Shown: positions 1 through 64,000 of the stretch, one piece after another | Position numbering within the stretch: the first letter of the stretch is position 1 | Layout of the letters: the number at the start of each line of letters is the position of its first letter | Source: a phage | Sequence record: PZ862964.1 | DNA length: 64,000 nt | Strand: one strand, 5' to 3' | The notes under the pieces: model-generated | The model's database searches: none | What the model was told of the DNA's origin: nothing | What the model saw: the letters and a program-made list of their open reading frames with translations, nothing else | Program-made: the position numbers and the translations under genes

Positions 1-1435
<1,435 letters not shown>

Positions 1436-1438
1436 GCT

Positions 1439-1491
1439 GTTTACAAGTCCCTCGTGTTGTGTTATAGTAGTCTTACTGACACAACATGAGG
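1439..1491 (+). promoter_or_regulatory. Early promoter stem-loop cassette (PeSL-like) upstream of alc
   Basis: gtttac (1439-1444), 18-nt spacer, tatagt (1463-1468); imperfect inverted repeat cctcgtgttgtg (1450-1461) / cacaacatgagg (1480-1491) flanking the -10. Near-identical copy at 17095-17147. Confidence 0.6.
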
Positions 1492-1499
1492 ACTTTATG

Positions 1500-2003
1500 A
1501 TGGATTTGCAGCTTATTACTACTGAAATGGTCGTTGAAGCATACGGTGATACTACAGATGGGATTTCTGTATTCAAAGGAAATCGTCGAGTTGGATATAT
1601 CACCGATCTTAAGAAAGATTTAGCTAAGCAAGTCAAGCGGAAAACGACCATTAAAGAATATCGAAATCGTCGTCTTGAGCAAGCCCGTGATATGCTTCCT
1701 GATGCGGTTGAGGAGATGAAAGTCTTTTTAGAAAATCAACTCGCTAAGTATGATTGTGAAGTGTTCATTAATCAGACTCAACCTAATGTTCATATCAATA
1801 GCTGTAAATGCTATATCATCGTTAATCCTTTAACGGGAAAACATCGTCTTGGAATTAGTAATCCAAATCGTAGCGCATCGGATATGGCAGAAGATGTTGC
1901 GGCATGCTTTAAAATTTCTAAATCTCCGGCGGAACATCATATTTTAATTAACGGTCTTTCTCAAGACGATATTATAGAGGTTATTAAAACTTTATGCAAT
2001 TAA
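1500..2003 (+). CDS. alc: Alc, inhibitor of host transcription on cytosine-containing DNA
   Basis: 167 codons from second ATG; MDLQLITTEMVVEAYGDTTDG... matches T4 Alc as recalled; follows rnlA as in T4. Confidence 0.9.
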   Translation: MDLQLITTEMVVEAYGDTTDGISVFKGNRRVGYITDLKKDLAKQVKRKTTIKEYRNRRLEQARDMLPDAVEEMKVFLENQLAKYDCEVFINQTQPNVHINSCKCYIIVNPLTGKHRLGISNPNRSASDMAEDVAACFKISKSPAEHHILINGLSQDDIIEVIKTLCN

Positions 2004-2347
2004 GTAATACGACAGCAGGTTTGCTATTACTTGTAATAGTATTTGGCGGAACATCTATTATTTTAAAAAATAAGGTAGAAAGATTAGAAACATCAGTTAC
2101 TGAAATTACAAAAACGGCCAATGAAAACGCCTTAGCATTAAATAATTTGCGAATTCAGTATAATTATATTGATGCGATGAATAATAAAAATCGTGAGGCA
2201 ATTGCTGCTATTGAGCGTGAAAATGAAAAACTGCGCAAAGACGCAAAGAAGGCGGATGTGGTGGCTCATAAGCCAGGATTGGTTGAAAAACAAATCAACA
2301 ACTCCTTCAACAAGTTCGCAGAAGACATCCAGGACCTTTCTAAATGA
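1994..2347 (+). CDS. i-spanin (inner-membrane spanin, T4 pseT.3/RzA-like)
   Basis: 117 aa; N-terminal hydrophobic TM segment (AGLLLLVIVFGGTSIIL) followed by charged helical region; immediately upstream of a lipoprotein ORF. Confidence 0.7.
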   Translation: MQLSNTTAGLLLLVIVFGGTSIILKNKVERLETSVTEITKTANENALALNNLRIQYNYIDAMNNKNREAIAAIERENEKLRKDAKKADVVAHKPGLVEKQINNSFNKFAEDIQDLSK

Positions 2348-2643
2348 TTAAACTATCAGCAGTAATATTATCTATTGGTCTTCTAGTTGGTTGTTCGACA
2401 AAGCCTCTAGAAGTAAATAAAGAAACAGTTCATCCTAATTGGCCTGTGCAAATAAAGTCATATGACGAAGCTAAACTATCTTGGCAAGTTAAAGTTATCG
2501 ATGGTAGAGCTTGGGTCGGTATGCCATTTGAAGATTCCCAGGAATTTCGTATTTGGCTTAATGATGTAAAACGATATGTACATGACCAGAAAACTATGAT
2601 ATGTTATTATCGTCAAGAGCTAAAAGAGGATAAATGTAAATGA
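2344..2643 (+). CDS. o-spanin (outer-membrane lipoprotein, T4 pseT.2/RzB-like)
   Basis: 99 aa; signal peptide with lipobox LLVGC (MIKLSAVILSIGLLVGCSTKP); ATGA overlap with preceding i-spanin ORF. Confidence 0.7.
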   Translation: MIKLSAVILSIGLLVGCSTKPLEVNKETVHPNWPVQIKSYDEAKLSWQVKVIDGRAWVGMPFEDSQEFRIWLNDVKRYVHDQKTMICYYRQELKEDKCK

Positions 2644-2864
2644 TTTCATGGCATCAATTTGAACATCTCAAAGGATTGATTTATGAATCCGAGATGGCTG
2701 CAATGATTTATGGACGCCAGATTCAGCGGTTAGAATCTTTACCTCCAACTAATGATGTTTTATTAGCTCAATCACGTGCTAATCTCAAAAATGAATATCA
2801 AAATAAGTGGGGTAAAGCATCTAAAGACCTACATGATTATATTCAATCATTAGTTGAGAAATAA
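2640..2864 (+). CDS. Hypothetical small early protein
   Basis: 74-aa ORF, ATGA-type overlap with upstream gene; same-strand tight packing. Confidence 0.55.
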   Translation: MISWHQFEHLKGLIYESEMAAMIYGRQIQRLESLPPTNDVLLAQSRANLKNEYQNKWGKASKDLHDYIQSLVEK

Positions 2865-2867
2865 TAA

Positions 2868-4074
<1,207 letters not shown>

Positions 4075-4075
<1 letters not shown>

Positions 4076-4272
4076 TGGCGTGGCATCATGAAACTTGGTC
4101 TATTGTTATTGTAAATAGTGGTTTAGTTGGTACTAGTAATGGGCAATTTTGTGTATTCACCAGTGAAATCAGAGCTTGGGAGGAATGCCTTAAATTAAGA
4201 GAAAAGAATCCTGATGTTGAACTAACAGTAAAGAAAACTAAACTGCCTTTACCATGGAAAACGTATGAATAA
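4075..4272 (+). CDS. Hypothetical small early protein (cd.x-region ORF)
   Basis: ATG overlapping pseT stop (TAATG); ORF-track ORF 4045-4272 trimmed to this start. Confidence 0.45.
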
Positions 4273-4465
4273 CCTAGAAAAGATTTATCGTCTTTGTGAT
4301 AAAATTGAAAAAGAAAAGAAATATCTATTTTGTTTATGGCCTATTGTTAATGGAAGAGTAGGTTTAGATGTTCTTGATTATGAAACAGAAGACAAAGTAG
4401 ATGGCGCAACTTTTGATAACGCTTTGGATGTTATTGATTGGCTCGAAGAAAATTATGTGAGGTAA
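4265..4465 (+). CDS. Hypothetical small early protein
   Basis: 66-aa ORF, acidic; tight overlap with neighbours. Confidence 0.5.
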   Translation: MNNLEKIYRLCDKIEKEKKYLFCLWPIVNGRVGLDVLDYETEDKVDGATFDNALDVIDWLEENYVR

Positions 4466-4467
4466 AT

Positions 4468-4743
4468 ATGTTTCCGACTTATTCTAAAATCGTAGAAGTA
4501 GTGTTTAGCCAAATTATCGCTAATAATATGTTTGAAAAGCTTGATAACGCAGCTGAGCTTCGAATTCATGCTCAAGTGACTCATGTATTGAATACTTTGC
4601 TTCCAGGCCAGGTGGATTCTATTGCAATTACGTTGTATCCAGGTTCAGCACATATCATTGTCGTATTCGGTCTTGATGCTGAGCTAGTCATCAAAGGTGA
4701 TATTCGCTTTGAATCACAGACATCAGAATTCAAAGCAATTTAA
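4468..4743 (+). CDS. Hypothetical small early protein
   Basis: ATG at 4468 preceded by RBS gagg; ORF-track ORF 4438-4743 trimmed. Confidence 0.5.
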   Translation: MFPTYSKIVEVVFSQIIANNMFEKLDNAAELRIHAQVTHVLNTLLPGQVDSIAITLYPGSAHIIVVFGLDAELVIKGDIRFESQTSEFKAI

Positions 4744-4745
4744 TA

Positions 4746-4784
4746 GTTTACTTTACGGTAGAGTTGTGATATTATAGCTCTACC
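4746..4784 (+). promoter_or_regulatory. Early promoter stem-loop cassette (PeSL-like)
   Basis: gtttac (4746-4751), ~18-nt spacer, tattat (4770-4775); inverted repeat ggtagag (4757-4763) / ctctacc (4778-4784) flanking -10; RBS gagga then ATG 4806. Confidence 0.55.
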
Positions 4785-4805
4785 AAAACAAATGAGGAAA
4801 TTGAA

Positions 4806-5333
4806 ATGAGCGAATGGTTTGAAGAAGATAAGGTTTATCGCTTTAAAACTGGGTATAAAGATATTTTTAATGAAACTTGCGGGGCTAATAAACGAATTGC
4901 CCAGTTTATTGGGGAAAATTCATTTAAAGTAAAAATAGATCCTGCGAAGAATGTTATTAGCATTAAACGCGAAATTGATGACTGCTGGTATAAAGCTATT
5001 GATGTAATGGGCGAATCCTATAAAGATAGCCCGTTATTTTCAATTGCTTATATGTTAGAATATTCTTTTTTCGAAGAAGTTCAAAAAGATGATTCTGTCA
5101 GTAAATTTGAAATTAAAGCTGATAAAGAAATTAAGTGGAAAGTAGTAGGTATTACTGGTTGTATGTTTTATATCTATGCTCAAACTGATACGAAGGAAGA
5201 AGCTAAAAAGAAAGCTCTAGAATATCTTGAAGAGCATGAAGAAGGTCCGGTAATGATTACTCAAGATGCTGAATTAGTTTCTGTCAAATTAGTTAAAAAT
5301 GTTGAAAGTAAGGAGCTGGGATCAACATGCTAA
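4806..5333 (+). CDS. Hypothetical early protein
   Basis: 175-aa ORF with own promoter and RBS (aaatgaggaaattgaaATG). Confidence 0.6.
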   Translation: MSEWFEEDKVYRFKTGYKDIFNETCGANKRIAQFIGENSFKVKIDPAKNVISIKREIDDCWYKAIDVMGESYKDSPLFSIAYMLEYSFFEEVQKDDSVSKFEIKADKEIKWKVVGITGCMFYIYAQTDTKEEAKKKALEYLEEHEEGPVMITQDAELVSVKLVKNVESKELGSTC

Positions 5334-5563
5334 GTGAAAAACCGATTACTGTTAAAGAATTCCAAGAAAAAGTTAAACTATTTGCACAGGAATTAGTAAA
5401 TAAGGTTTCTGAACGATTTCCTGAAACATCGGTTCGTGTTATTACCGAAACTCCTCGTTCAGTATTAGTAATTGTGAATCCAGGTGATGGCGATCAAATA
5501 TCGCATCTTAAACTGGATTTTGATGGATTAGTTGAAGCACAAAGGGTGTATGGCGTACTATGA
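5327..5563 (+). CDS. Hypothetical small early protein
   Basis: 78-aa ORF overlapping neighbours by a few nt. Confidence 0.5.
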   Translation: MLSEKPITVKEFQEKVKLFAQELVNKVSERFPETSVRVITETPRSVLVIVNPGDGDQISHLKLDFDGLVEAQRVYGVL

Positions 5564-5898
5564 TGAATTTAACTGATATAATTGATAATTGTCTTGAAAA
5601 TGATACTGGCGATCATAGAGCGCTTGATTCTGAAACAGCACAGTTCATTAGAATAACTTTAATGAATGACACTCTAGTGAATAGTATTCATCCTTCTGTA
5701 TATGATGCTATTATTGTGACGAAGTATCCAGTTGAGCTTCACAAAAAGATGGTTGGCGCAATTTTTATTGATAAGAAAAACCGCTTTAAAGATGGGCAGA
5801 ATATAATTAGTTCTGTTATTAAAAGTATAACTAAACTTCGTCACGAAATTTATCGTGTTGAAACTGCTAAATCTGCTTATCTGGTGATTATGAAATGA
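5560..5898 (+). CDS. Hypothetical early protein
   Basis: 112-aa ORF (start ATG 5560 or 5563), ends overlapping cd start. Confidence 0.5.
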   Translation: MMNLTDIIDNCLENDTGDHRALDSETAQFIRITLMNDTLVNSIHPSVYDAIIVTKYPVELHKKMVGAIFIDKKNRFKDGQNIISSVIKSITKLRHEIYRVETAKSAYLVIMK

Positions 5899-6476
5899 AA
5901 GCGAGTACAGTACTTCAAATTGCATATTTAGTATCACAGGAATCAAAATGTTGCTCCTGGAAGGTAGGAGCAGTAATTGAAAAGAATGGACGTATTATTT
6001 CTACTGGGTATAATGGTTCACCCGCAGGGGGTGTGAACTGTTGTGATTATGCTGCTGAGCAAGGTTGGTTGTTGAATAAGCCTAAACACACTATCATTCA
6101 AGGTCATAAGCCTGAATGCGTATCATTTGGTTCAACTGATCGTTTTGTTTTGGCGAAAGAACATCGTAGCGCTCACTCTGAATGGTCGTCTAAAAATGAA
6201 ATTCATGCTGAACTAAATGCAATTTTGTTTGCTGCACGAAATGGTTCTTCTATTGAAGGTGCTACTATGTATGTAACACTTTCTCCTTGCCCAGATTGTG
6301 CAAAAGCGATAGCTCAATCTGGTATTAAAAAGCTGGTTTATTGCGAAACATACGATAAAAATAAACCTGGCTGGGATGATATTCTGCGAAATGCGGGTAT
6401 TGAAGTGTTTAATGTTCCTAAGAAAAACTTGAATAAGTTAAATTGGGAAAATATCAACGAATTCTGTGGTGAATAA
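5895..6476 (+). CDS. cd: dCMP deaminase
   Basis: 193 aa; cytidine/dCMP deaminase zinc motifs (HAELNA... PCPDCAKAI); matches T4 Cd length and sequence as recalled. Confidence 0.92.
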   Translation: MKASTVLQIAYLVSQESKCCSWKVGAVIEKNGRIISTGYNGSPAGGVNCCDYAAEQGWLLNKPKHTIIQGHKPECVSFGSTDRFVLAKEHRSAHSEWSSKNEIHAELNAILFAARNGSSIEGATMYVTLSPCPDCAKAIAQSGIKKLVYCETYDKNKPGWDDILRNAGIEVFNVPKKNLNKLNWENINEFCGE

Positions 6477-6712
6477 TGAAATTTCGTTTGGTAAAGCTCA
6501 CAGCAATTAGTTCTTATTCTAATGAGAACATCTCATTTGCTGTAGAGTATAAGAAATATTTTTTCTCTAAATGGAAACAGTATTATAAAACTGATTGGAC
6601 TAGTATTGATAGACCATATAGTTGGAAATCTGATTTAGAAAAATGCCAAAAATTACTTTCCACCCTTAAAGAACGTGGAACAACTCATATTAAAACTGTA
6701 ATAGGTAAATAA
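6476..6712 (+). CDS. Hypothetical small protein (T4 31.2-position)
   Basis: 78-aa ORF between cd and gene 31. Confidence 0.5.
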   Translation: MKFRLVKLTAISSYSNENISFAVEYKKYFFSKWKQYYKTDWTSIDRPYSWKSDLEKCQKLLSTLKERGTTHIKTVIGK

Positions 6713-7021
6713 ATGAAACTGACAACTGAGCAGAAAGTAGCAATTCGTGAAATTTTGAAAACTAAATTGTCCATGGGTGTTTCAAACGTAGTTTTTGAAA
6801 AGTCTGACGGTACTATTCGTACTATGAAAGGTACTCGTGATGCAGACTTTATGCCAACCATGCAAACTGGTAAATTGACTGAATCTACTCGGAAAGAATC
6901 TACTGACATGATTCCAGTATTTGATGTTGAACTTGGTGCATGGCGAGGTTTTTCTATTGACAAATTGATTTCCGTTAATGGTATGAAAGTTGAGCATTTG
7001 CTCCAATTTATTGGTAAATAA
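6713..7021 (+). CDS. Hypothetical small protein (T4 31.1-position)
   Basis: 102-aa ORF between cd and gene 31. Confidence 0.5.
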   Translation: MKLTTEQKVAIREILKTKLSMGVSNVVFEKSDGTIRTMKGTRDADFMPTMQTGKLTESTRKESTDMIPVFDVELGAWRGFSIDKLISVNGMKVEHLLQFIGK

Positions 7022-7078
7022 ATGCTTTAAGAATTATTTGTTATTATTAATTCATCTGTTAACAAAAAAGGAAAAACG

Positions 7079-7414
7079 ATGTCTGAAGTACAACAGCTAC
7101 CAATTCGTGCTGTCGGTGAATATGTTATTTTAGTTTCTGAACCTGCACAAGCTGGTGATGAAGAAGTTACAGAATCAGGACTTATTATTGGTAAACGTGT
7201 CCAAGGTGAAGTTCCTGAACTGTGTGTAGTTCACTCTGTTGGTCCTGATGTTCCTAAAGGTTTCTGCGAAGTTGGCGATTTGACTTCTCTTCCAGTTGGT
7301 CAAATTCGAAATGTTCCGCATCCTTTTGTAGCTCTGGGTCTTAAGCAGCCAAAAGAAATTAAACAAAAATTCGTTACTTGTCACTATAAAGCTATTCCGT
7401 GTCTTTATAAGTGA
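7079..7414 (+). CDS. 31: Co-chaperonin gp31 (GroES analogue for capsid folding)
   Basis: 111 aa; [26 protein letters not shown]... matches T4 gp31 as recalled; RBS aaggaaaa upstream. Confidence 0.92.
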
Positions 7415-7422
7415 TATAAATA
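7415..7422 (+). promoter_or_regulatory. TATAAATA late-promoter-like motif downstream of gene 31
   Basis: Exact tataaata immediately after gene 31 stop, 119 nt upstream of rIII; followed by hairpin gaattg-agtt-caattc (7430-7447). Confidence 0.3.
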
Positions 7423-7540
7423 ATAATATGAATTGAGTTTCAATTCTATGTGGTAGTCTACAACTGAGAGATCTGTCGAAAGAAGATGAAATTCAGAAGA
7501 ACGTGACTACCGAGTTTTAATCTCTAACGAGAATTTTTAA

Positions 7541-7789
7541 ATGATTAAACAATTACAACACGCTCTTGAACTGCAACGAAACGCATGGAATAATGGTCAC
7601 GAAAACTATGGCGCATCTATTGATGTTGAAGCCGAAGCTCTTGAAATCCTGCGTTATTTCAAACATCTGAATCCTGCTCAAACTGCATTAGCTGCTGAGC
7701 TTCAGGAAAAAGATGAACTTAAGTATGCTAAGCCTCTGGCTTCTGCTGCACGAAAAGCAGTTCGTCATTTTGTGGTAACACTGAAGTAA
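7541..7789 (+). CDS. rIII: rIII lysis-inhibition accessory protein
   Basis: 82-aa ORF in the position and of the length of T4 rIII. Confidence 0.8.
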   Translation: MIKQLQHALELQRNAWNNGHENYGASIDVEAEALEILRYFKHLNPAQTALAAELQEKDELKYAKPLASAARKAVRHFVVTLK

Positions 7790-7867
7790 TTATGTTGACG
7801 AGGTTTATGGTTATCCTGTCGGTAAATATTCAAAACCTAAGTACCCCCTTGAGGGCTTGCGCAGGCA

Positions 7868-8086
7868 ATGCCAATAAGTCCTGCATTTTCGTTTAAAAGA
7901 GAATTTATAATGGCAAAACAAGTTAAAGCAAAGAAAGCAGTTGAAAAGAAAGTTGGTGATTCTAAACGCGCTGGTTACAAGCGTGGGTCGAACTCTCGTA
8001 TCAATCAAACTGTTGAGAAGATCATGCGCCGAGCACGTGCGGTTCTTCGAGATGATGCTTCTCGTTTTGGTAAGCAGAAAGCATAA
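7868..8086 (+). CDS. Small basic protein (Lys/Arg-rich), hypothetical
   Basis: ORF ending just before a strong terminator; alternative start ATG 7910 (MAKQVKAKKAVEKK...). Confidence 0.5.
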   Translation: MPISPAFSFKREFIMAKQVKAKKAVEKKVGDSKRAGYKRGSNSRINQTVEKIMRRARAVLRDDASRFGKQKA

Positions 8087-8090
8087 GTTG

Positions 8091-8120
8091 AGGACTCCTT
8101 CGGGAGTCCTTTTTTATTTT
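8091..8120 (+). terminator. Rho-independent terminator
   Basis: Hairpin aggactcc-ttcg-ggagtcct (8091-8110) followed by tttttatttt. Confidence 0.8.
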
Positions 8121-8139
8121 CCAAAGATTGCACAAAGTT

Positions 8140-8172
8140 GTTTACAGTACGGTTCCTTTGTGATAGTATTAT
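8140..8172 (+). promoter_or_regulatory. Early promoter stem-loop cassette (PeSL-like)
   Basis: gtttac (8140-8145), 17-19-nt spacer, atagta/tagtat -10; inverted repeat tttgtg / cacaaa around -10; RBS aaggag (8185-8190) then ATG 8197. Confidence 0.55.
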
Positions 8173-8196
8173 CTTACACAAACAAAGGAGAATAAA

Positions 8197-8529
8197 ATGA
8201 AAACGATTAATCTGAACTCTACAGTTAAAACTAAATGTTTCAATGGTAAATATAATGAAACTATGTGGTTCTTAATGGCAGTTGAAGGTGATATTATTGA
8301 AGTAGAAACAACAGAAGGTATGGGAACAGATTTCACCTTTACAATTCAAGTTCATAATTTCTTTACTGGTTGGATTTATGAATTGAATACAATAATCGTT
8401 GGAAAAATTGAACAAAATGAATTAGGCGAATGGCATTATGTTACAGCTCGCCAACGTGCCGAACGCTTAATTGAGAAGATGAAAAAAGTTGGTAAACTTG
8501 ACATGCAGCATTGGAAAGTAGTAAAATAA
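8197..8529 (+). CDS. Hypothetical early protein
   Basis: 110-aa ORF with dedicated promoter and strong RBS. Confidence 0.6.
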   Translation: MKTINLNSTVKTKCFNGKYNETMWFLMAVEGDIIEVETTEGMGTDFTFTIQVHNFFTGWIYELNTIIVGKIEQNELGEWHYVTARQRAERLIEKMKKVGKLDMQHWKVVK

Positions 8530-8531
8530 TT

Positions 8532-8571
8532 GTTTACTTTGGTACAAGATATGATATTATATACTTGTACC
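8532..8571 (+). promoter_or_regulatory. Early promoter stem-loop cassette (PeSL-like)
   Basis: gtttac (8532-8537), 17-nt spacer, tattat (8555-8560); inverted repeat ggtacaag (8541-8548) / cttgtacc (8564-8571) flanking -10; RBS ggag then ATG 8597. Confidence 0.6.
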
Positions 8572-8596
8572 GCAATTAAACATCTTGGAGAATAAA

Positions 8597-8962
8597 ATGA
8601 ACTACATTAACTTTGAACGTAAATATGTTTCTAATGGTATTGCAGGTTCTATTGATACCATCTGCCTTTGGAAACATCAAAATGGATCAGTATGCGAAAT
8701 TGAACAATATATGACTCCTAATTACGTTTATATGCGATTTGAAAACGGTATCACGGTTTCAATCACGATGGAAGGTTCCAACTTCAAAATCGCTCTGGAT
8801 GATGATTTCCGTCAACGCGATTTAGGGACTCATCCTTGCTGGAATGGCGTTAATCGCAAGCTTTTGGTTAAAACTTGGATTCGTCATATTCTGAGTAACA
8901 GAGCTAAACCTGAGCATCTTGAAGCAATCTTTGATGTAGTTCTTAATGAATTTGATATTTAA
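8597..8962 (+). CDS. Hypothetical early protein
   Basis: ATG 8597 after RBS ggag; ORF-track start 8585 is a TTG extension. Confidence 0.6.
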   Translation: MNYINFERKYVSNGIAGSIDTICLWKHQNGSVCEIEQYMTPNYVYMRFENGITVSITMEGSNFKIALDDDFRQRDLGTHPCWNGVNRKLLVKTWIRHILSNRAKPEHLEAIFDVVLNEFDI

Positions 8963-8971
8963 AATAAAATG

Positions 8972-8985
8972 GGGGCTTCGGCCCC
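8972..8985 (+). terminator. GC-rich tetraloop hairpin (terminator or RNA stability element)
   Basis: ggggc-ttcg-gcccc directly after the 8597-8962 ORF; no clear U-run. Confidence 0.4.
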
Positions 8986-9002
8986 TTACTGAGGAAAATA
9001 TT

Positions 9003-9290
9003 ATGTTTATGACTACTTATTTTGATACCCGCAAAAATTTCTGCGAAGTGGTTTTCTCAAAGGCGCCTAAAGACCTTCCTGCTCATTTGCAGCCTACCAG
9101 TGAATCGATTAAAAACTACGTTGATGTGGTTTGTCCTTTAGAGTTCCGTACTGTAAATGGGCGCGATACTTTAGCTATCACTAAACTCAATCGCGAAATT
9201 GACATTGACCCTTCAATTGCGCGTGAAATTAACATTTCTGATATTGGCGGCGGTAATGTTAAATCGCACGGTTTTCAGATGAGGTTCTAA
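9003..9290 (+). CDS. Hypothetical early protein
   Basis: ATG 9003 after RBS gagga (8991-8995); ORF-track start 8946 is upstream extension through the hairpin. Confidence 0.55.
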   Translation: MFMTTYFDTRKNFCEVVFSKAPKDLPAHLQPTSESIKNYVDVVCPLEFRTVNGRDTLAITKLNREIDIDPSIAREINISDIGGGNVKSHGFQMRF

Positions 9291-9487
9291 TGAAATTCTT
9301 TTTAGGTCAAACTGTTGAATTAAAGGGAGTTGGTATACCTGGATTAATTTCTAAGGTTCTACCTCCATTTAAATGGAGTGGTATTCAAATAAAAGAGGCT
9401 TATATTGTTTCCTGGGTAGATGGAAATGAAGACCTTCGTATGGGTGATGAATTATCTCCTATTTACGGATTAAAGGAATTAGTATGA
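9290..9487 (+). CDS. Hypothetical small protein
   Basis: 65-aa ORF, TAATG overlap with upstream gene. Confidence 0.5.
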   Translation: MKFFLGQTVELKGVGIPGLISKVLPPFKWSGIQIKEAYIVSWVDGNEDLRMGDELSPIYGLKELV

Positions 9488-9690
9488 ATATAATTAATAA
9501 GATTTTTGGAATTCAGTACATTAAGGTCACATATAAAGTAACAGATAAAAATCCATATACTGATGAACATGAAGAACCACAAGTTGAGTCTATTATATTA
9601 GAAAAGGACCCTAACTGGCCAGTTGAATTTCGTCTTCCTTGCTATGGTCATTGGGCTGATGTTGAAATTATAAGCATTGAAAATGTCTGA
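9484..9690 (+). CDS. Hypothetical small protein
   Basis: 68-aa ORF, ATGA overlap with upstream gene. Confidence 0.5.
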   Translation: MNIINKIFGIQYIKVTYKVTDKNPYTDEHEEPQVESIILEKDPNWPVEFRLPCYGHWADVEIISIENV

Positions 9691-10141
9691 GTTAGAGATT
9701 AGAAGCAATTTTAGATGGCCATCATGTGCATTAAGTAATTTCGCCCATTGGCCTTTCGTTATGGATGGTATTCAATTTGGAGGTCTCGAAGGATTCCTTC
9801 AAGGGTGTAAGGTGAAAAATGTTGAACAACAACGTCGTATATTTGGGTTATCCGGTCTTGCCGCCCAACAAGCTGGAAGGTCTTATGCAAGAGCTCAGGA
9901 CCGTGGGACCCTCTTCTGGCTTGGAGTTCCGTTTTCAAGATACTCCCCAGCGTGGAAAGAATTATACACAAATGCATATTTTGAAGCAGCGATCCAAAAC
10001 AGGGGCTTTCGTGATGCATTACAAGCCTCGAAAGGAAAAGTTTTGAAGCACAGCATGGCTAGTGGTCTAACAAAAGATGATACAATACTAACCGAAGCTG
10101 AATTTATTGATGTGTTAAACCTATTAAGAGACTCTCTATGA
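9683..10141 (+). CDS. NADAR (YbiA/DUF1768-like) domain protein, putative ADP-ribose-processing enzyme
   Basis: 152 aa from ATG 9683; motif LSNFAHWPFVMDGIQFGGLEGFLQGCK resembles the YbiA/NADAR core (SNFaaWP...DG...E.yFQ..K) as I recall it. Motif-level call only. Confidence 0.55.
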   Translation: MSELEIRSNFRWPSCALSNFAHWPFVMDGIQFGGLEGFLQGCKVKNVEQQRRIFGLSGLAAQQAGRSYARAQDRGTLFWLGVPFSRYSPAWKELYTNAYFEAAIQNRGFRDALQASKGKVLKHSMASGLTKDDTILTEAEFIDVLNLLRDSL

Positions 10142-10974
10142 AGCCTACTATTTTAACTGATATTGATGGAGTATGTTTAAGCTGGCAATCAGGCCTTCCT
10201 TATTTTGCTCAGAAATATAATCTTCCGTTAGAACATATTTTAAAAATGATCCAGGATGAGAAATTTATTTCTCCTGGTAAACTCTTTAACTGTGATGAAG
10301 AACTTGGCGTCAAGTTAATTGAAAAATACAATCGATCAGATTTTATTCGTTACTTGTCTCCATATAAAGATGCTCTGTGTGTAATTAACAAATTAAAAGA
10401 AGATTATAATTTTGTAGCTGTTACAGCATTGGGTGATTCTATTGACGCTCTGTTGAATCGCCAATTTAATTTGAATGCTCTTTTTCCTGGTGCCTTCTCA
10501 GAAGTAATGATGTGTGGTCATGATTCTTCAAAAGAAGAGTTGTTCAAAAAGGCAAAAGAGAAATATAACGTAATTTGTTATATTGACGATCTCGCTCACC
10601 ACTGCGATCATGCGAGTGAAATATTACGTGTTCCTGTGTATTGGATGGCTCGAGGGGAACGTGACAGTATTCCAAAAACCGCTCAGCGAGTTTATACATG
10701 GAACGATGTAGAGAATAAGCTTTTTTCACCGAAGGAAAATAAAGAAAGTTTTGATAGTGAAAAAGCTATAAAAGATGTAATTGAAAAGATGATTAAAAAT
10801 GATTCTTTTCGTTGGAACACTACCTGGAGAACTCCTGGATTTAATCCTTATAATCCATATCATCCATATCAGACGCATCCGTTTCAGACATGGAACTATA
10901 TTAAACCCGGTGGTATAGAGTATTTGTATAATAGACCTACTAGTGGTGATAATATTTTCCAAGGAGCATTCTAA
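10138..10974 (+). CDS. HAD-superfamily 5'(3')-nucleotidase-like protein with Pro/aromatic-rich C-terminal tail
   Basis: 278 aa; N-terminal ILTDIDGV (HAD DxDG motif); C-terminal NPYNPYHPYQTHPFQTW low-complexity segment. Confidence 0.55.
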   Translation: MKPTILTDIDGVCLSWQSGLPYFAQKYNLPLEHILKMIQDEKFISPGKLFNCDEELGVKLIEKYNRSDFIRYLSPYKDALCVINKLKEDYNFVAVTALGDSIDALLNRQFNLNALFPGAFSEVMMCGHDSSKEELFKKAKEKYNVICYIDDLAHHCDHASEILRVPVYWMARGERDSIPKTAQRVYTWNDVENKLFSPKENKESFDSEKAIKDVIEKMIKNDSFRWNTTWRTPGFNPYNPYHPYQTHPFQTWNYIKPGGIEYLYNRPTSGDNIFQGAF

Positions 10975-11243
10975 TGTTTGTTGTTCACACTATTTATGAA
11001 AATGAAGGTAATACTACACGTGATTACGGTCACGTAAATCAATTTTTTAGATGCAATCCAGAATTCCGAGCTCAAAAAGACGAACGAATTTTTAAAAAAT
11101 GTGTAGAGCAAGGTTTCATTTACGTCAAGCATTGGATGCAAGGAAATAAAGTTAGAACCACGTACCATAGGTCTTTGACTGAGCTTAATGATGAATTGAT
11201 TTATAATAGAGCTGTAAACCAAACTCTAAAGGATGAACAATGA
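10974..11243 (+). CDS. Hypothetical small protein
   Basis: 89-aa ORF immediately upstream of DNA ligase, overlapping junctions. Confidence 0.5.
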   Translation: MFVVHTIYENEGNTTRDYGHVNQFFRCNPEFRAQKDERIFKKCVEQGFIYVKHWMQGNKVRTTYHRSLTELNDELIYNRAVNQTLKDEQ

Positions 11244-12703
11244 TTCTTAAAATTCTGAACGAAATAGCATCTATTGGTTCAACTAAGCAGAAGCAAGCAA
11301 TTCTTGAAAAGAATAAAGATAATGAATTGCTCAAACGAGTATATCGTCTGACTTATTCTCGTGGGTTACAGTATTATATAAAGAAATGGCCTAAACCCGG
11401 TATTGCTACCCAGAGTTTTGGGATGCTGACTATTACCGATATGCTCGATTTTATTGAATTCACGTTAGCTACTCGGAAATTAACTGGAAATGCAGCAATT
11501 GAGGAATTAATCGGATATATCACCGATGGTAAAAAAGATGATGTTGAAGTATTACGTCGAGTAATGATGCGAGACCTTGAATGTGGTGCTTCTGTATCTA
11601 TTGCAAACAAAGTTTGGCCAGGTTTAATTCCTGAACAACCTCAAATGCTCGCAAGTTCTTATGATGAAAAAGGCATTAGTAAGAATATCAAATTTCCAGC
11701 CTTTGCCCAGTTAAAAGCTGATGGAGCTCGGTGTTTTGCTGAAGTTAGAGGTGATGAATTAGATGATGTTCGTCTTTTATCACGAGCTGGTAATGAATAT
11801 CTAGGATTAGATCTTCTTAAAGAAGAGTTAATCAAAATGACCGCTGAAGCCCGCCAGATTCATCCAGAAGGTGTGTTAATTGATGGCGAATTGGTATACC
11901 ATGAGCAAGTTAAAAAGGAGCCAGAAGGCCTAGATTTTCTTTTTGATGCTTATCCTGAAATTAGTAAAGCTAAAGAGTTTGCTGAAGTAGCTGAATCACG
12001 TACTACTTCTAATGGAATCGCTAATAAATCTTTAAAGGGAACTATTTCAGAAAAAGAAGCTCAATGCATGAAGTTTCAGGTCTGGGATTATGTTCCGTTG
12101 GTAGAAATATACGGTCTTCCAGCATTTCGTTTAAAATATGATGTACGTTTTTCTAAATTAGAACAAATGACATCAGGATATGATAAAGTAATTTTAATTG
12201 AAAACCAAGTAGTAAATAACCTAGATGAAGCTAAGGTAATTTATAAAAAGTATATTGACCAAGGTCTTGAAGGTATTATTCTCAAAAATATTGATGGATT
12301 ATGGGAAAATGCTCGTTCAAAAAATCTCTATAAATTTAAAGAAGTAATTGATGTTGATTTAAAAATTGTAGGAATTTATCCTCACCGTAAAGACCCTACT
12401 AAAGCAGGTGGATTTATTCTTGAGTCAGAGTGTGGAAAAATTAAGGTAAATGCTGGTTCAGGCTTAAAAGATAAAGCCGGCGTAAAATCACATGAACTTG
12501 ACCGTACTCGCATTATGGAAAACCAAAATTATTATATTGGAAAAATTCTAGAGTGCGAATGCAACGGTTGGTTAAAATCCGATGGCCGCACTGATTACGT
12601 TAAATTATTTCTTCCGATTGCGATTCGTTTACGCGAAGATAAAACTAAAGCTAATACGTTCGAAGATGTATTTGGTGATTTTCATGAGGTAACTGGTTTA
12701 TGA
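11240..12703 (+). CDS. 30: ATP-dependent DNA ligase (gp30)
   Basis: 487 aa; MILKILNEIASIGSTKQKQAILEKNKDNELLKRVYRLTYSRGLQYYIKKWPKPG... matches T4 DNA ligase as recalled, with adenylation-lysine context FAQLKADGARC. Confidence 0.97.
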   Translation: MILKILNEIASIGSTKQKQAILEKNKDNELLKRVYRLTYSRGLQYYIKKWPKPGIATQSFGMLTITDMLDFIEFTLATRKLTGNAAIEELIGYITDGKKDDVEVLRRVMMRDLECGASVSIANKVWPGLIPEQPQMLASSYDEKGISKNIKFPAFAQLKADGARCFAEVRGDELDDVRLLSRAGNEYLGLDLLKEELIKMTAEARQIHPEGVLIDGELVYHEQVKKEPEGLDFLFDAYPEISKAKEFAEVAESRTTSNGIANKSLKGTISEKEAQCMKFQVWDYVPLVEIYGLPAFRLKYDVRFSKLEQMTSGYDKVILIENQVVNNLDEAKVIYKKYIDQGLEGIILKNIDGLWENARSKNLYKFKEVIDVDLKIVGIYPHRKDPTKAGGFILESECGKIKVNAGSGLKDKAGVKSHELDRTRIMENQNYYIGKILECECNGWLKSDGRTDYVKLFLPIAIRLREDKTKANTFEDVFGDFHEVTGL

Positions 12704-12888
12704 AAGCTTACTTAGAAACAATTGTCGTGGCTCAAAAAGAAGGTGGAGATGTTTCTACTTCTGTATCACAAATCATGATTGAATTTATCGATGCATATGC
12801 TTATAATAAATTCACAGAAACTTTTGATGCTTATGAAAAAGGTCCAAAGTTTGAAATATATCGTACTCTCTTACCTATAGATTATTAA
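12700..12888 (+). CDS. Hypothetical small protein
   Basis: 62-aa ORF overlapping ligase stop (ATGA), followed by terminator. Confidence 0.5.
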   Translation: MKAYLETIVVAQKEGGDVSTSVSQIMIEFIDAYAYNKFTETFDAYEKGPKFEIYRTLLPIDY

Positions 12889-12910
12889 AGGCCTTCGGGC
12901 CTTTAATTTT
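12888..12910 (+). terminator. Rho-independent terminator
   Basis: aaaggcc-ttcg-ggccttt hairpin followed by aatttt. Confidence 0.7.
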
Positions 12911-12940
12911 ATAAATAGAATAAACACTAGAGAGGATATG

Positions 12941-15034
12941 ATGGAACTCATTACAGAATTATTTGACGAAGATACTACTCTTCCGATTACAAACTTAAAT
13001 CCAAAGAAGAAAATACCACAAATTTTTTCAGTTCATGTTGATGATGCAATTGAACAACCAGGCTTTCGTTTATGTACCTATACGTCTGGAGGTGATACTA
13101 ATCGTGATTTAAAGATGGGCGATAAAATGATGCATATTGTTCCTTTTACATTAACTGCTAAAGGTTCAATTGCTAAATTAAAAGGTCTTGGTCCAAGCCC
13201 AATTAATTATATCAATTCAGTTTTTACTGTTGCAATGCAAACAATGCGTCAGTATAAAATTGATGCTTGTATGCTCCGTATTCTTAAGTCTAAAACTGCT
13301 GGTCAAGCTAGACAAATTCAAGTTATTGCTGATAGACTTATCCGTAGTCGTTCAGGTGGCAGATACGTCCTTCTTAAGGAACTCTGGGATTACGATAAAA
13401 AGTATGCATATATTCTTATACATCGCAAAAATGTATCACTAGAAGACATTCCAGGAGTTCCGGAAATTAGTACCGAGCTCTTTACTAAAGTTGAATCGAA
13501 GGTCGGTGATGTTTATATCAATAAAGATACTGGAGCTCAAGTAACTAAAAATGAGGCAATTGCAGCATCTATTGCACAAGAAAATGATAAACGTTCTGAC
13601 CAAGCTGTAATCGTTAAAGTTAAAATTTCCCGTAGAGCAATTGCGCAAAGTCAATCGTTAGAGTCTTCTAGATTTGAAAGTGAATTATTCCAGAAGTATG
13701 AATCTACAGCAGCTAATTTTAATAAACCTGCTACCGCTCCTTTAATTCCCGAAGCAGAAGAAATGAAGCTTGGAATTAATTCATTAGCTTCTAAAACCAA
13801 GGCAGCAAAAATTATTGCCGAAGGAACTGCAGATGAACTTCATTATGACTATAAATTCTTTTCAAAAAGTGAGGTTAATGAAGTTTCTGAAAAAATTAAA
13901 GATGTAATTCTTAATGCGATTAAAAATGAACCAACTACTTCAATAAAATGTTTAGAGAAATACGCAGCAGCTGTTAATCAACTCTTTGAAGAATATAAAG
14001 ATAATTGGCTTGATAAACATAATAAAACTCGTAAAGGGCAGCCAGATGAAGTCTGGGAAGAAATGACTAAAAATTCCTGGAACGCAGCAAAAACTAAATT
14101 CCTCAAAAGAATGATTTATAGTTTTTCTGGAATTGGTGCAGGTCCAATGATTGATATTACTATTGCCCGTGATGGTTCTAAATATACTCCATCACAAAAG
14201 CGCGGCATTAGAGAGTATTGTGGTTCAGGATATACTGACATCAATAATCTTCTTTTAGGTCGTTACAATCCAGAACGATATGATGTAATGAGTGAAAAAG
14301 AAATTGAATCTGCTATAACTAATTTAGATTCAGCTTTTGAAAATGGTGACCGCATACCGGAAGGCATTACAGTTTATCGTGCTCAAAGTATGACTGCTCC
14401 TATATACGAAGCGCTAGTTAAAAATAAAGTGTTCTACTTCAGAAATTTTGTATCTACTTCTTTAACTCCTATCATTTTTGGACGTTTTGGAATTACACAT
14501 GCTGGTATTGGTCTTTTAGAACCAGAATCTCGCAATGAATTAACAGTTGATAAAAATGAAGAAGGAATAACTATTAATCCAAACGAAATAAGAGCGTATA
14601 AAGAAAATCCTGAATACGTTAAAGTTCAAATAGGATGGGCAATTGATGGAGCTCATAAAGTTAATGTTGTATATCCAGGAAGTCTCGGAATAGCAACAGA
14701 AGCTGAAGTTATTCTACCGCGTGGATTGATGGTCAAAGTTAATAAAATAACTGATGCTTCTAATAATGACGGAACAACATCTAATAATACAAAACTCATT
14801 CAAGCTGAAGTTATGACCACGGAAGAGCTCACCGAATCGGTAATCTATGATGGAGACCATTTAATGGAAACTGGTGAATTGGTTGCAATGACAGGTGATA
14901 TTGAAATAGAAGACAGAGTTGACTTTGCATCATTTGTTTCATCAAATGTTAAACAGAAAGTAGAATCATCTCTTGGAATTATTGCGTCTTGCATAGATAT
15001 TACAAACATGCCTTACAAGTTCGTTCAAGGATAA
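12941..15034 (+). CDS. alt: Alt-type ADP-ribosyltransferase (virion-packaged, injected)
   Basis: ~697 aa; N-terminus MELITELFDEDTTLPITNLNPKKKIPQIF as in T4 Alt (recalled); R-S-E ART motif elements (YRAQ, FVSTSL, EAEVILPRG). Confidence 0.85.
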   Translation: MELITELFDEDTTLPITNLNPKKKIPQIFSVHVDDAIEQPGFRLCTYTSGGDTNRDLKMGDKMMHIVPFTLTAKGSIAKLKGLGPSPINYINSVFTVAMQTMRQYKIDACMLRILKSKTAGQARQIQVIADRLIRSRSGGRYVLLKELWDYDKKYAYILIHRKNVSLEDIPGVPEISTELFTKVESKVGDVYINKDTGAQVTKNEAIAASIAQENDKRSDQAVIVKVKISRRAIAQSQSLESSRFESELFQKYESTAANFNKPATAPLIPEAEEMKLGINSLASKTKAAKIIAEGTADELHYDYKFFSKSEVNEVSEKIKDVILNAIKNEPTTSIKCLEKYAAAVNQLFEEYKDNWLDKHNKTRKGQPDEVWEEMTKNSWNAAKTKFLKRMIYSFSGIGAGPMIDITIARDGSKYTPSQKRGIREYCGSGYTDINNLLLGRYNPERYDVMSEKEIESAITNLDSAFENGDRIPEGITVYRAQSMTAPIYEALVKNKVFYFRNFVSTSLTPIIFGRFGITHAGIGLLEPESRNELTVDKNEEGITINPNEIRAYKENPEYVKVQIGWAIDGAHKVNVVYPGSLGIATEAEVILPRGLMVKVNKITDASNNDGTTSNNTKLIQAEVMTTEELTESVIYDGDHLMETGELVAMTGDIEIEDRVDFASFVSSNVKQKVESSLGIIASCIDITNMPYKFVQG

Positions 15035-15037
15035 ATC

Positions 15038-17095
15038 ATGGAACTTATTACAGAATTATTTGACGGCGCTTCGGCGCCGGTTGTTAACTTAAATCCTAAG
15101 CATAAAATACCTCAAATTTTTGCTATTCAAGCCGGTGAAGAAAGTGTGCTTCCTGGATTTAGATTTTGTACATACACCTCTGGTGGTGATACAAATAAAA
15201 ACGTTAAGCCAGGCGATAAAATGATGCATATCGTAATGATAGGTGTCAACGAGAAATTATCGCTGGTTAAGCTTAGAAACTTGGGTGGAAATCCAATTGG
15301 CGTCATTAATGCTGTTTTTGATACTGCTCTTCAAACAATGAAGCAGTACAAAATTGACGCGTGCTTATTCCGTGTACTAAAGAGTAAAACAAATGGCGCA
15401 GCTCGTCAAATGCAAGTTATTGCTGACCGTTTAGTACGTACTAAAGGAGCAGGTCGATATGTTCTTTTAAAGGAAATCTGGGACTATGATAAAAAGTATG
15501 CATATATTATGGTTTACCGTAAAAATGCCAATTTAGAAGACATTCCAGGTGTACCTCCTATTTCAACTGAGTTATTCACAAAAGTTGAATCAAAGGTTGG
15601 TGATGTTTATGTAGACGTTAAAACAGGTAATGCTGTTCCTAAAGCTGTCGCTGTTGCTGCTTCTATTGCTTTAGAAAATGATAAGCGCACTGATCAAGCT
15701 GTTATTCAGAAAACTAAAATTAGTCGTCGATTAGCAGCACAAGCTCAATATTCTACTGTTGATGCTTCACTTCAGGGCGATAGCTTCGCTGCCAAGAAAT
15801 ATCAAGAGTTTGAATCTAAAGTTCCGGTATATAAAGCAGAAGGACCAATGAACTCTGGCGTTATCCAGATTGGTTCAAACTTCAGCAAAGGAGCTATCGG
15901 TGGTATGAGAAGTGCTTCTCGTTTTAAATCTAATGATTATGAACTAGAAAGTTTCCGAAATCATATTGCATTAGCTCATGCACGTTTACGCGATCCATCT
16001 ATCAAGCTGCAGAGCGATATAACATATCAAGGTTCTCAAGAATATTTAAAGAATAAAGAATTTTTTGATTATAAAACTGATAAAATTTTAAGCGATCTTG
16101 CTGACATTAATATTTCTAATAGCTTTGATGTTATTAAGAAAATTATCAATGATTTAGTTAAAGGTTCTAAAGCTACATCAGATGAAAAGACAGCTATTAT
16201 TCAATTTGTAATGAATGGCATTTATAAATTGATTAATGAATCTGCTGCTCAGGCATATGAATACGCAAGCACCGAAGTAACTCCAAAAGGATTAACTCAA
16301 GCTGAATCTGATGTAATTGAAGATTATTGTGCAGATTCATATGTTGAAATGAACTCGTTCCTTTTGGGTAAACCAGATTCTACCCGTGAAGAATATATGG
16401 AACGAGCTATTAAACATATTGAGACGCTGGATTCTGCATTCGCCAAAGGATCAGTTCTTCCTCCAGGAACTACACTTTACCGTGGACAAGAAGTTACCTT
16501 TAAAACTTTGCGTCATAACATTGAAAATAAAATGTTCTATTTCAAGAACTTCGTATCGACATCACTTAAACCAAATATCTTCGGTGAGCATGGTAAAAAC
16601 TATATGGCTCTAGATGATTCCGGCGCAGTATTTTCTGGCGAAGGAGAAGGTTCCGTTGATGCAGAAGATTTAATGCATATGGGTAGTCATTCTACATATG
16701 CCAATGAAGATGCTGAAACTAGCGTGGGTATGGTAATTAAAGGAGCTGAGCGAATCAAAGTTATCGTTCCAGGTCATTTATCAGGATTTCCATCAGAAGC
16801 TGAAGTTATTCTACCGCGTGGAATTTTACTGAAGATTAATAAAGTAAGTACGTACTTTATGAAAGAAACTGCTTATAACAAGTATCTAATCGAAGGTACA
16901 ATCGTTCCTCCTTCTGAACAATTAGAAGAATCAGTATATGATGGAGACCATCTAATGGAAACTGGTGAAGTTCGTCCAATGGCTGGATTTAATCAATTCC
17001 TTGTAGAAGAATCAAAAGAAGAGGAAAACGAAGTTTCTCAAATCTTAGCTTCTTTGGTTAACATCAACGGAATGTCTAAAAAGTTCAAGATGTAG
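15038..17095 (+). CDS. Alt paralog, second ADP-ribosyltransferase
   Basis: 685 aa; N-terminal ~220 aa and C-terminal ART region clearly paralogous to the upstream alt (MELITELFD..., YKIDAC..., FVSTSLKP, EAEVILPRG, ESVYDGDHLMETGE); central region divergent. Confidence 0.8.
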   Translation: MELITELFDGASAPVVNLNPKHKIPQIFAIQAGEESVLPGFRFCTYTSGGDTNKNVKPGDKMMHIVMIGVNEKLSLVKLRNLGGNPIGVINAVFDTALQTMKQYKIDACLFRVLKSKTNGAARQMQVIADRLVRTKGAGRYVLLKEIWDYDKKYAYIMVYRKNANLEDIPGVPPISTELFTKVESKVGDVYVDVKTGNAVPKAVAVAASIALENDKRTDQAVIQKTKISRRLAAQAQYSTVDASLQGDSFAAKKYQEFESKVPVYKAEGPMNSGVIQIGSNFSKGAIGGMRSASRFKSNDYELESFRNHIALAHARLRDPSIKLQSDITYQGSQEYLKNKEFFDYKTDKILSDLADINISNSFDVIKKIINDLVKGSKATSDEKTAIIQFVMNGIYKLINESAAQAYEYASTEVTPKGLTQAESDVIEDYCADSYVEMNSFLLGKPDSTREEYMERAIKHIETLDSAFAKGSVLPPGTTLYRGQEVTFKTLRHNIENKMFYFKNFVSTSLKPNIFGEHGKNYMALDDSGAVFSGEGEGSVDAEDLMHMGSHSTYANEDAETSVGMVIKGAERIKVIVPGHLSGFPSEAEVILPRGILLKINKVSTYFMKETAYNKYLIEGTIVPPSEQLEESVYDGDHLMETGEVRPMAGFNQFLVEESKEEENEVSQILASLVNINGMSKKFKM

Positions 17096-17147
17096 TTTAC
17101 AAGTTCCTTATGTTGTGTTATAGTAGTCTTACTGACATAACATGAGG
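17095..17147 (+). promoter_or_regulatory. Early promoter stem-loop cassette (PeSL-like), near-identical to 1439-1491
   Basis: gtttac (17095-17100), 18-nt spacer, tatagt (17119-17124); inverted repeat ccttatgttgtg / cataacatgagg; RBS gagga then ATG 17156. Confidence 0.6.
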
Positions 17148-17155
17148 AACACAAA

Positions 17156-17446
17156 ATGAAATCTTCTTTACGCTTTTTAGGTCAAGAACTTGTAGTTGAA
17201 GGCGTTATTCCTGCTGATAATGCTTTTAATGAAGCAGTTTATGATGAATTTATCAAAATTTTTGGAACAGATAAAAAGTTCGGAATTTTTCCTTCTGAAA
17301 ATTTTTCAAAGCCAGAACAGACTGAAAGTATTTTTCAGGGTGTAGTAACAGGTAAATTTGAGTCAGAAGCTCCGGTAAAAATTGAAGTTTATATTGAAGA
17401 CAGTTTAGTTGCTTCAGTTGCTGCTTTCATTTCATTCCGTAAATAA
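17156..17446 (+). CDS. Hypothetical small early protein
   Basis: 96-aa ORF with dedicated promoter/RBS, last + strand gene before the late block. Confidence 0.6.
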   Translation: MKSSLRFLGQELVVEGVIPADNAFNEAVYDEFIKIFGTDKKFGIFPSENFSKPEQTESIFQGVVTGKFESEAPVKIEVYIEDSLVASVAAFISFRK

Positions 17447-17452
17447 AAATAT

Positions 17453-17470
17453 GGGGACCGAAAGGTCCCC
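17453..17470. terminator. Bidirectional terminator hairpin between convergent genes
   Basis: ggggacc-gaaa-ggtcccc; U-rich tract on the - strand side (aaataaaaatat upstream in + orientation). Confidence 0.7.
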
Positions 17471-17474
17471 ATTG

Positions 17475-18440
17475 TTATATTGCTCCTAATATTTTACTCT
17501 GCGAATTGACAATTCCTGTCATAGTATTAATGTTTGAAATGCTTCCTGCAGTTCCTCCTAATCTACTAAGTCGTGAAAGCGAATTAGATAGTCCAGTAAC
17601 ACCTCCACTATTTCCGAGAACGCTTTGAATACCATTTATAGCAGCAGATTCAAGCCATTCAAGCGCAGCTTGCCTATCAACTGCTCCAGCCTGCATCACT
17701 CTGTACGCAAAAGTAACATCAAATGTAGTTATTTGGTTATCTCCATCATATGATAACTCAGGAGCGCTCACCGACACCGGAATGCATCCAGTGAACATCA
17801 CCGCAGTATGAGGCAATCCATTACGAGCATGAAGATTAACTTGAATATCTGCTTCAACATCTTGTGGTAAAGCACGTAATCCAGTTACTGGGTCTTGAAC
17901 AGCGTTAACCCAGTCTTGCATTGCACGATAGTTACATGCTTCTGAATCCATCCTAAATGAAATAACCAAAGGGTCTAATTCTCTCCCAGTTATACGAATA
18001 TTAGGGGAATTATAGTTCCAGTCAGTTTCGTAGGATAATCTATTCTCTGGCATTTTTACAGAATATATCATCAATCCAGATGAGTTATATGCCATGTTAA
18101 AGAAGTCAATTAAATATGTACCAACTGTAAATGAGCCTAATAAACTTTGAACTGTACGTTGACTCATGGCACCAATAAGATATTTACTAACCCCTGATTT
18201 TCTTATCAGTTTTTGTGTGCCAGCTGTAATTAGCGTAGTAATTCCCTGATTAATATCACCTTGAGTTAATCCTAACCAATCTGAATTTAGGCCCAAGTTA
18301 TTATAAGAAAAGTTGCTAATTGAACTTATCAACGAAGAGCTTTTAGTTGATGGAGTTGTTGCAAAAACGCAGCTAAACATATTATTACGTTGGAAATCTG
18401 CGTTTATTGCTTGATTATTAAATTCCTCTAAAGAATACAT
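17475..18440 (-). CDS. 54: Baseplate tail-tube initiator gp54
   Basis: 321-aa ORF; position and length match T4 gp54 (about 320 aa); synteny 54-48-29. Confidence 0.85.
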   Translation of the reverse strand: MYSLEEFNNQAINADFQRNNMFSCVFATTPSTKSSSLISSISNFSYNNLGLNSDWLGLTQGDINQGITTLITAGTQKLIRKSGVSKYLIGAMSQRTVQSLLGSFTVGTYLIDFFNMAYNSSGLMIYSVKMPENRLSYETDWNYNSPNIRITGRELDPLVISFRMDSEACNYRAMQDWVNAVQDPVTGLRALPQDVEADIQVNLHARNGLPHTAVMFTGCIPVSVSAPELSYDGDNQITTFDVTFAYRVMQAGAVDRQAALEWLESAAINGIQSVLGNSGGVTGLSNSLSRLSRLGGTAGSISNINTMTGIVNSQSKILGAI

Positions 18441-19534
18441 TAAAAAGTCCCCGCATATAAAGAAGCACGGTTTAACGTGATAATTTCTCTCATAGTAATC
18501 TCGAGAGTAAATGTACTAGGGAGGTTTGGAGCAATAGCTAATCCGTTAAAGTTACCATTAGGTGTTTTATCAAATCTAATGCTCTGTATTTGGCATGGAC
18601 CAAATATTTCCGTTTTTCCATCAAACTTAGATGTTGCACCAAAGTTTTTCACCATCCAAATTGTCGGGTTTGAAACTACAAGAACGTTCGTTAAACTTGC
18701 TGTCATTTTCTCAAATAGTGTTTTATTTTTAGCTGCGTCTTCCGGAGATAAAGGTTCAATTAACGTAGAACGATACCAATCATCTAAATACCCCTTTATT
18801 TCAGCAGCGTATTGAGATTTACCTGTTTCACCATAAGAAAAATAGTTAAAATACTGATAGATATTAATAATAGCCATTAAATCTTCTGTTGAACGTGGAG
18901 TCAAATCCCATGTAAACACTTTAGTTCTATTTTCAGCACCACCGTACATACTTCTGGCTGTCGTATAAATCTGCTCATTATTATCAGCCATTATACCTTG
19001 TGTTATACTTTCCAGTGCCCCAAATACTGCGGTTGAAGCAATATTACTTAGCACACCAGTAGCAGTACCTCCGCCTCTACTAATAAGGCTTTCTTGAACA
19101 TCATTAAATCTATGTGATGATGTGTCAACATCAGATTTAGATCTCGGTAAAAGAATGTTTGCGACAGGAGCTTTACTTATTGTTCCTGAATTATTATTTG
19201 ATATTAATCCATTTGATAGTTTTGATACTGTACTACTAATAGTGTTTCTAGCTGTACTTAAAATACTCGAAGATGAAGAAGAGTAGTTAGATCTCATCGA
19301 TCTAAGACTTCCAGAATCCCTAGATGACATATTGTATGCAGTAAATAATAATCCATTCTTATATAGATCTGTTACCTGGAAGTCCCCTGTAGTGTCATTA
19401 CCACTAGCACGCCCAGTTGGAAACTGGGCAGTGTATGTTTTAGTTACTACTTCTGATTTAGTGCTCTGTCCGGCTGAAATTTTCTCACCGGACTTTTTAA
19501 TTAAATCAGCAGTTATTTCTTTAACAATTGCCAT
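18440..19534 (-). CDS. 48: Baseplate tail-tube cap gp48
   Basis: 364 aa, matching T4 gp48 length; synteny. Confidence 0.85.
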   Translation of the reverse strand: MAIVKEITADLIKKSGEKISAGQSTKSEVVTKTYTAQFPTGRASGNDTTGDFQVTDLYKNGLLFTAYNMSSRDSGSLRSMRSNYSSSSSSILSTARNTISSTVSKLSNGLISNNNSGTISKAPVANILLPRSKSDVDTSSHRFNDVQESLISRGGGTATGVLSNIASTAVFGALESITQGIMADNNEQIYTTARSMYGGAENRTKVFTWDLTPRSTEDLMAIINIYQYFNYFSYGETGKSQYAAEIKGYLDDWYRSTLIEPLSPEDAAKNKTLFEKMTASLTNVLVVSNPTIWMVKNFGATSKFDGKTEIFGPCQIQSIRFDKTPNGNFNGLAIAPNLPSTFTLEITMREIITLNRASLYAGTF

Positions 19535-19542
19535 ATTATTCC

Positions 19543-21315
19543 TTAATTAACTCCAGTCGCATCAAATACACCAGGAGCAGTCGTGCTCGTTACGGGTGTC
19601 ATATTATGAACGACAGTATTTTTCTTAATAACATTATTAGTATTATTGATTGAAGGAGATGCTTGTTGAACAGGAGCTTGCTGTGCTTTGTTCTTTTCAA
19701 TCACCTGGACTTGTTTCGCTTCTGGTGATTTAGCAGAAGTTTCAGGTTTGGCATTAGGCTGATTTTTCTTGAGCTCTTGATAAGTAGCATCAATTTTAGA
19801 AAATCTAGCAGCAAGTTCTTTTTTAACTGCCGGTGAATTATTTAAATCCGGGTCATCCATCCGTTTTTTAAGGTCTTCATAGGCAGCTTCAACTGATTTA
19901 ACCGTTGAGTCTTTACTCATATCAGCTGAATCAGCATATTTTTCAAAACGATTCATAGCAGCACGAGCTTCATTAGCTTTCATTAAAGCAATTTTAGCTT
20001 CCTCTGGAGAAAGCTGCTTTAATTTTTCTTCTTCCTCTGCTCTCTCTTCATCAGTTGTTAGTGCTTCTTTATTATCTACACCACGAATCCAGTTAGATGC
20101 ACGAGTTTTCCAGTTCGCAATTTTGTCTAATCCTTTTGCTATCGGGCCAAGGTCTCCATTCATTCTTTTGTACTGATAATTTGCAACTTTTTCCTGGTCT
20201 TCTTTATTGAGAGATGCTCCAGTAGTATTTTGGAAATTTTCCAGTGCTCTTCCTTCTACTTCATCAGCAGTGTCTTTCATGCCAGGAATGACTCGAAGAA
20301 TTGCAGCAGATAATTTAGCCATGCCTAATTGAATAAGCTCTCCTAAATTAAAAAGAACACTTCCGAGTCCTTCTATGATAGCTGCCGTCAATCCGCCCCA
20401 GTCTCCCTTTTCCCAAAATTGTTGAATTTTATCAATAGAACCAAAGATGCTCTGTAATAAAGGACCCCATGTTCCGGTTTCGCTAGAGAATTTAGTAAAG
20501 TTTGCACTAAACAAGTCCCAGGCTTGTGAAAATTTACCTGACCAGTATTTAAAGTGAACCATCAAAAGGTCTATTCCAACAACAACAGCCAGTATCATTG
20601 CAGTCATTTTAGCAGCTTCAATAGCAGCACTGACGGTGTACTTAAATAGCATGCTTGATATTTTATCAGTAATTGAAATAGATTTCTTAAATCCAAAATC
20701 AACTGTCTTTGTTAATTTATCTAAAGCTTGAGATAATTTTAAGTTAAATGCTTCTTTTTTCTGTTTTTCTTCTGGTGATTCTTGCTTTGGCTCAACTGGC
20801 TGAGGGGTCGGGAAAAAATCAGCATCAGGATCATTATTAACTGCTTCAGGAGTCGGTAATAAAGGACCCACAGATTCAGCAGTATCATCCTCAACGACTT
20901 TAACAGGAATAGCGCTTTCAACTGTGGCTAAACTAGTTCCAGTCTGTTGAATTCCAGCTGTCTGAATTTTTTGCTCTAGTAAACTTGTTAATTTATCTAA
21001 TTTGCTTCCGAGTGATTCACCGATTTCTTTATTAATATTGTTGCCAATTTCGACAGTTTCAGCAATTAACTCAGAACCGGCAGTAGTATCACTCACTGCG
21101 CTTTCTACGTTACCAATTGCTCCAACTATTTCATTCGATTTTTCTTCGACAGTTTGAGCTATTAATTCAGAAGCAGCTTGAGCATCATCCAATTTCGTAG
21201 ATATATCATTAAGTCCAGATAAAGTGTTAGAAGCGGATTTAGCCGCTTCCTGTGTTGGTTTATTATCTGAAATAACTTTTCTACGCATCGTTTGCATTTC
21301 TTGTGGCTTTTTCAT
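19543..21315 (-). CDS. 29: Tail length tape-measure protein gp29
   Basis: 590 aa, matching T4 gp29 length; helical/low-complexity composition; synteny. Confidence 0.85.
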   Translation of the reverse strand: MKKPQEMQTMRRKVISDNKPTQEAAKSASNTLSGLNDISTKLDDAQAASELIAQTVEEKSNEIVGAIGNVESAVSDTTAGSELIAETVEIGNNINKEIGESLGSKLDKLTSLLEQKIQTAGIQQTGTSLATVESAIPVKVVEDDTAESVGPLLPTPEAVNNDPDADFFPTPQPVEPKQESPEEKQKKEAFNLKLSQALDKLTKTVDFGFKKSISITDKISSMLFKYTVSAAIEAAKMTAMILAVVVGIDLLMVHFKYWSGKFSQAWDLFSANFTKFSSETGTWGPLLQSIFGSIDKIQQFWEKGDWGGLTAAIIEGLGSVLFNLGELIQLGMAKLSAAILRVIPGMKDTADEVEGRALENFQNTTGASLNKEDQEKVANYQYKRMNGDLGPIAKGLDKIANWKTRASNWIRGVDNKEALTTDEERAEEEEKLKQLSPEEAKIALMKANEARAAMNRFEKYADSADMSKDSTVKSVEAAYEDLKKRMDDPDLNNSPAVKKELAARFSKIDATYQELKKNQPNAKPETSAKSPEAKQVQVIEKNKAQQAPVQQASPSINNTNNVIKKNTVVHNMTPVTSTTAPGVFDATGVN

Positions 21316-21845
21316 TCAAATAATCCAATAATATTGCCAATTCCAGTTATTGGACCATTAGGGCCAGGAATTGCTAAAGTTGTAAAAATATCATTTGCCC
21401 ATTTTAAAACGAATGCTGGCATCTCAAGAAAATTAATTTCTTTAACTTCATCGTTGACCCTAAGTAAGCATTTAGATAACATATCGCTCACCGTTAAAAA
21501 TTGTTCAAATTTTCCAGGAGGTCTAAAATAAAATGTATTTCCTTGGTATTGAAATTCCAATCTTTGGCATACATAAACATCATTAATGTCATAAGTATAA
21601 CCATCTATTTCTTTACGAGATTTAATCTTTCCATTAAATTCCAATAAATGAATAGAAACGAAATCAACTTCTGCCGGTGATAAATTCGGACAAATAGAAT
21701 CAATAAGAAGTTTTAAATTTTCATCAGGACCTTTAACATCTTTTAAAATGTTATAATGTTTAAGACCCATTTTAGGAATAGAAACTTCTTTATTGCTTAT
21801 TGGAAGAACTACTTTCTTCAGTGGTAGTATCAGATTTAAATTCAT
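21312..21845 (-). CDS. 28: Baseplate hub distal subunit gp28
   Basis: 177 aa, matching T4 gp28; overlaps gp27 3' end in ORF track. Confidence 0.8.
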
Positions 21846-22965
21846 TTTTAACCTTAACTGGGTCTATTGTTTCCAGTTTCGTTGCATTAGTGAACATATA
21901 TAGATGAGTTACTGAATTATTATTGGATAATTCATGGATAACTTCATCAACGTAAAATTCTGTTTTAAATTGGTTTTTACTATCATTAAAAATAATTTTA
22001 ACACCAGGAGTCAAGTTAAAATTACCGACAGTAGAACATTTAGCATAGCCGTCATATTGTGCCATAGTTTGAAGACGAATAGCTTCTTCATATCCATTCC
22101 TATAAGTCATTTCAGAATAAGCACCTGACCTTGACACTACAATAGAGTTTTCACCCTTTCCTGTAGTAATCATTGGCAATGAAGAATCTAAAAATGAATG
22201 AGCATAGATAGTAGCATTTTTCATTGGGTCACGTTTGTGAGGATTCGATTTAGTCAACCAAACGAAATCATATGCTAATGGATATTTTAATTCTTGGACA
22301 AATTGACCTATTAAAGATGGCTCACCGACAATCATTGGATATGGTTCTTGATTTATCATCATATCATAGTCCATCATGTTAACTCCCATGATGTCTTGCC
22401 ATACAAATACAAATTTGTCGCTTCCTACAGCTAGAGCAACTTCTCTTACATATGACAAATAGTTTTCAAATGTGCTAGTCCATGGAATATCAGGAACATA
22501 AGCATTTATAGCATTTATTGCTGGAGTTAATAATGTGCGATCCTGATAAATGACACCAAGCATTTCTTTTATAGATTCACCTGCATCAGGGAAAAATGGT
22601 CGACCAAATTTAAGATTTTCTATAGAATGAATAGTTCCCAATTCAATAGCAATGATGTTATCACCTTTTGAATCTACTGACACGGAAAAATGCTTACACC
22701 CATAAATTCGTGTTTTAACATTATTAATATCATTTGCATTAGCTACAGAAATCTGAATTATTTCATTTCCATCCATTTTTGTGTGGATATTTTTAGAATC
22801 ATAAAACTGCAGCATTCCTTCATTTCGGCCATAAAGAGAATCCCGCATAGTTAATGTGGTAATAGTAGCAGCTAATTCAACAAATCTATTATTACTCCAA
22901 GCGTCGTAGCTATCAAATAATTTAACGCTGAGATTTGGATATCCGGGGCGTTGCAACATACTCAT
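21790..22965 (-). CDS. 27: Baseplate hub subunit gp27
   Basis: 391 aa, matching T4 gp27; synteny. Confidence 0.88.
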
Positions 22966-23714
22966 TATTGTTTATCCTTCTCAATCAGTTTTAATACGAA
23001 TCCGCGCTCAGCAGGAATCATTTTCATTATTGAATTTAAGCTATAATTACTTTTTACGAGTGTGTGATTAATTTGATAAAAAGTAAATATCTCATCCGGG
23101 TTAACTAATAGCTTAAACACGTCTACTATATCAGTGTATTTTTTAATGTACTTATTACAACATGACATATGTAAAGTTAAATTAATAGGATTCATTGCAT
23201 CGAGAATTTTTTCTAATGTTTCTATCTCGATGGCATCAACAAGTTCTATTTGGCTTGATTCACTAATTTCCTTCCAATCATACCAAATTTCATCTACTTG
23301 AACAGAATGAATATTTTCAGTAATCATCTTTGCTTTATTTTCATAAAACTCAGAAGGAAACTTTAATTTAATTTTAACATTAGCTACATCAAAAACAGGT
23401 TCCTTTAATTCTTTTTGATATATTTCAAATGGAACTGTCTTTTCTTTTTTACATTTTGGACATACAAATGTGACCGGTACTTTAGTTTTACCTATCGACC
23501 CTACAAATACCTGCAAAAATATAAATGGTTGCCAAGTCTTCGGATAGTCTCCAAAATAATCATCAATTAAATCAGTAATTATTTCTTTTTGTTCTTGTGG
23601 TGACCGATGTTCTATATCGTTTCGAACTAACAAAAAATCTCGATAATCTTCTACCGTAAATGGTTTAAAACGATGAACACCATCTGGTAATTTACAACGA
23701 ATAATGTTTGCCAT
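22965..23714 (-). CDS. 51: Baseplate hub assembly catalyst gp51
   Basis: 249 aa, matching T4 gp51; synteny. Confidence 0.85.
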
Positions 23715-23731
23715 AGATGCTCCTTTTATTC

Positions 23732-23743
23732 TATTTATAAATA
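23732..23743. promoter_or_regulatory. Divergent overlapping late promoters (TATAAATA on both strands)
   Basis: ctatttataaata: tataaata on + (23736-23743) 22 nt upstream of gene 26 ATG; tataaata on - (23739-23732) 18 nt upstream of gene 51 ATG. Confidence 0.65.
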
Positions 23744-23764
23744 TGATAAATAAAGGAGCTAAAT

Positions 23765-24391
23765 ATGTATGAATACAAATTTGATGTGAGAGTTGGTTCT
23801 AAAATAATCAATTGTCGCGCATTCACGCTTAAAGAATATCTAGAACTTATTACTGCCAAAAATAATGGTTCCGTAGAAGTAATTGTTAAAAAGCTAATCA
23901 AAGACTGCACAAATGCAAAAGATTTAAACCGCCAAGAATCAGAACTATTGCTGATTCATTTATGGGCACATTCTCTTGGCGAAGTTAATCACGAAAACTC
24001 CTGGAAGTGCACCTGTGGAACTGAAATACCAACCCATATAAATCTATTACATACACAAATAGATGCACCAGAAGACCTCTGGTATACACTGGGTGACATT
24101 AAAATTAAATTCCGATACCCTAAAATTTTTGATGATAAAAATATAGCACACATGATAGTATCATGCATAGAAACGATTCATGCTAACGGGGAAAGCATTC
24201 CAGTTGAAGACTTAAATGAAAAAGAACTGGAAGATTTATATTCTATCATCACAGAGTCAGATATTGTAGCTATAAAAGATATGCTTTTAAAACCTACTGT
24301 TTATTTGGCTGTTCCAATTAAGTGTCCAGAGTGTGGAAAAACCCATGCTCACGTAATAAGAGGCCTCAAAGAGTTCTTTGAGTTACTATAA
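23765..24391 (+). CDS. 26: Baseplate hub subunit gp26
   Basis: 208 aa, matching T4 gp26; RBS aaggag; divergent from 51. Confidence 0.85.
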
Positions 24392-24789
24392 TGTCAAATA
24401 TTAATAAGCTTTATTCTGACATTGACCCGGAAATGAAAATGGATTGGAACAAAGACGTTTCCAGATCGCTTGGATTAAGGTCAATTAAAAACAGTCTTTT
24501 GGGAATTATTACAACAAGAAAAGGTTCAAGACCGTTTGACCCTGAATTTGGATGTGATTTATCAGACCAGCTTTTTGAAAATATGACTCCTCTTACTGCT
24601 GACACAGTTGAGCGCAATATCGAAAGCGCAGTAAGAAACTATGAGCCACGTATTGATAAATTAGCAGTTAATGTGATACCAGTTTATGATGATTATACTC
24701 TGATAGTAGAAATACGCTTTTCGGTCATCGATAATCCTGATGATATTGAGCAGATAAAACTGCAACTGGCTTCCAGTAATAGAGTATAA
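24391..24789 (+). CDS. 25: Baseplate wedge subunit gp25
   Basis: 132 aa, matching T4 gp25; synteny. Confidence 0.88.
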   Translation: MSNINKLYSDIDPEMKMDWNKDVSRSLGLRSIKNSLLGIITTRKGSRPFDPEFGCDLSDQLFENMTPLTADTVERNIESAVRNYEPRIDKLAVNVIPVYDDYTLIVEIRFSVIDNPDDIEQIKLQLASSNRV

Positions 24790-24815
24790 TGCTTCACGTA
24801 TAAACGTGGTATAAT
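24788..24815 (+). promoter_or_regulatory. MotA-dependent middle promoter upstream of uvsY
   Basis: aaTGCTTca MotA-box-like (24788-24796), 13-nt spacer, tataat (24810-24815). Confidence 0.55.
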
Positions 24816-24855
24816 GAATCTAAGTCCATCCAATAACAATTGAATAGAGAACAAT

Positions 24856-25269
24856 ATGAGATTAGAAGATCTTCAAGAAGAATTGAAGAAAGATGTGTTT
24901 ATAGATTCGACTAAATTGCAGTATGAAGCAGCTAATAATGTGATGTTATATAGTAAATGGCTTAATAAGCATTCAAGTATTAAAAAGGAAATGCTTAGAA
25001 TTGATGCACAGAAAAAAGTTGCTCTTAAAGCTAGATTAGACTACTACTCGGGACGAGGAGATGGTGATGAATTTAGTATGGATCGTTACGAGAAATCAGA
25101 AATGAAAACAGTTCTATCAGCTGATAAGGATGTTTTAAAGGTTGATACCTCGTTACAGTATTGGGGGATTTTATTGGATTTCTGTAGCGGAGCTCTTGAT
25201 GCTATTAAATCACGTGGATTTGCTATTAAGCATATTCAAGACATGCGAGCATTTGAGGCTGGAAAATAA
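24856..25269 (+). CDS. uvsY: Recombination mediator UvsY
   Basis: 137 aa, matching T4 UvsY length; position between 25 and uvsW. Confidence 0.88.
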   Translation: MRLEDLQEELKKDVFIDSTKLQYEAANNVMLYSKWLNKHSSIKKEMLRIDAQKKVALKARLDYYSGRGDGDEFSMDRYEKSEMKTVLSADKDVLKVDTSLQYWGILLDFCSGALDAIKSRGFAIKHIQDMRAFEAGK

Positions 25270-25493
25270 TGAGATATAGCATTGATGATGCTTTTAATTA
25301 TGAAGAAGAATTTGAAACTGAGATTCAATTCTTAATGAAAAAGCATAATCTTAAGCGTCAGGATATTCGTATCCTGGCCGACCACCCGTGTGGTGAAGAT
25401 GTCCTTTATATTAAAGGAAAATTTTCCGGATATCTTGATGAATATTTTTATTCTAAAGATATGGGCATTGATATGCATATGAGAGTTGTATAA
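25269..25493 (+). CDS. Hypothetical small protein (T4 uvsY.-1 position)
   Basis: 74-aa ORF, ATGA overlap with uvsY. Confidence 0.6.
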   Translation: MRYSIDDAFNYEEEFETEIQFLMKKHNLKRQDIRILADHPCGEDVLYIKGKFSGYLDEYFYSKDMGIDMHMRVV

Positions 25494-25496
25494 ATA
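25489..25496 (+). promoter_or_regulatory. Late promoter TATAAATA
   Basis: Exact tataaata 26 nt upstream of ATG 25522, with RBS gaggag between. Confidence 0.5.
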
Positions 25497-25521
25497 GATA
25501 TATAATTCAGAGGAGACAATC

Positions 25522-25689
25522 ATGTCAGATAAGATTTGTGTTGTCTGTAAAACTCCAATCGATTCTGCATTGGTTGTTGAAACAGACAAAGGTCCTGTAC
25601 ATCCTGGGCCTTGCTATAATTACATTAAAGAACTACCAGTTTCAGAAAGTTCGGAAGAACAATTAAATGAAACACAACTTTTGCTATAG
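25522..25689 (+). CDS. Small Cys-containing protein (CxxC...C), not in ORF track (55 aa)
   Basis: ATG 25522 preceded by RBS gaggag; MSDKICVVCKTPIDSALVVETDKGPVHPGPCYNY...; ends TAG 25687-25689; followed by hairpin and T-run. Confidence 0.55.
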   Translation: MSDKICVVCKTPIDSALVVETDKGPVHPGPCYNYIKELPVSESSEEQLNETQLLL

Positions 25690-25712
25690 TGTGACCTTTA
25701 GTCTATAGTTTT

Positions 25713-25741
25713 GGCCCTTCCTTTTTGGTTGGGCCTTTTTT
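25713..25741 (+). terminator. Probable terminator between convergent genes
   Basis: Imperfect stem ggcccttcc / ggttgggcc followed by tttttt. Confidence 0.5.
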
Positions 25742-25744
25742 AAT

Positions 25745-25987
25745 TTAAAAGCTTTCTTCTACTTCATCGTCTGAATCTTCTAATTCAGCTCTTTTTCCTG
25801 CCAAAGCATCTCTCACAGAGATGTCATCAGTATCTTTTAATTCAGTTTCTTTAACTCTTTTCTTATAATAAGCTTCAAGTTCTTCTAAACCTTCTAATGT
25901 TTGACAAGAGGCAATTTTACCCATAAATTCATCAATAGAAGCTTCATAAAGAAATTGTTTAAATTCTAGTAACATCTTTTTCTCCAA
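25745..25987 (-). CDS. Small acidic protein downstream of uvsW (T4 uvsW.1 position)
   Basis: 80-aa ORF on - strand immediately after uvsW. Confidence 0.65.
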   Translation of the reverse strand: MEKKMLLEFKQFLYEASIDEFMGKIASCQTLEGLEELEAYYKKRVKETELKDTDDISVRDALAGKRAELEDSDDEVEESF

Positions 25988-25988
25988 A

Positions 25989-26000
25989 GGGCCGAAGCCC
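25989..26000 (-). other. GC tetraloop hairpin between uvsW and downstream ORF
   Basis: gggc-cgaa-gccc; no adjacent U-run, so more likely an RNA stability/processing element than a terminator. Confidence 0.4.
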
Positions 26001-27512
26001 TTATAAATTAACTGTTTTCATTACGTAATTGAATTTTTCATCTGCGTAGCGCTGAATACGATCAATGCCGTGTTTTAAAAGATAGTTCAAATGAACATAT
26101 TTCTTTTTCGTATTAGCAGATTTTGGCTTAACACCACAATCATCTATGAGGTCCCAGACTGTTGCTATTGTCTTAGAACCATGCTTACGTAATACACGAC
26201 CGATTGTTTGTAATACAATGATTTTTGATTTAACACCGTGCGCTAAAACAACGTGATGCAGATTTTTAACTGAAATACCAGTAGAAAATACGCCATAACT
26301 CGCTACTATAATTATTCCTTTACCATTTTCAGCTAAGGTTTTCATTATATTGCGGGTTTCGGTATCAACTTCCCCTGATACGTAATAAACTTTATCATAT
26401 TCATTTTTAATTAAATCGAAAATAGCTTTACCATGCGATACATGTTTAAACATGACAAAAGCGTTTTCATCTTTTTGCGCAAGCTTAATAGCTAATTTAG
26501 CGATCCATTTATTTCTTTTACTGAGCCCAGTAATAATTTTTATTTCTTCTTGGTAAGTTTTTCCCTTTAATTTAGTAGTGAACTCATCGGGATAGCGAAG
26601 AAAAATACTATTAATTTTTAGCTCAGTTACTTGTCCATCTTCCATTAATTTAGAAGTCGTTACTGGTTTAAATATTTCACCAAACATTCCAACATACTGC
26701 ATGATATTGGCTTTGCCATCACGTAATGAACCTGATAGACCAAATTTAAACATGCAGTTATTTAAACCTGATATGATAGATGAAATACTTTTTCCTGTAG
26801 CAAGATGGCATTCATCATTCATCATCATTCCAAACTGTGAGAACCATTCTTTTGGTTGTTTTACTACAGTTTGCCATGTACCAACAACGACTGGTGCATC
26901 ATTTTTATATTTATCATCTTTTGATGCTCCGCCACCAATTTTCTTTATCATTGCATGACTGAATAAACGATAGTCAACAAAGTCATCAGCCATCTGAGTT
27001 GTTAGAGCAGTTGTTGGAACAATGATAAGAATTTTACCTTCATAATTTTCCAAATAATATCGCGCAAGCAAAGCTTGAATTAAAGATTTACCTGCAGATG
27101 TTGGAAGATTAAGAATTCTACGACGATTAACTAATCCTTCGAACACTGCATCTTTTTGATACCAGTGCGGTTCAATTCTTTTATTTCCTGAATAGATTTC
27201 TAATTTAGAAAGCCATTCATCAAAATCTTTTCTTGATAATTCTTCTTTTTCGTTAATTTGTGGATCAATCCAGGCTTTATAGCCAAAATTATCACAGAAC
27301 TTTTTAATTTGCCCGACTAAGCCGAATGGAAGAAGACGATTATAATCTAAAAGACGGATTCGTCCATCCCAGTGGCCATATTTGTATTTCGGATTAAAAC
27401 GATACCCATCAGCTTCAAAGCTAAAGAAATCACGGAGTTCATGAAATGTACTTTCTTCACAATCAATTCTCACGTGACTAAAATCATAAAAATGTACTTT
27501 AATGTCAGTCAT
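26001..27512 (-). CDS. uvsW: UvsW RNA-DNA / DNA helicase (SF2)
   Basis: 503 aa; helicase motifs (NLPTSAGKS Walker A, DECH box MMNDECHLATG); matches T4 UvsW length. Confidence 0.9.
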   Translation of the reverse strand: MTDIKVHFYDFSHVRIDCEESTFHELRDFFSFEADGYRFNPKYKYGHWDGRIRLLDYNRLLPFGLVGQIKKFCDNFGYKAWIDPQINEKEELSRKDFDEWLSKLEIYSGNKRIEPHWYQKDAVFEGLVNRRRILNLPTSAGKSLIQALLARYYLENYEGKILIIVPTTALTTQMADDFVDYRLFSHAMIKKIGGGASKDDKYKNDAPVVVGTWQTVVKQPKEWFSQFGMMMNDECHLATGKSISSIISGLNNCMFKFGLSGSLRDGKANIMQYVGMFGEIFKPVTTSKLMEDGQVTELKINSIFLRYPDEFTTKLKGKTYQEEIKIITGLSKRNKWIAKLAIKLAQKDENAFVMFKHVSHGKAIFDLIKNEYDKVYYVSGEVDTETRNIMKTLAENGKGIIIVASYGVFSTGISVKNLHHVVLAHGVKSKIIVLQTIGRVLRKHGSKTIATVWDLIDDCGVKPKSANTKKKYVHLNYLLKHGIDRIQRYADEKFNYVMKTVNL

Positions 27513-27541
27513 GTCTAAATACCATGTAATAAATATATCTA

Positions 27542-27549
27542 TATTTATA
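27542..27549 (-). promoter_or_regulatory. Candidate late promoter for uvsW
   Basis: tatttata on + (tataaata on - strand) 30 nt upstream of uvsW ATG (27512). Confidence 0.4.
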
Positions 27550-27562
27550 CTGAGGAAATATT

Positions 27563-28243
27563 ATGATAGATAAAGATTATATTGCAGAGCTGAAGGCTCT
27601 TGATGATAATAAAGAAGCTAAAGCTAAATTAGCTGAATATGCTGAACAGTTTGGTATAAAGGTCAAAAAGAATAAATCTTTTGATAATATCGTTGTTGAT
27701 ATTGAAGAAGCCCTCCAGAAGCTCGCTAGTGAACCTATGCCGGAGACTGATGGGTTATCTATTAAAGACTTAATTGATGCTGCTGATGCTGCAGAGGGGT
27801 TAAAATATGACGATGAAGAAGTCAATCCAGAAGCAGCACTTCTGATTGATTCTCCGGTTAAATCTGACATTAAAATTGAAGTAGTAGAAACGGATAAAAT
27901 TCCTGAAAATACCGATGTTTTGATTGAAGATACTCCTTTTGTTGAAGAAAAATTTGAACAGGCTGTAGCTGAGATTATTGAATCTGAAAAGCCGTCTGTA
28001 TTTACTCTTCCAGAAAACTTTAGTCCGAATCTTCAACTGATTGGAAAAAATCCAGGATTCTGTACTGTTCCTTGGTGGATTTATCAATGGATTGCTGAAA
28101 CTCCGGATTGGAAATCTCATCCAACAAGTTTTGAGCATGCGTCAGCACACCAAACTTTATTTAGCTTAATTTATTACATTAATCGTGATGGATCAGTTTT
28201 AATTCGTGAAACACGCAATTCTTCTTTCGTAACATTAAAATAA
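27563..28243 (+). CDS. inh: Inh, inhibitor of prohead protease
   Basis: 226 aa, matching T4 Inh length; position between uvsW and hoc. Confidence 0.8.
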   Translation: MIDKDYIAELKALDDNKEAKAKLAEYAEQFGIKVKKNKSFDNIVVDIEEALQKLASEPMPETDGLSIKDLIDAADAAEGLKYDDEEVNPEAALLIDSPVKSDIKIEVVETDKIPENTDVLIEDTPFVEEKFEQAVAEIIESEKPSVFTLPENFSPNLQLIGKNPGFCTVPWWIYQWIAETPDWKSHPTSFEHASAHQTLFSLIYYINRDGSVLIRETRNSSFVTLK

Positions 28244-28252
28244 GGATAACTT

Positions 28253-29671
28253 ATGGCTTTTACAGTTGATATAACTCCTAAAACACCGACAGGGGTTATT
28301 GATGAAACTAAGCAGTTTACTGCTACACCCAGTGGTGAAACTGGAGGCGGAACTATTACATATGCTTGGACTGTAGATGATGCTCCACAAGATGGAGCTG
28401 AAGCAACTTTTGATTATGTATTAAAAGGACCTGCTGGACAAAAGACTATTAAAGTAGTTGCAACAAATACAGTTCCAGAAGCTGAAGCTGAAACAGCAGA
28501 AGCTTCTACAACTATCACAGTTCAAAATAAGACACAAACGACTACCTTAGCTGTAACTCCTAATAGCCCTGACACTGGAGTAATCGGAACATCTATTGAA
28601 TTTACTGCCGCTTTAGCTTCGCAGCCATCGGGCGCAAACGCTACTTATCAATGGTATGTAGATGATTCTCCTGTTGGAGAAGCAACTTCTGCTACATTCA
28701 ATTACACTCCTGCCGAAAGCGGGGTAAAAAGAATTAAGTGTGTGGCTCAAGTAACCGCAACAGATTATGATGCACTAAGCGTTACTTCTAATGAAGTGTC
28801 ACTGACTGTTAATAAAAAGACACAGACAACTACTTTGGCAGTAACTCCCGATAGTCCTTCAGCTGGAGTAATTGGAACCCCAGTTCAATTTACTGCTGCC
28901 TTAGCTTCTCAACCAGTTGGAGCGTCTGCTACGTATCAGTGGTATGTAGATGATTCACAGGTTGGTGGAGAAACTAACTCTACATTTAGCTATACTCCAA
29001 CTACAAGTGGAGTAAAAAGAATTAAATGCGTAGCCCAAGTAACCGCGACAGATTATGATGCAAAGGAAGTTACTTCGAATGAAGTATCATTAACGGTTAA
29101 TAAGAAGACAATGAATCCACAGGTTACATTGACTCCTCCTTCTATTAACGTGCAGCAAGATGCTTTGGCTACATTTACTGCTAATGTCACTGATGCTCCA
29201 GAGGAAGCACAAATCGAATACTCATGGAAGAAAGATTCTTCTCCAGTAGAAGGGTCAACTAATGTATACACTGTTGATACATCATCTATTGGAAGTCAAA
29301 CTATTGAAGTTACTGCAACTGTTACTGCTACTGATTATGATAGCAAAACTATCACAGCAGAAGGTCAAGTTCAGGTAACTGATAAAGTTGCTCCAGAACC
29401 AGAAGGTGAATTGCCTTATGTTCATCCTCTTCCACATCGCACTTCAGCTTACATCTGGTGCGGTTGGTGGGTTATGGATGAAATCCAAAAAATGACCGAA
29501 GAAGGTAAAGATTGGAAAACTGACGATCCAGATAGTAAATACTACCTGCATCGTTACACTCTTCAGAAGATGATGAAAGACTATCCAGAAGTTGATGTCC
29601 AAGAATCGCGTAATGGATACATCATTCATAAAACTGCTTTAGAAACTGGTATCATCTATACCTATCCATAA
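28253..29671 (+). CDS. hoc: Hoc, highly immunogenic outer capsid protein, with one extra Ig-like domain
   Basis: 472 aa; MAFTVDITPKTPTGVIDETKQFTATPSG... and C-terminal capsid-binding region (YVHPLPHRTSAYIWCGWWVMDEIQK...) match T4 Hoc as recalled, but T4 Hoc is 376 aa. Confidence 0.88.
   Translation: MAFTVDITPKTPTGVIDETKQFTATPSGETGGGTITYAWTVDDAPQDGAEATFDYVLKGPAGQKTIKVVATNTVPEAEAETAEASTTITVQNKTQTTTLAVTPNSPDTGVIGTSIEFTAALASQPSGANATYQWYVDDSPVGEATSATFNYTPAESGVKRIKCVAQVTATDYDALSVTSNEVSLTVNKKTQTTTLAVTPDSPSAGVIGTPVQFTAALASQPVGASATYQWYVDDSQVGGETNSTFSYTPTTSGVKRIKCVAQVTATDYDAKEVTSNEVSLTVNKKTMNPQVTLTPPSINVQQDALATFTANVTDAPEEAQIEYSWKKDSSPVEGSTNVYTVDTSSIGSQTIEVTATVTATDYDSKTITAEGQVQVTDKVAPEPEGELPYVHPLPHRTSAYIWCGWWVMDEIQKMTEEGKDWKTDDPDSKYYLHRYTLQKMMKDYPEVDVQESRNGYIIHKTALETGIIYTYP
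28526..29098 (+). repeat. Tandem in-frame duplication of an Ig-like domain within hoc (2 x ~95-96 codons)
   Basis: Protein residues 92-186 and 187-282 are ~85% identical (NKTQTTTLAVTP...VKRIKCVAQVTATDYDA..VTSNEVSLTV repeated). Confidence 0.85.
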
Positions 29672-29675
29672 TCAT

Positions 29676-29700
29676 AAGGGGCTTCGGCCCCTTTCTTCAT
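29676..29700 (+). terminator. Rho-independent terminator after hoc
   Basis: aaggggc-ttcg-gcccctt hairpin followed by tcttcattttt. Confidence 0.75.
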
Positions 29701-29760
29701 TTTTAAAGCACGCAAAACACAATCAGAAAATGATGTATATAATGGCACCAACTCGATAAC

Positions 29761-29976
29761 ATGAGATTGATTATGAGAACTGAGGTTGTGGTGTTTACTC
29801 TTCATGAGTCTGGAAAGTCATTCATTGAAATTGCTCGTGAATTAAACTTACAGGCAAAAGAAGTGGCTGTATTATGGGCTCGAGCTATGACTGCTAAGAA
29901 TAAATTTGAAACTCGAGAAAAAGTTGTCTATAGAAAAAGACATATTAATAAAAAGGTGAAAAATGGAACAGTATGA
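29761..29976 (+). CDS. Small HTH-like protein (T4 24.3 position)
   Basis: 71-aa ORF; helix-turn-helix-like stretch SFIEIARELNLQAKEV; alternative start ATG 29773. Confidence 0.5.
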   Translation: MRLIMRTEVVVFTLHESGKSFIEIARELNLQAKEVAVLWARAMTAKNKFETREKVVYRKRHINKKVKNGTV

Positions 29977-30241
29977 TCTTTATGAAAATGAATCTTTTGC
30001 TAATCAATTACGCGAAAAAGCATTCAAAAGTAAACAGTTTAAGCTAGAGTGTTTTATTAAAGATTTTTCGGAACTTGCTAATAAAGCAGCTGAACAGGGT
30101 AAAACACATTTTAATTATTATTGTATTGCTCGTGATAAATTGATTACTGAAGAAATTGGTGATTGGCTGAGAAAAGAAGGATTCAGCTTTAAAGTTAATA
30201 GTGATCAGCGTGATGGTGATTGGTTAGAAATTACATTTTGA
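29963..30241 (+). CDS. Hypothetical small protein (T4 24.2 position)
   Basis: 92-aa ORF overlapping upstream ORF end. Confidence 0.55.
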   Translation: MEQYDLYENESFANQLREKAFKSKQFKLECFIKDFSELANKAAEQGKTHFNYYCIARDKLITEEIGDWLRKEGFSFKVNSDQRDGDWLEITF

Positions 30242-30250
30242 GGATTAATT

Positions 30251-31255
30251 ATGTTTAAAAAGTATAGCAGTCTTGAAAATCATTACAACTCTAAATTTAT
30301 TGAAAAACTTTATAGCTTGGGATTGACTGGTGGGGAGTGGGTAGCTCGTGAAAAGATTCACGGCACAAATTTCTCATTGATTATTGAGCGTGATAAAGTA
30401 ACTTGCGCTAAACGTACTGGTCCTATTCTTCCTGCTGAAGATTTCTTTGGGTATGAAATTATTTTAAAGAATTACGCTGATTCCATTAAAGCAGTACAAG
30501 ATATTATGGAAACCTCAGCGGTTGTATCTTATCAAGTCTTTGGCGAATTCGCTGGACCTGGCATTCAGAAGAATGTCGATTATGGTGATAAAGATTTTTA
30601 TGTATTTGACATTATTGTCACTACAGAAAGTGGCGATGTGACTTATGTCGACGATTATATGATGGAATCATTCTGCAATACATTTAAATTTAAAATGGCT
30701 CCACTTTTAGGTCGCGGTAAATTTGAAGAGCTTATTAAATTGCCAAATGATTTAGATTCTGTCGTCCAAGATTATAATTTTACAGTAGACCATGCTGGAT
30801 TAGTTGATGCAAATAAATGCGTTTGGAATGCCGAAGCAAAAGGCGAAGTATTTACCGCTGAAGGATATGTATTGAAACCTTGTTATCCTTCTTGGCTGCC
30901 TAATCGCAATCGTGTAGCGATTAAATGCAAGAATTCCAAATTTAGTGAAAAGAAAAAGTCTGATAAGCCTATTAAAGCTAAAGTTGAACTATCAGAAGCT
31001 GATAACAAATTGGTGGGAATTTTAGCTTGTTACGTTACACTGAACCGGGTAAATAACGTTATTTCTAAAATTGGCGAAATTGGTCCAAAGGATTTTGGAA
31101 AGGTGATGGGGCTAACTGTTCAAGATATTTTGGAAGAAACTTCTCGTGAAGGTATTATTCTAACTCAAGCGGATAATCCTTCTTTGATTAAGAAGGAATT
31201 AGTTAAAATGGTACAAGATGTACTTCGTCCGGCTTGGATTGAATTGGTAAGTTAA
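30251..31255 (+). CDS. rnlB: RNA ligase 2 (gp24.1)
   Basis: 334 aa; [43 protein letters not shown]... with ligase motif I lysine (KIHGTN) matches T4 Rnl2 as recalled. Confidence 0.95.
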
Positions 31256-31260
31256 ATAAA

Positions 31261-31280
31261 AAGGGACCTTTCGGTCCCTT
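31261..31280. terminator. Bidirectional terminator between convergent rnlB and gene 24
   Basis: aagggacc-tttc-ggtccctt with T/A-rich flanks on both sides. Confidence 0.8.
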
Positions 31281-31284
31281 TGCT

Positions 31285-32568
31285 TTATTCATCAATAATA
31301 ATTTTTGGTAATTTAACACCTAATAAAACAGACAAATCTGAACGACCTGCCATTTTATCCATGTCTCCACCGTCAATTATTCTTGCTTCTTTTTCATCTT
31401 TTGCTACAGTATAAGGATTTGCTGATAAAGCATATCTAACTAATAAACCGATAGACGGTTGTAAGCTTTCTGGATCAACAACAACTTTAAATGCACCCAC
31501 ATGTTCAGGGTCATCTAAGTCAAGACCTTCTGTATACGGAGCATAGAAAATTGAACCAACAATTTCTTTTTCACCGATATTTTCTACTACGCCAACGATT
31601 ACATAATCTAATGGGCTGTTGGTATCGCAATAAAGCGGTAAACCATTAGCTAAGAACCCGTAGGCATTTTGTGAAAGATATTTATCATCTTCTGGTTTAT
31701 GTTTTAACCAACCTGATGCAGCAAGAATCGCAGCGGCACGAGCTGAAGCAACACAGAACGTTGCTGTATAAGTTGATTCTTTTTGGATATGCGAAACCAT
31801 TTCACATACCATTCGGTATAATGAACGACCAGCTTCAGGAGCAGATGCATAACTCAAATCGATGAATCCACTATCAGTAATTCCTGTAACTTTATAGCGT
31901 TTTGACACTGTAATCAAAGACTGTAGAATATCTTTATTGATTTCATCTGCCATTTCAGTTGCAAGCAAATCTTCCAAGAAATTAGGAGCATCGAATCCAT
32001 TTGCTTCTAAATCTTGTGCTAATTCAACTGTGATGCCAGTTTTAAGTTTACGAGATTTAACGGCGGTTTGCCATTTATTAATCTGGAATCTAGCATCCGC
32101 AATTTCACTATCAGAGCTTTCAAATTTGCTTGTTGATGCTGCGTCAGAAAATAGACGAACCTTTAAAAGAACAATTGCAATCTGAAGAGCTAATTCTAAA
32201 TCGCTTTCTTCAATATCAGCAAATGGAGTATCTTCTAATACTTTATAAACGATATTATTATATTTGAATAAATCGCCTTTATTGAGAGTTAATTTAGACT
32301 CTTCTGTCAATTCTGTGATTTGTTCTCGGTCTACATATCCGGCTTCGCCAGCGTAAGTAGCACCAGTTTTAAATGTAAATTCATTGTCTGGGTTAAGGTA
32401 TTTGATACCATAAAAAGCAGCAACAGGTTGATTAGTTCTTTGCGTTGCTACAATGTCAGAATATATTAATTTAGTGGTAGCGCGAGTCAAAGCAACGAGA
32501 TTTGGGCGACCGATTGAGTTGCTATTCGTTGTGGTTGATTCGCGCAGAAGTTCGTTGATTTTAGCCAT
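31285..32568 (-). CDS. 24: Capsid vertex protein gp24
   Basis: 427 aa, matching T4 gp24; paralogous to gp23 fold region; synteny. Confidence 0.9.
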   Translation of the reverse strand: MAKINELLRESTTTNSNSIGRPNLVALTRATTKLIYSDIVATQRTNQPVAAFYGIKYLNPDNEFTFKTGATYAGEAGYVDREQITELTEESKLTLNKGDLFKYNNIVYKVLEDTPFADIEESDLELALQIAIVLLKVRLFSDAASTSKFESSDSEIADARFQINKWQTAVKSRKLKTGITVELAQDLEANGFDAPNFLEDLLATEMADEINKDILQSLITVSKRYKVTGITDSGFIDLSYASAPEAGRSLYRMVCEMVSHIQKESTYTATFCVASARAAAILAASGWLKHKPEDDKYLSQNAYGFLANGLPLYCDTNSPLDYVIVGVVENIGEKEIVGSIFYAPYTEGLDLDDPEHVGAFKVVVDPESLQPSIGLLVRYALSANPYTVAKDEKEARIIDGGDMDKMAGRSDLSVLLGVKLPKIIIDE

Positions 32569-32595
32569 TGCGCTTTCCTTTCAGTTTATATGATT

Positions 32596-32603
32596 TATTT
32601 ATA
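32596..32603 (-). promoter_or_regulatory. Late promoter TATAAATA for gene 24
   Basis: tatttata on + (tataaata on -) 28 nt upstream of gene 24 ATG. Confidence 0.65.
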
Positions 32604-32618
32604 CCATAAAAACAACTA

Positions 32619-32638
32619 AAGGGACCCGAAGGTCCCTT
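32619..32638 (-). terminator. Terminator hairpin downstream of gene 23
   Basis: aagggacc-cgaa-ggtccctt; U-rich tract follows on - strand. Confidence 0.75.
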
Positions 32639-32651
32639 AAATCGTCAAAGA

Positions 32652-34217
32652 TTAGATACCTTTAACATATACACGGCGGAAGTAAGCGTTCTTACCAAGG
32701 CTGTTCAGGATAGAAGGCATACCACTCTGAATGCGAGAAGCCGGAGCCTGAGCAGCGGATTCTGCAAATGGGTTGATACCGATACCGTAACGAGTTTTGA
32801 ATCCCATTACTGGTTGGAAGTTCTTCGGATCGGAACCACGCAGCGGAGTCAGAGCTACATATGGAGCATAGTAAATACCAGCATCCATTTCGTTCGGACC
32901 TTTATAACCTACAGTGAAATAATCCTGTTTAGCATACTGGTCGATATATACGCGGTATTTACCACCAAGAACACCTGCAAATACTGACTTAGTAGTATCA
33001 GTGTTAAAGCCGGTAGCCAGACCCTGTGCAGCGTAAGAAATGCCGGTATCAACTGAAGCCAGAACGTTAACTACGTTACGGGAAGCGATAATGAAGTTAC
33101 CTTCACCACGACCGGTCTGACGAGCAATTTCAACTGCTTCTTTGTCAATCTGGAACAACAGAGCTTTAAAGGATTCACCTGCCCAGCGAGCACCACGAAT
33201 ATCGATTGGGTCCTGGAAGTCAAATACACCAGCTTTAGAACCCGGAGTCAGGGTCATACCAGATTTACCAACCTGAGCTGAGTAGTTAATCCAATCAACA
33301 ACTTCACGGTTGATTTCCAGCATAATTTCTGTAGCCAGAATGCCAGACAGTTCAGCATCAGCATCCATACCGTGAACAGCGCGGAGGTCCTGTGCTAATT
33401 CGATAGAGTAAGCAGCTTTCAGCTGACGAGATTTAGCTTCGATAACTTGTTTATCGATACGGAAGCCCATTTCATTCCATGGGTTATCGGTAGAACCGTT
33501 GAAACCTTCCTGGAGTTCAGCGATAGAAGTAGCCATACCTTCAGCGATTTCTACCAGTGCACCAGCTTCCATTTGTTTCTTAATTTCAGCATCTAATTTA
33601 TCTGCATCAGTCGCACCAGCATCGATTGTTACTTGAACAGAAGCTTGCAGATATACAGTACCAGTTTCCTGGAAGAAGTGAGTATAGATATCACCTGCTG
33701 TGGTTTGTGTGCTAGCAGCCAGAGCTGGGAATTTCTTAGCAGCACCCTGACCAGAGAACATTGCATCTGGACCATACATTGGGTGGAATGCTTCTTTAGC
33801 ACCGGCAGCCACTGGGTCTTTACCATATACTGCGCGCAGTGCGAATACCTGGCCAGTCGGGCTGTTCATCGGCTGAACACCACAAATATCGAAAGCAATC
33901 AGGTTAGGAATAGCACGACGTACCATACCCATAACAGCTGGGCCAATCTGAGTTACTGCGCCAGAAGTCTGACCTGCAGCGATGTTGGTAGCATTGTAAC
34001 CGTGGTCACCACCGATTTCAGCTTCTGTTAAGAAAGAACCGAATGCCTGAGCAATTTTTTCGTCTTTATATTCCGGAGCTGTCTGGAAATCTTTTTCCTG
34101 GTTTTCAAAGATTTTAGCGATAATCGCTTGTTTGCTATTAGCAATTTCCGGTAAACCTTCACCTTCCAGTAATGGCTTCCATTTGTTCAAAAGTTCAGCT
34201 TTAGTTTTGATAGTCAT
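32652..34217 (-). CDS. 23: Major capsid protein gp23
   Basis: 521 aa, matching T4 gp23 precursor length; high codon-bias (highly expressed) composition; synteny. Confidence 0.95.
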   Translation of the reverse strand: MTIKTKAELLNKWKPLLEGEGLPEIANSKQAIIAKIFENQEKDFQTAPEYKDEKIAQAFGSFLTEAEIGGDHGYNATNIAAGQTSGAVTQIGPAVMGMVRRAIPNLIAFDICGVQPMNSPTGQVFALRAVYGKDPVAAGAKEAFHPMYGPDAMFSGQGAAKKFPALAASTQTTAGDIYTHFFQETGTVYLQASVQVTIDAGATDADKLDAEIKKQMEAGALVEIAEGMATSIAELQEGFNGSTDNPWNEMGFRIDKQVIEAKSRQLKAAYSIELAQDLRAVHGMDADAELSGILATEIMLEINREVVDWINYSAQVGKSGMTLTPGSKAGVFDFQDPIDIRGARWAGESFKALLFQIDKEAVEIARQTGRGEGNFIIASRNVVNVLASVDTGISYAAQGLATGFNTDTTKSVFAGVLGGKYRVYIDQYAKQDYFTVGYKGPNEMDAGIYYAPYVALTPLRGSDPKNFQPVMGFKTRYGIGINPFAESAAQAPASRIQSGMPSILNSLGKNAYFRRVYVKGI

Positions 34218-34235
34218 TTGTGTTAACCTTTAAAA

Positions 34236-35045
34236 TTAGAAACGAGATGCGACTTTCGCATATACACTTACAATATCTTCTGCACCCTGTGCAGCTTTAT
34301 CTTCTACAGCTTCAGTGACGAAATTCAGTCCGGCTGCTTCAGTATCAGGAGTATTTATACTCTCAGTAATAGTGCTTTCATCTTTATTAGATTTCTTCAC
34401 CATTTCTACGATTGCACTCAATTTACTTGAGAATGCATCTGAATAATCCATACCTTCGACCAGAGCAGAGACTTTTTCTTTTTGAGACTCAGTCAGATCT
34501 TTAGTACTTTCGCTCAATGCCACTTCACGCTGCACATAATTGATATATGCGTCGCGCATATTGAGTTCTTCGAACAGACGAGCTGATTCTTCTTTATGTT
34601 CTTGCAGCTCTTCTTCCATTTCAGCTACAACATCAACTGATTCTTCTGGAACAACAACGTTGTGTTCAACAAAGAGCTCTTTTAATCCACCAAGCATGGA
34701 TTCAAACAGTTCGGCTTTGATGCCTTTATCAACTGCTAATTTATTTTCAGCGAGCCATTCTTTTGCAAGATGGTCAATGAATTTAGAAGCTTGCTCAGCG
34801 ATTTTCTTCTCAGCTTTTTCTTCGGCTTCTTCTTTATTTTTTTCTACTTCTTCTTCTGCTTTTTCAGCAATTTTAGCGATATGAGATTCAGCTAATTTAA
34901 CGGCGTGCTGCTTGACGGTAGCTTCGAATACAGTGCCGAAAGTTTCTTTTGCTTCCGGAGAAATATTAACTGATTCGAAAATACTATCAAGAGCAACGGA
35001 AGCATCAATTTTCTGCGCTTCGGCAATCAGTTGTTCTTTAAGCAT
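34236..35045 (-). CDS. 22: Prohead core scaffold protein gp22
   Basis: 269 aa, highly acidic/helical (EE/K-rich), matching T4 gp22. Confidence 0.88.
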   Translation of the reverse strand: MLKEQLIAEAQKIDASVALDSIFESVNISPEAKETFGTVFEATVKQHAVKLAESHIAKIAEKAEEEVEKNKEEAEEKAEKKIAEQASKFIDHLAKEWLAENKLAVDKGIKAELFESMLGGLKELFVEHNVVVPEESVDVVAEMEEELQEHKEESARLFEELNMRDAYINYVQREVALSESTKDLTESQKEKVSALVEGMDYSDAFSSKLSAIVEMVKKSNKDESTITESINTPDTEAAGLNFVTEAVEDKAAQGAEDIVSVYAKVASRF

Positions 35046-35072
35046 TTTGTAGTCCTGTTGTTTAGATAATAA

Positions 35073-35080
35073 TATTTATA
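35073..35080 (-). promoter_or_regulatory. Late promoter TATAAATA for gene 22
   Basis: tatttata on + overlapping gp21 stop, 28 nt upstream of gene 22 ATG. Confidence 0.6.
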
Positions 35081-35714
35081 ACGCTTTTTTCATGGCCTCT
35101 GCGAGAGCCATATAGGCGTCATCGGCACTTGTATCGGCTTCCGCCGTCTGTGATTCGGTAATTTCCTTAGGAGTTACCCATGCATCTGGAGCACTTGGAC
35201 CCCATACTGCATCAACACCTACAGTTAATTTGAATCCTTCGTTTACGATACGATAACCTTTATTTGTGTCAGTCAATGAACCTAATCCACGAGAAGAAAC
35301 TCCTGGAATCCATCCGGCACGAATATTAGCTGCTAATTTATCTCCAGGACCATGGTCACCTTCAATAACACGAGCTCGTCCGTATACGTCATTTCCTTTC
35401 CACCACATATCTTCTATAATGATAGCGGCTTGCATCGGGTCAACATTAGCGCGTGGAGGATGATTTAATTCTCCGAGAGCTTGTTTAGTTAAAACTTGCT
35501 CATTAATATAGTCTTTTACCGCTTTTTCTAATATACGTTTTGGATAAAGACGTTTATTTCTATTGACGACTTCCGCTTGCATGAATATTCCTTCGATGTA
35601 TAAACCCGGTTTTAAACCTAAGTCTTTTCCATCGTGAGATTCAAGCATTGGCACGCCATCAATAATTTCGCCAGGTTGACCCCAAGTTTCAATTAGTAAT
35701 TGGGGTTCATTCAT
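35076..35714 (-). CDS. 21: Prohead protease gp21
   Basis: 212 aa, matching T4 gp21; synteny. Confidence 0.9.
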   Translation of the reverse strand: MNEPQLLIETWGQPGEIIDGVPMLESHDGKDLGLKPGLYIEGIFMQAEVVNRNKRLYPKRILEKAVKDYINEQVLTKQALGELNHPPRANVDPMQAAIIIEDMWWKGNDVYGRARVIEGDHGPGDKLAANIRAGWIPGVSSRGLGSLTDTNKGYRIVNEGFKLTVGVDAVWGPSAPDAWVTPKEITESQTAEADTSADDAYMALAEAMKKAL

Positions 35715-36139
35715 TAGCTTAATCCTAATGCTTTACGGCGTTTAAGAGCTTTTTTACGCTTACGCTGAGCACGAGATTGACCTGCTGGATTGGCAATCTT
35801 CGTTTTGGTAGCTTTACGAGCAATTTGTCTACGTTTTGCTTTAGACAGCCCAGTGGTTTGAAATGCATTACGTTCACGCGTTTTGCGATCTTTAGTGCGA
35901 GTAATTTCCCCACGGGCAGAAACATGTTTAACGATGAATTCATTTAACGGCATATTTTCATTAATAGAAGCTAATGCAACCGCTAAATCAGTTTCATCAT
36001 CAAGCATATTCTCGACAATTGTATTTATATCGTCTTTATTTAAAGCAGAAGACAATTCGTCAAAGCGACCCTGTGCTTCAGGAATAAGTGCTTCGACATT
36101 CTCGAGAACTAATTCATGAGTTTCAGGGATCAGAAGCAT
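35714..36139 (-). CDS. 68: Prohead core protein gp68
   Basis: 141 aa with basic C-terminus, matching T4 gp68. Confidence 0.8.
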
Positions 36140-36386
36140 TATTCATCATCCTCGTCTTCGTCATCTTCATCAGAGTCTTTGTCTTTTTTGTCGTCTTTAT
36201 CATCACTATCTTCGTCTTCGTCATCATCCTCGTCTTCAGGTTCTTCACCTTCGATTAAGAAATTACGAGCGATAGCGATTTTTTCTTCTTTAATTAAATC
36301 AATCGTTCTTGCAGCCATGGCTTCAGCAAATAATTTACGAGCGGCTACGAGGTCGTTTGATTTAATAGCTTCAATTAAACCTTCCA

Positions 36387-36387
<1 letters not shown>
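36139..36387 (-). CDS. 67: Prohead core protein gp67 with poly-acidic tail
   Basis: 82 aa; C-terminal [32 protein letters not shown]; T4 gp67 is about 80 aa. Confidence 0.8.
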
Positions 36388-38012
<1,625 letters not shown>

Positions 38013-38021
38013 TTAAGCAGG

Positions 38022-38039
38022 ATGGGGATTTCTCCCCAT
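38022..38039 (-). other. Hairpin downstream of gene 19 (possible terminator or RNA element)
   Basis: atgggga-tttc-tccccat; second small hairpin ctgc-tttaa-gcag adjacent. Confidence 0.45.
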
Positions 38040-38044
38040 TCATT

Positions 38045-38536
38045 TTATTCCCAATAATCGAGAGCAAGAGTTACTTCAAAGGTTTGGATTTCATTGTTTG
38101 AATCCCAATCTAATTGAAGTTCACCCACGTTAGTAGGCCACAGACCTTTAATTTCAATTTCTTTTGTTACTGTTTTAGCGTCACGAGCATATTGACGAAC
38201 GATAGCGCTCTTTTTATACTCTGCAGGTTTTCCACCAGTAATTTCGTTTCCTTGTCCCGCAGCAATGCTTTGCCAATCAACGAACTTCTGGCGAGCATCA
38301 TGAGCTTCATCGTTCATTACTGTAACAGTCCAGTCATCGAATGTACGATCGCCTGCTACGTTAATTTTACGGTTCATAAATCCGACTGGAATTTTTTCTA
38401 CAATACCAGCTGGTAAAGCAGTAGCTTTACATTGGAACGTAAAATTTTGTCCAAGATAAGAAATTTCTACTTGGAATAAGTTAGGTCGAGCAAAATCACC
38501 AGATTCAAACGCTCGTGTTACATCATCTACAAACAT
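38045..38536 (-). CDS. 19: Tail tube protein gp19
   Basis: 163 aa, matching T4 gp19; synteny. Confidence 0.92.
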   Translation of the reverse strand: MFVDDVTRAFESGDFARPNLFQVEISYLGQNFTFQCKATALPAGIVEKIPVGFMNRKINVAGDRTFDDWTVTVMNDEAHDARQKFVDWQSIAAGQGNEITGGKPAEYKKSAIVRQYARDAKTVTKEIEIKGLWPTNVGELQLDWDSNNEIQTFEVTLALDYWE

Positions 38537-38550
38537 ATTAGCCTCTGTAG

Positions 38551-38558
38551 TATTTATA
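38551..38558 (-). promoter_or_regulatory. Late promoter TATAAATA for gene 19 (proximal)
   Basis: tatttata on +, 15 nt upstream of gene 19 ATG, RBS gagg between. Confidence 0.5.
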
Positions 38559-38609
38559 TCCCTATGTTTAACCTAGGGCATATAGAATTAAAGAATTAAG
38601 GATATAGTG

Positions 38610-38617
38610 TATTTATA
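38610..38617 (-). promoter_or_regulatory. Second TATAAATA motif (distal) directly downstream of the HNH-gene hairpin
   Basis: tatttata on + at 38610-38617, adjacent to hairpin 38619-38636. Confidence 0.45.
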
Positions 38618-38618
38618 T

Positions 38619-38636
38619 GGCCTGCCGAAACAGGCC
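38619..38636 (-). terminator. Hairpin after HNH endonuclease gene
   Basis: ggcctg-ccgaaa-caggcc immediately 3' of the HNH ORF stop on the - strand. Confidence 0.6.
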
Positions 38637-38643
38637 TTTAGAA

Positions 38644-39261
38644 TCATTCTAGTAAATCCCAAAGATCTACACTATTTCTTTTTGATTTTTCTCGGTTAGA
38701 TTCCCAAGTGATTATTTCTAAATTATTAATACCGCCAATTATTTTAGCAGGAATTAAATTATCAAAACCGTATTTGATAGATACCTTATGATCAAGTTGG
38801 TAAGCACCTTTTGTACCACACACTCCTATTTTATCAGCATTTGGCCATTTTGACCAAATTTTCTTATGCTTACGAGTTTCTTTATATACCAATGAAATAT
38901 ATTCACGCATTTCAGATTTATTTGGGTTCCATCTTGGATGATTTACGCCATGCATACATTCTACTGTTTTTCCTTTATTCGCGGAACCATATGAATTATT
39001 GCGCATTTTATCTTTATGACGGCAATCACGACAAATATCAGTGTTTCTTCCAATGCGTTGGTTATATTCAATTCCACATTTATCGCAACGGCATTTTACA
39101 TACGCGGTACTACCTTTAATGTCTTCAACTTTAACATCAATTTCATAATACCTAAATCCATGTTTAACCGCTCCAAGAGGTGTTAATTTATAACCCTTTG
39201 ATTGATAATGTTTAAAATTTGATGGTACAATTTTCACTTTAACAAACTTAGAAATAATCAC
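38644..39261 (-). CDS. Free-standing HNH homing-type endonuclease inserted between genes 18 and 19
   Basis: ORF-track ORF 38644-39300; likely start GTG 39261 with RBS gagga (alternatives ATG 39294, TTG 39300). N-terminal Cys cluster CRCDKCG...CRDCRH; C-terminal HNH-like core CGTKGAYQLDHKVSIKYGFDNL...NNLEIITWESNREK. Confidence 0.75.
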   Translation of the reverse strand: MIISKFVKVKIVPSNFKHYQSKGYKLTPLGAVKHGFRYYEIDVKVEDIKGSTAYVKCRCDKCGIEYNQRIGRNTDICRDCRHKDKMRNNSYGSANKGKTVECMHGVNHPRWNPNKSEMREYISLVYKETRKHKKIWSKWPNADKIGVCGTKGAYQLDHKVSIKYGFDNLIPAKIIGGINNLEIITWESNREKSKRNSVDLWDLLE

Positions 39262-39278
39262 TTGTTTCCTCGAGAATA

Positions 39279-39292
39279 GGGGCCGAAGCCCC
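39279..39292 (-). other. GC tetraloop hairpin directly after gene 18 stop
   Basis: ggggc-cgaa-gcccc; overlaps the 5' extension of the HNH ORF, arguing the HNH start is downstream of it. Confidence 0.5.
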
Positions 39293-39300
39293 ATAATCAA

Positions 39301-41280
39301 TTAACCTGCAAGACCAGTTAACTCATCGAAGTCTGCACCAGTAGCAGTTGCGACGAAATTCAAAGTAATATAATTTATACTGCGCGCCGGTTGGATGTAG
39401 AATGTTGCAACAAACTCATTTCTATCAATTACTGACGGAGTGTTATTTGTTGTATCGCAAACTACACGATATTCATAAATTCCACCGAGAGCTTTAATTC
39501 CCTGTAAGTACTGGGCAGTTTCTGTGCGGAATGATGAACGAGTAAACGCGTTGTTTAATTCGAACAAACGATATTTTGAACTACGTCCGATGTTCGTTTT
39601 CAACATATTAAACAGACGACGAACGTTAATACGATCAAATGGAGAAGGAACAGAAGTAGCTGTTTTATCACCATACAATACGTAACCATCACCACCTGTA
39701 CCAGTTACCGGGTTGATAGCTTCTTGGTATAAACGGTCGCGCTGAGCCTGGCGAGTTTCAATAGCCAGTTTAATAACGTTAAGAATCTGGCCACGATTAT
39801 AACCAGCTGGAGACATCCAAGTCTGAGATACGTTATCGGTTCTTGCGCATAAACCAGCAATATCAGCTGCTAATGGAACCCAACGATTCACATCATTATA
39901 TTTGTCATACTGATACTTGTAGTTACCATCAATTGCTGCGTAGGTTGAACTGATATTAAAGTTATTATCAGTGTATGAACCTGTTGCGGTTCTCCAATTG
40001 ACTAAGTTATCAACCGCACGAGTTACAGGAATTCCAACTACAGTTTCACGCGGAGGAGAGCACAATACTAAGCAATCTTGGCGAGCATCCCCAATTGAAA
40101 CGACGTGTTTTTGGACAGTAGATGCTGTTTCTAAAGATTCACCGGCACAAGAACCCGCAATAAACAGTTGAACATCAACGGATTCACGGTCAGCAAAGAA
40201 GTCCCAAGCTTCCATCAAATCTCCTGCTGTTACTTCAGCATTTGATGATAATCCACCAGACAGAGTTAAAATTCCAGAGAAGCCTTCTGGCCAGTTTTGT
40301 GCAGTTGCAAAAATATATTCTGAACCACCTTTTGCGAAAAAGTCATCGATATAGATGTTACTATCGTAAATATCTTTTTCACCACGCTTAGTTGAAAGAA
40401 CAACGCTTTGAACAATAGCATCATTACGACGAACTATAATAGCATACTGTGAATCAGTTTGTGGTCCATATCCAAACACTGCTTTAGCAGTAGATGCACG
40501 AGTACCACCACCTGGATAAATTGGGAGTAATGCAGAAGCTCCTTTTGCGTAGTCAGCTTTAGATACGATTTCAATTTCAATTTTATCGCCTAATTCGCCT
40601 GGATAAAGAGCTACTACTCCTGGAATTCCGTATTTTTTAAGATTTGTTTGAAAGTCAACCGCTGTCATAGCAGCTTCAGCATTTTCAATTTCAGCTAATA
40701 AAATACCAGAATCAGTAATAATTTTTCCAAGAGTTATTACTGCAGCTAAACCAGAGGAAGACGAAGAAATTTCCGCAGTCCAGTTAGAACCTAATTCCGG
40801 ATATTCACCGACTTCTTTCGCTTTAGCGATAATTTTTGCAGTAGGAATATTAATTTTCTTAATTTTTCCATCTGCGTCTACTTCAGTAATTTTACCTTCA
40901 GTTTCAATATCATCTGAAACATATTTGACCGTGATTTTATCTCCAACTGCATAGTTACTACCTGGGGTAGAAATTGTGTATTCAATATTACCAGCAATCG
41001 GAGATGAGTTTTTAGCGGTATCTCTATCAACAGCACGAACTACTCGTAAGTCATTTCCGTACTGCAAGAAATTCATCGCAGACATAAAATAGTCAGCAGT
41101 TTCAGCGGTTGGTTGACCAAAAGTATTAACTAAATCTACTTCATTTGTAACCTGTTTAATCTGAAAAGCAGGACCCCACTGGAATTTACCGGCCAAAGCT
41201 GCTGTACCAGTAGAGTTATTAACCACGGTGCTTTGAACCGTAGTTTCTTTGAGCTCAATGCCCGGAGATAATAAAGTCAT
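39301..41280 (-). CDS. 18: Contractile tail sheath protein gp18
   Basis: 659 aa, matching T4 gp18; synteny. Confidence 0.95.
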   Translation of the reverse strand: MTLLSPGIELKETTVQSTVVNNSTGTAALAGKFQWGPAFQIKQVTNEVDLVNTFGQPTAETADYFMSAMNFLQYGNDLRVVRAVDRDTAKNSSPIAGNIEYTISTPGSNYAVGDKITVKYVSDDIETEGKITEVDADGKIKKINIPTAKIIAKAKEVGEYPELGSNWTAEISSSSSGLAAVITLGKIITDSGILLAEIENAEAAMTAVDFQTNLKKYGIPGVVALYPGELGDKIEIEIVSKADYAKGASALLPIYPGGGTRASTAKAVFGYGPQTDSQYAIIVRRNDAIVQSVVLSTKRGEKDIYDSNIYIDDFFAKGGSEYIFATAQNWPEGFSGILTLSGGLSSNAEVTAGDLMEAWDFFADRESVDVQLFIAGSCAGESLETASTVQKHVVSIGDARQDCLVLCSPPRETVVGIPVTRAVDNLVNWRTATGSYTDNNFNISSTYAAIDGNYKYQYDKYNDVNRWVPLAADIAGLCARTDNVSQTWMSPAGYNRGQILNVIKLAIETRQAQRDRLYQEAINPVTGTGGDGYVLYGDKTATSVPSPFDRINVRRLFNMLKTNIGRSSKYRLFELNNAFTRSSFRTETAQYLQGIKALGGIYEYRVVCDTTNNTPSVIDRNEFVATFYIQPARSINYITLNFVATATGADFDELTGLAG

Positions 41281-41308
41281 TTTTAATCCTCTTTAATATG
41301 CTTTAATA

Positions 41309-44449
<3,141 letters not shown>

Positions 44450-44490
44450 GATTTCTCCTAATCTGGGCTTTAATTAGTTTATAATATTTA

Positions 44491-46192
<1,702 letters not shown>

Positions 46193-46204
46193 TTAAAATC
46201 CTTT

Positions 46205-46220
46205 GGGGCCTTGCGGCCCC
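46205..46220 (-). terminator. Terminator hairpin after wac
   Basis: ggggcc-ttgc-ggcccc followed on - strand by AAAGGAUUUUAAAU. Confidence 0.65.
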
Positions 46221-46223
46221 ATG

Positions 46224-47687
46224 TTATGCTGGTGATAAAAAGGTAGAAAGCAATACCCATTCGCCGTCTTTACGAACGTAAGCTTGCCCATCTCTTGGAG
46301 CTTCAGGAATATAACCGGCTTCTTGGAGAGCTTGAACATCGCCTTGTAAAGAAGATATATTGCCTTTAGCTGTATTCACTTCCTGTGTAACTGATGCAAT
46401 GTTGGTTTCGTTAGCTTTTATTGAATTGGTTAATCCGCGTTCTTCAACAGTTGAACCGTTTGGATTAGTTCCATTTACTAAAGTATTTAACGCTACAACT
46501 TGCCCTTTAATTCCTGTGCTGTTATTACCAATCTCTACTTGTAGGTTTTGAACATCGTTATTCAAGCCTGAAACAGAAGTTTCAATTGTAGAAACTCGGT
46601 TTAAAAGAGACCCAGGAGGAGAAGGTTGTCCACCGCTAGAATCAGTTCCAACAATTTGGTTTAACCACGAAACATTCGCTCTTAAACCAGATGAAGTGTT
46701 TTCACCGACGATTCCATTTAGAGATTCGATTGAAGTTGTATTATCTTTAATTTGGCCTTTAATACTCGAAGGAATATCATCTGAACCGATAGAAGTTTCT
46801 ATAACGGTTAAACGCTGTTTAATACCTCCACTTTGATTTAGCTCTAAATTAATAGATGCAATATTATCAGTGTTTGTATTAACACTCGTAATAATCGAAT
46901 TATTTCCCGGATATCCTATTGAGGTCTTAATAGCACTAATGTCAGACTCAACTGTTGTCTGTTTAGTGTCAATTTCATTTAAACGACTATAAACAGTTTG
47001 GGAAAATGACGGCGGTTTCGGTCCAAGCTCTTCACGAAGATTGCCAACTTCAATAGTCAAAGAACCTACATCAGATTCAATAAATTTTGTTTCTAATTCG
47101 CTTAAACGTATTCCCTGTGAAGTAATGACATCAGTATTATTAATAATACGATGCTTCATTCCACTACTAGGATTTCCTACAACAGGAAGACCATTAATAT
47201 CTTGACCAGTGTATTGTCCAAGTTCACGCTTTATCCACAGTAAATCATTTCTGATCGTTCTGTATACAGAGTTGGCCTCGGAGTTAAATGGACCAATATC
47301 GGCAAGAATACTGTCAACCGTATTATTAGTTCCATTTAATATTTCTGTGTGTTCACTGGTTAGCGTTTTGAGGTCAGAAATATCCTTTTTATTGATACCT
47401 ATTTGGGCCAAAGCTTCAATATCACCAGATACATCTAAGATGCCCTGAATTGTTTTAATATCACTATTTGCGGTTTCTAAAGATGTTTTAAGTATTCCAA
47501 TGTTTTTATCGAGAACTTCAACATTTCTTAGTACAGAAACTGTAGGTCTATTCATTGAACCTTCACTTCCATACTGTGTGTCAGCTCCTAATATTTCTTC
47601 GCCGTTTTTAATCCAGGAAATGCGGCTCTGGCCCTCTGCAGGAGGGCCGTCAACGAATGGTAAGTCATTCAGTACAATATCTGTCAT
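46224..47687 (-). CDS. wac: Fibritin (whisker/collar fibre)
   Basis: 487 aa, matching T4 fibritin; heptad-rich segmented coiled coil; C-terminal foldon-like [27 protein letters not shown]. Confidence 0.95.
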
Positions 47688-49267
47688 TCTTTTACCTTAA
47701 TTATGTAGTTTAAAGAAATGTTCCATGGACGTGTTTCATTTCCAATTAATTCGGGACGATTTAATGTATATCTGGAATTTCGTTGTGATGCTGGGTCAAT
47801 TTCATATCCATCATTGGTGAAGTATGAACGGTTATCCCAGTCAAGTCCTTTACGTGTACCAACAAAATTTGATCTACGGGTATTACCGAATGCCCCAGAA
47901 TCATCCCATTCACCAAATCCGCCAGCATGTTTATGATAAGACATCTGCTGTTTCTGTACTTCACCAACATATCCACCAGTACAACCTACACCTAATCTAG
48001 GTTTACCAAATTGGTCATTACCATTAACATTTGGATTTGTTAAGTGAGAGCCACGACCAGAACCACGAACAAAAAGACCACGCATGTCAGGCAATCCAGG
48101 ATTTGATGAGCTTCCGCCATATCTTGTTCCAATTCTAGAAGCATATAATGGACAATCTGACGCTGAAACGGTTCCACCATGGCAAAAACGCCAAGCATCA
48201 CTAGGAAGACTATCAGCGGCCCACATCATAATAGCTCCGACAGGAATAGTTCTATCAATTTCATTTTGTGTTACGACACGCTTACCTTGAATATAACCAC
48301 CGGTCATGTTAACTGTTCCGGTAATATTTGCTCCACCTGAAGCTATCGTGAGCGTGTTATTAATGCGGAGTGTTCCATTAATCGTTTGACCACCTCTTTG
48401 GTGGATAACATCAGCATTCCAAGCTAGTGCTGATGAAGCATCACCTCCACTCTGTGAGCCGGCAGTTGTAGTTAATTTAACTACGCCTCTCATTGACGTT
48501 GTAGAACCACGACCATTAAGAGTTGCGCCAGTAACTGCAACGGAAGCATTATTCGAGTTAACTTCTGACTGTGTTCCTAATTTAATTACGCCTTTATATT
48601 CTTCAGTAGCAGATGAATTCATAAACGTATAAGGAGAAATTGCATAGCCTTCTCTTAAAGTTCCCTGACGAACCTGTGCTACTGTTGCTAATTGAACAAC
48701 GCCCTGGTCAGACTCTGTAGCTGTAGTTTCAGAAGGAGCAATTTGCGCAATTAATTTAATAGCTAACTGCTGTGTTTTTAATGGAGTCATTGCAGTAGTA
48801 TCATCTGCACCAGCTAATGCTTGCGGTAGAGATGAAATTTTAATAACACCATTTGAGGATTCAGTTGAAACACGAGTTTCAAACGCATTATTAAGAGCAA
48901 CAGTAAATTTAGCTGGAGTTATAGAAGATTCATTATTAACTCCGGCAATGGCTTCATCATTGGTTGAATATCTTGTTAATCCGTAAACAGTTTCAGTTGC
49001 GTTTGGATATGATAATCTTGTTGCCAACGTTGCTGGTGTAACTGCTTTGGTATTATTAGTTCCATCTATAACTTCCTGTTCAGTGGCAAGAAATAAAATT
49101 CCCTTTGTTGTTGACGATGCATCAGGAACTCCATTTACGCCAGCAGGAGAAATGGCTGCTATAGCAGCCTGAACATCAGTAATCTCTGGTGGAAAATTCG
49201 TATCGGTAGGATCAAATTTTACATAACGAGATTCATTAGAAACGTGTTGATATGTATTATTACTCAT
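47684..49267 (-). CDS. 12: Short tail fibre gp12
   Basis: 527 aa, matching T4 gp12; synteny. Confidence 0.92.
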
Positions 49268-49923
49268 GCTGTTCTCTCAAAATGATAAAATACTGTAGGA
49301 GTCTGCTGATTATCTAAAGTTACAGTTTGTGCGCCCAATAAATTCCATGTACCATAGCCAGGTTTAGACTCAGAAATAATTTCCTGCGAAATAGTTATTC
49401 CGTATGTAGAATATGTGCTTAATACATGTTTTTGATTATCTAAATAAGTAACTTCTAATTTACTACCATCTGTTGGATGGTCTTTATATGAGTTGATAGC
49501 AGTAAATGACGCAATAGCTTCTTGAAGGGCAACACGAACTTTTGCAACAAACTCAATTGCCGTCATTCCAGTTGTTGCTGAAACTGGAAGACCAAATACT
49601 AATACCGTAACAGGAGAACCCGGAGGAAGAGAATCGTCTGTTACAGTTCCAGAAAATGCCCAATAATCAGTTTGAGAAACACCCTCAGGAGAAACACCAG
49701 TTTTATTAGTAATAATTGTACCAACGTCTTTTATAGAAAAATTATGAACGTCATTAATAGCTGATTCTACGTTTGGTTCATAAAATCCTTTCGCTAATTG
49801 AGAAATTGTCACTGACCCAACTGATTGACGATTCATTACATCTATATTACCAGCTTTAGGTCTAAAACCAAGAAAATCGGCTAAGCGGGAAATAACTCCC
49901 GCTTTATTATTAAGTAAACTCAT
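49264..49923 (-). CDS. 11: Baseplate wedge / short-fibre attachment gp11
   Basis: 219 aa from ATG 49923 (ORF-track start 49941 is a TTG extension); matches T4 gp11 length. Confidence 0.88.
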
Positions 49924-51731
49924 TATGCAATCCTTATCCAACGATAAACTGTAATATATGGTTGAATGTTAGTTATTGATGTTGGCGGAGTGTGAGTAGA
50001 GTTAGTAGATGCTTTAGCTTCACGGTATTTCGTGTAAACTGGACCAGATTCATCTGGATCGTATTGACATCCACCAACAATGACTGATCCATTTTCATCA
50101 ACTATTAGAACTTCTTCATCTGTTTCGGTTGCAGGAAGATTAGCATTTTCCAATGTAACAGAAGTAGAACCACCTGTTCCACCTGCAGTATGCGAAGGAT
50201 TTCCACCCGAATCTAAATCGTTGTTATTTAGAGCAAAGTTAGGGTCCGAAATATCTTCATTCCATCCAACTAAAACTTTTCCTTGCCCAAATAATTTCCA
50301 TGAGCCGAATCCCATATATGTAACAGGGTTATTTGGATTAACAGCGTTTTCATATATAGTTCCAATAGGATAAATCGTATCAAAGATATTTGAAACAGCA
50401 TTAAATTCACGTTGATAAGATTGAACTGCTTCTACATTTGGCCAACCAATTTTATCGAAGTCTGTTAAATTTACATCACCAGAAATATCTACTCCCGGTC
50501 CTTGCGATACATAGAGATTATCAGTTTCATCAATAATCTCATCTTTTGTCAATAATGTACCCAAATCATTATTAAACCAGGTGATATTGATAATGTCACC
50601 ATGCTCAAATACTCTATCGAAATGTAAAATTTCCGGTATGCCGTTTTCATCAGTTTCAACTGAATAATCGGTATGAGATTGTTCCCAAGTTCCACCTAAA
50701 ACAGAGCATTCTACTTCATCGTCTGAATCAGCACCAACACAATGAAATAATGGCATTCCAACTGTTCCAGCCAATTCCTGCAAAATCCCGTTAAAACGAA
50801 CCTCAAGAGAGTTAGGATTAATAGGTTCTCCTGGAATTAATCCAAAAGCAGAAAATGGAATTGATTTCATTGTTGATAAATCAGTAACGTAAATGCTTCC
50901 TTCTAAAGAAGTTTTTGACGTTAATTTTGAATCTAACAATCTAATTTGACGTCTTGTATATGAACTTCTCCATTGCGATACACCATCCATAAATGTTTCA
51001 ATTTGAACAGTGTCACCAATATTACAAGGCTGTCTTAATCGAATATTAAATCCATCAAGAGGAACTAGTTCTCCTTCATTTTCGCCCGGAGAGCCAAAAT
51101 CGCTATTTTCACTAAATACATCGCCGTAATACAATTCGTTACCACGATGTTTTACTCTGATGTTATTTACATTATAACTAGTTCCACGGAAAACATCTAA
51201 AAAGTCCGTTTGTCCTTGAACTTCAACTAAAAATTCTTTGCGAGCTACATTACTAATGTCTGAACTGGTAATTTTGTCGATTTGTTTATTTTTGACATAT
51301 TCCCAACGTCCTGGGGCACAATACACTAGTTCTAAATCGCTGAATTGAACATTAATTTCAACTGGCACTGCAGACCCTTTAATCGTATCGCCGGAAGCAG
51401 CTACTAGTGTAACTGGGTTGACGTTCCATGTAGCAAATACGTCTCTAGCTCTAATTACCTTGTTGTAATCATTAACTGTACCCTTTGGAAGATTTATAGT
51501 CACTCTTCCAGAAGATGTATTAATAGCGTATGATTTTCCCCATTCTGCTGTTAATGTTTGTCCTGATGAAGCATTATAAGTTTTCCAGGCACCGGCTGAA
51601 TATGGAACATCACCATCACCGAGTTCATAATAAAGCTCATCAAAGTTTTCATTTATTTTTATACCACCTTTACGCAGGTAGTCACCGGTACCATCATCTA
51701 CAACATTACCGATATTAATATTTTGTTTCAT
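49923..51731 (-). CDS. 10: Baseplate wedge gp10
   Basis: 602 aa, matching T4 gp10. Confidence 0.92.
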
Positions 51732-52597
51732 TATTGAGCCACCCCGATTTTCTGCGTAGCGATAACTTTAACTGCTGCTCTCATACCGACAGTTGAAGAA
51801 CTTATAGTCGCCGTTATATAGTTTTCTTTAATACTAAATGCAATATTAGCGATTTCGTCTTCTTCGGTTTCATTCCCAACTCGCATGACAGCATATTCAG
51901 AAGAAATTACCTCTGAATTAACAGTATCCACAAGAATATTTATTTCTGCTGTTTTAATTTTTCTTCCATCTACCGATTGGCACGTAACTAGCAATTTAGC
52001 CATATTGTATTCAGTGCGATGAAATAATGGAATGTCAACTGATCCAGATGTAGAAATATTCCATGTACCTTCAGCTGGTGATTCCTTTTGTCCAAACATA
52101 CTTTCAATAGAATAATTCCAAACCGAAGTAGAATTATCAGATGAAATACAGCGTAAAGTAACTTTACTATATGGGCTAGTTACTACTAAATTACCCGAAA
52201 CACCTTTAATTGAATCAATAGCTTGAATTGTTAAAGGATTAGTAACTGATATTGATCCATTTGAGTTAATAAATTCAACACAGTCGCCGAGTTCGCCTCT
52301 TTCAATGATAACTTTAACACCTACAGTAGAGGTATCAATATCATGTCTAGTGCCAACTTTCACTGGAGTTGCGTACTCTGTAATAGAGTGTTTTTGATAA
52401 TATCCAGTAGCATGGATAATTTGACCATCTGCTCCAGTGCCATTTGCTACTGCCATTTTACGCTGATCGCCAAACGCATTATAAATTGCGTTAAAATCAC
52501 TATTAATTTTATTACCACCGTCGAATAAGATATCACCAGTAGAAGCGTTACCAATTTCGCCGGTATCAATCAATTTCTTTGGTTCTTGAATGAACAT
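51731..52597 (-). CDS. 9: Baseplate wedge / long-fibre socket gp9
   Basis: 288 aa, matching T4 gp9. Confidence 0.9.
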   Translation of the reverse strand: MFIQEPKKLIDTGEIGNASTGDILFDGGNKINSDFNAIYNAFGDQRKMAVANGTGADGQIIHATGYYQKHSITEYATPVKVGTRHDIDTSTVGVKVIIERGELGDCVEFINSNGSISVTNPLTIQAIDSIKGVSGNLVVTSPYSKVTLRCISSDNSTSVWNYSIESMFGQKESPAEGTWNISTSGSVDIPLFHRTEYNMAKLLVTCQSVDGRKIKTAEINILVDTVNSEVISSEYAVMRVGNETEEDEIANIAFSIKENYITATISSSTVGMRAAVKVIATQKIGVAQ

Positions 52598-52621
52598 AGC
52601 GGTTTCCTTATGAGTTTATAG

Positions 52622-52629
52622 TATTTATA
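52622..52629 (-). promoter_or_regulatory. Late promoter TATAAATA for gene 9
   Basis: tatttata on + 25 nt upstream of gene 9 ATG. Confidence 0.6.
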
Positions 52630-52637
52630 AAGAAAAA

Positions 52638-52655
52638 GGGAGCCCATGGGCTCCC
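52638..52655 (-). terminator. Palindromic hairpin after gene 8
   Basis: gggagccc-atg-ggctccc perfect palindrome between gene 8 stop and gene 9 promoter. Confidence 0.6.
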
Positions 52656-52660
52656 TTAAT

Positions 52661-53665
52661 TTAAAATGTAAACAGAATATTGATTTCTTCTGTTTGATCC
52701 ATTGCCATAATAATAGGTGGCCTATTTTCCATATAAATCATTTCGCCCGAATGCCTCATTAAATCTTCCGGATCATAATAATCCTTTTCAGCTTTAACGT
52801 TTGGGTCATTTGGATGAGCTTTAGCTTCAAGAGGATTCGTGATTATTGATATTTGTCTAAATCCTTTATTTCCTGGCAATGCAGCTTCAGGAAAATAAAC
52901 TGAATCTAAATATGCTTTAAAACGGATAGTATTTGCCTTAACACGGTAAATTAATCCAAAATCATCTTGTTGCCAAGTGAGATTATCTTCATATCCCCAT
53001 CTAGTCGGGTCTTCTTTTAATTCCTCAGGCCAAGGAACCACGATATATTCATTCGTGCATCTATTTATAGATACATCAGGCGGAATCTCAAATAGATATT
53101 CCCATACATACCCGTCTCCAGGTTCAATTGTTCCTTCAGCATCTCCTCGACCTTCAGGAGGAGTCATTGACCTAGCAGAAGGAGTCCATTTTCCACCTAA
53201 TTTGAGGCATTCATCTTTATCAGTTAAAGATGAGATTGAACACATTCCGGTATCAGGAACATCTAAACAACGATATACTAACCAGCCTGCGCCTGATTCA
53301 GTAGCATTGTAAGGAGCTGAGTTACACACTACAATATCGTTAATTCTAAATGTGTATGGATCCGGATATCTAGTATCTCCCCAATCTCTGCGAGGAATAA
53401 CAGCATCAAGCATTGATGGAAGAACCTTTACTGTTCCCATCATATGCGTCCACATGTCAGTTACGCCTAATACAGAATCGGTTGGATAAGGTGGGGCAAA
53501 GCCCACCTCATTTTCATTTGATGACCACGGTTCTGATCTTCCAAATGTGATAAAGATAGTGTTTTTATCCGGACCACTTCCAATTGAATTATAAAAATTC
53601 AACATTTTTTCTGTTCTAAATTTTGAAGTAACTATCGCACGATAGATAACACTTGAATCATTCAT
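52661..53665 (-). CDS. 8: Baseplate wedge gp8
   Basis: 334 aa, matching T4 gp8. Confidence 0.9.
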   Translation of the reverse strand: MNDSSVIYRAIVTSKFRTEKMLNFYNSIGSGPDKNTIFITFGRSEPWSSNENEVGFAPPYPTDSVLGVTDMWTHMMGTVKVLPSMLDAVIPRRDWGDTRYPDPYTFRINDIVVCNSAPYNATESGAGWLVYRCLDVPDTGMCSISSLTDKDECLKLGGKWTPSARSMTPPEGRGDAEGTIEPGDGYVWEYLFEIPPDVSINRCTNEYIVVPWPEELKEDPTRWGYEDNLTWQQDDFGLIYRVKANTIRFKAYLDSVYFPEAALPGNKGFRQISIITNPLEAKAHPNDPNVKAEKDYYDPEDLMRHSGEMIYMENRPPIIMAMDQTEEINILFTF

Positions 53666-56600
53666 CTATTTTAACCTGTGTTGGATTTTCAGGGTCTCTT
53701 GGATTTCCTATATTGTCTTTTAGACGTTTATTAACTAAATCTCTAAATTGCGCAAATGTTGTTCCAGATGCATCAAATAAAGGACTCATTAATTTACGTC
53801 GTTCAGACGGCAATTGACCTTGAAATATTGAATTATTATTTTCAGCATTATAGTCATCAGGAAGAGGATATTCTACACCAGCCATTGGGCCAGGCTCATA
53901 AATTGCTTCGCCTGTTACTGAATCATGCTCAATTTCACCAGCTGGAGTTAATTTAGCTACTCTATCAGCATATTCAGTAGGCAATCCAGAATCCCATTTA
54001 TAGTTTTTGTATTTATTAATTATAGTCTCTGTATGTTTAAGAGTTAAACCAACATTAATAAACATCGTTAAAAGGGTAATTGCTATAAATCCAAATCCTA
54101 CTGGATGAACAAAACGAATAACGTCAGATTTCCAACGAGAAGAAGGTAAATTGGATTTAATTTTCATTACATAATATGATCGACTTCTATTAATATAGTC
54201 TATATTATTTTGAAGCAAATCCTTTCCTTTAACCCCACGAATAATTTCGCCTTCAAAACTAGGAAGTCTTTCTGCTTTAACTTCTTGGCCAGCAATTAAT
54301 CGTCCCAAAAGATTATGAATAGTTACGGTCCATTGCAATTTACCATTAGAATAGCTTCTTTCTATATAAGTAACATTACATCTTCCTGTAGCTGTATAAA
54401 TCGTTTGTCCTACTAAGTCTTCAGTCAAAGAATCAGATTGAACAATTATATCATATTCAGTACCAGCCCCAGATTCAATTTCAATTTCAACCTCTTCATT
54501 ATAAAGAACTTTAAAAAGAAATTTGTATGATGCTTCAATTCCTTTAGTAGAATAAAAATCATAGCTACGTGATTCAAAGAATCTCGCAACAGCATCACGT
54601 TTATCAGCATTTAAATAAATGTTTCTTTTATATATCTCTGACCACAAATATTCCCATGCATGCTCTTCTCGTGGATACTGATTACGAATAAGATTCCGTA
54701 AATTATTATATTGAGTTCCGTATCCATCAGAAAGATATTGAATATATGCTTCGCAAAATGCCTCAAAATTCGAATCCTGTAACAAATAAGAATCAGGCAT
54801 CATTGTGCCAATTAATGGTCTTAAATCTGGGTCAGCTAATCCACGCTCTTCTTCTGGCGACCAAGGAGTCTCATGCTCTTGGTTTTGTAAAAATGCTTTT
54901 AAAAATACTTCAGTTGGCTTCCAAATAATTTCTACTGTATCTCTCACACGATAGTTAAAATCATAGTAAGAAATTATTTCACCGGAGGCTTTGTAGAAAA
55001 GCATTCCTGATGCGTATTTTTTAAATCCAGTGAATTTAACATTTGGCATTACTATAGTACAATCACCATCATCCCAGTATTCATGAACTAATCTATCTGG
55101 TGATGTTTCCGGGATATTTTCTATAACTTTAGTGTATTTTAAATCAGCATAAACTACTACAGCTCTATCAGAGTTGTTTATCCAACAGCGTGTGTTAGAT
55201 TTTTTAGACCAGTTAAAGAATGGTTCTGCGTAGTATTTCATTGGTTGAGGAGTAAAAGTCTCCCAATCAGATGTTTCATCCGCTATAAATGCCATCATAT
55301 GATAATGCTTATCAGTTAACCATTCACGAGGAAATTCATATTTAACAGCACCGATTAACTGATATTTCACCACAGTTTCAGGGTCATTAACAACATTATC
55401 ACTTAAAAATTTAAAATTACTCGAAGACAGAGAAACTAATTTACCATCAGTTGACATATTCGCATATCCGGGTTGAATACGTCTTCTTTCTTCTTCGGTA
55501 TTACCGAAAACTCTTTTCCATGTCTTTTCGTCATGATTTAAAACATATATTCCTTTATCAGCGGAATCAATTATTTTTGATGTTCTAGGATTAGCATTTA
55601 ATGTTTCAACTTCACCAATAATAAGCGCAAAAACTTTATCACCGATAGAATCCATTTTATAGCATACTGCTTTAGGATTTCCAGTTATAGTCATTGTATC
55701 GGGTTCAAAAAGTCTTTCCGAATATGTTGGAGATAATGGATCAGAATCTATAGGTGCATTACTCGTTTTTATGTATCTAACTTTGTCTCTGGCGACAACG
55801 TAAATGTAATCATCTGTACAAGTAATAGCTTCTGCAATGCGGTATACATTCGCTGGTAAAGTCGCGTAAGTGGCAAAAATTTCTACATCAAATCCTAGAT
55901 GTAATTGGTCACCAAGTTTAGCAAATGTTATATCTTGCGAACTAAATCTGACATCATCAGCTGACCATCTAACATCAGTTGATTTACGGCCGTAGAAAAT
56001 CTTGTCGTATCCTAGAACGTATGTTGTGTTCGCAGATTGGTAATATACTGTCTTAGATAAAGGATATCCTACACGGTCATTGAAGAGCTTCACAGCTTTC
56101 CAGGTTTGTCCTTTATCATTAGATACTTTAACTATAGGTTGATAACGCTCAAAAAGATATAGAATCCCTTCTGATTCCATCAAATAAACACGGTTAATAT
56201 CCTTACATACTTGCTGAATAGAACCTTGTATTTCATGATACTCATTTTCACCAATAATAAAATTACTGATTGATGAGACATCAACATACGATGGGCTGAA
56301 CTGGAACGATTCATTCATCAATGCAGCCATTATAGTGTCATTGTTAAAATTAACATAATCAGAATTATTAAGAGTGAACTTTTCCTGAATGAATTTATTA
56401 GCTAATTGCATTTCAATCATGTTTTGAAATGTATAAGCATTTGTAGCAAAAGTTTCAAACTCTTCGGTATAAATCCAATCAGACTGCTCAAAATCTTGCG
56501 CAGCTGTAGCTACTCTGATAATGTATGATGTCAATGGATCAGCATCATCAAAAAAGAAGCTGTTATTTGCAGTATATCCTAAGTTAATCCATCTGTATTG

Positions 56601-56756
56601 ATTACTCGGGAGATTTTCCCCCGAGTTTGTTTTTGTCTCAGCGATTTCTACAAAATAGTAGAAATTAGCACCAACGTCATCCCAGCGTACTTGCACCTGA
56701 TTTGCGGATAACTTGGAAATTCTGAGACTAGTGACTGAAGGTGCTTTTACTGTCAT
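53658..56756 (-). CDS. 7: Baseplate wedge gp7
   Basis: 1032 aa, matching T4 gp7. Confidence 0.93.
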   Translation of the reverse strand: MTVKAPSVTSLRISKLSANQVQVRWDDVGANFYYFVEIAETKTNSGENLPSNQYRWINLGYTANNSFFFDDADPLTSYIIRVATAAQDFEQSDWIYTEEFETFATNAYTFQNMIEMQLANKFIQEKFTLNNSDYVNFNNDTIMAALMNESFQFSPSYVDVSSISNFIIGENEYHEIQGSIQQVCKDINRVYLMESEGILYLFERYQPIVKVSNDKGQTWKAVKLFNDRVGYPLSKTVYYQSANTTYVLGYDKIFYGRKSTDVRWSADDVRFSSQDITFAKLGDQLHLGFDVEIFATYATLPANVYRIAEAITCTDDYIYVVARDKVRYIKTSNAPIDSDPLSPTYSERLFEPDTMTITGNPKAVCYKMDSIGDKVFALIIGEVETLNANPRTSKIIDSADKGIYVLNHDEKTWKRVFGNTEEERRRIQPGYANMSTDGKLVSLSSSNFKFLSDNVVNDPETVVKYQLIGAVKYEFPREWLTDKHYHMMAFIADETSDWETFTPQPMKYYAEPFFNWSKKSNTRCWINNSDRAVVVYADLKYTKVIENIPETSPDRLVHEYWDDGDCTIVMPNVKFTGFKKYASGMLFYKASGEIISYYDFNYRVRDTVEIIWKPTEVFLKAFLQNQEHETPWSPEEERGLADPDLRPLIGTMMPDSYLLQDSNFEAFCEAYIQYLSDGYGTQYNNLRNLIRNQYPREEHAWEYLWSEIYKRNIYLNADKRDAVARFFESRSYDFYSTKGIEASYKFLFKVLYNEEVEIEIESGAGTEYDIIVQSDSLTEDLVGQTIYTATGRCNVTYIERSYSNGKLQWTVTIHNLLGRLIAGQEVKAERLPSFEGEIIRGVKGKDLLQNNIDYINRSRSYYVMKIKSNLPSSRWKSDVIRFVHPVGFGFIAITLLTMFINVGLTLKHTETIINKYKNYKWDSGLPTEYADRVAKLTPAGEIEHDSVTGEAIYEPGPMAGVEYPLPDDYNAENNNSIFQGQLPSERRKLMSPLFDASGTTFAQFRDLVNKRLKDNIGNPRDPENPTQVKIDE

Positions 56757-58735
56757 TGTGATATAGGCTCCAAATCGATAGTTAAGTATTGTGGACGTAA
56801 GTCATTTTCAAATACAATCAGTGAACCATCGCGAGTAAAGATAACATCATCAGTTGGGTCAGAATATAATTCAATAGTCTGAACTTCAAATTTTTCAGAT
56901 GTTAAATTAATTTTAGCGATATTCCAATAAATCATGTCAGCCGGATAATTTATTTCACCGATAACATAGTATTTGTCACGTCCATCAGAATTTGCTAATT
57001 TGTTAAAATCGTTGCCTGTATATGGCTGAATGTTTTCATTTTCTGTAACATCGCCAGAAGCAAATGGACCAATAATAACTTTACCAATTCCTTTAGAATC
57101 TCGGTCTGTTGATACTATACGAACGTCATATAATACATCTTCTTCTAAACCAGTATCAGGATTTACAACCTTTCGTCCAGAATTAAATGAAAACGTATTA
57201 GATTCCATAGAACGATCTTTTATTTGATTATTGTATTTAATACCCGCTTCAGGCGTTTTATAGAAGTTTTGTACTTCACGAACCATTTGAATAGTCGCTG
57301 ATGAACCAATGACAGAATGATCTGCATCATCTACATATGTCAACATCTTAGATTTAGCGAAAGACGAGTTAAAAATTTCTACATCTTCGGTATAATAGCG
57401 ATCAATTTTATCAATTATTTGACCTTCAAGCCACTGCTCGGATTCTTGCAGTTTATTTAAAGCATATGTGACTTTTAAATTAGTCTTAATAAAAAGATAA
57501 TTAGGAGAAATAATTGATGGCGTAATAGGAGCTAAATTATAGTCTTTGAGATAATTTTTAATATCTTCACGCTGTACGGTAGTTAAATACAGACCTGATT
57601 TAGGTTTAGCAGCAATGAATGCATACCCAGGTTTAGTAGAATCAGTGAAAGTTTGAACAGCTTGAATAATAGAACCAAATCTCTCTGAAACGAATGTATC
57701 ATAATCAGTTGCAGTTACGCAGCGTTGCTGGGTTTCGCGTTTAATAGTACCCAATTCGCGAATACGTTCAATATCTTCTGGATCACCGCCGCCATCTGCC
57801 CCAACAAAATCTGGGTCATCGTTTGGATTTTCATTAATATTGATGACAGTTATATTTGTTAATGTATCTGCGTATGAAAATCCGACTGCTCCGTTCGCGT
57901 CAGCACCATTAGTACTGATGTACTCAATGACAATCGTAGAGTTCTGAGTAGGTTTAAGACCTCCGATATAATTAGCGGTCAAAGCTCCTTCAGAAGCATT
58001 AACAGAAATTTCACCTTCACCAAAATAGAATTCAGTGTTTCCATCAATAGTTTCACGCATATAGTAAATCGTTGATGTTGAACCAGCATGAACCATTGAC
58101 TTTCTCGTCCAGTTAATCCATTCCGCTCCATCAACATATAATTTAACCTGGTTTCTATCAATATTTTTATCATAAATGATAATAGGTGTTAATTTATCAT
58201 AAATGATTTCAGTTCTTACTATACGTCCCTGGGCCAATTTTAAACGCGGAAAATATTGGTTATTTTTATCACGAATAGCAATAACGTCTTCGGTAGAAAC
58301 GAAGTTATATGGATTAACAGAAGTATCTTTTGCATATGCTAAAAAGCGAGTTCCGCGAGGAATAGTAATGTAATTCCTATTCAATGCGTCGGTGCATGTT
58401 AACATAATTTCGGTCTGCGCAGCGGATTTTGAAGTAGGTAAATATCCGTTATCTTGCGCAGCTTGAACAACTGAACTTCGTAAGTTAGCAGTACGCATAA
58501 AGCTTTCATACACAGCAGCATTACCAAACTGCTGAATGTATAATGTATTATAAGCTAAAAGGTCACACAGAACGTTTAATCTTGAGCCTTCAAAATCATA
58601 ATCCAAAAATTCATTTTGGCCATTAAGCCATTCAATGAGGTTTTGTTTTATTTCAGCAAACGTACCCCCGACGAATATCTCGGGAATAGCATTTGCTGTT
58701 CTTGTTAATTGATAATTTACAGGGGTATTTGCCAT
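56753..58735 (-). CDS. 6: Baseplate wedge gp6
   Basis: 660 aa, matching T4 gp6. Confidence 0.93.
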   Translation of the reverse strand: MANTPVNYQLTRTANAIPEIFVGGTFAEIKQNLIEWLNGQNEFLDYDFEGSRLNVLCDLLAYNTLYIQQFGNAAVYESFMRTANLRSSVVQAAQDNGYLPTSKSAAQTEIMLTCTDALNRNYITIPRGTRFLAYAKDTSVNPYNFVSTEDVIAIRDKNNQYFPRLKLAQGRIVRTEIIYDKLTPIIIYDKNIDRNQVKLYVDGAEWINWTRKSMVHAGSTSTIYYMRETIDGNTEFYFGEGEISVNASEGALTANYIGGLKPTQNSTIVIEYISTNGADANGAVGFSYADTLTNITVININENPNDDPDFVGADGGGDPEDIERIRELGTIKRETQQRCVTATDYDTFVSERFGSIIQAVQTFTDSTKPGYAFIAAKPKSGLYLTTVQREDIKNYLKDYNLAPITPSIISPNYLFIKTNLKVTYALNKLQESEQWLEGQIIDKIDRYYTEDVEIFNSSFAKSKMLTYVDDADHSVIGSSATIQMVREVQNFYKTPEAGIKYNNQIKDRSMESNTFSFNSGRKVVNPDTGLEEDVLYDVRIVSTDRDSKGIGKVIIGPFASGDVTENENIQPYTGNDFNKLANSDGRDKYYVIGEINYPADMIYWNIAKINLTSEKFEVQTIELYSDPTDDVIFTRDGSLIVFENDLRPQYLTIDLEPISQ

Positions 58736-58743
58736 TTTAAATC

Positions 58744-59037
58744 CTATTTAATGAATACTTTAGATGATGCCTGAGCCACAGTATCACCGCATGATATTGG
58801 ATCAGCCATTTGAACAGCTTTCTTTCCAGTGACATATACCTTAGAAGTTCGAGGTTGTGTCACTCCGCCATGTGTTTCATACGGCTTTTTAATTTCTGTA
58901 TGTTCTGTAATTGGATCGCCTGCTACGAGAACAGCAATTCCTCCAGTGAATACTTTACTTTGCGTAGCATTCACAACTGTTGGAGGCCACGCTTCATGGC
59001 CAGCAGTAACACACTTATCATAACTTAATCCTGACAT
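58744..59037 (-). CDS. 5.4: Baseplate central spike tip (PAAR-like) gp5.4
   Basis: 97 aa, matching T4 gp5.4; located between gene 5 and gene 6. Confidence 0.8.
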
Positions 59038-59592
59038 TTATGGCCTCTCATACACATAGCTTCTTAATTTATTAGCCCAACGACTCCAATTTCCAACTAT
59101 AGTTTTAGTATAATTTTTAACTAGAGCTTTTCTCACTGGAGCAGGAGGATCTGTCGGTTCAGTAGTATCAGAAGATGACCTAGAATTACTGCCAGAACCA
59201 CCGGATTCACTTTGTTCTTGGTAGTCATATATTAATGTTACTTCGTAAGTGAATGTCTTCTGGAGATTTTGAGGAGCTTTCCACAAATACAACTGAGTAT
59301 CAGAATCAGTAGGAAGTTCTTCCCATGAAGCAGCAGTTTTAAATTCATCGCCTAAACGATATTTCAACGCGTCATTTCCGAAACCAAATACAGATTCATA
59401 TGTTCCATATAAGCGATTTTCTTCTACTAAAACCCCAGGAGTTTCTTCGTAACTAGTTATATTTATAGATACTAACGTTTCACCTGTTTCTAATTGAGCG
59501 GTAAAGGTGACGTCGATAGAAGAACCTTCCATGGATTCTCCTAAATCAGCGCTCATTGGAAGTATATTAGCCAATGTCAATCCTCGATCCAT
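59038..59592 (-). CDS. Hypothetical protein between genes 5 and 5.4 (T4 5.1-like position)
   Basis: ORF-track ORF 59038-59595 (TTG); ATG options at 59592 or 59556; Ser/Gly/Thr-rich C-terminal region. Confidence 0.55.
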
Positions 59593-61294
59593 CAATTGTG
59601 TATTGACCAGATGAAATAGAACTCATAGATGCCATTTTTTCTGTCCAATCACCACCAACGTCCCAATCAACTGTCCCAGCAACTTTCCAAGAAAGATTTC
59701 CATTTACTGTGTTAGTTTGATTTCCTTCAACTAAAGTGGTAGCATCTCCTTTAACTGTAATGTCAGCATTACCTTCAACTACAATAGTAACATTACCTTT
59801 AACTAGGATAGTTCCATTACCTTCAACTGTCTTAGTTTCATCGCCACGCACAAATATTGTATTGCTTCCATCTATCTGGTGAAGACGATTATCCATGTTG
59901 TAATAAATTTCTGATCCACCGACGTTAGTCTTTTTATCACCGGCTACCAAAAAATTACCATCAGCGTTGGTTATATCATACAAATTATCAACAGTTTTTC
60001 TTGTTCTTCTTCCTGACGGTGATACTTCTTCATAAGTTCCAGTTGGATGAACTAATCTGTATCGTTCTTGCCCAGGGGTATCATCAAATTCCTGAATATG
60101 TCCGCTTTCAGTTTCCATTGTGTGAACATATGGATATTCACCTTTATATGAAGAAACTGGTTCTTTGAATAAAATTCTCGAGTCATTTGGAATAGGAGGG
60201 TCAGCAGGGTCAGAAGATTTAGCTACAGTAGCAGCCATTGCTGATAGAGACCTAGCTGGGGTTTTCACTTCAACACCATATGATTCCAAATTCCCCGTAA
60301 GAATAATCATAGTAACACGGGATGCACGGCCTTTTGTTTGTTGATACCACAATGAATCACGACCGGCTTTATATGCTTTTTCCCAATCTCCTGCTAACAT
60401 AGCAGTTAACATAGTGTTAAATTTAGCTACACCGCCAACACCCATTTGAAATGCCATATTTTCTAATGCCATTTGACGAGAACGGTTGACAGCTTTCCAG
60501 ACTGGTCCTACTTTAGAATGTGATTTAATGTCACGTTGCATATCAGCCAAATCACGCTCAAATAAAGCTGTCGCCTCTTCCATTGTAATAGAACCTGGGT
60601 TTCCAGTAATTTCACGACCAACTTGTTTTGATAAAACTTTATTAATTTGAGCCATATCACGAACTGGCTGCTTCATGATAAGATGACCAATACCAATTGT
60701 CGGATATCCTTCGGTATCCCAATAAACTTTTAGTCTTAATCCTTCATCACGGCGAAGCATTTCAGCCATTGACATATTTGGATTATCATCAGTTGGAATC
60801 TCTGATAGTGGTCTATCATCGGGATTTATTGCGGTGTCTAAGTTACTATCTTGAATAACGTTAGAAGAGGAATCATATCCTACTTCTCCGCCTTGGTTTA
60901 ATACGTTAGTATCATTTCCTAAACGTCTAGGATACTGTCCAGTTGGGTCAGAAAATCCTTCAAGTCTATTAGGCTTTTCGCGAACTATTCCACCATACGT
61001 GCCAAGGACAATTCCGTTAGTTTTCCATTTGTCCAAAAAATGACCGTAAACTCTAGTTCCTTCTACTGGTCCAGTAACAGAACCTCCAATTCCAGACATT
61101 GCTGCAGAAGTTATAGGTTGAATAACTGACATCCATGGTAATTTATCAGTTGGAATACCCATTACGTCGCCTTGTGCTCTTTGAGGTGGATGCAGACCAA
61201 CCACACGAACACGAACACGACCTAATTTTAATGGGTCCATTCTATCTTCAACAACACCGACAAACCAATTAAGGTTATTACTTATCATTTCCAT
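59567..61294 (-). CDS. 5: Baseplate hub + tail lysozyme, cell-puncturing device gp5
   Basis: 575 aa, matching T4 gp5; central lysozyme-like region and C-terminal beta-helix repeats (VEGNGTILVKGNVTIVVEGNADITVKGDATTLVEGN). Confidence 0.95.
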   Translation of the reverse strand: MEMISNNLNWFVGVVEDRMDPLKLGRVRVRVVGLHPPQRAQGDVMGIPTDKLPWMSVIQPITSAAMSGIGGSVTGPVEGTRVYGHFLDKWKTNGIVLGTYGGIVREKPNRLEGFSDPTGQYPRRLGNDTNVLNQGGEVGYDSSSNVIQDSNLDTAINPDDRPLSEIPTDDNPNMSMAEMLRRDEGLRLKVYWDTEGYPTIGIGHLIMKQPVRDMAQINKVLSKQVGREITGNPGSITMEEATALFERDLADMQRDIKSHSKVGPVWKAVNRSRQMALENMAFQMGVGGVAKFNTMLTAMLAGDWEKAYKAGRDSLWYQQTKGRASRVTMIILTGNLESYGVEVKTPARSLSAMAATVAKSSDPADPPIPNDSRILFKEPVSSYKGEYPYVHTMETESGHIQEFDDTPGQERYRLVHPTGTYEEVSPSGRRTRKTVDNLYDITNADGNFLVAGDKKTNVGGSEIYYNMDNRLHQIDGSNTIFVRGDETKTVEGNGTILVKGNVTIVVEGNADITVKGDATTLVEGNQTNTVNGNLSWKVAGTVDWDVGGDWTEKMASMSSISSGQYTIDGSRIDIG

Positions 61295-61868
61295 AAGATT
61301 TCTCCATTATACGTATAAGGTCGTTCATAAATGAATTGATGTCTGATTTTGCTATTATTTTTATTTGACGAAGTTTTTCATTTTCAAGAACAGCCGCTTC
61401 ATACGTATCGACCGCAGCAAGCGCTCCTTCATATTGAGGATATTTTCTAGCTTTATCGCCTTTATCATACCAAACATATGGATTATCATCGTATGATATT
61501 AAATTATAAAATTTTTCACCGTTCTCATTCACGTGATATACTATTTGGTCTCCACCTACATTTTTGTATTTTTGTATAGATGCTTGATAAGCTGCTTCTT
61601 GTGAAGTAATCCATCCATAATATGGATCATAATTATCATTACACATCAATAAAACCCAATACAGCTGTGGATTTCCATATATAGTATTTGCTAATTCTTC
61701 CGGGCGTGGTGAACCTTTAATATAGTAAGTACGTAAGCGGTATCCCGCAAGAGCGCGTTTAAAATAGTCTTTATAGTTTCTAAAAATATCTGTCATAGGA
61801 ATAGTCGGCGCGTTTTTATTCACCGTTTTGGCCGCATATTCAATCGGATCAAAAAATGTAAAGAGCAT
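61278..61868 (-). CDS. 53: Baseplate wedge gp53
   Basis: 196 aa, matching T4 gp53. Confidence 0.88.
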   Translation of the reverse strand: MLFTFFDPIEYAAKTVNKNAPTIPMTDIFRNYKDYFKRALAGYRLRTYYIKGSPRPEELANTIYGNPQLYWVLLMCNDNYDPYYGWITSQEAAYQASIQKYKNVGGDQIVYHVNENGEKFYNLISYDDNPYVWYDKGDKARKYPQYEGALAAVDTYEAAVLENEKLRQIKIIAKSDINSFMNDLIRIMEKSYGNDK

Positions 61869-61882
61869 GGGCCCTCCTGTTT

Positions 61883-61904
61883 ATAAATATATTATCTATT
61901 TATA
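61883..61904. promoter_or_regulatory. Divergent late promoters between genes 53 and 4
   Basis: tataaata on + (61883-61890) 26 nt upstream of gene 4 ATG; tataaata on - (61904-61897) 29 nt upstream of gene 53 ATG. Confidence 0.6.
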
Positions 61905-61915
61905 AGGAGAATCCA

Positions 61916-62368
61916 ATGGCATATTCTGGAAAATGGGTTCCTAAAAATATATCAAAGTATAGAGGTGACCCTAAAAAAATTACGTATAGATCAAATTGGG
62001 AAAAATTCTTTTTTGAATGGTTAGATAAAAATCCAGAAATTATTGCATGGGGTAGTGAAACAGCAGTAATTCCTTATTTTTGTAATGCAGAAGGGAAAAA
62101 ACGTAGATACTTCATGGATATTTGGATGAAAGATTCTTCTGGACAAGAATTTTTTATTGAAATAAAACCTAAAAAAGAAACACAACCACCGGTTAAACCA
62201 GCACATCTAACAACTGCAGCGAAGAAAAGATTTATGAATGAAATTTATACATATTCTGTTAATACCGACAAATGGAAAGCAGCACAATCTTTAGCTGAAA
62301 AGCGTGGAATAAAATTTAGAATTTTAACAGAAGATGGATTACGAGCTCTTGGCTTTAAGGGGGCATAA
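61916..62368 (+). CDS. 4: Head completion protein gp4
   Basis: 150 aa, matching T4 gp4; RBS aaggag. Confidence 0.85.
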
Positions 62369-63192
62369 TGGCTATTTTTCAAATAATTAATGAAAGCACT
62401 CCCCAAGTTCCAAAGGTTAAGCAATCATTAAACGAAAAGAAATGGATTCAGATAGGTCTTGAATATAAAAAGGCCAAAGCAAAAGGAATGACAGGAAAGC
62501 AATTTGCTGAAGAAAGAGGAATCAAATACTCTACGTTTACTTCAGCAATGTCAAAATATGCTTCAGGAATTAAAACAGCTGAAAAGATTCAAAAACTTGA
62601 ATCAAAACCAATGAATAAACTCAATAAGCAAGAAAGACAACTGCTTATGATAAATTCATTCAGACAAACATTGCGTGATAAAATTCGTAATGAAGGTGCA
62701 GCAATTAATAATAAAACCAGAAAGTGGTTTGCTGAAACTATTAAGCAAGTAAAAGGGCATAAAGTTGTTCGCCCGCAGCCGGGACGAATATATGCTTTTG
62801 CTTATGATGCTAAACACAAGGAAACTCTTCCTTATTGGGATAAATTTCCTTTGATAATTTACCTCGGTTTAGGTAAACATAATTTAATGTACGGATTGAA
62901 CTTGCACTATATTCCACCTAAAGCTCGTCAGCAATTTCTAGAAGAGCTTTTAAAGCAATATTCGAATACACCTACTATTACTAATAAAACGAAATTAAAA
63001 ATTGATTGGAGTCAAGTGAAAGGATTTAGGGGTGCAGACCAAATGATTAAGGCATATATACCCGGTAATATTATGGGTAGCCTTGTTGAAATCGCCCCGA
63101 AAGACTGGGCGAACGTTGTGTTAATGCCACTTCAGCAGTTCGTTTCAAAAGGAAAACGTTTCTCTGCAAACAAAGTCTGGTCAAATATTTAA
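62368..63192 (+). CDS. 2: DNA end-protector protein gp2
   Basis: 274 aa, matching T4 gp2. Confidence 0.85.
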
Positions 63193-63298
63193 TTCTATTA
63201 TCTTCCATTCTTTTCTATTGTTTGTTCTAATTGGAATTGAATGGAAGGGACTTAGACCCATTATACCACCAACATTTATGAAGCATTATGAGGAATAT

Positions 63299-63829
63299 AT
63301 GTCGCAAGCACTACAACAAATTTTTAACCAAGCAAATACAACTAACTTTGTAGTATCAATACCACATAGTAATACTACATCTGCTTTTACTTTAAATGCT
63401 CAGTCAGTTCCTATTCCGGGAATTAGGATACCTGTTACTGATACCGTGACTGGGCCGTTTGGACTAGGTAGAGCACAGCGTCCAGGAGTTACATTTGAGT
63501 ACGATCCACTCATCGTGAGATTTATAGTTGATGAAGAGCTTAAGTCGTGGATAGGAATGTATGAATGGATGCTAGGAACTAGTAACTATCTTACAGGCGA
63601 AAATACTGCCCAAAAAACAGGTCCTGAATACATTACGCTTTACATTTTAGATAATAGTAAAACTGAAATCGTGATGTCAATAAATTTTTATAAGCCTTGG
63701 GTTTCTGACCTGTCTGAAGTAGAATTTAGCTACACGGAAGATTCAGACCCAGCCTTAGTATGCACAGCAACGATTCCTTATACGTATTTTCAAGTAGAAA
63801 AAGATGGCAAAATTATAGCAGAAGTTTAA
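63299..63829 (+). CDS. 3: Tail completion / sheath stabiliser gp3
   Basis: 176 aa from ATG 63299 (RBS gagga 63288-63292); ORF-track start 63218 is an upstream extension; matches T4 gp3 length. Confidence 0.85.
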   Translation: MSQALQQIFNQANTTNFVVSIPHSNTTSAFTLNAQSVPIPGIRIPVTDTVTGPFGLGRAQRPGVTFEYDPLIVRFIVDEELKSWIGMYEWMLGTSNYLTGENTAQKTGPEYITLYILDNSKTEIVMSINFYKPWVSDLSEVEFSYTEDSDPALVCTATIPYTYFQVEKDGKIIAEV

Positions 63830-63853
63830 TGCTTCAGTTTCATGTGTTATAAT
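63828..63853 (+). promoter_or_regulatory. MotA-dependent middle promoter upstream of gene 1
   Basis: aaTGCTTca (63828-63836), 11-nt spacer, tataat (63848-63853); RBS gaggag then ATG 63879. Confidence 0.55.
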
Positions 63854-63878
63854 CTTAACTAAATTTGAGGAGAAACAT

Positions 63879-64000
63879 ATGAAACTAATCTTTTTAAGTG
63901 GTGTAAAGCGTAGTGGAAAAGATACTACTGCAGATTTTATTATGAATAATTATTCTGCAGTTAAATATCAACTTGCTGGTCCTATTAAGGATGCATTGGC
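63879..64000 (+). CDS. 1: dNMP kinase gp1 (5' part, truncated by window end)
   Basis: MKLIFLSGVKRSGKDTTADFIMNNYSAVKYQLAGPIKDAL... matches T4 gp1 N-terminus as recalled; P-loop GVKRSGKDT. Confidence 0.9.
   Translation, partial: MKLIFLSGVKRSGKDTTADFIMNNYSAVKYQLAGPIKDAL

Follow-up and report, generated by a model that had tools for sequence, protein, structure and literature searches.

Why does the early region of a T4-like phage contain two nearly identical promoter-bearing hairpins 15.6 kb apart, one in front of alc and the other in front of alt.-3, and what do these hairpins do? The window analyzed here is the whole stretch of 64,000 nucleotides of phage DNA in sequence record PZ862964.1. 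Its first 20 kb is ~97% identical to Tequatrovirus genomes (slur07, AndreasVesalius, and others), and by sequence the phage is a Tequatrovirus. The + strand of these 20 kb corresponds to the T4 early region from rnlA to alt.-3. The genes follow in the order rnlA (275–1435, stop at 1433–1435), alc (1497–2003, ATG at 1497), pseT, cd, 31, rIII, 30.9–30.1, gene 30 (DNA ligase, 11240–12703), alt (12938–15034), a full-length alt paralog (15038–17095, TAG at 17093–17095), and alt.-3 (17156–17446, ATG at 17156), all on the + strand. A TATAAATA motif that matches late promoters in sequence, and may act as one, is located upstream of alt at 12910–12917 (+ strand). A bidirectional intrinsic terminator detected by the terminator scan at 17451–17472 follows alt.-3 and closes the early unit, after which the late genes 54 and 48 lie on the opposite strand. 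Rfam gave no family matches in the whole window, and no tRNAs were found in it.

Other repeats are also present in the window. The two full-length alt (ADP-ribosyltransferase) genes, 12938–15034 and 15038–17095, are tandem paralogs that are 68–84% identical in patches with a register of 2094 nt. In T4 the paralog exists as remnants only (alt.-1/alt.-2), with a deletion between the microhomologies CTAAAGAGT and CTAAAAAGT. An ORF of 472 aa (28253–29671) occupies the hoc position by synteny and contains tandem 288-nt repeats (28517–28804 and 28805–29092) that are 75% identical, with a weaker third unit starting near 28229 and indicated by a 41-nt match at 28346–28386. Hoc of T4 has 376 aa, and the ORF in the window is about one 96-aa repeat longer. 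Short GA/TC-rich repeats with a 9-nt register (TCATCATCCTCGTCTTCGTC...) at 36143–36249 are probably an acidic low-complexity coding stretch of the minus strand.

The direct repeat consists of positions 1439–1492 (copy 1, between rnlA and alc) and 17095–17148 (copy 2, between the alt paralog and alt.-3), both on the + strand and both extending from the -35 element to the Shine-Dalgarno sequence (SD). The two copies are identical at 50 of 54 nt and differ by c/t, c/t, g/a, and c/t. A degenerate 54-mer that allows for these differences matched twice in the window, at the copies themselves, with 0.00 matches expected from 100 shuffles. The pattern GTTTAC-N15-19-TATAGT likewise matched solely the two copies (0.04 expected by chance). 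The homology spans GTTTAC to GAGGA exactly, and the flanks are unrelated. In copy 1 the -35 element GTTTAC is at 1439–1444, the TGn at 1460–1462, the -10 element TATAGT at 1463–1468, and the SD GAGGA at 1488–1492. Transcription is predicted to start at A1475, the seventh nucleotide after the -10 element. In copy 2 the -35 element is at 17095–17100, the -10 element at 17119–17124, and the SD GAGGA at 17144–17148; the same -10 spacing predicts a start at A17131. The rnlA stop codon lies 3 nt before the GTTTAC of copy 1, and the TAG of the alt paralog overlaps the first G of copy 2. The original prediction of near-identical direct-repeat cassettes before alc and a 96-aa ORF is therefore borne out at 50/54 identity, far beyond chance, and its consensus string is exact at all positions including the four variable ones. 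The segment bracketed by the pair had been given as rnlA to alt. The pair does bracket a segment; its content, however, is alc through the alt paralog, since rnlA lies upstream of copy 1.

Promoter-early stem-loop (PeSL) units have been described in T4-type phages as consisting of, in order, an upstream stop codon, an AT-rich stretch, a sigma-70-like early promoter, a stem-loop, and an SD with ATG (Arbiol 2010, PMC2839356). The stem-loop may sit between the -35 and -10 elements or overlap the -10 (Arbiol 2010, PMC2839356). The early-promoter consensus for PST/T4 phages has been reported as TTTACW-N17-TAYWAT (Comeau 2014, PMC4122927), and T4 early promoters have a UP/-35/TGn/-10 layout with GTTTAC at -36 to -31 (Hinton 2010, PMC2988021; Nolan 2006, PMC1524935). 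Each copy in the window reads TTTACA-N17-TATAGT with a TGn and agrees with the sigma-70 consensus at 10 of 12 positions; the -10 element of both departs once from TAYWAT, with a G at position 5. They share with T4 early promoters the GTTTAC at -36 to -31, the TGn, a TAnnnT -10 element, and an A at the predicted +1, and the orthologous T4 sites have the same sequences; the one difference, TATAGT versus TATAAT, touches nothing essential. In the record of Yersinia phage fPS-65, the orthologs of these two sites and of three further cassettes described below are all annotated as "predicted early promoter," and a note in the T4 record identifies the ortholog of the cassette at 4746 as early promoter Pe133295.

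The anatomy also fits the published definition of PeSLs. Both units are intergenic, begin next to an upstream stop codon, and contain an early promoter, a stable stem-loop that overlaps the -10 element (a listed subclass), and a 3' SD with a start codon. Several similar copies occur in the genome, in a region rich in small non-essential ORFs, and there is evidence of exchange between sites. Association with indels and exchange of cassettes between loci were likewise found, but just one of four indels between the window and T4 lies at a cassette. The window copies differ from other PeSLs in that they have no T-tract and are thus not canonical terminators, in that the 3' arm of the hairpin is the SD itself, and in that the copies lie 15.6 kb from each other with essential genes between them, so that the mini-circle and deletion outcomes of neighboring PeSLs are not expected to be viable. 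Overall, both units are very probably T4-type early-promoter cassettes of the PeSL kind, as had been proposed, with promoter activity predicted from the motifs. Given this agreement and the presence of the pair in the reference phage T4, the cassette pair is an already described kind of element.

Similar cassettes had also been noted at 4746, 8140, and 8532, and a motif scan of the whole sequence had been suggested. A scan of the 64 kb with [GAT]TT[TG]AC-N16-18-TAnnnT gave 29 matches. Of these, just five have GTTTAC, lie between genes, and lead into an SD and ATG, namely the three cassettes and the pair. With one exception the five cassettes are the five strongest folds, at -12 to -26 kcal/mol versus -1 to -14 for the other 24 matches. 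The third cassette (4746–4808, + strand, between cd.3 and an ORF of 175 aa) has a hairpin GGTAGAG/CTCTACC that encloses the -10 element and leaves the SD free. In the fourth (8140–8199, + strand, before 30.8), which is preceded by an intrinsic terminator at 8090–8111 found by the terminator scan, the spacer TCCTTTGT pairs with the SD-containing ACAAAGGA. The fifth (8532–8599, + strand, before 30.7) has a hairpin GGTACAAG/CTTGTACC enclosing the -10 element. The stem of this 30.7 cassette (8532–8571) shows a compensatory change, CAAG/CTTG in the window versus CAGG/CCTG in fPS-65 (25045–25075) and VR25 (before 12647); selection thus seems to act on hairpins clear of the SD as well.

The inverted repeat that had been placed around the -10 element is present in both copies of the pair, with arms at 1450–1462/1479–1491 in copy 1 and 17103–17118/17135–17150 in copy 2. 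Both fold into a 22-bp hairpin that was equaled by 0 of 200 shuffles. The hairpin of copy 1 covers 1445–1495 (+ strand) at -26.3 kcal/mol as RNA (z -5.54; antisense strand -21.6), and that of copy 2 covers 17103–17150 (+ strand) at -25.7 kcal/mol (z -6.32; antisense -15.7). In copy 1 the promoter spacer forms the 5' arm, and the -10 element falls in the upper part of the stem. The stem is capped by a GUCU loop, and the alc SD is part of the 3' arm. The predicted start sites, A1475 and A17131, are on the 3' side of the apical stem. In copy 2 the T/TA variants pair fully with a site-specific GGAAC, and this restoration of perfect pairing suggests that the hairpin is under selection at its new site.

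Comparison with relatives indicates which part of the hairpin is kept. IMG/VR was scanned with a 23-nt core and gave 7 loci, and most of the comparison was made through the GenBank phage collection. At the alc site of seven genera (Tequatro-, Dhaka-, Marfa-, Gelderland-, Karam-, Jiaoda-, and Winklervirus) the SD region has its complement in the spacer. The layout in these genera is GTTTACA, an SD-complementary stretch, TGn with the -10 element, and a 3' arm with the SD. The arms themselves differ in sequence, for example CCUCGUUUGUU/AACAAACGAGG in Marfavirus, UCUCCGUUUAGUU/AACUAAACGGAGA in NP4, and AUCCUCAUCAG/CUGAUGAGGAU in VMC05. Ten alc-site sequences were compared by anchoring the arms on the SD, with 2000-shuffle controls. 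Arm complementarity exceeded the shuffles at p<0.02 in nine of the ten; for AS6, 198 of 2000 shuffles did as well, which is not significant. Changes on both sides of a pair (compensatory) were seen in 10 of 15 pair columns of a structural alignment that was chosen to maximize pairing, a choice for which the shuffle control corrects in part only. MAFFT with RNAalifold on nine alc-type cassettes did not yield a consensus structure, since the distance of the arms from the -35 element varies.

Hairpins with a free SD also occur among these phages. In Teguna- and Kanagawavirus the alc cassette folds into a hairpin just as good that leaves the SD free. Together with the window cassettes at 4746 and 8532, these cases mean that SD occlusion is not the general reason for the hairpins. 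At the alt.-3 site of Dhaka-, Mosig-, Gapriver-, Marfa-, and Karamvirus there is a different cassette, with a short spacer hairpin of the CCACAnGGATGTGG type and a free SD. Mosigvirus has the spacer-hairpin type at the alc site as well, 78% identical to its own alt.-3 site versus 57–63% to other alc cassettes. In Gaprivervirus VR25 (3793–4106) an additional ORF of 77 aa, annotated as similar to a host-transcription inhibitor, lies between the rnlA-side cassette and alc, and that cassette has a terminator-like GGGG/CCCC hairpin whose loop holds most of a -35-like GTGTAC. Positions 255–285 of the window, upstream of rnlA, resemble a MotA-type middle promoter (TGCTTCC-N13-TACTAT). The spacer hairpin there, CCACATGGAATGTGG, nearly matches those that Dhakavirus IME08 and Marfavirus have in the spacers of their alt.-3 early cassettes, a likeness that suggests promoter sub-modules common to different promoter classes and sites.

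The arrangement at alc could work as a translational gate. Host sigma-70 RNA polymerase would begin transcription within the hairpin, near A1475 or A17131, and RNA from the cassette's own promoter would carry the 3' arm only and leave the SD free. Read-through RNA would contain both arms, and the 22-bp hairpin would bury the SD and make it untranslatable. Such RNA would come from rnlA transcripts for cassette 1, and for cassette 2 from late alt and alt-paralog transcripts initiated at TATAAATA. As no + strand terminators were found between rnlA and 1439, or between TATAAATA at 12910 and 17095, read-through RNA should exist at both cassettes. In folding predictions the SD was unpaired with a probability of 0.01–0.28 in read-through RNA (0.02 and 0.17 for window copies 1 and 2) versus 0.36–0.77 in own-promoter RNA, in which the SD is thus predicted to be only ~40–75% unpaired. 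No predicted difference in SD accessibility between read-through and own-promoter RNA was obtained for the other alt.-3 cassette type. Because compensatory changes have kept the arms pairing, read-through RNA should be untranslatable. Own-promoter RNA would be without the 5' arm, and alc and alt.-3 would be translated only while their own early promoters fire. On the strength of these comparisons and folding predictions, the balance tips slightly toward SD occlusion on read-through RNA as the selected function of the hairpin.

Translational control by a promoter inside a hairpin has been reported for the T4 genes e, soc, 49, and I-TevI (Uzan and Miller 2010, PMC3014915). As in those genes, the SD of the window cassettes is predicted to be buried in a helix in long read-through transcripts, with the promoter in or beside the DNA of the 5' arm and own transcripts, predicted to be translated, that lack the inhibitory arm. 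Those genes use late promoters (TATAAATA) to delay translation, whereas the promoter embedded in the window cassettes is of the early type (GTTTAC/TGn/TATAGT) and not a late one. By analogy, an embedded early promoter would confine translation to the early period, which is the opposite timing. The same review of T4 post-transcriptional control does not mention alc (Uzan and Miller 2010, PMC3014915).

Several other functions have to be weighed for the hairpin. It might mainly terminate or attenuate transcription and so shield each early gene from transcription entering from upstream, a role that the PeSL authors assign to it and for which the stem-loop of RB49 PeSL211/210 showed terminator-like activity with a lacZ reporter (Arbiol 2010, PMC2839356). 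The window hairpins are very stable and lie exactly at gene boundaries, as such a role would have it. However, no T-tract follows either stem (CTTTATGATG; ACACAAAATG), and a terminator scan that did find the terminators at 8090–8111 and 17451–17472 flagged none of the five cassettes. A reading of the cassette hairpins as intrinsic terminators was rejected on the absent T-tract. In addition, the 3' arm at the alc site covaries with the SD in seven genera, and a terminator does not require pairing with the SD. Insulation as the main role is therefore unlikely compared with SD occlusion.

The inverted repeat might instead act as DNA, either as a cruciform or a site for a structure-specific protein that modulates the promoter, or as a recombination hot spot. 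A recombination protein that binds the stem-loop has been speculated on (Arbiol 2010, PMC2839356), the mechanism by which early promoters are shut off is not known, and the repeats of copies 1 and 2 do fold as single-stranded DNA, at -14.7 and -12.1 kcal/mol (z -6.1 and -4.4). However, both strands must fold for a cruciform to form, and in copy 2 the bottom strand gives a poor fold (-7.7, z -2.0). Within the stem columns there are four G.U pairs and no A.C mismatches. As DNA the imperfections are G.T on the sense strand and would become A.C on the other. The better folding of the sense strand, with imperfections of the G.U kind, points to RNA and not to a DNA cruciform, and the arms differ between cassettes and genera, which makes a sequence-specific binder unlikely. 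A function as DNA is on this evidence quite improbable. Known RNase III substrates are about two helical turns of dsRNA in size, and the 22-bp hairpin, with about two helical turns of nearly perfect dsRNA, could in principle be a site at which this or another endonuclease separates upstream from downstream messages. This has very little in its favor otherwise, as the conserved part of the stem is only 9–13 bp in other genera and RNase III has 0 occurrences in the review of T4 post-transcriptional control (Uzan and Miller 2010, PMC3014915).

With SD occlusion as the favored function, the question remains of how the same unit came to be at two sites. In T4 both copies are present at the same two sites and are identical to each other at 53 of 54 nt. 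The same cassette pair is present in slur07 and several IMG/VR contigs, and the alc-site query found two places in each of ~500 GenBank Tequatrovirus records. The pair of the window (50/54) is slightly less alike than is usual in Tequatrovirus (53–54/54). At the alt.-3 site the haplotype identical to alc was found exactly in 195 records and the T/TA variant of the window in 29. The alc-type unit occurs at alt.-3 only in Tequatrovirus. Interior identity between the two sites is 91–98% in Tequatrovirus, compared with 49–77% to the cassettes of other genera and 53–81% among those. The Tequatrovirus alt.-3 cassette is 70–74% identical to other alc cassettes versus 51–72% to other alt.-3 cassettes; these identities alone do not tell alc kinship from alt.-3 kinship, and the assignment rests on architecture. 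A G/A variant at position 40 belongs to the alc copy in slur07 and to the alt.-3 copy in T4.

These observations are consistent with a transfer of the alc-type cassette, by copying, to alt.-3 in the lineage of Tequatrovirus. Copying would have taken place by short-patch, non-crossover recombination between blocks common to early cassettes, GTTTACA on the left and AACATGAGGA on the right, and the two sites may still be exchanging variants. The restriction of the alc-type unit at alt.-3 to Tequatrovirus, with a different cassette there in five genera, implies patch gene conversion. The direction from alc to alt.-3 is suggested by parsimony over a handful of genera, not by a tree. Alternatively, selection for one optimal promoter and leader sequence could have made the copies converge, given that all T4 early promoters have an extended consensus in common (UP, -35, TGn, and -10) and that unrelated cassettes already align at 49–81%. 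The identity of the pair, however, spans the non-consensus spacer, the loop, and the initial transcribed bases (50–54/54), and the other three cassettes in the same genome are without those non-consensus bases. The same polymorphisms also occur at either site in different phages, and the alt.-3 cassette of other genera is of a different type. Convergence is thus hardly credible, and copying of the cassette between the two sites is likely from the distribution of its variants.

The pair had further been proposed to drive deletion or duplication of the segment between its copies. T4 genetics has shown genes 30 and 31 to be essential, and the T4 headful would not accommodate a duplication of 15.6 kb. 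Synthetic deletion-junction and duplication-junction queries were compared with ~500 Tequatrovirus records, with at least 80% coverage required. None of the ~500 records covered either junction to that extent, and each query was split into two places everywhere. With essential genes 30 and 31 in the interval and the junctions absent, this proposal is not supported for viable phage. The exchange shown by the data is non-crossover, the cassette being copied between sites.

Cassettes had also been expected at breakpoints in gene content. This holds weakly, as one of the four indels between the window and T4 starts at a cassette and the other three do not. The first is a 295-bp ORF at 2875–3169, away from the cassettes; T4 does not have the ORF of 100 aa (2868–3170) that lies here between pseT.1 and pseT, and no promoter cassette adjoins it. 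The second is an insertion of 519 bp exactly between the SD of the cassette at 4746 and the start of cd.2. It holds the 175-aa ORF (4806–5333), which is absent from T4 and present in slur07, fPS-65, IME08, and VR25. The third follows rIII, where the window (7790–7792) is without a segment between rIII and 30.9 that spans 124 bp in the T4 genome and 167 bp in that of slur07. The fourth is a deletion in T4 that removed most of the alt paralog and ends 19 bp upstream of cassette 2. A PeSL-mediated origin of this deletion was rejected, as its junction is a CTAAAnAGT microhomology.

Taken as a whole, the composite explanation, which joins PeSL identity, copying between the sites, and SD occlusion, is reasonably probable. 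Its most specific form, in which the hairpins at alc (in at least seven genera), alt.-3 (in Tequatrovirus), and 30.8 would be conserved translational gates and not terminators, and in which the alc gate would have been transplanted to alt.-3 as a unit by patch gene conversion, is held tentatively, at a little under even odds. What may be new here is modest, namely a conserved SD-occluding design at alc and the apparent copying of that unit to alt.-3. If SD occlusion is true, Alc, the inhibitor of host transcription, would be made only during the first minutes after infection. The comparisons among phages suggest that entire promoter-leader units move to distant sites by copying, with no crossover involved. 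If the transplant of the gate is true as well, it would be a concrete example of a regulatory cassette that carries both timing and translational control to a new gene.

Follow-up and report, generated by a model that had tools for sequence, protein, structure and literature searches.

The window analysed here, a 64,000-nucleotide stretch of phage DNA (PZ862964.1), is a Tequatrovirus genome with approximately 97.6% DNA identity to T4. Between rIII, upstream, and the DNA ligase gene, downstream, lie the ten packed small ORFs described in the first-pass annotation, all on the plus strand in the ORF listing of the window. They match the T4 genes 30.9, 30.8, 30.7, 30.6, 30.5, 30.4, 30.3 (with the internal 30.3'), 30.2 and 30.1 one-to-one and in collinear order, with protein identities of 96–100% for nine genes and 92% for 30.3'. 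The start previously given for the region, 7868, is an upstream ATG without a Shine-Dalgarno sequence, and the T4-equivalent start of 30.9 is at 7910. The features of the locus are the following.

7790..7909, plus strand: rIII-30.9 spacer, ~125 nt shorter than in T4 and ~168 nt shorter than in KMB23 (alignment)
7910..8086, plus strand: 30.9, 58 aa, 98% identical to T4 gp30.9, phrog_1427 match
8090..8111, plus strand: intrinsic terminator with a UUCG tetraloop, ending the rIII/30.9 transcription unit
8140..8169, plus strand: T4-type early promoter of 30.8, GTTTACA, 17-nt spacer, TG-extended -10 TAGTAT
8153..8190, plus strand: dyad across the -10 element of the 30.8 promoter, its 3' arm (8182-8190) covering the 30.8 Shine-Dalgarno sequence AAGGAG
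8197..8529, plus strand: 30.8, 110 aa, Pfam Phage_30_8 (E 4.9e-58), 96% identical to T4
8532..8560, plus strand: T4-type early promoter of 30.7, GTTTACT, 16-nt spacer, TG-extended -10 TATTAT
8540..8572, plus strand: dyad GGTACAAG...CTTGTACC around the -10 element of the 30.7 promoter
8597..8962, plus strand: 30.7, 121 aa, Pfam Phage_T4_Gp30_7 (E 1.8e-52)
9003..9290, plus strand: 30.6, 95 aa, 99% identical to T4, phrog_2153 match
9290..9487, plus strand: 30.5, 65 aa, 100% identical to T4, phrog_1690 match
9484..9690, plus strand: 30.4, 68 aa, acidic, 98.5% identical to T4, phrog_2042 match
9683..10141, plus strand: 30.3 (adfN), 152 aa, Pfam Phage_30_3 (E 1.7e-69), 98% identical to T4 AdfN
9819..10046, plus strand: 30.3', 75 aa, in the +1 frame inside 30.3, Pfam DUF2883, annotated in T4
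10138..10974, plus strand: 30.2, 278 aa, disordered Pro/aromatic tail following a HAD-superfamily phosphatase core (aa 1-200)
10974..11243, plus strand: 30.1, 89 aa, DUF3045 (Pfam E 2.9e-64), overlapping the ligase start codon
11240..12703, plus strand: gene 30, DNA ligase, 98.8% identical to T4 gp30, last in the transcription unit

The likeness to T4 (NC_000866, T4p212-T4p203) covers gene order, lengths, promoters and terminator. The window differs from it by ~2.4% nucleotide divergence, by the deletion of ~125 nt in the rIII-30.9 spacer and by an A-T pair that takes the place of G-C in the dyad of the 30.7 promoter. No single aligned piece extended across the rIII-30.9 junction among the phage records of the collection. 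The region is almost certainly the T4 block 30.9-30.1 as carried by a near relative of T4, namely, a set of early, dispensable accessory genes occupying the variable stretch between rIII and ligase. Its transcripts are all classed as early in T4 (Table S2, PMC9697503), as the earlier description of an early cluster had it, and proteins have been detected in T4-infected cells for 30.8-30.1, that is, for all but 30.9 (PMC9697503). In E. coli K-12, nine of the nine genes are dispensable, while genes 30 and 31 are essential, according to Extended Data Table 6 of HIDEN-SEQ (bioRxiv 10.1101/2025.11.20.689424). The block comprises nine small genes of T4 and its close relatives that are already well mapped and mostly uncharacterised.

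The strong terminator reported ahead of the 30.8 unit is present, with the sequence GAGGACTCC-UUCG-GGAGUCCUU followed by a U-run. It folds at -16.4 kcal/mol (z = -3.95) and is kept in five genera, five of its nine pairs being preserved by both-sided (compensatory) changes. No further terminators were found on the plus strand between 7000 and 12000, including the junction between 30.8 and 30.7, and no MotA-type or late promoter was found within the block. A generic sigma-70 scan gave no enrichment (19 sites, with 16 ± 4 expected). The T4 early-promoter signature GTTTACW-N13/14-TGnTAnnnT, a pattern drawn up post hoc from the sites themselves, occurs five times in the 64 kb, with 0.07 expected, and always on the plus strand; it agrees with the published T4/PST early-promoter consensus, TTTACW-N17-TAYWAT (PMC4122927). 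Signature sites lie 27 nt upstream of the start codon of 30.8 and 36 nt upstream of that of 30.7. The 30.8 promoter differs from that of T4 at two spacer bases only and has counterparts in Karamvirus and Mosigvirus; the 30.7 promoter, which begins 3 nt past the 30.8 stop codon, is kept in Karamvirus, Mosigvirus and Dhakavirus. The same ribosome-binding site, GGAGAATAAAATGAA, stands at the starts of both genes, whose leaders have in common the arrangement GTTTACW...TGATAkTAT...GGAGAATAAAATGAA.

The dyad at the 30.8 promoter (fold of 8141-8205, -12.1 kcal/mol, z -2.2) would hide the 30.8 ribosome-binding site in read-through RNA. The dyad at 30.7 (-13.7 kcal/mol, z -3.0) also occurs in T4, Mosigvirus and Dhakavirus, which have G-C where the window has an A-T pair, a both-sided change. 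In T4, genes e, soc, 49 and I-TevI carry hairpins that sequester the ribosome-binding site and have a late promoter inside (review PMC3014915). The hairpins at 8141, 1440 and 17096 resemble these in having a promoter between the arms and the 3' arm over the Shine-Dalgarno sequence. They differ in that the embedded promoters are early, and the hairpins at 30.7 and 4747 stop short of the Shine-Dalgarno sequence. If the e/soc analogy holds, the ribosome-binding site would be free only in transcripts begun at the proximal promoter.

From 30.6 to 30.1 and into ligase, the genes abut or overlap (TAATG, ATGA and 8-nt overlaps), a layout that indicates one translationally coupled operon. Judging by the predicted sites, 30.9 would be transcribed at the end of the rIII unit, stopping at the UUCG-tetraloop terminator, and 30.8 would be driven by its strong early promoter; the second early promoter would give 30.7, 30.6, 30.5, 30.4, 30.3, 30.2, 30.1 and ligase as one operon. 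Of these genes, 30.8 alone looks like a single-gene cassette; those behind the 30.7 promoter overlap and make up an operon from 30.7 to 30.1 that continues into ligase. The first-pass annotation had regarded the region as built from promoter-driven single-gene units, which two early promoters, one terminator and overlapping genes contradict. As for the two stand-alone PeSL units it had proposed, both promoters and both ribosome-binding sites are real and the 30.8 unit is cassette-like, but 30.7, lacking a stem-loop terminator upstream of its promoter, is not a full PeSL and heads the operon instead.

The basic protein noted before is 30.9 (pI 11.4, K+R at 19 of 58 residues), whose core SKRAGYKRGSNxRIN is kept in four further genera; changes fall preferentially at third codon positions, and dN/dS is 0.30-0.33. 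Between genera, 30.8 diverges more than any other gene of the block (38-76% identity outside Tequatrovirus), with only 21 representative homologues among 1.84 billion proteins and no PDB match. The most constrained is 30.7, which has a dN/dS of 0.04 and is 93% identical in Mosigvirus and Dhakavirus, whose ligase is at 62-64%. Its AF2 model (pLDDT 73) has seven strands and two helices and returned no fold match. Further downstream, 30.6 is missing or has been replaced in Mosigvirus and Karamvirus, and 30.1 has homologues from T4-like phages only and nothing convincing in the PDB (best E 0.019, an unrelated cell-surface protein). Searches of Pfam, phrog, NCBIfam, the PDB and fold databases found no function, motif or solved-structure relative for the seven genes other than 30.3 and 30.2.

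The best understood member of the block is 30.3. The profile of its homologues matches the NADAR protein YbiA (PDB 2b3w, E 0.006), which bears out the 'NADAR-like' label. In T4, AdfN (gp30.3) is a NADAR-type DNA ADP-ribosylglycohydrolase, an orphan DarG1-like NADAR antitoxin that counters DarTG1 (PMC11257639); further experiments on AdfN are given in PMC12945103 and in HIDEN-SEQ. The window gene is full length and shares with the T4 enzyme its 152 aa, catalytic residues E36 and K43 and the C-terminal helix, which is missing in RB69. Three substitutions separate the two proteins (H22Q, R107K and M125I, window residue first), none of them at reported catalytic residues. On this sequence comparison, we assign 30.3 as the anti-DarTG1 AdfN orthologue. 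By orthology with T4, where the activity was shown, gp30.3 would strip the ADP-ribose that DarT1 puts on guanines of phage DNA, which would allow phage replication in DarTG1 cells. The coding status of the internal 30.3' is doubtful. It has a Shine-Dalgarno-like AAGGTG, and its T4 counterpart is listed among the proteins detected early (PMC9697503); six of its six differences from T4 are non-synonymous in the 30.3' frame, and the Mosigvirus frame contains an internal stop.

The 'HAD nucleotidase-like' label given to 30.2 agrees with its motifs and fold. All four HAD motifs are conserved, D8, D10 and K132 being invariant in 40 homologues and T96 and D150-D151 nearly so, and the core of the AF2 model exceeds a pLDDT of 93. 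The best PDB folds in Foldseek are 5'(3')-deoxyribonucleotidases of the cdN/mdN type (target-normalised TM 0.63-0.71), BFVD returned phage '5' nucleotidase' models, and direct sequence comparison gave a weak match to 2jao; the HAD and nucleotidase models of Pfam and NCBIfam produced no significant hit. With the cytosolic and mitochondrial enzymes cdN/mdN (PDB 2jao, 2i7d, 1q92) and the deoxyribonucleotidase-like 3bwv of S. epidermidis, gp30.2 has in common the HAD Rossmann-like core, the helical cap after motif I and the DxDGV form of that motif, whereas sequence identity is only 14-19% and gp30.2 has an additional 80-residue tail. This tail is disordered, contains NPYNPYHPYQTHPFQTW as earlier noted and closes with a conserved GIEYLxxxPT motif. 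The protein is probably an active Mg-dependent HAD phosphomonoesterase. Given that its helical cap is most like that of 5'(3')-deoxyribonucleotidases, it probably dephosphorylates a (deoxy)nucleoside monophosphate; since general HAD hydrolases score about as well in the fold search, the substrate class is not settled. The flexible tail, with its conserved short motif, may dock the enzyme onto a partner.

How these genes belong together can be read in several ways. It is extremely improbable, and strongly disfavoured, that the small ORFs are filler without function, ORFans retained by chance or through hitch-hiking beside essential genes. The dispensability of all of them and the seven genes of no recognised function would fit such an origin, but dN/dS is 0.03-0.47 against T4 for all nine genes and 0.04-0.33 against Dhakavirus (leaving out 30.6, 30.4 and 30.2, whose synonymous sites are saturated), the 30.8-30.1 proteins were detected in T4-infected cells, and orthologues persist in genera whose ligase identity is only 57-71%. 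We consider it unlikely that the block consists of self-contained PeSL cassettes in a row, each made up of a terminator, a promoter, a ribosome-binding site and one gene, and shuffled between phages as single-gene units. As in the PeSL cassettes of T4-type phages (PMC2839356, PMC4122927), the sequence ahead of 30.8 combines a stem-loop terminator and an AT-rich stretch with an early promoter and a Shine-Dalgarno sequence, the 30.8 and 30.7 leaders are similar, and the 30.8 unit changes sharply from genus to genus: in the comparison with Mosigvirus, DNA identity falls from ~90% to ~55% precisely in the interval bounded by the 30.9 terminator and the 30.7 promoter, as though the 30.8 cassette had been swapped. 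Unlike PeSL arrays, however, the block contains a single complete PeSL, and most genes lack a cassette of their own; two promoters and one terminator serve nine genes, seven of which overlap or abut without an intergenic cassette, and other identity breakpoints, such as that at 30.4/30.3 near 9640, fall inside coding sequence with no promoter nearby.

The remaining readings concern function, and each is possible, if rather improbable. In one, 30.2 and 30.1, perhaps with 30.3, form an accessory module for DNA precursors and DNA repair, acting together with ligase and not in anti-defence, gp30.2 trimming pools of deoxynucleoside monophosphates derived from host DNA and gp30.1 acting as its partner. 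The common operon, the overlap of 30.1 with the ligase start codon, the common 'middle' accumulation class of the 30.2, 30.1 and ligase proteins in T4 (PMC9697503), the deoxyribonucleotidase-like fold and the position of 30.2 immediately ahead of ligase in six of seven further genera sampled argue for it. One metagenomic relative of 30.1 is, moreover, naturally fused to a HAD core just upstream of ligase, but it is known from one 1.4-kb contig of a single sample, and fusions of adjacent genes arise easily. These genes are also all dispensable on K-12, and AdfN acts on a lesion inflicted by a defence system, so that 'repair' and 'counter-defence' are not cleanly separable. The other reading, which we hold with the same reserve, makes the whole block an anti-defence island in which the majority, if not all, of the nine genes would neutralise particular bacterial immune systems. 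AdfN lies in mid-block, every gene is early, expressed and dispensable in the laboratory strain, gene content differs between genera, 30.8 diverges fast, and the neighbouring gene alt is reported in HIDEN-SEQ to help T4 evade Mokosh type I. Nevertheless, the main text of HIDEN-SEQ names 30.3 as the sole block gene conditionally essential on the defence systems tested there. No PADLOC defence-protein model of the kind that would hint at antitoxin mimicry matched a block protein; 30.2, widely conserved across Straboviridae, looks more metabolic, and the dN/dS of 30.7, which reflects very strong purifying selection, is not an arms-race pattern.

The first-pass annotation had expected anti-defence genes in a cluster of this kind. 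That expectation holds for 30.3, and only for that gene; AdfN is already in the literature as an anti-defence enzyme, and the observation is therefore real but not new. The one-to-one conservation with T4 30.1-30.9 stands as well, although the T4 genes are not well characterised. Since the one that is characterised proves to be anti-defence, the earlier interpretation is not contradicted but simply already known; the observation itself is confirmed and its interpretation partly supported. As for the other seven genes, 30.9, 30.8, 30.7, 30.6, 30.5, 30.4 and 30.1 are real, subject to purifying selection and restricted to T4-like phages, and our best guess is that they may be further host-interaction or counter-defence factors, relevant on particular hosts only.

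The segment between rIII and gene 30 (DNA ligase) matched 803 phage records by megablast (query 7400-11400), with T4 at 97.6% identity and vB-Eco-KMB23 as the best match at 98.6%. In the same orientation, the T4 annotation reads cd, 31.2, 31.1, 31, rIII, 30.9, 30.8, 30.7, 30.6, 30.5, 30.4, 30.3 (with 30.3' inside), 30.2, 30.1, 30 and alt.1. Each T4 gene from cd to alt.1 corresponds to an ORF of equal length in the window, and protein identities range from 96.4 to 100% across the named genes, that of 30.3' being 92%. Given this agreement in order, ORF length and protein identity, the region is the T4 block 30.9-30.1, and the synteny comparison with T4 30.1-30.9 proposed by the first-pass annotation gave nine genes plus 30.3' as collinear one-to-one T4 orthologs between rIII and gene 30, with order and lengths equal. 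The block is already known and holds one characterised gene, AdfN (30.3), and the window's version shows no departure from T4 suggestive of new biology. All ten ORFs of the first-pass annotation lie where it placed them, the only correction being the start of 30.9. The 30.9 ORF itself stands, but a 72-aa version beginning at the ATG at 7868 was rejected, since no Shine-Dalgarno sequence is found there and T4 uses the downstream ATG, equivalent to 7910 (58 aa), which is preceded by AAGAGA. With a pI of 11.4, the 30.9 product is the Lys-rich basic protein that had been noticed among these ORFs.

The region had been described as built from promoter-driven single-gene units, at least two of them (8197-8529 and 8597-8962) with a PeSL promoter of their own, a picture that fits only 30.8. 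A generic sigma-70 scan performed at chance level (19 sites against 16 +/- 4 expected), and the strict published T4/PST PeSL promoter consensus, TTTACW-N17-TAYWAT (PMC4122927), gave only 2 sites against 1 expected. Separation from the background needed a G-extended -35 (GTTTACW) plus a TG-extended -10, a signature that was composed after the sites had been seen, that matches the published consensus, and that finds 5 sites in the 64 kb against 0.07 expected. The regulatory features are as follows.

Regulatory features of the window (early promoters from the signature scan, dyads from fold z-scores)
1439, coding strand, T4-type early promoter embedded in a dyad (promoter and dyad together 1439-1495)
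4746, coding strand, T4-type early promoter embedded in a dyad (together 4746-4790)
7023-7053, MotA-box middle promoter TGCTTTA-N12-TATTAT, before gene 31
7415-7422, late promoter TATAAATA, before rIII
8090-8111, + strand, intrinsic terminator (nine-pair hairpin, UUCG loop, U-run; -16.4 kcal/mol, z -3.95)
8140, coding strand, T4-type early promoter embedded in a dyad (together 8140-8190)
8532, coding strand, T4-type early promoter embedded in a dyad (together 8532-8572)
17095, coding strand, T4-type early promoter embedded in a dyad (together 17095-17150)

Gene 30.8 has a full PeSL cassette, consisting of the terminator, a promoter at 8140-8169 and AAGGAG at 8185-8190. The strong terminator that had been placed ahead of it is present, and its pairing has been kept in evolution, with changes on both sides in 5 of the 9 pairs and an invariant UUCG loop; Karamvirus, Mosigvirus, Dhakavirus and Jiaodavirus have it after 30.9 too. 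No second terminator-like site was found on the + strand over the scanned range 7000-12000. Of the two PeSL units claimed, that of 30.8 thus has all its parts, but that of 30.7 lacks an upstream terminator, its promoter starting 3 nt past the 30.8 stop codon. The two leaders end in identical GGAGAATAAAATGAA, and a repeat search found no repeated cassette besides this common leader. From 30.6 to 30.1, a promoter or terminator belonging to an individual gene is absent, and neither a MotA-box middle promoter nor a TATAAATA late promoter occurs inside the 30.9-30.1 block. Adjacent genes meet instead at TAATG (30.6/30.5 and 30.2/30.1) or ATGA (30.5/30.4, 30.3/30.2 and 30.1/30) junctions, or through an 8-nt overlap (30.4/30.3). 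Because 30.6-30.1 and the ligase gene abut or overlap without promoters of their own, the single-gene-unit picture is limited to 30.8.

We infer, as the most economical reading of this layout, that rIII and 30.9 would form one unit closed by the terminator at 8090-8111, that the first early promoter (8140-8169) would serve 30.8, and that the second (8532) would drive a long, translationally coupled operon of 30.7-30.1 and the essential ligase. This fits the T4 expression data, in which transcripts of the block are all 'early' (Table S2 of PMC9697503) and the proteins of 30.8-30.4 are early, those of 30.2, 30.1 and ligase 'middle' and that of 30.3 'late', 30.9 not being detected (PMC9697503). 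In transposon sequencing of T4 on E. coli K-12, 30.1-30.9 were non-essential, with 95-100% of TA sites hit (bioRxiv 10.1101/2025.11.20.689424), and genes 30 and 31 were essential (Extended Data Table 6 of the same study).

The spacer between rIII and 30.9 is shorter here than in related phages. At a junction at 7789-7800, just past the rIII stop codon, ~125 nt present in T4 are missing; relative to KMB23, in which this stretch is annotated as a 62-aa ORF, the loss is ~168 nt. Among 50,697 phage records, all of the top matches listed align across the junction in two pieces, which suggests a deletion peculiar to this genome. The missing T4 segment holds an AT-rich hairpin, seen by eye in the T4 alignment, which may be an rIII terminator.

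All five early promoters of the window sit within dyad symmetries, with RNA hairpin z-scores of -2.2 to -6.2. At 8141, 1440 and 17096, the Shine-Dalgarno sequence of the gene that follows lies within the 3' arm of the dyad, so that RNA reading through from upstream would hide the ribosome-binding site, unlike a transcript begun at the embedded promoter. T4, Mosigvirus and Dhakavirus share the 30.7 dyad, the window differing from T4 by a paired A-T/G-C change. An Rfam scan of 7000-11500 returned only two sub-threshold matches (Atu_C8 and mir-126), overlying the terminator and the 30.7 promoter dyad. Equivalent hairpin logic is established for T4 genes e, soc, 49 and I-TevI, where the promoters concerned are late ones (PMC3014915), whereas the dyads of the window enclose early promoters; no description of it for early promoters was found in the literature searched. 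The dyads could act as insulation, such that each gene would be translated only from transcripts begun at its own promoter. Two of these cassettes, 1439-1495 (preceding an alc-like gene) and 17095-17151 (preceding a 96-aa ORF), lie 15.7 kb apart and are 88% identical over 57 nt (50/57); repeated regulatory cassettes are proposed recombination substrates in the PeSL papers (PMC2839356, PMC4122927).

When DNA upstream of the ligase gene from seven other genera was searched with the window's proteins, Dhakavirus was found to carry all nine genes and Mosigvirus all except 30.6. Karamvirus has 30.9, 30.8, 30.7, 30.5 and 30.2 together with unrelated ORFs, and Jiaodavirus has 30.9, 30.7, a weak 30.6, 30.5, 30.2 and 30.1. 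Only 30.3 and 30.2 are kept in Acinetobacter phage KARL-1 and Slopekvirus, and only 30.3 in Krischvirus. These differences in gene content make the block a variable one, in which 30.2 and 30.3 are the most persistent genes. DNA identity to Mosigvirus (L004) is mosaic. Genes 31, rIII and 30.9 are at 82-97%, the stretch comprising the 30.9 terminator and 30.8 is at 48-67%, 30.7 with its promoter at 73-90%, and most of 30.6-30.4 (to ~9640) at 45-72%; identity then recovers to 82-95% over the 3' end of 30.4, all of 30.3 and the first part of 30.2, before it falls again. The limits of the first low-identity segment are exactly the 30.9 terminator and the 30.7 promoter, and identity is 73-97% on either side. 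Protein identities follow suit, at 93-98% for 30.9, 30.7 and 30.3, 38% for 30.8 and 64% for ligase. A regulatory element or gene boundary (the terminator, the promoter and a gene end) marks each of the first three breakpoints, as expected from cassette exchange under the PeSL model (PMC2839356); no such element accompanies the one at ~9640, which falls in the 3' end of 30.4, shortly ahead of 30.3. Judging by this identity profile, gene-sized pieces of the block have evidently moved between genera, and such recombinants have been made experimentally in the AdfN study (PMC11257639).

The expectation that an anti-defence gene would sit in this cluster is borne out by 30.3, the sole characterised gene of the block. 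T4 gp30.3 has been renamed AdfN, 'anti-DarT factor NADAR', and is necessary and sufficient for the resistance of T-even phages to the DarTG1 toxin-antitoxin defence; it strips ADP-ribose from DNA in vitro, for which E36 and K43 are required (PMC11257639). The T4 enzyme cleaves guanine-ADP-ribose and not cytidine-ADP-ribose (PMC12945103), and 30.3 is essential only when DarTG1 is present (HIDEN-SEQ, bioRxiv 10.1101/2025.11.20.689424). In RB69, a frameshift removes the last 15 residues of gp30.3, which makes this phage sensitive to DarTG1 (PMC11257639). The window's protein is full length (152 aa), 98% identical to that of T4 and ends in LNLLRDSL as in T4, so that the C-terminal helix lost in the inactive RB69 allele is intact. 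It matches Pfam PF08010 (Phage_30_3) over its full length (E 1.7e-69). Searched as a single sequence, it found no solved NADAR relative; a profile built on gp30.3 homologs (six, representing five genera) matched the solved NADAR protein YbiA of E. coli (2b3w) at E 0.006, over the SNF..P..DG..E.F.Q..K motif that holds E36 and K43. Both residues are present in the window's 30.3, E36 being invariant in the six divergent homologs and position 43 being K or R. The earlier 'NADAR-like' label is upheld by these matches, and by homology the window's 30.3 is AdfN, for which guanine-ADP-ribose removal and DarTG1 rescue are predicted to carry over from T4 on the strength of the 98% identity. A gene for a 698-aa Alt ADP-ribosyltransferase lies at 12938-15034, 1.7 kb downstream of the block; being ~2.8 kb from adfN, it makes an enzyme that adds ADP-ribose a near neighbour of one that removes it. 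Alt is reported to aid T4 evasion of Mokosh type I (HIDEN-SEQ, bioRxiv 10.1101/2025.11.20.689424).

For 30.3', nested within 30.3, the evidence conflicts. Read in its frame, each of the six nucleotide differences from T4 is non-synonymous, which shows no purifying selection, and in Mosigvirus, where 30.3 is 96% identical, an internal stop interrupts the frame. Against this, AAGGTG lies at Shine-Dalgarno distance from its ATG, 30.3 itself having no such sequence, and the T4 protein is tabulated as detected early (PMC9697503). The codons of the conserved AdfN residues K43-V-K-N-V contain both the Shine-Dalgarno-like sequence and the ATG, and translation of 30.3' may thus be a by-product.

Gene 30.2 is the other persistent member, conserved beside ligase across many T4-like phage genera. 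Curated models gave no Pfam match at E<=0.1 and an NCBIfam match only at chance level. Its homologs (n=100) occur in T4-like phages of Escherichia, Klebsiella, Erwinia, Yersinia, Serratia, Acinetobacter, Pseudomonas, Shewanella and others. Across a 40-homolog alignment, the residues of motifs I (D8, D10) and III (K132) are invariant, and those of motifs II (T96) and IV (D150-D151) show at least 90% conservation. The AF2 model has a core (residues 1-200) with pLDDT >93 and a mostly disordered tail. It gave 104 PDB matches at E<=0.001, all of which, among the matches listed, are HAD-fold proteins or scaffold-based designs; the best were the 5'(3')-deoxyribonucleotidases of mouse and human, together with a deoxyribonucleotidase-like protein from a bacterium (target-normalised TM 0.63-0.71), with other HAD hydrolases scoring similarly. 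Sequence search by phmmer gave a weak match to 2jao (E 1.4), and in the viral structure library BFVD there were matches to phage proteins labelled 5' nucleotidase. The conserved motifs I-IV and the fold matches substantiate the HAD label given on first pass, and 30.2 is, by its modelled fold, a predicted HAD-superfamily phosphatase with a Rossmann-like core and a cap domain. The Pro/aromatic-rich tail reported on the HAD-like protein does belong to 30.2; it is variable and missing from many homologs.

A motif near the end of this tail (10906-10941, gp30.2 residues ~257-268), which reads PGGIEYLYNRPT here and, in distant homologs, G(T)GIEYLxxQPT, recurs widely and is absent from the window's other proteins and ORFs. 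Its role may be in docking; it bears a loose likeness to the LDFL-type clamp-binding tails of T4 gp43, gp55 and gp33. In a metagenomic Logan contig (SRR21148734_3542831; L010:234-1142), a 302-aa protein fuses the gp30.2 HAD core directly to a gp30.1-like DUF3045 domain, with a ligase gene immediately downstream; this fusion was seen in one 1.4-kb contig and weakly suggests that the products of 30.2 and 30.1 are functionally linked. On another reading, gp30.2, possibly with gp30.1, could be a tethered HAD nucleotidase that would destroy nucleotide-derived danger signals or toxic nucleotides arising from host-DNA degradation by T-even phages. One such signal, and an example substrate under this counter-defence reading, is m6-dAMP, which triggers the PUA-Cal-HAD defence system (bioRxiv 10.64898/2026.01.15.699771). 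These two proposals, gp30.2 (with or without gp30.1) as a second counter-defence module and the dyads as insulators of early-promoter cassettes, seem to us improbable.

The remaining seven proteins (30.9, 30.8, 30.7, 30.6, 30.5, 30.4 and 30.1) matched only phage families without a functional label in Pfam and PHROGs, and PDB sequence and profile searches with them returned nothing significant, in agreement with the initial impression that most ORFs here have no recognisable motif. PADLOC and NCBIfam scans of all ORFs detected no defence-system models, and literature searches on gp30.x names retrieved nothing relevant. An exhaustive HMMER search of 1.84 billion proteins yielded 21 representative relatives of 30.8, phage-sized except for two long cellular proteins whose matches are apparently compositional; homolog searches with 30.7 and 30.1 returned T4-like phage proteins only, with no informative domain fusions. 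The 30.7 model, of moderate confidence, has seven strands and two helices, its best Foldseek match against the PDB being at E 0.2. The dN/dS ratios, 0.03-0.47 relative to T4 and, for genes whose synonymous sites are unsaturated, 0.04-0.33 relative to Dhakavirus, with 30.7 the tightest at 0.04, indicate that the seven genes are real and under purifying selection.

The block belongs to the 'dark matter' of T4, mapped since the T4 genome was sequenced, with one gene recently solved as the anti-DarTG1 factor AdfN, and finding it again in a T4 relative adds no new biology. The initial flag confirms that an anti-defence or accessory region can be located from raw sequence. The value that is left lies in a list of candidates: eight expressed, selected proteins without an assigned function, including the predicted HAD phosphatase 30.2.

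Follow-up and report, generated by a model that had tools for sequence, protein, structure and literature searches.

The open reading frame (ORF) at 9683..10141 of the window, by which is meant the entire 64,000-nt stretch of phage DNA analyzed (PZ862964.1), is very probably adfN, encoding a guanine-ADP-ribose DNA glycohydrolase that would counter DarT1 damage to phage DNA. Both the activity and the phenotype against DarTG1 are transferred from experiments on the 98%-identical protein of phage T4, the product of gene 30.3. The counter-defence function of gene 30.3 is already published and the window leaves that published picture unchanged. The main value of the result is one of annotation: a "hypothetical protein" can be named adfN and given a predicted phenotype, resistance to DarTG1-type abortive defence.

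Results and Discussion

The window carries a full-length copy of T4 gene 30.3

The ORF runs on the + strand from the ATG at 9683 to the TGA stop codon at 10139-10141 and encodes 152 aa. A mechanically generated list of ORFs began at an upstream TTG (9677, two codons 5′), giving 154 aa; the ATG at 9683 was chosen as the start, as annotated in T4. The coordinates, length and motif reported in the preliminary description were correct for this ORF. The product was identical to T4T gp30.3 at 149 of 152 residues (98%) and equal in length, the substitutions relative to the T4 protein being Q22H, K107R and I125M, of which H22 (Q in T4) adjoins the SNFA motif. At the nucleotide level the gene differed from T4 30.3 by 8 synonymous and 3 non-synonymous changes. 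We infer that the three substitutions leave the function unchanged. A chance ORF was excluded because the product matched PF08010 (Phage_30_3) with an E of 1.7e-69 (232.4 bits against a gathering cut-off of 36, with the full profile 1-138 covered), because of the 98% identity to the T4 protein and the 8 synonymous to 3 non-synonymous changes, and because homologues were detected by tblastn in 1511 of 50,697 phage records. Judged by sequence, the ORF is an intact, full-length copy of T4 gene 30.3 (adfN). It is annotated here as a full-length NADAR-superfamily ADP-ribosylglycohydrolase (activity predicted) from the ORF itself, the PF08010 match, synteny and the AlphaFold2 and PDB matches described below.

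A 2.3-kb stretch around the ORF matched 666 phage records, the best being Escherichia phage vB-Eco-KMB23 (99.1%), and was 97.8% identical to T4 at the nucleotide level and collinear with T4T, the + strand of the window corresponding to the minus strand of T4. As in T4, the gene is flanked by 30.4 and 30.2 and precedes the ligase gene, and the surrounding order was also that of T4: rIII, 30.9, 30.8, 30.7, 30.6, 30.5, 30.4, 30.3, 30.2, 30.1, 30 (DNA ligase), alt.1, alt. From these comparisons the phage is assigned to Tequatrovirus (T4-like).

A scan for promoters and terminators, in which total site counts were not above those in shuffled sequence, returned only one strong promoter-like site, a near-consensus sigma-70-type TTGACA-18-TAAAAT (11/12) at 8498-8527 upstream of 30.7. 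A hairpin followed by a T-run was found after 30.9 (8090-8111). Between the promoter-like site and 13000, where the scan stopped ~300 bp beyond the ligase gene, there was no terminator-like site. This layout is consistent with a single early transcription unit spanning 30.7 to the ligase gene, adfN included. Scans of the whole 64-kb window detected neither tRNA genes nor Rfam families at gathering score.

The overlapping ORF 30.3′ (9819-10046, +1 frame, 75 aa), which is annotated in T4, was considered as a conserved second gene and rejected. In five divergent homologues the +1 frame stayed open over 66-126 codons, and shuffles of synonymous codons matched this (P 0.05-0.44), so that its openness was not above that of the shuffles.

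Family profiles and the predicted fold place the protein in the NADAR superfamily

The preliminary description had recognized a NADAR (YbiA-like) domain in the product. Searches with the single query sequence came close to contradicting that reading: PF08719 (NADAR) gave no match in the Pfam search even at E<=1, and single-sequence phmmer against the PDB found nothing relevant. Because these searches were empty, the NADAR link could be shown only with profiles of the family and a structure model. A database search gave 94 homologues, several of which, ~40% identical, had been named YbiA/DUF1768 family by JGI. Conservation was counted in an alignment of 78 full-length family members, and 33 of these 78 matched PF08719, with a best E of 1.5e-7. 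The family HMM reached E. coli YbiA (2b3w) at E 0.011, aligned across the SNFA...DG...E..FQ..K motif, and hhalign of the family against YbiA gave a probability of 93.5% (E 2.2e-7, 90 columns). The profile evidence was thus negative for the single sequence and positive for the family.

The AlphaFold2 model generated from the alignment was confident (pLDDT 93.9, pTM 0.89). When it was compared with the PDB by Foldseek, the top three matches were solved NADAR structures, 2b3w, 8bau and 8bat, each with a probability of at least 0.99, and all other matches had probabilities of 0.06 or less. The structure 8bau is the Phytophthora NADAR (PnNADAR) with ADP-ribose, and 8bat is the DarG1-type NADAR of Geobacter lovleyi. 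The NADAR fold is therefore present in the model, with YbiA as the best PDB match and Glu36 in place, and the YbiA-like assignment made in the preliminary description is correct. The protein belongs to the NADAR superfamily as a member of the PF08010 branch, without a direct PF08719 match.

Catalytic residues and the C-terminal helix are retained

The NADAR core motif, LSNFAHWPFVMDGIQFGGLEGFLQGCK (residues 17-43; 9731..9811, + strand), was aligned to FSNFAAWPIKVDGKTWPTSEHYFQAQKF of YbiA by both hmmsearch and hhalign. Both the catalytic Glu and the Lys of the E-x-x-[FL]-Q-x-x-K motif are present in the window protein. The catalytic Glu36 (codon 9788..9790, + strand) was invariant in the 78 homologues and aligned with E48 of YbiA; its counterpart in the Phytophthora NADAR is E43, which binds the distal ribose (PMC11543638). 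Lys43 (codon 9809..9811, + strand), a phosphate/adenine contact, was conserved in at least 90% of the homologues and aligned with K55 of YbiA, and its equivalent in the E. coli C7 NADAR, K95, is essential (PMC11543638). Besides E36, the residues P13, L17, S18, N19, F20, F25, G37, F38, Q40, Q50, A61, H123, L136 and T137 were invariant among the 78.

In the NADAR mechanism the distal ribose is bound by the Glu and the phosphates by the Lys; the last strand supplies a third catalytic residue (PMC11543638). At this last-strand position YbiA-type NADARs have Glu, DarT1-associated NADARs have Asp and the phage gp30.3 group has His (PMC11125620, PMC11543638). In the window protein the residue is His123 (codon 10049..10051, + strand), located in the last beta-strand of the model (strand 120-123) and marking the phage gp30.3 branch. 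The hhalign alignment ended at K122, paired with V124 of YbiA, which places H123 in register with YbiA E125. The Asp of the DarG1 type (D171 in the E. coli C7 NADAR) is absent, His123 being found at that position.

The C-terminal part of the protein (residues 138-152; 10094..10138, + strand) was modeled as a helix spanning residues 138-151. This helix is missing from the inactive allele of phage RB69, and C-terminal truncation lowers AdfN activity (PMC11825919).

Function transferred from the T4 protein

The preliminary description had proposed, as one of two options, a role against host ADP-ribosylating (DarT-type) defence. For the 98%-identical T4 orthologue this role has been demonstrated experimentally. 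Johannesman et al. (Nat Commun 2025, PMC11825919) identified gene 30.3 as the source of DarTG1 resistance in T-even phages and renamed it adfN (anti-DarT factor NADAR), showing resistance through gene 30.3 genetically for both T4 and T2. T4 lacking adfN was sensitive to DarTG1, and ectopic adfN rescued RB69 (PMC11825919). Purified T4 AdfN removed ADP-ribose from DarT1-modified DNA and the E36A mutant did not; E36A thus impaired the protein in vivo and in vitro, and both E36A and K43A were impaired mutants that kept partial activity in vivo (PMC11825919). Phage gp30.3 cleaved guanine-ADPr, not thymidine-ADPr, in vitro (PMC11125620). Against DarTG2, whose target is thymidine, T4 AdfN was without effect, and it showed no interaction with DarT1 in a two-hybrid assay (PMC11825919). 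In an independent transposon screen of T4 (bioRxiv 10.1101/2025.11.20.689424), insertions in 30.3 were lost on DarTG1 hosts (Data S6; log2FC -7.25, padj 0).

By this precedent, adfN of the window phage would be an early-expressed, stand-alone NADAR-superfamily enzyme. Host DarT1, of the DarTG1 system, would place ADP-ribose on the N2 amino group of guanine in phage DNA and so block replication. AdfN would then hydrolyze the N-glycosidic bond of guanine-ADP-ribose, releasing ADP-ribose and restoring normal guanine, and phage DNA repaired in this way would be able to replicate.

As YbiA is the best structural match, AdfN might instead act like this housekeeping enzyme, mainly degrading soluble ADP-ribose-derived molecules (immune signals or NAD breakdown products) or intermediates of the riboflavin pathway in place of DNA adducts; one distant homologue was also found ~6 kb from a PRPP-synthetase-like gene. 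We gave such an activity almost no credence. The T4 orthologue was directly shown to de-ADP-ribosylate DNA and is required specifically against DarTG1, His replaces the YbiA-type Glu in 78 of 78 family members, and the phage group is phylogenetically nearest to the DarT1-associated NADARs (PMC11825919).

Repair of guanine in phage DNA is the preferred reading, but the enzyme alone does not fully explain the mechanism in vivo, because T4 AdfN did not rescue uninfected cells from DarT1 toxicity and rescued the unrelated phages T5 and Bas25 weakly (PMC11825919, PMC11125620), and because of the residual activity of the E36A and K43A mutants. The failure in uninfected cells and the weak rescue of unrelated phages led the authors to propose that full activity of AdfN(T4) requires a further T-even factor (PMC11825919).

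Proximity to alt probably reflects T-even gene order

Two Alt-type ADP-ribosyltransferase genes, both intact and matching PF03496, lie on the same strand as adfN at 12938-15034 (698 aa) and 15038-17095 (685 aa), 2.8-7.0 kb from the ORF, in agreement with the two downstream genes noted in the preliminary description. Alt modifies protein side chains. From this neighborhood, the preliminary description had also suggested that the enzyme could tune ADP-ribosylation driven by the phage's own Alt. More broadly, AdfN might be an eraser of the phage's own ADP-ribosylation, by the two Alt enzymes or by ModA/ModB, acting on host proteins or nucleic acids and situated near alt for that reason. Co-expression of T4-like NADARs with ADP-ribosyltransferases (ARTs) had been suggested earlier (PMC9503650).

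Apart from the two intact paralogues downstream on the same strand, the evidence was against such a link, and we consider an eraser of this kind highly improbable. Homologues of 37-41% identity had no ART or Alt homologue within +-8 kb, and proximity was kept only where the whole T-even block was syntenic, as in a metagenomic relative (58% AdfN identity) in which the block is complete, with ligase and alt. Insertions in alt were neutral on DarTG1 hosts in the T4 transposon screen (log2FC -0.01; 10.1101/2025.11.20.689424). The T4 enzyme and the other NADARs tested cleave guanine-ADPr, not thymidine-ADPr, and an Alt-related phenotype of 30.3 was not found in the cited literature. The functional link between Alt and adfN was rejected on the synteny and transposon-screen data, and with it the proposed tuning of Alt-driven modification, which found no support. 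Genes alt and adfN appear to lie close together because T-even phages inherited this gene order, and not as a functional pair that has been conserved.

The alt locus itself differs from that of T4. Only remnants of the second alt copy, alt.-1 and alt.-2, are kept in T4, and these match the N-terminus of the window's second Alt at 96-97% identity. The first Alt of the window was 70% identical to T4 Alt, with flanking genes at ~98%, which suggests allele replacement or fast divergence at this locus.

Genes 30.4 and 30.2 as candidate partners

The gene immediately upstream of adfN, 30.4 (68 aa; 9484..9690, + strand), is probably its partner in translational coupling. The end of 30.4, stop codon included, shares 8 nt with the beginning of adfN, and direct reading of the 20 nt before ATG 9683 revealed nothing resembling a Shine-Dalgarno sequence. 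In the T4 transposon screen, the DarTG1 sheet listed exactly two significant genes genome-wide, 30.3 and 30.4, the latter with a log2FC of -1.79 (padj 0.014); the effect of 30.4 is absent from the discussion in the main text of that paper (10.1101/2025.11.20.689424). Insertions in 30.2 (log2FC -0.12), adfA/61.2 (-0.34), 30.6 and 30.7 were neutral on DarTG1 (10.1101/2025.11.20.689424).

Because of the 8-nt overlap and the lack of a Shine-Dalgarno-like sequence in those 20 nt, loss of translational coupling between 30.4 and adfN is the simplest explanation for the depletion of 30.4. Simple transcriptional polarity is argued against by the neutrality of the 30.6 and 30.7 insertions. The depletion of 30.4 probably reflects disturbed expression of adfN, through loss of coupling or polarity, and this is likelier than a partner role. 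That gp30.4 is the T-even-specific factor needed for full activity of AdfN(T4) is accordingly considered unlikely. The 30.4 homologue of RB69, in which ectopic AdfN(T4) is fully active (PMC11825919), was 51% identical to that of the window, a value that fits the partner and coupling readings alike.

Downstream, the adfN stop overlaps the start of gene 30.2 in an ATGA (10138..10141, + strand). Gene 30.2 (10138-10974, + strand) encodes 278 aa beginning with a HAD-phosphatase-like motif, TDIDGV, and is labelled HAD-like hydrolase or putative phosphatase in a few GenBank records. On account of the ATGA overlap and the DIDGV motif, gp30.2 was considered as a partner of AdfN and rejected. It had no significant family or structure match (no Pfam family, and a non-significant match to 5′(3′)-deoxyribonucleotidase, E 1.4), no homologue of it was found within 8 kb on either side of the 37-41%-identical AdfN homologues, and its insertions were neutral on DarTG1.

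Distribution and natural disruption of adfN

The tblastn matches were mostly to Straboviridae of Escherichia, Klebsiella, Shigella, Aeromonas, Acinetobacter and Vibrio, and among the matches listed nearly all records labelled the product "hypothetical protein". A protein 100% identical to that of the window is encoded by PV654520.1 ("Pseudomonas phage vB_PSGBLB0006", host P. aeruginosa, 142 kb). This host label looks odd for a Tequatrovirus-type gene and may be due to contamination or mislabelling.

Broken alleles also occur in nature. In some, the N-terminus of gp30.7, gp30.8 or gp30.4 is fused in frame to the C-terminal half of AdfN by deletions that remove the catalytic motif. Others have frameshifts between the 30.3 and 30.3′ frames, or N-terminal truncations without the catalytic motif, as in phage SV76. 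Because natural T4-like phages carry such disrupted alleles, adfN appears to have been lost repeatedly.

The RB69 gp30.3 was 94% identical to the window protein and ended at residue 137. The RB69 allele is inactive (PMC11825919), owing to a frameshift that removes the last 15 residues. When RB69 (118000-136000; Mosigvirus) was compared with 8197-12703 of the window, gp30.7, gp30.6 and gp30.3 were 94-95% identical, and lower identities were obtained for gp30.8 (40%), gp30.4 (51%), gp30.1 (56%), the ligase (63%) and gp30.2 (67%). This mosaic conservation suggests that T-even genera have recently exchanged short segments, adfN among them.

For phage therapy and host-range work, an intact adfN predicts that a T4-like phage will plate on DarTG1-carrying E. 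coli, and naturally truncated or fused adfN alleles predict sensitivity to DarTG1.

Comparison with known systems

The E. coli protein YbiA (2b3w), the type member of PF08719, was the best structural match to AdfN (E 3.5e-5, TM 0.66) and has the SNFa-WP...DG...E..FQ..K motif in common with it. The two proteins differ in overall sequence, with identity of about 18-24%, and in the last strand, where Glu125 of YbiA corresponds to His123 of AdfN. Unlike phage adfN, ybiA is a chromosomal gene and is tied to an N-glycosidase activity on riboflavin intermediates and to swarming (PMC11125620).

DarG1, the antitoxin of DarTG1 (E. coli C7; Geobacter lovleyi 8bat; Schuller et al., Mol Cell 2023), has the same fold, 8bat being the third-best PDB match (probability 0.99), and also the Glu/Lys catalytic pair and the guanine-ADP-ribose chemistry, the latter for AdfN from the T4 protein. 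However, adfN of the window is an orphan with no adjoining DarT toxin gene: none of the seven flanking products (30.8, 30.7, 30.6, 30.5, 30.4, 30.2, 30.1) belonged to a DarT/ART family, and the sole ARTs near adfN were the Alt-type PF03496 genes, at least 2.8 kb distant. AdfN further differs from DarG1 in its last-strand residue (His in place of Asp) and its length (152 against about 219 aa), and in uninfected cells the T4 protein is no substitute for DarG1 (PMC11825919, PMC11125620).

AdfN(Bas32) and AdfN(Bas60), from T5-like phages and Vequintavirinae, are likewise phage orphan NADARs that counter DarTG1 by de-ADP-ribosylation of guanine (PMC11825919). They differ in belonging to other NADAR branches, in having been acquired independently and in being active without any T-even factor, including in uninfected cells (PMC11825919).

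The closest counterpart is AdfN(T4), gp30.3 (PMC11825919; PF08010), which the window protein resembles in its 98% identity, length, position and neighbors, in residues E36, K43 and H123 and in the C-terminal helix. The differences are the three substitutions in the protein and, in the surrounding genome, the second intact alt paralogue that the window phage has and T4 has lost.

Follow-up and report, generated by a model that had tools for sequence, protein, structure and literature searches.

Alt is the enzyme that T4 injects for the modification of host proteins. The phage DNA analysed here (PZ862964.1; 64,000 nucleotides, hereafter the window) comes from a Tequatrovirus (T-even phage) and holds two co-oriented alt-type genes on its + strand, which raises the question of what the second gene does: whether it specifies another injected enzyme with targets of its own, an extra dose of Alt, a protein that acts in the producing cell, or nothing functional. 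The tandem pair is already known from RefSeq annotation, where such pairs are named 'Alt-like RNA polymerase ADP-ribosyltransferase (x2)', and from mentions in papers. Genome-annotation remarks (PMC1524935, PMC13600099) are the sole literature that we found on the second paralogue, and the literature searched held no virion mass spectrometry or proteomics, biochemistry or genetics of it. We computed gene integrity, family, catalytic motifs, purifying selection, promoter and protease motifs, and predicted architecture, and we infer from the comparison that the product of gene 2 is packaged, cleaved, injected and active as an enzyme, with targets of its own.

Results

The second gene is intact and strongly conserved

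Consistently with the original prediction, the pair consists of adjacent ORFs of 697 and 685 aa, 3 nt apart (ORF1 and ORF2, Table 1), with gene 30 (ligase)/alt.1 on one side and alt.-3/54/48/29 on the other. The ORF1 frame is open from either 12938 or 12941 to 15034; translation more plausibly begins at the ATG at 12941, since the Shine-Dalgarno GAGAGGA (12930-12936) lies just 1 nt from 12938, and since MELITE begins the annotated T4, RB32 and T2 proteins.

Table 1. Positions of the features of the alt locus in the window.
Feature	Position	Strand	Basis
G+C-rich hairpin 3' of alt.1, probable terminator between the early ligase/alt.1 unit and the alt genes	12884..12907	+	folding
T4-type late promoter motif TATAAATA, candidate promoter of both alt genes	12910..12917	+	sequence match
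ORF1, alt, T2/RB32-type allele, 697 aa	12941..15034	+	profile, alignment, motif evidence
ORF1 R480 codon, R-S-E triad	14378..14380	+	aligns with YR of CdtA; invariant column
ORF1 S505-T506-S507	14453..14461	+	motif; invariant
ORF1 E587-A-E589 (ExE, arginine-specific ARTT motif)	14699..14707	+	aligns with EYE of CdtA
ORF1 LTE 630-632, counterpart of the T4 Alt LTE-619 gp21 site	14828..14836	+	motif, alignment
ORF2 Shine-Dalgarno AAGGA, within the last ORF1 codons, 6 nt upstream of the ATG	15027..15031	+	sequence
ORF2, second Alt paralogue (RB32 'alt.-2'), 685 aa	15038..17095	+	profile, alignment, motif evidence
A5 run in ORF2; A4 in T4, a 1-nt frameshift splitting the remnant into alt.-1/alt.-2	15197..15201	+	comparison with T4
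T4 deletion junction, 9-bp direct repeat, left copy CTAAAGAGT	15377..15385	+	comparison with T4
T4 deletion junction, 9-bp direct repeat, right copy CTAAAAAGT	17076..17084	+	comparison with T4
ORF2 R482 codon	16481..16483	+	motif and family alignment
ORF2 S507-T508-S509	16556..16564	+	motif and family alignment
ORF2 E587-A-E589	16796..16804	+	motif and family alignment
ORF2 LEE 629-631, LxE at the place of the T4 Alt C-terminal gp21 site	16922..16930	+	motif, alignment

That ORF2 might be a frameshifted pseudogene was a concern raised with the original prediction. A full-length match to ORF2 at an amino acid identity of at least 95% was present in 397 phage records (tblastn), T2, T6 and RB32 included, and the 685-codon frame was open in all seven independent genomes examined. 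The dN/dS of ORF2 (0.016-0.064, 21 pairs) was similar to that of ORF1 (0.034-0.094), indicating strong purifying selection on both, so that ORF2 is no pseudogene. The view that gene 2 is functionless, being a decaying duplicate or a sequencing/assembly artefact, could appeal to T4, which retains merely a broken remnant of it, but is contradicted by the intact records, the low dN/dS and the invariant catalytic residues described below, and we find it hardly credible. RB32 alt/'alt.-2' and the second alt genes of T2 and T6 are the same two genes in the same place, at 97-99% identity and with no substantive difference; ORF1 itself shares 97-99% identity with RB32 and T2 alt. Such a pair is normal for the genus and already annotated, and the window is another member of the majority genotype.

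Both proteins have the catalytic residues of arginine-modifying ADP-ribosyltransferases

Both proteins matched PF03496 (ADPrib_exo_Tox) above its gathering cutoff of 23.4 bits, ORF1 at 127.1 bits (6.9e-37) and ORF2 at 72.0 bits (5.4e-20), as well as the 674-position profile of PHROG 802 (ORF1 1-696 at 2.6e-273; ORF2 1-685 at 3.1e-256), and the predicted structures of the pair have the ADP-ribosyltransferase (ART) fold. The C-terminal R/STS/ExE elements of the original prediction are YRAQ 479-482, FVSTS 503-507 and EAEVILPRG 587-595 in ORF1, and YRGQ 481-484, FVSTS 505-509 and EAEVILPRG 587-595 in ORF2. Proper alignment did not cost the second ORF its catalytic residues: none of the five columns (R, S, S, E and E) varies in family alignments of 17 and 19 sequences. 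An E577A mutant of T4 Alt is without ADP-ribosylation (PMC11404850); in the 682-aa numbering of T4 Alt the ExE is E574/E576 and position 577 is not Glu, and E577 of that study would be the second Glu of the ExE in a count that begins at the upstream ATG, which is also in T4. An ExE motif typifies ARTs that act on arginine, and the ability to ADP-ribosylate R265 of RNA polymerase alpha and other host proteins, with NAD+ as donor, is known for T4 Alt only (PMC8120803).

The closest folds to the predicted models were protein-arginine or protein-asparagine transferases, and Pfam, NCBIfam and PDB searches detected no nucleic-acid-binding domain in either protein. Both results speak against a gene 2 enzyme whose substrate is not protein arginine but, for example, RNA, DNA or some small molecule, or which attaches NAD-capped RNA like ModB, a reading favoured by the unique centre of gene 2 and by T4 ModB, which reportedly RNAylates proteins. 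Other R-S-E ARTs, e.g. Scabin, do modify nucleic acids, but the ExE is the mark of those acting on arginine (PMC8120803), and we consider such a target very improbable.

The paralogues have similar ends and centres without detectable homology

Pairwise protein alignment of ORF1 and ORF2 gave 40% identity over the full length (E 4e-158), far beyond chance. The original prediction of a conserved N-terminal part of ~220 aa and of divergent central segments held: identity was 67% in the N-terminal 237 aa, ~10-15% in the centre (238-420), 37% in the ART domain (421-628) and 42% in the tail, and hhalign with separately built profiles found no hidden homology between the centres (probability 0.4%, E 0.17).

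In structure models that were built on shallow alignments (17-19 sequences) and are moderately confident (pLDDT 72-75), both proteins have a common build: a 6-residue propeptide ending in ITE (aa 4-6); an alpha/beta N-domain of ~230 aa, to ~237; an all-helical centre of ~180 aa (~238-415 in ORF1, 238-420 in ORF2); an ART domain (~416-629 and 421-628) with R-S-ExE and a variable insert of ~50 aa between STS and ExE; and a tail of ~55-65 aa, which begins at the LxE motif (LTE 630-632 in ORF1, LEE 629-631 in ORF2), continues over 633-697 and 632-685, respectively, and contains an invariant YDGDHLMETGE. Among 1.84 billion representative proteins the N-domain occurred only N-terminally, in about 69 clusters. 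PF03496 was present in seven of the seven full-size N-domain members scanned (563-786 aa), for a few N-domain homologues neither Pfam nor PHROGs gave an ART match, and precomputed assignments place PF26846.1 on all full-length homologues. Sequence and profile searches of Pfam, NCBIfam, PADLOC and PDB matched the ART domain alone and linked neither the N-domain nor the helical centres to a known function.

Late promoter and prohead-protease motifs point to probable packaging of both products

The hairpin 3' of alt.1 folds at -13.5 kcal/mol (z -3.33), and none of 200 shuffles folded equally well; the consensus terminator scan did not pick it up, and it was assessed by folding instead. The late promoter motif TATAAATA has no other + strand copy between 7415 and 23736, which makes it the candidate promoter for both alt genes, and the consensus scan found no + strand terminator-like site from the pair until 17451. 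T4 alt has the same promoter arrangement upstream, with the same hairpin context and neighbours (ligase, alt.1, alt.-3 and gene 54) as ORF1. At the motif level, TATAAATA and the locus position indicate late transcription beside baseplate genes.

T4 Alt is a head core protein of ~40 copies, which gp21 cuts at ITE-6 and LTE-619 (PMC5694885). The ITE and LxE motifs of the pair stand at aligned positions, and E6 and E631 (ORF2 numbering) are invariant in the family alignment; LxE/IxE motifs are short and occur further in both proteins. Since both products keep the two prohead-protease motifs cut in T4 Alt, packaging and injection of both are likely, and for ORF2 the late promoter motif and the common N-domain lend further support. 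Gene 2 might instead encode an active ART that stays behind, acting late in the producing cell or serving mainly as a structural component of the head core. The late promoter context and the core-protein role that Alt also has (PMC11404850) would suit such a protein, and no demonstration of gene 2 packaging was found in the literature searched; however, conserved gp21 motifs and a conserved Alt N-domain have no obvious use in a cytoplasm-resident protein, and we judge this alternative quite unlikely.

T4 carries a different alt allele and a remnant of the second gene

ORF1 is the positional orthologue of T4 Alt (gpAlt, AAD42533 / P12726), the head-packaged NAD+:arginine ADP-ribosyltransferase, with 68.7% identity and the same motifs. 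The N-domain is 100% and the tail 97% identical, but the centre only 34% and the ART domain 66%; ORF1 is thus an allele different from that of T4, of the T2/RB32 type. ORF2 is 41-42% identical to T4 Alt overall and 66-67% in the N-domain, with the whole architecture and both protease motifs in common and a centre that has no detectable relation to the T4 Alt centre.

The original prediction had left open whether T4 carries the second full-length copy; it does not. Its alt.-1 (61 aa) and alt.-2 (67 aa) ORFs, PHROGs 23015 and 15247, are a remnant that equals the first ~116 codons of ORF2 in nearly identical DNA (ORF2 matched the two PHROGs at 2e-40 and 1e-37, ORF1 at 1e-21 and 2e-19). T4 is missing 1,699 bp, from 15377 to 17075, i.e., one repeat copy and 1,690 bp, and 91 of 500 records have the T4-type deletion junction. 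By this comparison T4 is a minority type, with most of the second gene deleted. Unlike the T4 GenBank note, which describes alt.-1/alt.-2 as a duplicated first part of alt, our comparison points to deletion from a full-length gene. T4 grows well without the second gene, which, together with the frequency of the deletion, makes the gene dispensable at least on laboratory hosts.

Cargo regions are orthologous across genera and favour distinct targets

Tandem alt arrays occupy the same locus, ligase to gene 54, in Dhakavirus ('alta'/'altb' in JS10, three copies in PSD2002, two in EcWhh-1), and their cargo classes are orthologous by position to ours, PSD2002 having an additional third class. ORF1 is 94% identical to PSD2002_b in the ART domain, and ORF2 is 58% identical to PSD2002_c in the ART domain and 46% in the centre. 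N-domain identity is 42-47% across the genera Tequatrovirus and Dhakavirus versus 61-67% within one genome. N-domains thus group by phage genus and cargo (centre plus ART) by gene position across genera, the two cargo classes being kept distinct, in the same gene order, in both. The ART cassette of ORF1 is 85-98% identical in amino acids to a Dhakavirus gene, versus 59-65% for neighbouring genes, and looks recently exchanged with a Dhakavirus.

Given that the centres have no detectable homology, different targets of the two enzymes are a reasonable inference, and the divergence of the ART domains and the separation of the cargo classes across genera likewise argue for different specificity. 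A second, active and packaged ART could also simply duplicate Alt, hitting the same targets as an extra dose or a backup, as the same architecture, ExE motif and N-domain and the loss of gene 2 from T4-type phages without obvious cost might suggest. A plain dosage duplicate would, however, be expected to be similar or decayed; the centres have no detectable homology, the ART domains are just 37% identical, the cargo classes have stayed apart in the same order in two genera, and purifying selection is equally strong on both genes. We regard plain duplication as improbable.

Discussion

The reading that we favour, and hold to be probably correct, is that of a late operon with two intact genes for Alt-type arginine-specific mono-ADP-ribosyltransferases, both packaged and injected and each with its own targets. 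Late transcription of both genes would start at the one TATAAATA promoter; the two proteins would enter the prohead core via their common N-terminal part, be cut by the gp21 prohead protease at either end and leave the head along with the DNA. Once inside the next host cell, each enzyme would consume NAD+ and ADP-ribosylate the arginines of its own host targets, with target choice resting on the unrelated helical centres and the ART inserts.

A broader and more tentative reading is that of a modular injected-effector system, in which the N-terminal domain serves delivery, is specific to the lineage and stays similar between paralogues within a genome, and the cargo that it carries (helical centre plus ART) can be exchanged between genera. 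Gene 2 would then hit a host target or defence system unlike that of Alt, and its loss from T4 would be part of the reason for the known ways in which T4 departs from T2/T6 in host range or sensitivity to defences. The grouping of N-domains by genus and of cargo by position, the exchange signal in the ORF1 ART cassette and the N-domain homologues lacking an ART match are compatible with this reading, which we rate as possible, albeit doubtful.

Nearly all knowledge of injected phage ADP-ribosyltransferases derives from T4, a minority type, while T2, T6 and ~400 sequenced relatives encode, and perhaps deliver, another enzyme, strongly conserved, whose putative target-recognition region differs. 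If the gene 2 product is injected, most T-even phages use one enzyme more than textbook T4 in early host takeover, and this enzyme could confound defence-system comparisons between T2/T6 and T4. The practical benefit is limited: the second enzyme is a clear and cheap experimental target, not a new kind of system. What is added here is the clustering pattern of N-domain and cargo and the apparent exchange of the ORF1 ART cassette with Dhakavirus.

Comparison with known systems

C3-like, Vis and binary toxins (CDTa, iota Ia, VIP2, C2-I) have the ART fold and R/STS/ExE active site of the Alt pair; unlike these toxins, the pair has no secretion signal and no B component, and delivery would be by ejection from the phage head. 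The enzymatic components of binary toxins combine an N-terminal adaptor and a C-terminal catalytic domain, both of ART fold, with a pore-forming B component. Alignments of the Alt pair to two-domain toxins span roughly a single ART domain (~240 columns or ~200 residues), leaving the N-terminal part of the pair unmatched, and the pair is no member of that group. Nor is it of the T4 ModA/ModB type (single-domain, ~200 aa, early and unpackaged), having ~690 aa, four modules and a late promoter motif upstream. In presumed delivery logic, the pair resembles the head-packaged, gp21-processed, injected and hypervariable anti-restriction proteins IPI-IPIII of T4, with their gp21-cut propeptide, co-injection with DNA and a cargo that varies among relatives (PMC5694885, PMC12373910). 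IPI-IPIII are, however, small non-enzymatic inhibitors with a targeting peptide of 10-20 residues, whereas the Alt proteins are enzymes of ~690 aa with a large conserved N-domain.

The alt locus carries two intact Alt-type genes

The window is a genome segment of a T-even phage (Tequatrovirus), and a 6-kb query around the alt pair matched 550 phage records, with coverage of at least 80% in 390 of them and 97.9% identity in the best match. For ORF1, the first Alt-type gene, a second candidate ATG lies at 12938, one codon 5' of 12941; the start at 12941 was preferred because of the Shine-Dalgarno sequence GAGAGGA (12930-12936) and the annotations of T4, RB32 and T2, and with it both lengths originally proposed for the adjacent ORFs (697 and 685 aa) were borne out. 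Among the neighbours, alt.1 matched Pfam PF24647 'Phage blade protein' (7.5e-29) and PHROG 1976, while alt.-3 has its own sigma-70/T4-early-like promoter just 3' of the ORF2 stop (17096-17124; TTTACA, 17-nt spacer, TATAGT with TG) and is followed by a bidirectional terminator (17451-17472). CmdTAC defence is escaped by T4 Alt.-3 C-terminal extension mutants (PMC11618068).

Features of the alt region, with nucleotide positions in the window or residue ranges in the predicted proteins
Feature	Position	Strand or protein	Basis or context
Gene 30 DNA ligase	11240-12703	+	gene order
alt.1, 62 aa	12700-12888	+	between ligase gene and ORF1
T4-type late promoter motif TATAAATA	12910-12917	+	just 3' of stable hairpin
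ORF1, 697 aa	12941-15034	+	Alt-type gene
ORF2, 685 aa	15038-17095	+	Alt-type gene
9-bp direct repeat, left copy CTAAAGAGT	15377-15385	+	T4 comparison
9-bp direct repeat, right copy CTAAAAAGT	17076-17084	+	T4 comparison
alt.-3, 96 aa, DUF5498	17156-17446	+	3' of ORF2
Genes 54, 48, 29	beyond alt.-3	-	gene order
Alpha/beta N-domain	residues ~12-216	both proteins	AlphaFold
All-helical region	residues ~248-468	both proteins	AlphaFold; best-predicted part of both models
ART domain	residues ~478-625	both proteins	AlphaFold; insert between STS and ExE poorly predicted
Disordered tail	C-terminal	both proteins	AlphaFold

The two proteins aligned over their full length (40% identity, E 4e-158), and the proposed combination of a shared N-terminal ~220 aa with divergent centres was recovered as 67% identity over residues 1-237 versus ~10-15% over 238-420, with 37% in the ADP-ribosyltransferase (ART) domain (421-628) and 42% in the tail. 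Both scored well over threshold for Pfam PF03496 (ADPrib_exo_Tox) and matched PHROG 802 'Alt-like RNA polymerase ADP-ribosyltransferase' end to end. Besides PF03496, the precomputed Pfam accession PF26846.1 is present on all full-length homologues and may model another Alt-specific region. The predicted motifs (YRAQ/YRGQ, FVSTS and EAEVILPRG) were all found in the two proteins; in two family alignments, one of 19 and one of 17 sequences, the R, both S and both E do not vary, and the ORF1 ExE aligns with the EYE of the CdtA toxin, whose structure is solved. A possible loss of catalytic residues in ORF2, the second gene, can accordingly be set aside, R/STS/ExE being kept in invariant columns, and the observation of two tandem Alt-type paralogues was correct in every detail.

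We considered whether ORF2 might be a duplicate in decay, or an artefact produced by a frameshift. Full-length tblastn matches to ORF2 at 95% identity or above were present in 397 phage records, the 685-codon frame was open in seven of seven independent genomes, and pairwise dN/dS among these seven was 0.016-0.064 (at dS 0.11-0.26), a constraint as strong as that on ORF1 (0.034-0.094). These data exclude both a decaying duplicate and the frameshifted pseudogene that had been named as a possible refutation, and as far as sequence can show ORF2 is a real, functional gene.

T4 retains a remnant of the second gene

It had been left uncertain whether T4 itself carries a second full-length copy; it does not, and has only the small alt.-1 (61 aa) and alt.-2 (67 aa) 3' of alt. 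The two align with the start of ORF2 (~116 codons) rather than with that of T4 Alt, and ORF2 is also a much closer match than ORF1 to the PHROGs they belong to. One A of the A5 run at 15197-15201 is missing in T4, splitting the frame, and the 1,699 bp between the 9-bp direct repeats are absent, a loss that has the look of microhomology-mediated deletion. Of 500 matching records, 91 have the T4-type junction; in the remaining ones, including T2, T6 and RB32, the query was split at the junction because the ORF2 gene is intact there. Most records thus have two full genes, and T4 represents the derived state. According to the note in the T4 GenBank entry, alt.-1 and alt.-2 duplicate the beginning of alt, and in the RB32 note the full-length second gene is an 'apparent insertion'; our comparison points to a probable origin of alt.-1/alt.-2 through deletion in the T4 lineage.

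Predicted architecture, expression and function

AlphaFold models, built on shallow alignments (pLDDT 72.0 for ORF1 and 74.7 for ORF2), gave the same predicted layout for both proteins. An insert of ~50 aa separates STS from ExE (ORF1 aa ~511-565, window 14471-14635; ORF2 aa ~513-565, 16574-16732); no other part of the ART domain varies as much (3-16% identity between ORF1 and ORF2), and the pLDDT of the insert falls below 50 in the ORF1 model. We take its position to be that of the substrate-recognition loops in C3-like toxins.

The late promoter motif is the sole plus-strand copy near the alt pair, only 3 nt separate the two genes, ORF2 is preceded by an AAGGA of its own, and a terminator scan found no plus-strand terminator-like site before 17451. 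From the single late motif, the short gap and the lack of an earlier terminator, late co-transcription of ORF1 and ORF2 is likely.

T4 Alt is a head core protein of ~40 copies, cut by the prohead protease gp21 after ITE-6 and LTE-619 (the latter by mass spectrometry) with loss of 63 C-terminal residues (PMC5694885). Both motifs are kept in ORF1 (ITE 4-6, LTE 630-632), and ORF2 has ITE 4-6 and, at the aligned C-terminal position, LEE 629-631, followed by the invariant YDGDHLMETGE. Both Alt proteins would be packaged in the head, shortened by cleavage to ~625 residues and injected alongside the DNA; for ORF2 we infer packaging, cleavage, activity and targets alike. ExE typifies the ARTs that modify arginine (PMC8120803), and mutation of the T4 Alt glutamate E577 abolished ADP-ribosylation (PMC11404850); E577 would be the second Glu of ExE, if numbered from the upstream ATG also found in T4. 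Targets of T4 Alt include RNA polymerase alpha R265, MazF R84 and EF-Tu, along with about two dozen other proteins (PMC8120803). Since the centres have no detectable homology and the ART inserts are unrelated, the most economical reading is that ORF1 and ORF2 would act on different target sets, and the earlier interpretation of the pair is supported.

N-domains follow genus and cargo follows gene position

The comparison took in 11 Alt proteins of Tequatrovirus, Dhakavirus, Biquartavirus and Krischvirus. N-domains grouped by genus, with same-genome paralogues 55-67% identical and 42-47% identity between Tequatrovirus and Dhakavirus whichever paralogues were paired, while centre and ART grouped by gene position across genera. 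ORF1 shared 94% (ART) and 65% (centre) with PSD2002_b, the middle copy of Dhakavirus PSD2002; ORF2 shared 57-58% and 46% with PSD2002_c or EcWhh-1_2, other Dhakavirus copies; and identity between cargo classes was 33-38%. Repeated swapping of cargo onto lineage-specific N-domains would be a less parsimonious account of this pattern, which fits an old duplication followed by N-domain homogenisation inside each lineage.

Over ORF1 residues ~400-640 (window ~14140-14860), identity to PSD2002_b reached 81-93% (nt) and 85-98% (aa), whereas the flanking gp54, gp48 and alt.-3 were 59-65% identical to PSD2002 in amino acids and the N-domain 32-52%. This is evidence of a probable, fairly recent exchange of an ART cassette between genera, with a putative 3' boundary close to LTE/YDGDHLMETGE. 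The first gene is polymorphic within Tequatrovirus: identity to the ORF1 allele is at least 95% in 293 records, and a further 212 fall in the 60-80% band, which includes the T4-type allele. The second gene is nearly monomorphic.

Straboviridae also differ in array size, with three tandem full-length copies in PSD2002, two in Aeromonas phage 31.2, and one full copy and a stand-alone 274-aa ART in Krischvirus MIZ3. In three distant N-domain homologues (P0183, P0184 and P0185) no Pfam or PHROGs match to an ART was found, so the N-domain may be able to carry other cargo. The C-terminal half of P0184 (541 aa) is unrelated, and P0183 (485 aa) has a C-terminal region that resembles a degenerate ART (LYK / YTSCS / NSEIVLPRG).

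Comparison with described alt pairs

Tandem alt pairs are commonplace in the genus, and existing records annotate them. A comparison of alt from T2, T4 and T6 was reportedly made by Koch and Rüger (Virology 1994). Many RefSeq records name both genes 'Alt-like RNA polymerase ADP-ribosyltransferase'; Nolan et al. 2006 treated T4 alt.-1/alt.-2 and ORFs of RB49 and 44RR as paralogous duplications of alt, full-length in 44RR (PMC1524935); and a 2026 genome paper described a Tequatrovirus with two paralogous Alt-like proteins, 43% identical, and suggested functional divergence (PMC13600099). Given this naming and these papers, the pair as first stated was already known. The literature searched yielded no experimental work on the second Alt enzyme, and since T4, the model phage, lacks ORF2, an enzyme that most T-even phages conserve and probably inject has gone unstudied. 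The pair is of further interest for its modular pattern of evolution, in which the N-domain goes with the genus and the cargo with the position of the gene.

Follow-up and report, generated by a model that had tools for sequence, protein, structure and literature searches.

The window analysed here, a stretch of 64,000 nucleotides of phage DNA (record PZ862964.1), contains a gene for Hoc, the highly immunogenic outer capsid protein, in a form with four Ig-like domains (Table 1). In a phmmer search, its product matched T4 Hoc (PDB 5vf3_Z) with an E-value of 1.9e-220, as well as four further T4 Hoc entries of the PDB. A megablast search with the gene retrieved 657 phage records, in which the match goes under the name of Hoc, head outer capsid protein or PKD domain protein. 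The position of the gene is also that of hoc, between inh and 24.3 and near uvsW and rnlB. The order inh, hoc, 24.3 (DUF2774), 24.2, RNA ligase is the same as in annotated relatives, the genes around hoc are those that flank it in T4, and inh is likewise the annotated upstream neighbour of hoc in T4, moskry, AR1, KarlGJung, ime09 and others.

Table 1. Genes, protein domains and other features at the hoc locus, in window coordinates
Feature	Position	Strand	Basis and remarks
uvsW-like helicase ORF	26001-27512	-	On the far side of inh
inh, prohead protease inhibitor	27563-28243	+	ORF; ends 9 nt before hoc
hoc, four-Ig-domain form	28253-29671	+	472 aa plus stop; ORF, phmmer
Ig-like domain 1 (aa 1-91)	28253-28525	+	All-beta AlphaFold2 model, pLDDT ~87-94; aligns to T4 Hoc residues 1-91
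Ig-like domain 2, first module copy, type 1 (aa 92-186)	28526-28810	+	Repeat copy; without a full T4 counterpart
Ig-like domain 3, second module copy, type 2 (aa 187-282)	28811-29098	+	Repeat copy; best match to T4 Hoc domain 2
Ig-like domain 4 (aa 283-376)	29099-29380	+	Equivalent to T4 Hoc domain 3; aligns to T4 residues 187-280
C-terminal capsid-binding domain (aa 377-472)	29381-29668	+	T4 residues 281-376 with one or two substitutions
Intrinsic-terminator-like GC-rich hairpin AAGGGGCTTCGGCCCCTT and T run	29676-29703	+	Directly past the hoc stop codon
DUF2774 protein (gene 24.3)	29761-29976		Downstream of hoc
92-aa ORF			Between the DUF2774 and RNA ligase-like ORFs; position as 24.2
RNA ligase-like ORF	30251-31255		Downstream of hoc

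The hairpin that follows hoc corresponds in position to a putative terminator annotated in T4 (X14869). No perfect T4 late-promoter motif (TATAAATA) was found on the plus strand just upstream of inh or hoc. The motif does occur on the minus strand at 27542-27549, about 30 nt upstream of the start of the uvsW-like ORF (27512), and it is enriched in the window (20 matches vs 9 expected). Two minus-strand ORFs of 72 and 61 aa lie within hoc; nothing pointed to a gene hidden on that strand.

Over 20 kb, the nearest genomes were those of the Tequatrovirus phages ZCEC14, Sf22 and RB3, with about 97.5% identity to the window. The hoc gene is more diverged than its flanks and its similarity does not follow the relatedness of the genomes. 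Among these close genomes, ZCEC14 has a four-Ig hoc that is just 93% identical to that of the window, and Sf22 a three-Ig hoc, encoding a 376-aa Hoc, while alleles about 95% identical to the window's are found in records classified as Mosigvirus (moskry, mar005p1). This discordance between the gene and its flanks, together with the near-matches in Mosigvirus, suggests that hoc alleles may have been exchanged between phage lineages.

Repeat and domain organization of Hoc

A repeat search identified two in-register tandem copies of 288 nt in hoc, at 28517-28804 and 28805-29092, with 75% DNA identity; Tandem Repeats Finder reported the same repeat at 28529-29110 (period 288, 2.0 copies, 77% matches, score 689). 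The repeat preserves the reading frame, and its 72 mismatches over 288 nt are distributed 16/11/45 over codon positions 1, 2 and 3. At the protein level, 76 of the 96 residues are identical between the two units (79%; 81% by local alignment), and the remaining pairs of Ig domains within the protein are 28-40% identical. An earlier note on this DNA had thus been right in placing a tandem duplication inside hoc at 28526-29098 and in describing it as two copies of one domain, but its figures of ~85% identity and ~285 bp have to be replaced by 75% (DNA) or 79-81% (protein) and by a period of 288 nt. The modules begin at residues 94 and 190, as they do in RB30, moskry, KarlGJung, ime09 and AR1, and they stand in the order of the four-Ig (RB30-type) form, a type-1 module being followed by a type-2 module.

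Pfam recognized a PKD domain in domain 3 (residues 195-253, E = 8.3e-10, 39 bits vs a cut-off of 23.5). Domain 2 gave weak PKD_4, BiPBP_C and V-set matches, mostly under the curated cut-offs, and domain 4 weak Ig_3 and I-set matches, together with an all-beta model of high pLDDT; all Ig_2, Ig_3, I-set and V-set matches in the window Hoc were below cut-off. An AlphaFold2 model built on 22 aligned four-Ig Hoc sequences showed a string of four all-beta domains, with pLDDT mostly at 85-95 over residues 1-376, followed by a poorly modelled C-terminal domain (pLDDT 28-61). When this model was compared with the PDB using Foldseek, the best matches were four-Ig fragments of Sidekick-2, Dscam1 and ICAM-5, as well as a bacterial ice adhesin (E ~1e-13). 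From the all-beta models, the Foldseek matches and Pfam, we took each repeat unit as one Ig-like domain.

In the HMMER alignment, T4 residues 1-106 pair with window residues 1-106 and T4 residues 93-376 with window residues 189-472, so that exactly one repeat period is left unpaired; D342 of the window corresponds to T4 D246 by the resulting offset of 96 residues. With one complete Ig-like domain per repeat unit, the window Hoc has four Ig-like domains and a capsid-binding domain where T4 Hoc has three and a capsid-binding domain. This bears out the statement that the 472-aa protein carries one more Ig-like module than T4 Hoc (376 aa; gene of 1131 bp, X14869). The C-terminal domain is the counterpart of the conserved capsid-binding domain of T4 Hoc (residues 281-376; PMC10385173) and its orthologues differ little (dN 0.009). 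In T4, one Hoc molecule sits at the centre of each gp23 hexamer and the protein is non-essential for infectivity (PMC10385173); the same source gives 155 fibres of ~180 A on the capsid.

Module number in related Hoc proteins

The Hoc of RB30 (AY101183, AAM52483, 472 aa) has the same length, the same domain order and the repeat at the same place as the window protein; the two genes show 91.5% DNA identity (~8% of nucleotides differ), and the difference is only allelic. The GenBank entry of 2002 for RB30 hoc (AY101183) already carries, at the corresponding place, the annotation 'intragenic repeat led to appearance of additional immunoglobulin-like domain', and a repeat_region is also marked there in the moskry record (MN850651). 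Our literature search found no paper describing the RB30 hoc repeat. The RB30 depositors counted the C-terminal domain as one more Ig-like domain, the fifth, a view not borne out by subsequent structural studies (PMC10385173). T4 Hoc (PDB 5VF3, 8T1X, 8T9R) has closely similar orthologues of domain 1, of the last Ig domain and of the capsid-binding domain of the window protein, but it has a single 96-residue module, a mosaic of types 1 and 2, instead of two.

Other relatives extend this series in both directions. The Hoc proteins of the Tequatrovirus phages UGKSEcP1 and UGKSEcP2 (568 and 570 aa) and of slur14 (664 aa) contain the same module between the same flanking domains, but in three or four copies (four in slur14) vs two in the window, which makes them five- and six-Ig proteins. 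Lengths of 376, 472, 568 and 664 aa thus correspond to one, two, three and four copies. The short Hoc of PhiPNJ-9, described as being without domain 3 (PMC11853027), and that of AV113 (283 aa) keep domain 1, one module and the anchor, and have two Ig-like domains vs four in the window; it is a different Ig domain that is missing from the 283-aa form. In AV113 (OR352943), the end of the module (…SLTVN) is joined straight to the anchor (DKVAQEPEGE…), a clean loss of the last Ig domain. That T4-like phages vary in how many domains their Hoc has, and in how these are arranged, has been described before (PMC11150434, PMC10385173), with homologues spanning one to ten Ig-like domains (PMC10385173).

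A similar length polymorphism was found in Klebsiella phage Marfa (MN044033, 471 aa) and its relatives, where a four-Ig Hoc also occurs beside three-Ig forms. These proteins are ~48-50% identical to the window protein, however, and the duplicated pair is made up of the last two Ig units (75 of 94 residues identical in Marfa). The Marfa duplication looks like a separate one, at another position of the fibre and in another lineage. In another four-Ig Hoc (L008), the last two Ig units are identical at 54 of 93 positions. In related phages of Klebsiella and Enterobacter, Hoc has three or two Ig domains, and most relatives of Marfa have shorter genes.

We estimated the prevalence of the four-Ig form in a sample evenly spaced through the whole megablast list, taking the first 52 rows, which had full query coverage, and counting spans by hand. 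The 1419-bp form (~1419-1425 bp) accounted for 22 of these 52 full-length genes (~42%) and the T4-like 1131-bp form (~1117-1134 bp) for the other 30. Among the best 120 clusters of a search in 5.8 billion proteins, 82 had 376-377 aa, 30 had 468-472 aa and 8 had 568-570 aa, corresponding to one, two and three modules, as counted by fuzzy match to TQTTTLAVTP. Four of the 472-aa clusters (P0009, P0010, P0013 and P0018) contained 58-167 member sequences each. The extra domain is absent from T4, which has one copy, but not from its relatives, both copies being present in RB30 and in ~42% of the sample. The four-Ig 472-aa Hoc is already known, common and ancient, and is not peculiar to the window phage.

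Some records contain broken hoc genes. Early reports described T2 capsids without Hoc, which would fit a broken T2 hoc. In the record 'Escherichia phage T2 escape mutant' (PV648364), hoc is frameshifted into three annotated ORFs, with no single open frame, and is a remnant of the one-module type. The four-Ig hoc genes of ZCEC14 (OP168898, 1418 bp) and PST (KF208315, 1420 bp) are also frameshifted and split, and in ZCEC14 the pieces and their neighbours bear unrelated names (endolysin, deoxynucleoside kinase). Errors of sequencing or annotation, rather than true pseudogenes, are the probable explanation of the split genes in ZCEC14 and PST.

Divergence of the two modules

For the analysis of the modules, DNA was taken from GenBank phage records and dN/dS was calculated by the Nei-Gojobori method; a scan of IMG/VR for hoc gave 21 loci, few of them close relatives. 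Comparison of module 1 with module 2 of the window yielded a dN of 0.136 and a dS of 1.20 (dN/dS ~0.11), and the mean dS of the within-gene module pairs in seven two-module genes was 1.03. The mean dS between orthologous modules was lower, 0.48 for the first and 0.34 for the second, and that of the flanking domains was 0.27 (domain 1) and 0.18 (C-terminal domain).

When a neighbour-joining tree was built from the DNA of 26 modules of 16 genes, type 1 was separated from type 2 with a bootstrap of 197/200. The type-1 clade comprised all first modules of two-module genes and the single modules of F1, AV113, teqdroes and one IMG/VR contig, while the type-2 clade comprised all second modules and the single modules of T4, KMB38 and two IMG/VR contigs. 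Strictly diagnostic residues between the types were found at four positions, all in the core of the module, too few to map chimeras. Because the dS within genes exceeds that between orthologues and the types separate in the tree, we read the two copies as old paralogues, each under purifying selection, and not as the outcome of a fresh duplication.

Direction of the change in module number

The first 338 nt of T4 hoc differ from those of RB30 at six positions (~98% identity), the first 58 nt of RB30 module 1 being free of mismatches, and from nt 339 onwards T4 hoc tracks module 2 of RB30. We scored the single module of T4 at the 68 sites that separate the two RB30 modules. It agreed with module 1 at 8 of 8 sites between module nt 3 and 51, with module 2 at 39 of 43 sites between nt 60 and 216, and again with module 1 at 12 of 14 sites between nt 225 and 258. 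The string of T4 sites contained 14 runs vs ~31 expected under random interleaving of its 23 and 43 symbols (z ~-4.6; hand calculation). Such a pattern is that of recombination tracts and does not agree with descent from an undivided ancestor.

The modules of RB30 differ from each other by 24%, whereas T4 and RB30 differ by ~2% in the adjoining DNA. This argues that the two-module array is older than the split between T4 and RB30, and if so, the mosaic single module of T4 is best read as a contraction. All six one-module genes could be fitted by a single switch from the first- to the second-module register, with 91-94% identity. The best single breakpoints differed among them (module nt ~40-59, 105-139, 174-270 and 285-291), which suggests more than one independent event.

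When 83 single-module proteins were classified coarsely by log-odds in three segments, the majority fell into a '2-1-1' class, which is not what a simple collapse by one crossover predicts. At the DNA level, the 'type-2' head proved to be a third haplotype, common to the first module of RB30, T4 and F1. The head segment being weakly informative for this reason, the protein classification was set aside as an indicator of polarity. The history of the modules is more mosaic than one event would make it.

T4 is probably the contracted form, then, and the window not the expanded one, and it is this derived state of the three-Ig Hoc of T4 that is mildly new. Taking the observations together, we lean towards a Tequatrovirus ancestor that had two modules, the paralogues being far older than the sampled phages; the one-module genes, including that of T4, would be repeated products of unequal crossing-over, and the three- and four-module genes the reciprocal products.

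The converse reading, in which a one-module, T4-like gene is ancestral, would make the window the gain: unequal recombination during a mixed infection would have brought two old module alleles together, and mosaic single modules would be ordinary allelic recombinants. Single modules of either core type do exist, T-even phages recombine freely, hoc alleles ~95% identical to the window's occur in records of another genus, Mosigvirus (moskry), and the depositors of RB30 themselves called the repeat a gain. This reading requires, however, that alleles persisted at a dS of ~1.2 while domain 1 and the C-terminal domain have mean dS values of 0.27 and 0.18. It also has to account for the fact that six out of six one-module genes switch from the first to the second register, the direction expected of a deletion, and that T4 stays 98% identical to RB30 across domain 1 and the first 58 nt of module 1 and then switches. 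We consider an ancestral one-module gene rather unlikely, yet still the most serious competitor of a contraction in T4.

Recombination between the modules

The longest exact in-register run shared by the two copies of the window is 17 nt, and windows of 36 nt are 67-86% identical. With such a short run and an overall identity of 75%, the copies would make a poor substrate for homologous recombination, so that heterogeneity of copy number within a stock is not expected and frequent change there is unlikely. The earlier note had proposed that copy number may vary in the population; this is true between phages, which have one to four modules, but the 17-nt run speaks against it within one stock. 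Between phages, both the series of copy numbers and the existence of chimeric modules support a change of module number by recombination.

The same figures bear on the proposal that the repeat arose by a recent tandem duplication in this phage or its close kin and is unstable within the stock. The units follow directly upon each other, keep the frame and are both 288 nt long, and copy number does vary between related phages, as a recent event would have it. But copies that had just been duplicated would not be only 75% identical, with a dS of ~1.2 and no exact run longer than 17 nt; each copy is nearer to its orthologue elsewhere than to its neighbour (197/200 bootstraps), and the same architecture was recorded for RB30 in 2002 and occurs in ~42% of the sampled records. 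A recent duplication is thus very improbable. A falsely doubled segment has a negligible likelihood, since, prone as repeats are to mis-assembly and frameshifted as some public hoc records are (ZCEC14, 1418 bp; PST, 1420 bp), one site in four differs between the copies (72 of 288), mostly at third codon positions and with the frame intact, and the 1419-bp architecture and its 472-aa protein recur in many independently sequenced genomes and in metagenomic contigs.

We therefore hold with good confidence that the window carries a common four-Ig, Tequatrovirus-type hoc allele with old, paralogous modules of variable copy number, of which T4 most likely has a contracted version. The protein consists of four Ig/PKD-like beta-sandwich domains followed by a conserved C-terminal domain, predicted to anchor it at the centre of the capsid hexamer. 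Domains 2 and 3 are old paralogues of one 96-residue module, both retained by purifying selection, and the module is a cassette present in one to four copies in this phage group. Copy number would change through unequal recombination between modules, within one genome or between co-infecting phages, leaving chimeric modules behind, and the three-Ig Hoc of T4 most likely arose when a two-module gene contracted in this way.

Fibre length and mucin binding

Hoc serves as a display platform and has been implicated in the adherence of phages to mucus and in the retention of therapeutic phages in the gut. From its domain number, the fibre of the window phage is likely to be about one Ig domain longer than that of T4, that is, by about a quarter. 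In PhiPNJ-6 Hoc, residues E29 and G33 have been reported to bind MUC2 (PMC11150434), and in PhiPNJ-9 Hoc, S183, L184 and T185 of domain 2 were reported as the site that binds MUC2 fucose (PMC11853027). Domain 1 of the window protein carries both E29 and G33, and the SLT motif, with which the module ends, is found at residues 183-185 and again, in the second copy, at 279-281. By analogy, the module that the window fibre has in duplicate, reported elsewhere to bind fucosylated mucin, may provide it with an extra mucin-binding surface. The isolated domain 2 of PhiPNJ-6 did not pull down MUC2 (PMC11150434), so mucin binding by the repeated module is not general and a gain in valency would be hypothetical.

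As a discovery, the extra domain carries little weight, having been annotated in RB30 in 2002, and its practical value is modest. It does matter when results obtained with T4 Hoc are generalized, as about four in ten of the sampled T4-type phages carry the longer, four-Ig fibre and T4 may itself be a shortened form. Natural Hoc variants with two to six Ig domains are ready material for relating fibre length or module valency to mucin binding. If T4 Hoc is indeed the product of a contraction, the number of modules would not reflect a one-off gain but a repeatedly re-tuned dial for the length and valency of the capsid fibre.

Follow-up and report, generated by a model that had tools for sequence, protein, structure and literature searches.

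A putative HNH-like endonuclease gene with two mosaic alleles at the tail sheath/tail tube junction of T-even phages

Free-standing homing endonucleases have their model system in the T-even phages. The HNH representatives MobA-E and I-TevIII of T4 are proteins of about 200-250 aa encoded by free-standing or intron-borne genes in T-even genomes; they lie between conserved genes, are patchily distributed among relatives and combine an HNH motif with small DNA-binding modules. The target of MobE is a conserved gene next to its own, and the review of T4 mobile elements reports no element at the junction of genes 18 and 19 (PMC2988022). In Table 5 of a genome survey, one "other HNH" gene is given for T6 and none for RB3 (PMC2993671). 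The T6 gene that occupies this junction has been in GenBank since 1994 under the name ORF19.1, and its records assign no function. In a comparable case, SegH and Hef reportedly replace mobC and mobE in T4 relatives, as Sandegren, Nord and Sjoberg are said to have described in 2005. There, as at the 18/19 junction, different endonuclease genes or alleles share one intergenic slot beside a polymorphic conserved gene; however, the rival genes come from the GIY-YIG and HNH families, whereas the alleles described below have one catalytic domain and differ in the presumed recognition half. HNH enzymes of the HK97 gp74/GVE2 type form another group, being required terminase partners in cos-type packaging and universal in their phage group. 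A literature search found no experimental study of the protein encoded at the 18/19 junction. Most genomes list its gene as a hypothetical protein; elsewhere it is called gp19.1, homing endonuclease, HNH endonuclease or type II restriction endonuclease, and some records leave it unannotated.

The window analysed here is a stretch of 64,000 nucleotides of phage DNA (record PZ862964.1). Its source genome is a Tequatrovirus, with 99.2% identity to RB3 and ZCEC14 over positions 38000-39800, and it carries its late structural genes on the minus strand. Gene 18 differs from its T4 counterpart at 54 of 1980 nt and gene 19 at 4 of 492 nt. The two genes are spaced 764 bp apart, with one open reading frame (ORF) inside. 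The features of the locus, in the direction of transcription, are as follows.

39301-41280, minus strand: gene 18, tail sheath, 659 aa (Pfam Gp18_dom_I, Phage_sheath_1 and Phage_sheath_1C), the upstream flank of the insert
38645-39299, minus strand: insert relative to T4-type empty sites, 655 bp, replacing 7 bp (ACGGTGC)
39279-39292, minus strand: GGGGC-UUCG-GCCCC hairpin between the gene-18 stop and the ribosome-binding site of the ORF, from the sequence and a predicted fold, part of the insert
39259-39271, minus strand: Shine-Dalgarno motif GAGGA (39271-39267) and, after a 5-nt spacing, GTG start codon (39261-39259), read from the sequence
38644-39261, minus strand: ORF of 205 aa plus stop, the RB3-type allele of T6 ORF19.1, putatively an HNH-like endonuclease of the free-standing kind
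38619-38636, minus strand: native hairpin downstream of gene 18, common to T4, at the right edge of the insertion site, identical in all fetched Tequatrovirus junctions
38610-38617 and 38552-38559, minus strand: two TATAAATA late-promoter motifs, belonging to gene 19 and outside the insert, identical in T4 and all empty sites
38045-38536, minus strand: gene 19, tail tube (Pfam Phage_T4_gp19, E = 3e-16), the downstream flank of the insert

Judged by its conservation, the ORF is a real gene and not a chance reading frame, because its product has homologues with E-values down to 1e-137 and because pN/pS is low, at about 0.12 among RB3-type copies, indicating purifying selection. Between the window and phage phiC600P9, for instance, the gene carries 16 synonymous and 8 non-synonymous changes. 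The protein was found by tblastn in 248 phage records, 233 of which cover at least 80% of it, and belongs to phrog_5104 (E = 7e-91), a family of unknown function in PHROGs. Within the window a second copy of the family was searched for and none was seen. The longest version in the ORF list runs from 38644 to 39300, with a TTG start and 218 aa. Most likely, however, the true start is the GTG at 39261-39259, which gives 205 aa; it is preferred because GAGGA precedes it by 5 nt, because nearly all homologues have the N-terminus MIISK at this position and because the T6 record of 1994 likewise gives GTG as the start.

The T4 junction of genes 18 and 19 is a 116-bp spacer without an ORF, in keeping with the original prediction, which had no T4 gene here and proposed that a free-standing HNH endonuclease gene had been inserted. 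Alignment of 15 Tequatrovirus junctions, nine of them empty and six, including that of the window, occupied, defined the boundaries to the nucleotide. Empty sites all read TAAT-ACGGTGC-ATTCTAAAGG (in longer form TAAT-ACGGTGC-ATTCTAAAGGCCTG), and occupied sites read TAAT-TGATTATGGGG...GAATG-ATTCTAAAGG (in longer form TAAT-TGATTATGGGGCTTCGGCCCC...GAATG-ATTCTAAAGGCCTG). These boundaries are exact and identical in all fetched Tequatrovirus genomes. The ORF, its Cys cluster and HNH-like core, both hairpins and both TATAAATA motifs had been located correctly; the insertion point has to be moved. It had been placed between a gene-18 terminator and the gene-19 late promoter. Since the hairpin at 38619-38636 and both TATAAATA motifs are found downstream of the ORF and also occur in T4, the insert sits between the gene-18 stop codon, just past which it begins, and the native hairpin. 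The 39279-39292 hairpin is missing from empty sites and arrived with the insert.

The product has two motif-bearing segments, numbered here along the 205-aa protein.

39022-39093, minus strand: Cys4 zinc ribbon or treble-clef finger (C59, C62, C77 and C80) in the variable N-terminal half
38686-38802, minus strand: HNH-like beta-beta-alpha-metal core, residues 154-192 (D157, H158, N180 and N189)

Along with the Cys cluster, the product contains the core LDHKVSIKYGFDNL...NNLEIITWESNREK. Residues D157, H158, N180, N189 and K192 are invariant across 33 family members, and a [YF]Q[LVIM]DH motif is found in 147 of 184 collected relatives. We take YQLDHKVSIKYGF...NNLEIITWESNREK to match the DH-(about 20)-N-(8)-N-x-x-K spacing of HNH_4/Cas9-type HNH domains, in which Asn at the last motif position is normal. 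AlphaFold models of the protein were confident, with a pLDDT of 84.9 for the full length and, for the C-terminal domain (residues 97-205), a pLDDT of 87.4 and a pTM of 0.75. In the predicted structure, a strand at 154-158, a strand at 181-185 and a helix at 186-192 fall exactly on the HNH-like motif. The model thus has the beta-hairpin and motif-bearing helix that define the HNH/His-Me finger superfamily, and the positions of its general-base His, structural Asn and metal ligand are taken by invariant residues.

Sequence models gave a different answer. The Pfam search that had been proposed as a check was negative, with no HNH match to the ORF protein even at E <= 1, and the curated HNH models PF01844, PF13395, PF13392 and PF14279 do not recognize it. 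Nor was a significant HNH match obtained with Pfam for the family consensus or for the 33 relatives (a single HNH_4 hit with E = 0.078, a single HNH_5 hit with E = 0.22), or with NCBIfam for the ORF protein. A profile search against PDB sequences returned zinc-finger matches and no HNH, and Foldseek against the PDB found nothing for the model of the ORF protein. Among nine divergent relatives, eight have sub-threshold Pfam HNH_4 or HNH matches on the motif segment, the best at E = 3.5e-4 and 20.9 bits against a cut-off of 22 bits. The best structural matches to both models are Gme HNH (PDB 4h9d) and phage GVE2 HNH (PDB 5h0o), small HNH nicking endonucleases that align over 64-71 residues including the beta-beta-alpha-metal core. 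On this weaker and indirect evidence, the C-terminal half of the product is most likely a very divergent version of the HNH fold.

Two assignments to described groups were rejected. The T4 Mob family is excluded, as no Pfam HNH_3, NUMOD or AP2 domain occurs in the ORF protein or in the 33 relatives. Moreover, the product has no detectable sequence relationship with the Mob proteins and I-TevIII, and the Mob domain order is reversed here, the zinc ribbon being N-terminal and the HNH-like domain C-terminal. A terminase-associated HNH of the HK97 gp74/GVE2 type is excluded too, the gene being absent from T4 and from 336 of 443 classifiable Tequatrovirus records, all of them viable isolates; the likeness to those enzymes is limited to the fold.

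The Cys4 finger is presumed to be a DNA-binding module. C59, C62 and C77 are invariant in the family and C80 is nearly so. The region gives weak matches to Pfam DUF4379 in 8 of the 33 members (best E = 8e-4) and, in the PDB profile search, to the zinc-ribbon protein mS66 (E = 0.002). An exhaustive profile search put the family at 5,440 cluster representatives at E <= 1e-3. In many relatives the C-terminal domain is fused to HTH arrays, DUF7487 or other zinc ribbons. Such a modular build, with swapped DNA-binding modules, is typical of homing endonucleases.

What suggests that the gene is mobile is the comparison of genomes. Occupancy was typed with chimeric 155-nt queries that combined each gene-18 3' haplotype with each junction type (E <= 1e-64). 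By this typing, 443 Tequatrovirus records could be classified, 107 as occupied and 336 as empty, and the gene is hence present or absent at one exact site among near-identical genomes, the pattern expected of a homing gene. The haplotypes are defined by a short patch near the end of gene 18, and occupancy differs among them.

39352-39388, minus strand: gene-18 3' patch whose polymorphism is mostly synonymous, spanning -88 to -52 relative to the stop, with haplotypes a (window), b (T4) and c (T6)
Haplotype a (window type): 35 occupied, 70 empty, 33% occupied
Haplotype b (T4 type): 3 occupied, 246 empty, 1.2% occupied
Haplotype c (T6 type): 69 occupied, 20 empty, 78% occupied

Haplotype a pairs with the RB3-type allele and c with the T6-type allele, and the b haplotype of T4 is almost always empty. 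Empty junctions also occur with haplotype a, as in T2 and ESh31, and with haplotype c, as in RB14 and e11/2. The association between occupancy and haplotype is strong (chi-square P = 2e-47), though many records are near-duplicates and independence is overstated; shared ancestry, like co-conversion of flanking markers along with the gene, could produce the link. Differences between the window and T4 are crowded at this end of gene 18. The densest 40-nt interval, which starts 91 nt before the end of the gene and overlaps the patch, holds 11 of the 54 (Poisson P of about 3e-9), and the last 32 codons encode the same residues in both phages.

On these comparisons, the patch may be a flanking marker in linkage with the insert, or else a candidate for the target or the immunity site. 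As the sole determinant of cleavage or immunity it was rejected: 70 haplotype-a and 20 haplotype-c records are empty, and three haplotype-b records are occupied. The one of these three that was fetched, phage sb3, carries an intact RB3-type gene beside the T4-type haplotype, which means that the patch alone cannot set sensitivity or immunity. The sb3 protein has a sole change, K173E, to the family consensus residue. Candidate cleavage sites are both the junction TAATACGGTGCATTCTAAAGG and the patch at 39352-39388.

An equally clean polymorphism of the same kind was found in Jiaodavirus, a genus of T4-like Klebsiella phages. There, 40 records span the full query of gene 18, ORF and gene 19, and in the sampled remainder coverage is 63%, in two pieces and without the ORF. 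The insert again lies straight after the gene-18 stop, ahead of the native hairpin. Between three occupied and three empty genomes, sites -64, -61, -58, -43 and -4, within the 65 nt or so of gene 18 closest to the insert, track occupancy; the Ala-Arg-Ser codon pattern does not, which speaks further against the gene-18 patch as sole determinant. A scan of IMG/VR for the empty junction returned five loci, too few for statistics.

Beyond these two genera, a homologue lies directly 3' of the sheath gene in 9/9 contexts inspected, namely Tequatrovirus (two alleles), Jiaodavirus, Hadassahvirus, Winklervirus, Citrobacter phage Ci1, Aeromonas phage AS-zj, Vibrio phage VmeM-32 and Sinorhizobium phage phiM12. 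These represent four Straboviridae subfamilies and, in addition, phiM12. Acinetobacter phages are among the nine. A conserved orthologue in all T-even genomes including T4, coupled with no HNH match, had been named as the outcome that would speak against a mobile endonuclease. The ORF is not in all T-even phages, but the sheath-adjacent homologue in every context inspected goes half-way towards that outcome.

The most interesting point of the locus is a pair of alleles with swapped N-terminal halves, each tied to its own gene-18 haplotype. T6 ORF19.1 occupies the same slot directly after the gene-18 stop. Its insert agrees nearly completely with that of the window at both ends, over 60 nt at the beginning and roughly 300 nt at the finish, so that the two have hairpin, ribosome-binding site and GTG start in common; in contrast, it is linked to haplotype c of the gene-18 3' end, and the window's insert to haplotype a. 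Along the inserts of the two types, nt 1-60 are identical, nt 61-450 are about 45% identical, and identity is 90-100% from nt 451 onward. In the proteins, residues 21-135 of the window and T6 are 30% identical and the C-terminal 70 residues (136-205) 89%. For the window and Klebsiella phage Mexia the corresponding values are 60% and 70%. It follows from the alignments that the RB3-type and T6-type alleles are mosaic, with the catalytic half and the insert ends in common and a very different N-terminal half. As the two Tequatrovirus alleles sit in flanking DNA with 97-100% identity, the relations among the alleles clash with the phage phylogeny and lateral exchange is needed to account for them. 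In other words, the history of the gene is at odds with that of the host genome, as expected under lateral transfer.

Taken together, the most likely reading, and a reasonably probable one, is that the ORF encodes an HNH-like homing endonuclease of the free-standing kind, from an uncharacterised family. Its C-terminal half (about residues 100-205) would be a very divergent HNH (His-Me finger) nuclease domain, in which H158 would be the general base while N180 and N189 would serve as structural and metal-ligand residues, and the variable N-terminal half, a beta-hairpin plus the Cys4 zinc ribbon, would recognize the DNA sequence. When its phage infects a cell together with an empty-junction relative, the enzyme would nick or cut the relative's DNA, either at or near the 18/19 junction or within the conserved gene-18 3' end. 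The gene would then be copied into the recipient by T4-type recombinational repair, along with some tens of bases of the donor gene-18 3' end.

The main rival, rather unlikely but not far-fetched, is that the gene encodes an accessory nuclease resident in the T4-like block of tail and packaging genes, ancestral at the sheath/tube junction, repeatedly deleted in T4 and others, and kept elsewhere by selection. The benefit could be late degradation of host or competitor DNA, or exclusion of co-infecting relatives, and presence and absence would reflect loss and ordinary homologous exchange rather than self-promoted homing. The homologue directly after gene 18 in all nine contexts fits this account, as do the close packing on gene 19 in some genera (the gap is 3 nt in CBH8 and 9 nt in Mokit), the purifying selection with 233 of 248 copies intact, and the non-homing nature of the closest structural matches, 4h9d and 5h0o, which are phage HNH nicking enzymes. 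The 70 haplotype-a and 20 haplotype-c empty records could also be deletions. The claim that the gene is mobile and varies among T-even relatives stands only in part: 107 occupied and 336 empty records with exact boundaries bear it out, but a long-resident gene with repeated loss may also be at work. The constant sheath-adjacent site, the selection and the intact copies suit a useful nuclease gene of long residence no less than a selfish one, although the same pattern is equally compatible with a homing enzyme that targets the highly conserved coding sequence of the gp18 C-terminus.

Several observations nevertheless argue against simple residence. The empty sites of Tequatrovirus are all alike and carry a different 7-bp filler, with no ragged deletion scars. 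Alleles that are 30% identical N-terminally have identical insert ends within the 97-100% identical flanks, which requires lateral exchange. Jiaodavirus, a second genus, shows this polymorphism too, and the relatives show the swapped DNA-binding modules typical of homing enzymes. The two accounts overlap, given that homing enzymes exclude competitors too.

It is improbable that the gene was moved as a passive cassette by T4 recombination at short flanking homologies or stem-loops, as PeSL cassettes do with ORFans and with its own product uninvolved. Stem-loop-mediated shuffling is documented in T4-type phages (PMC2839356), the G+C-rich hairpins at 39279-39292 and 38619-38636 flank the insert, and homologous exchange could suffice where flanks are near-identical among relatives. 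However, the two hairpins differ in sequence, and PeSLs are cassettes with early promoters in hyperplastic regions, whereas the site here is in a late core block. Moreover, selection acts on the cargo, whose nuclease-like active site is conserved, and the gene keeps its place even among very distant genera that have lost DNA identity in the flanks. Least probable of all is that the product is no nuclease but a zinc-ribbon protein that binds nucleic acids, for example a late regulator, with a C-terminal domain that is merely HNH-like: no HNH model scores above threshold, Foldseek came back empty-handed and the last motif position is Asn instead of His, but the four catalytic-type positions are invariant in 33 members, the D-H motif is found in 147 of 184 relatives, and Asn at the last position is usual in HNH_4/Cas9-type domains.

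Returning to the homing endonuclease, a wider picture can be sketched that must be called doubtful. In it, an uncatalogued HNH-like family tracks the sheath 3' end across the T4 superfamily, and two alleles with swapped recognition halves compete for the slot, each with its own set of synonymous gene-18 changes, as weapons of marker exclusion among co-infecting T-even phages, in an arms race of target site against recognition domain. If the product is active, it would add a new and large HNH-like family, one that Pfam does not capture, to the T-even system. Its activity would help to explain partial exclusion and biased marker inheritance near genes 18-20 in T-even crosses, and the two alleles would be a natural pair for the evolution of specificity, in which one catalytic domain is joined to different recognition halves. 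The inconsistent annotation of the gene could likewise be corrected.

As for expression, one further motif was read from the sequence.

39372-39379, minus strand: TATAAATT inside gene 18, a 7/8 match to the T4 late-promoter consensus

This motif is present in haplotypes a and c and absent from haplotype b of T4, and might be a weak late promoter. As a required promoter it was rejected, being absent from sb3, where the ORF is intact, and from the Klebsiella-phage copies. Reading of the sequence showed no TATAAATA directly upstream of the ORF, and a scan of the coding strand found no intrinsic terminator, neither hairpin being followed by a T-run. The 39279-39292 hairpin leaves the ribosome-binding site free, and the region has a folding z-score of 0.1. 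With no late promoter of its own directly upstream, no terminator and an unblocked ribosome-binding site, read-through is the simplest reading, and the ORF is probably transcribed late from gene 18.

Even in very distant phages of the T4 superfamily, including Sinorhizobium phage phiM12, Aeromonas phage AS-zj and Vibrio phage VmeM-32, the sheath gene is followed by a homologue of the ORF, which encodes a putative HNH-like endonuclease and lies between genes 18 and 19 in the window. The homologue in phiM12 is located as follows:

L025 (phiM12), 2501-3073: ORF homologue, positioned after the sheath gene

In phiM12, this homologue is followed by a gene for a NosD-like protein instead of the tail tube gene. 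Similarity of the AS-zj and VmeM-32 homologues to the ORF product is confined to the C-terminal domain, and their N-terminal parts are different. A C-terminal domain of the same type is fused to the Pfam domain of unknown function DUF7487 in six larger relatives (P0163, P0183, P0127, P0129, P0160 and P0170), and DUF7487 may serve this endonuclease family as a further DNA-binding module. According to the original prediction, the window lacks the seg genes that T4 carries at genes 23/24 and uvsW/inh.

A candidate late-promoter motif was found within gene 18, 110 nt upstream of the GTG start codon of the ORF:

Window 39372-39379, minus strand: TATAAATT, candidate late-promoter motif, matching the T4 late-promoter consensus at 7 of 8 positions

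The motif is produced by synonymous codons of haplotypes a (the window) and c (T6) at the 3' end of gene 18, and is absent from haplotype b (T4).

Annotation of the ORF and its neighbours varies among related records. Those of RB5, RB6, RB7, RB9 and RB10 contain it at 99% identity but leave it unannotated. In Phi_KR8 (L033 910-1221), the annotation covers a short fragment of the ORF, although the reading frame is intact over its full length from the GTG. In other records, gp18 carries a wrong label ('holin', 'long tail fiber proximal subunit' or 'tail tube protein'). Two CDS are annotated for the portal gene of Ptacy1496 (L006 4289-5853), suggesting a frameshift or sequencing error. MG010123.1 ('Staphylococcus phage SAJK-IND', 32 kb) and PV654520.1 ('Pseudomonas phage vB_PSGBLB0006') contain DNA 96-98% identical to this T4-like region of the window; these records are probably mislabelled or contaminated.
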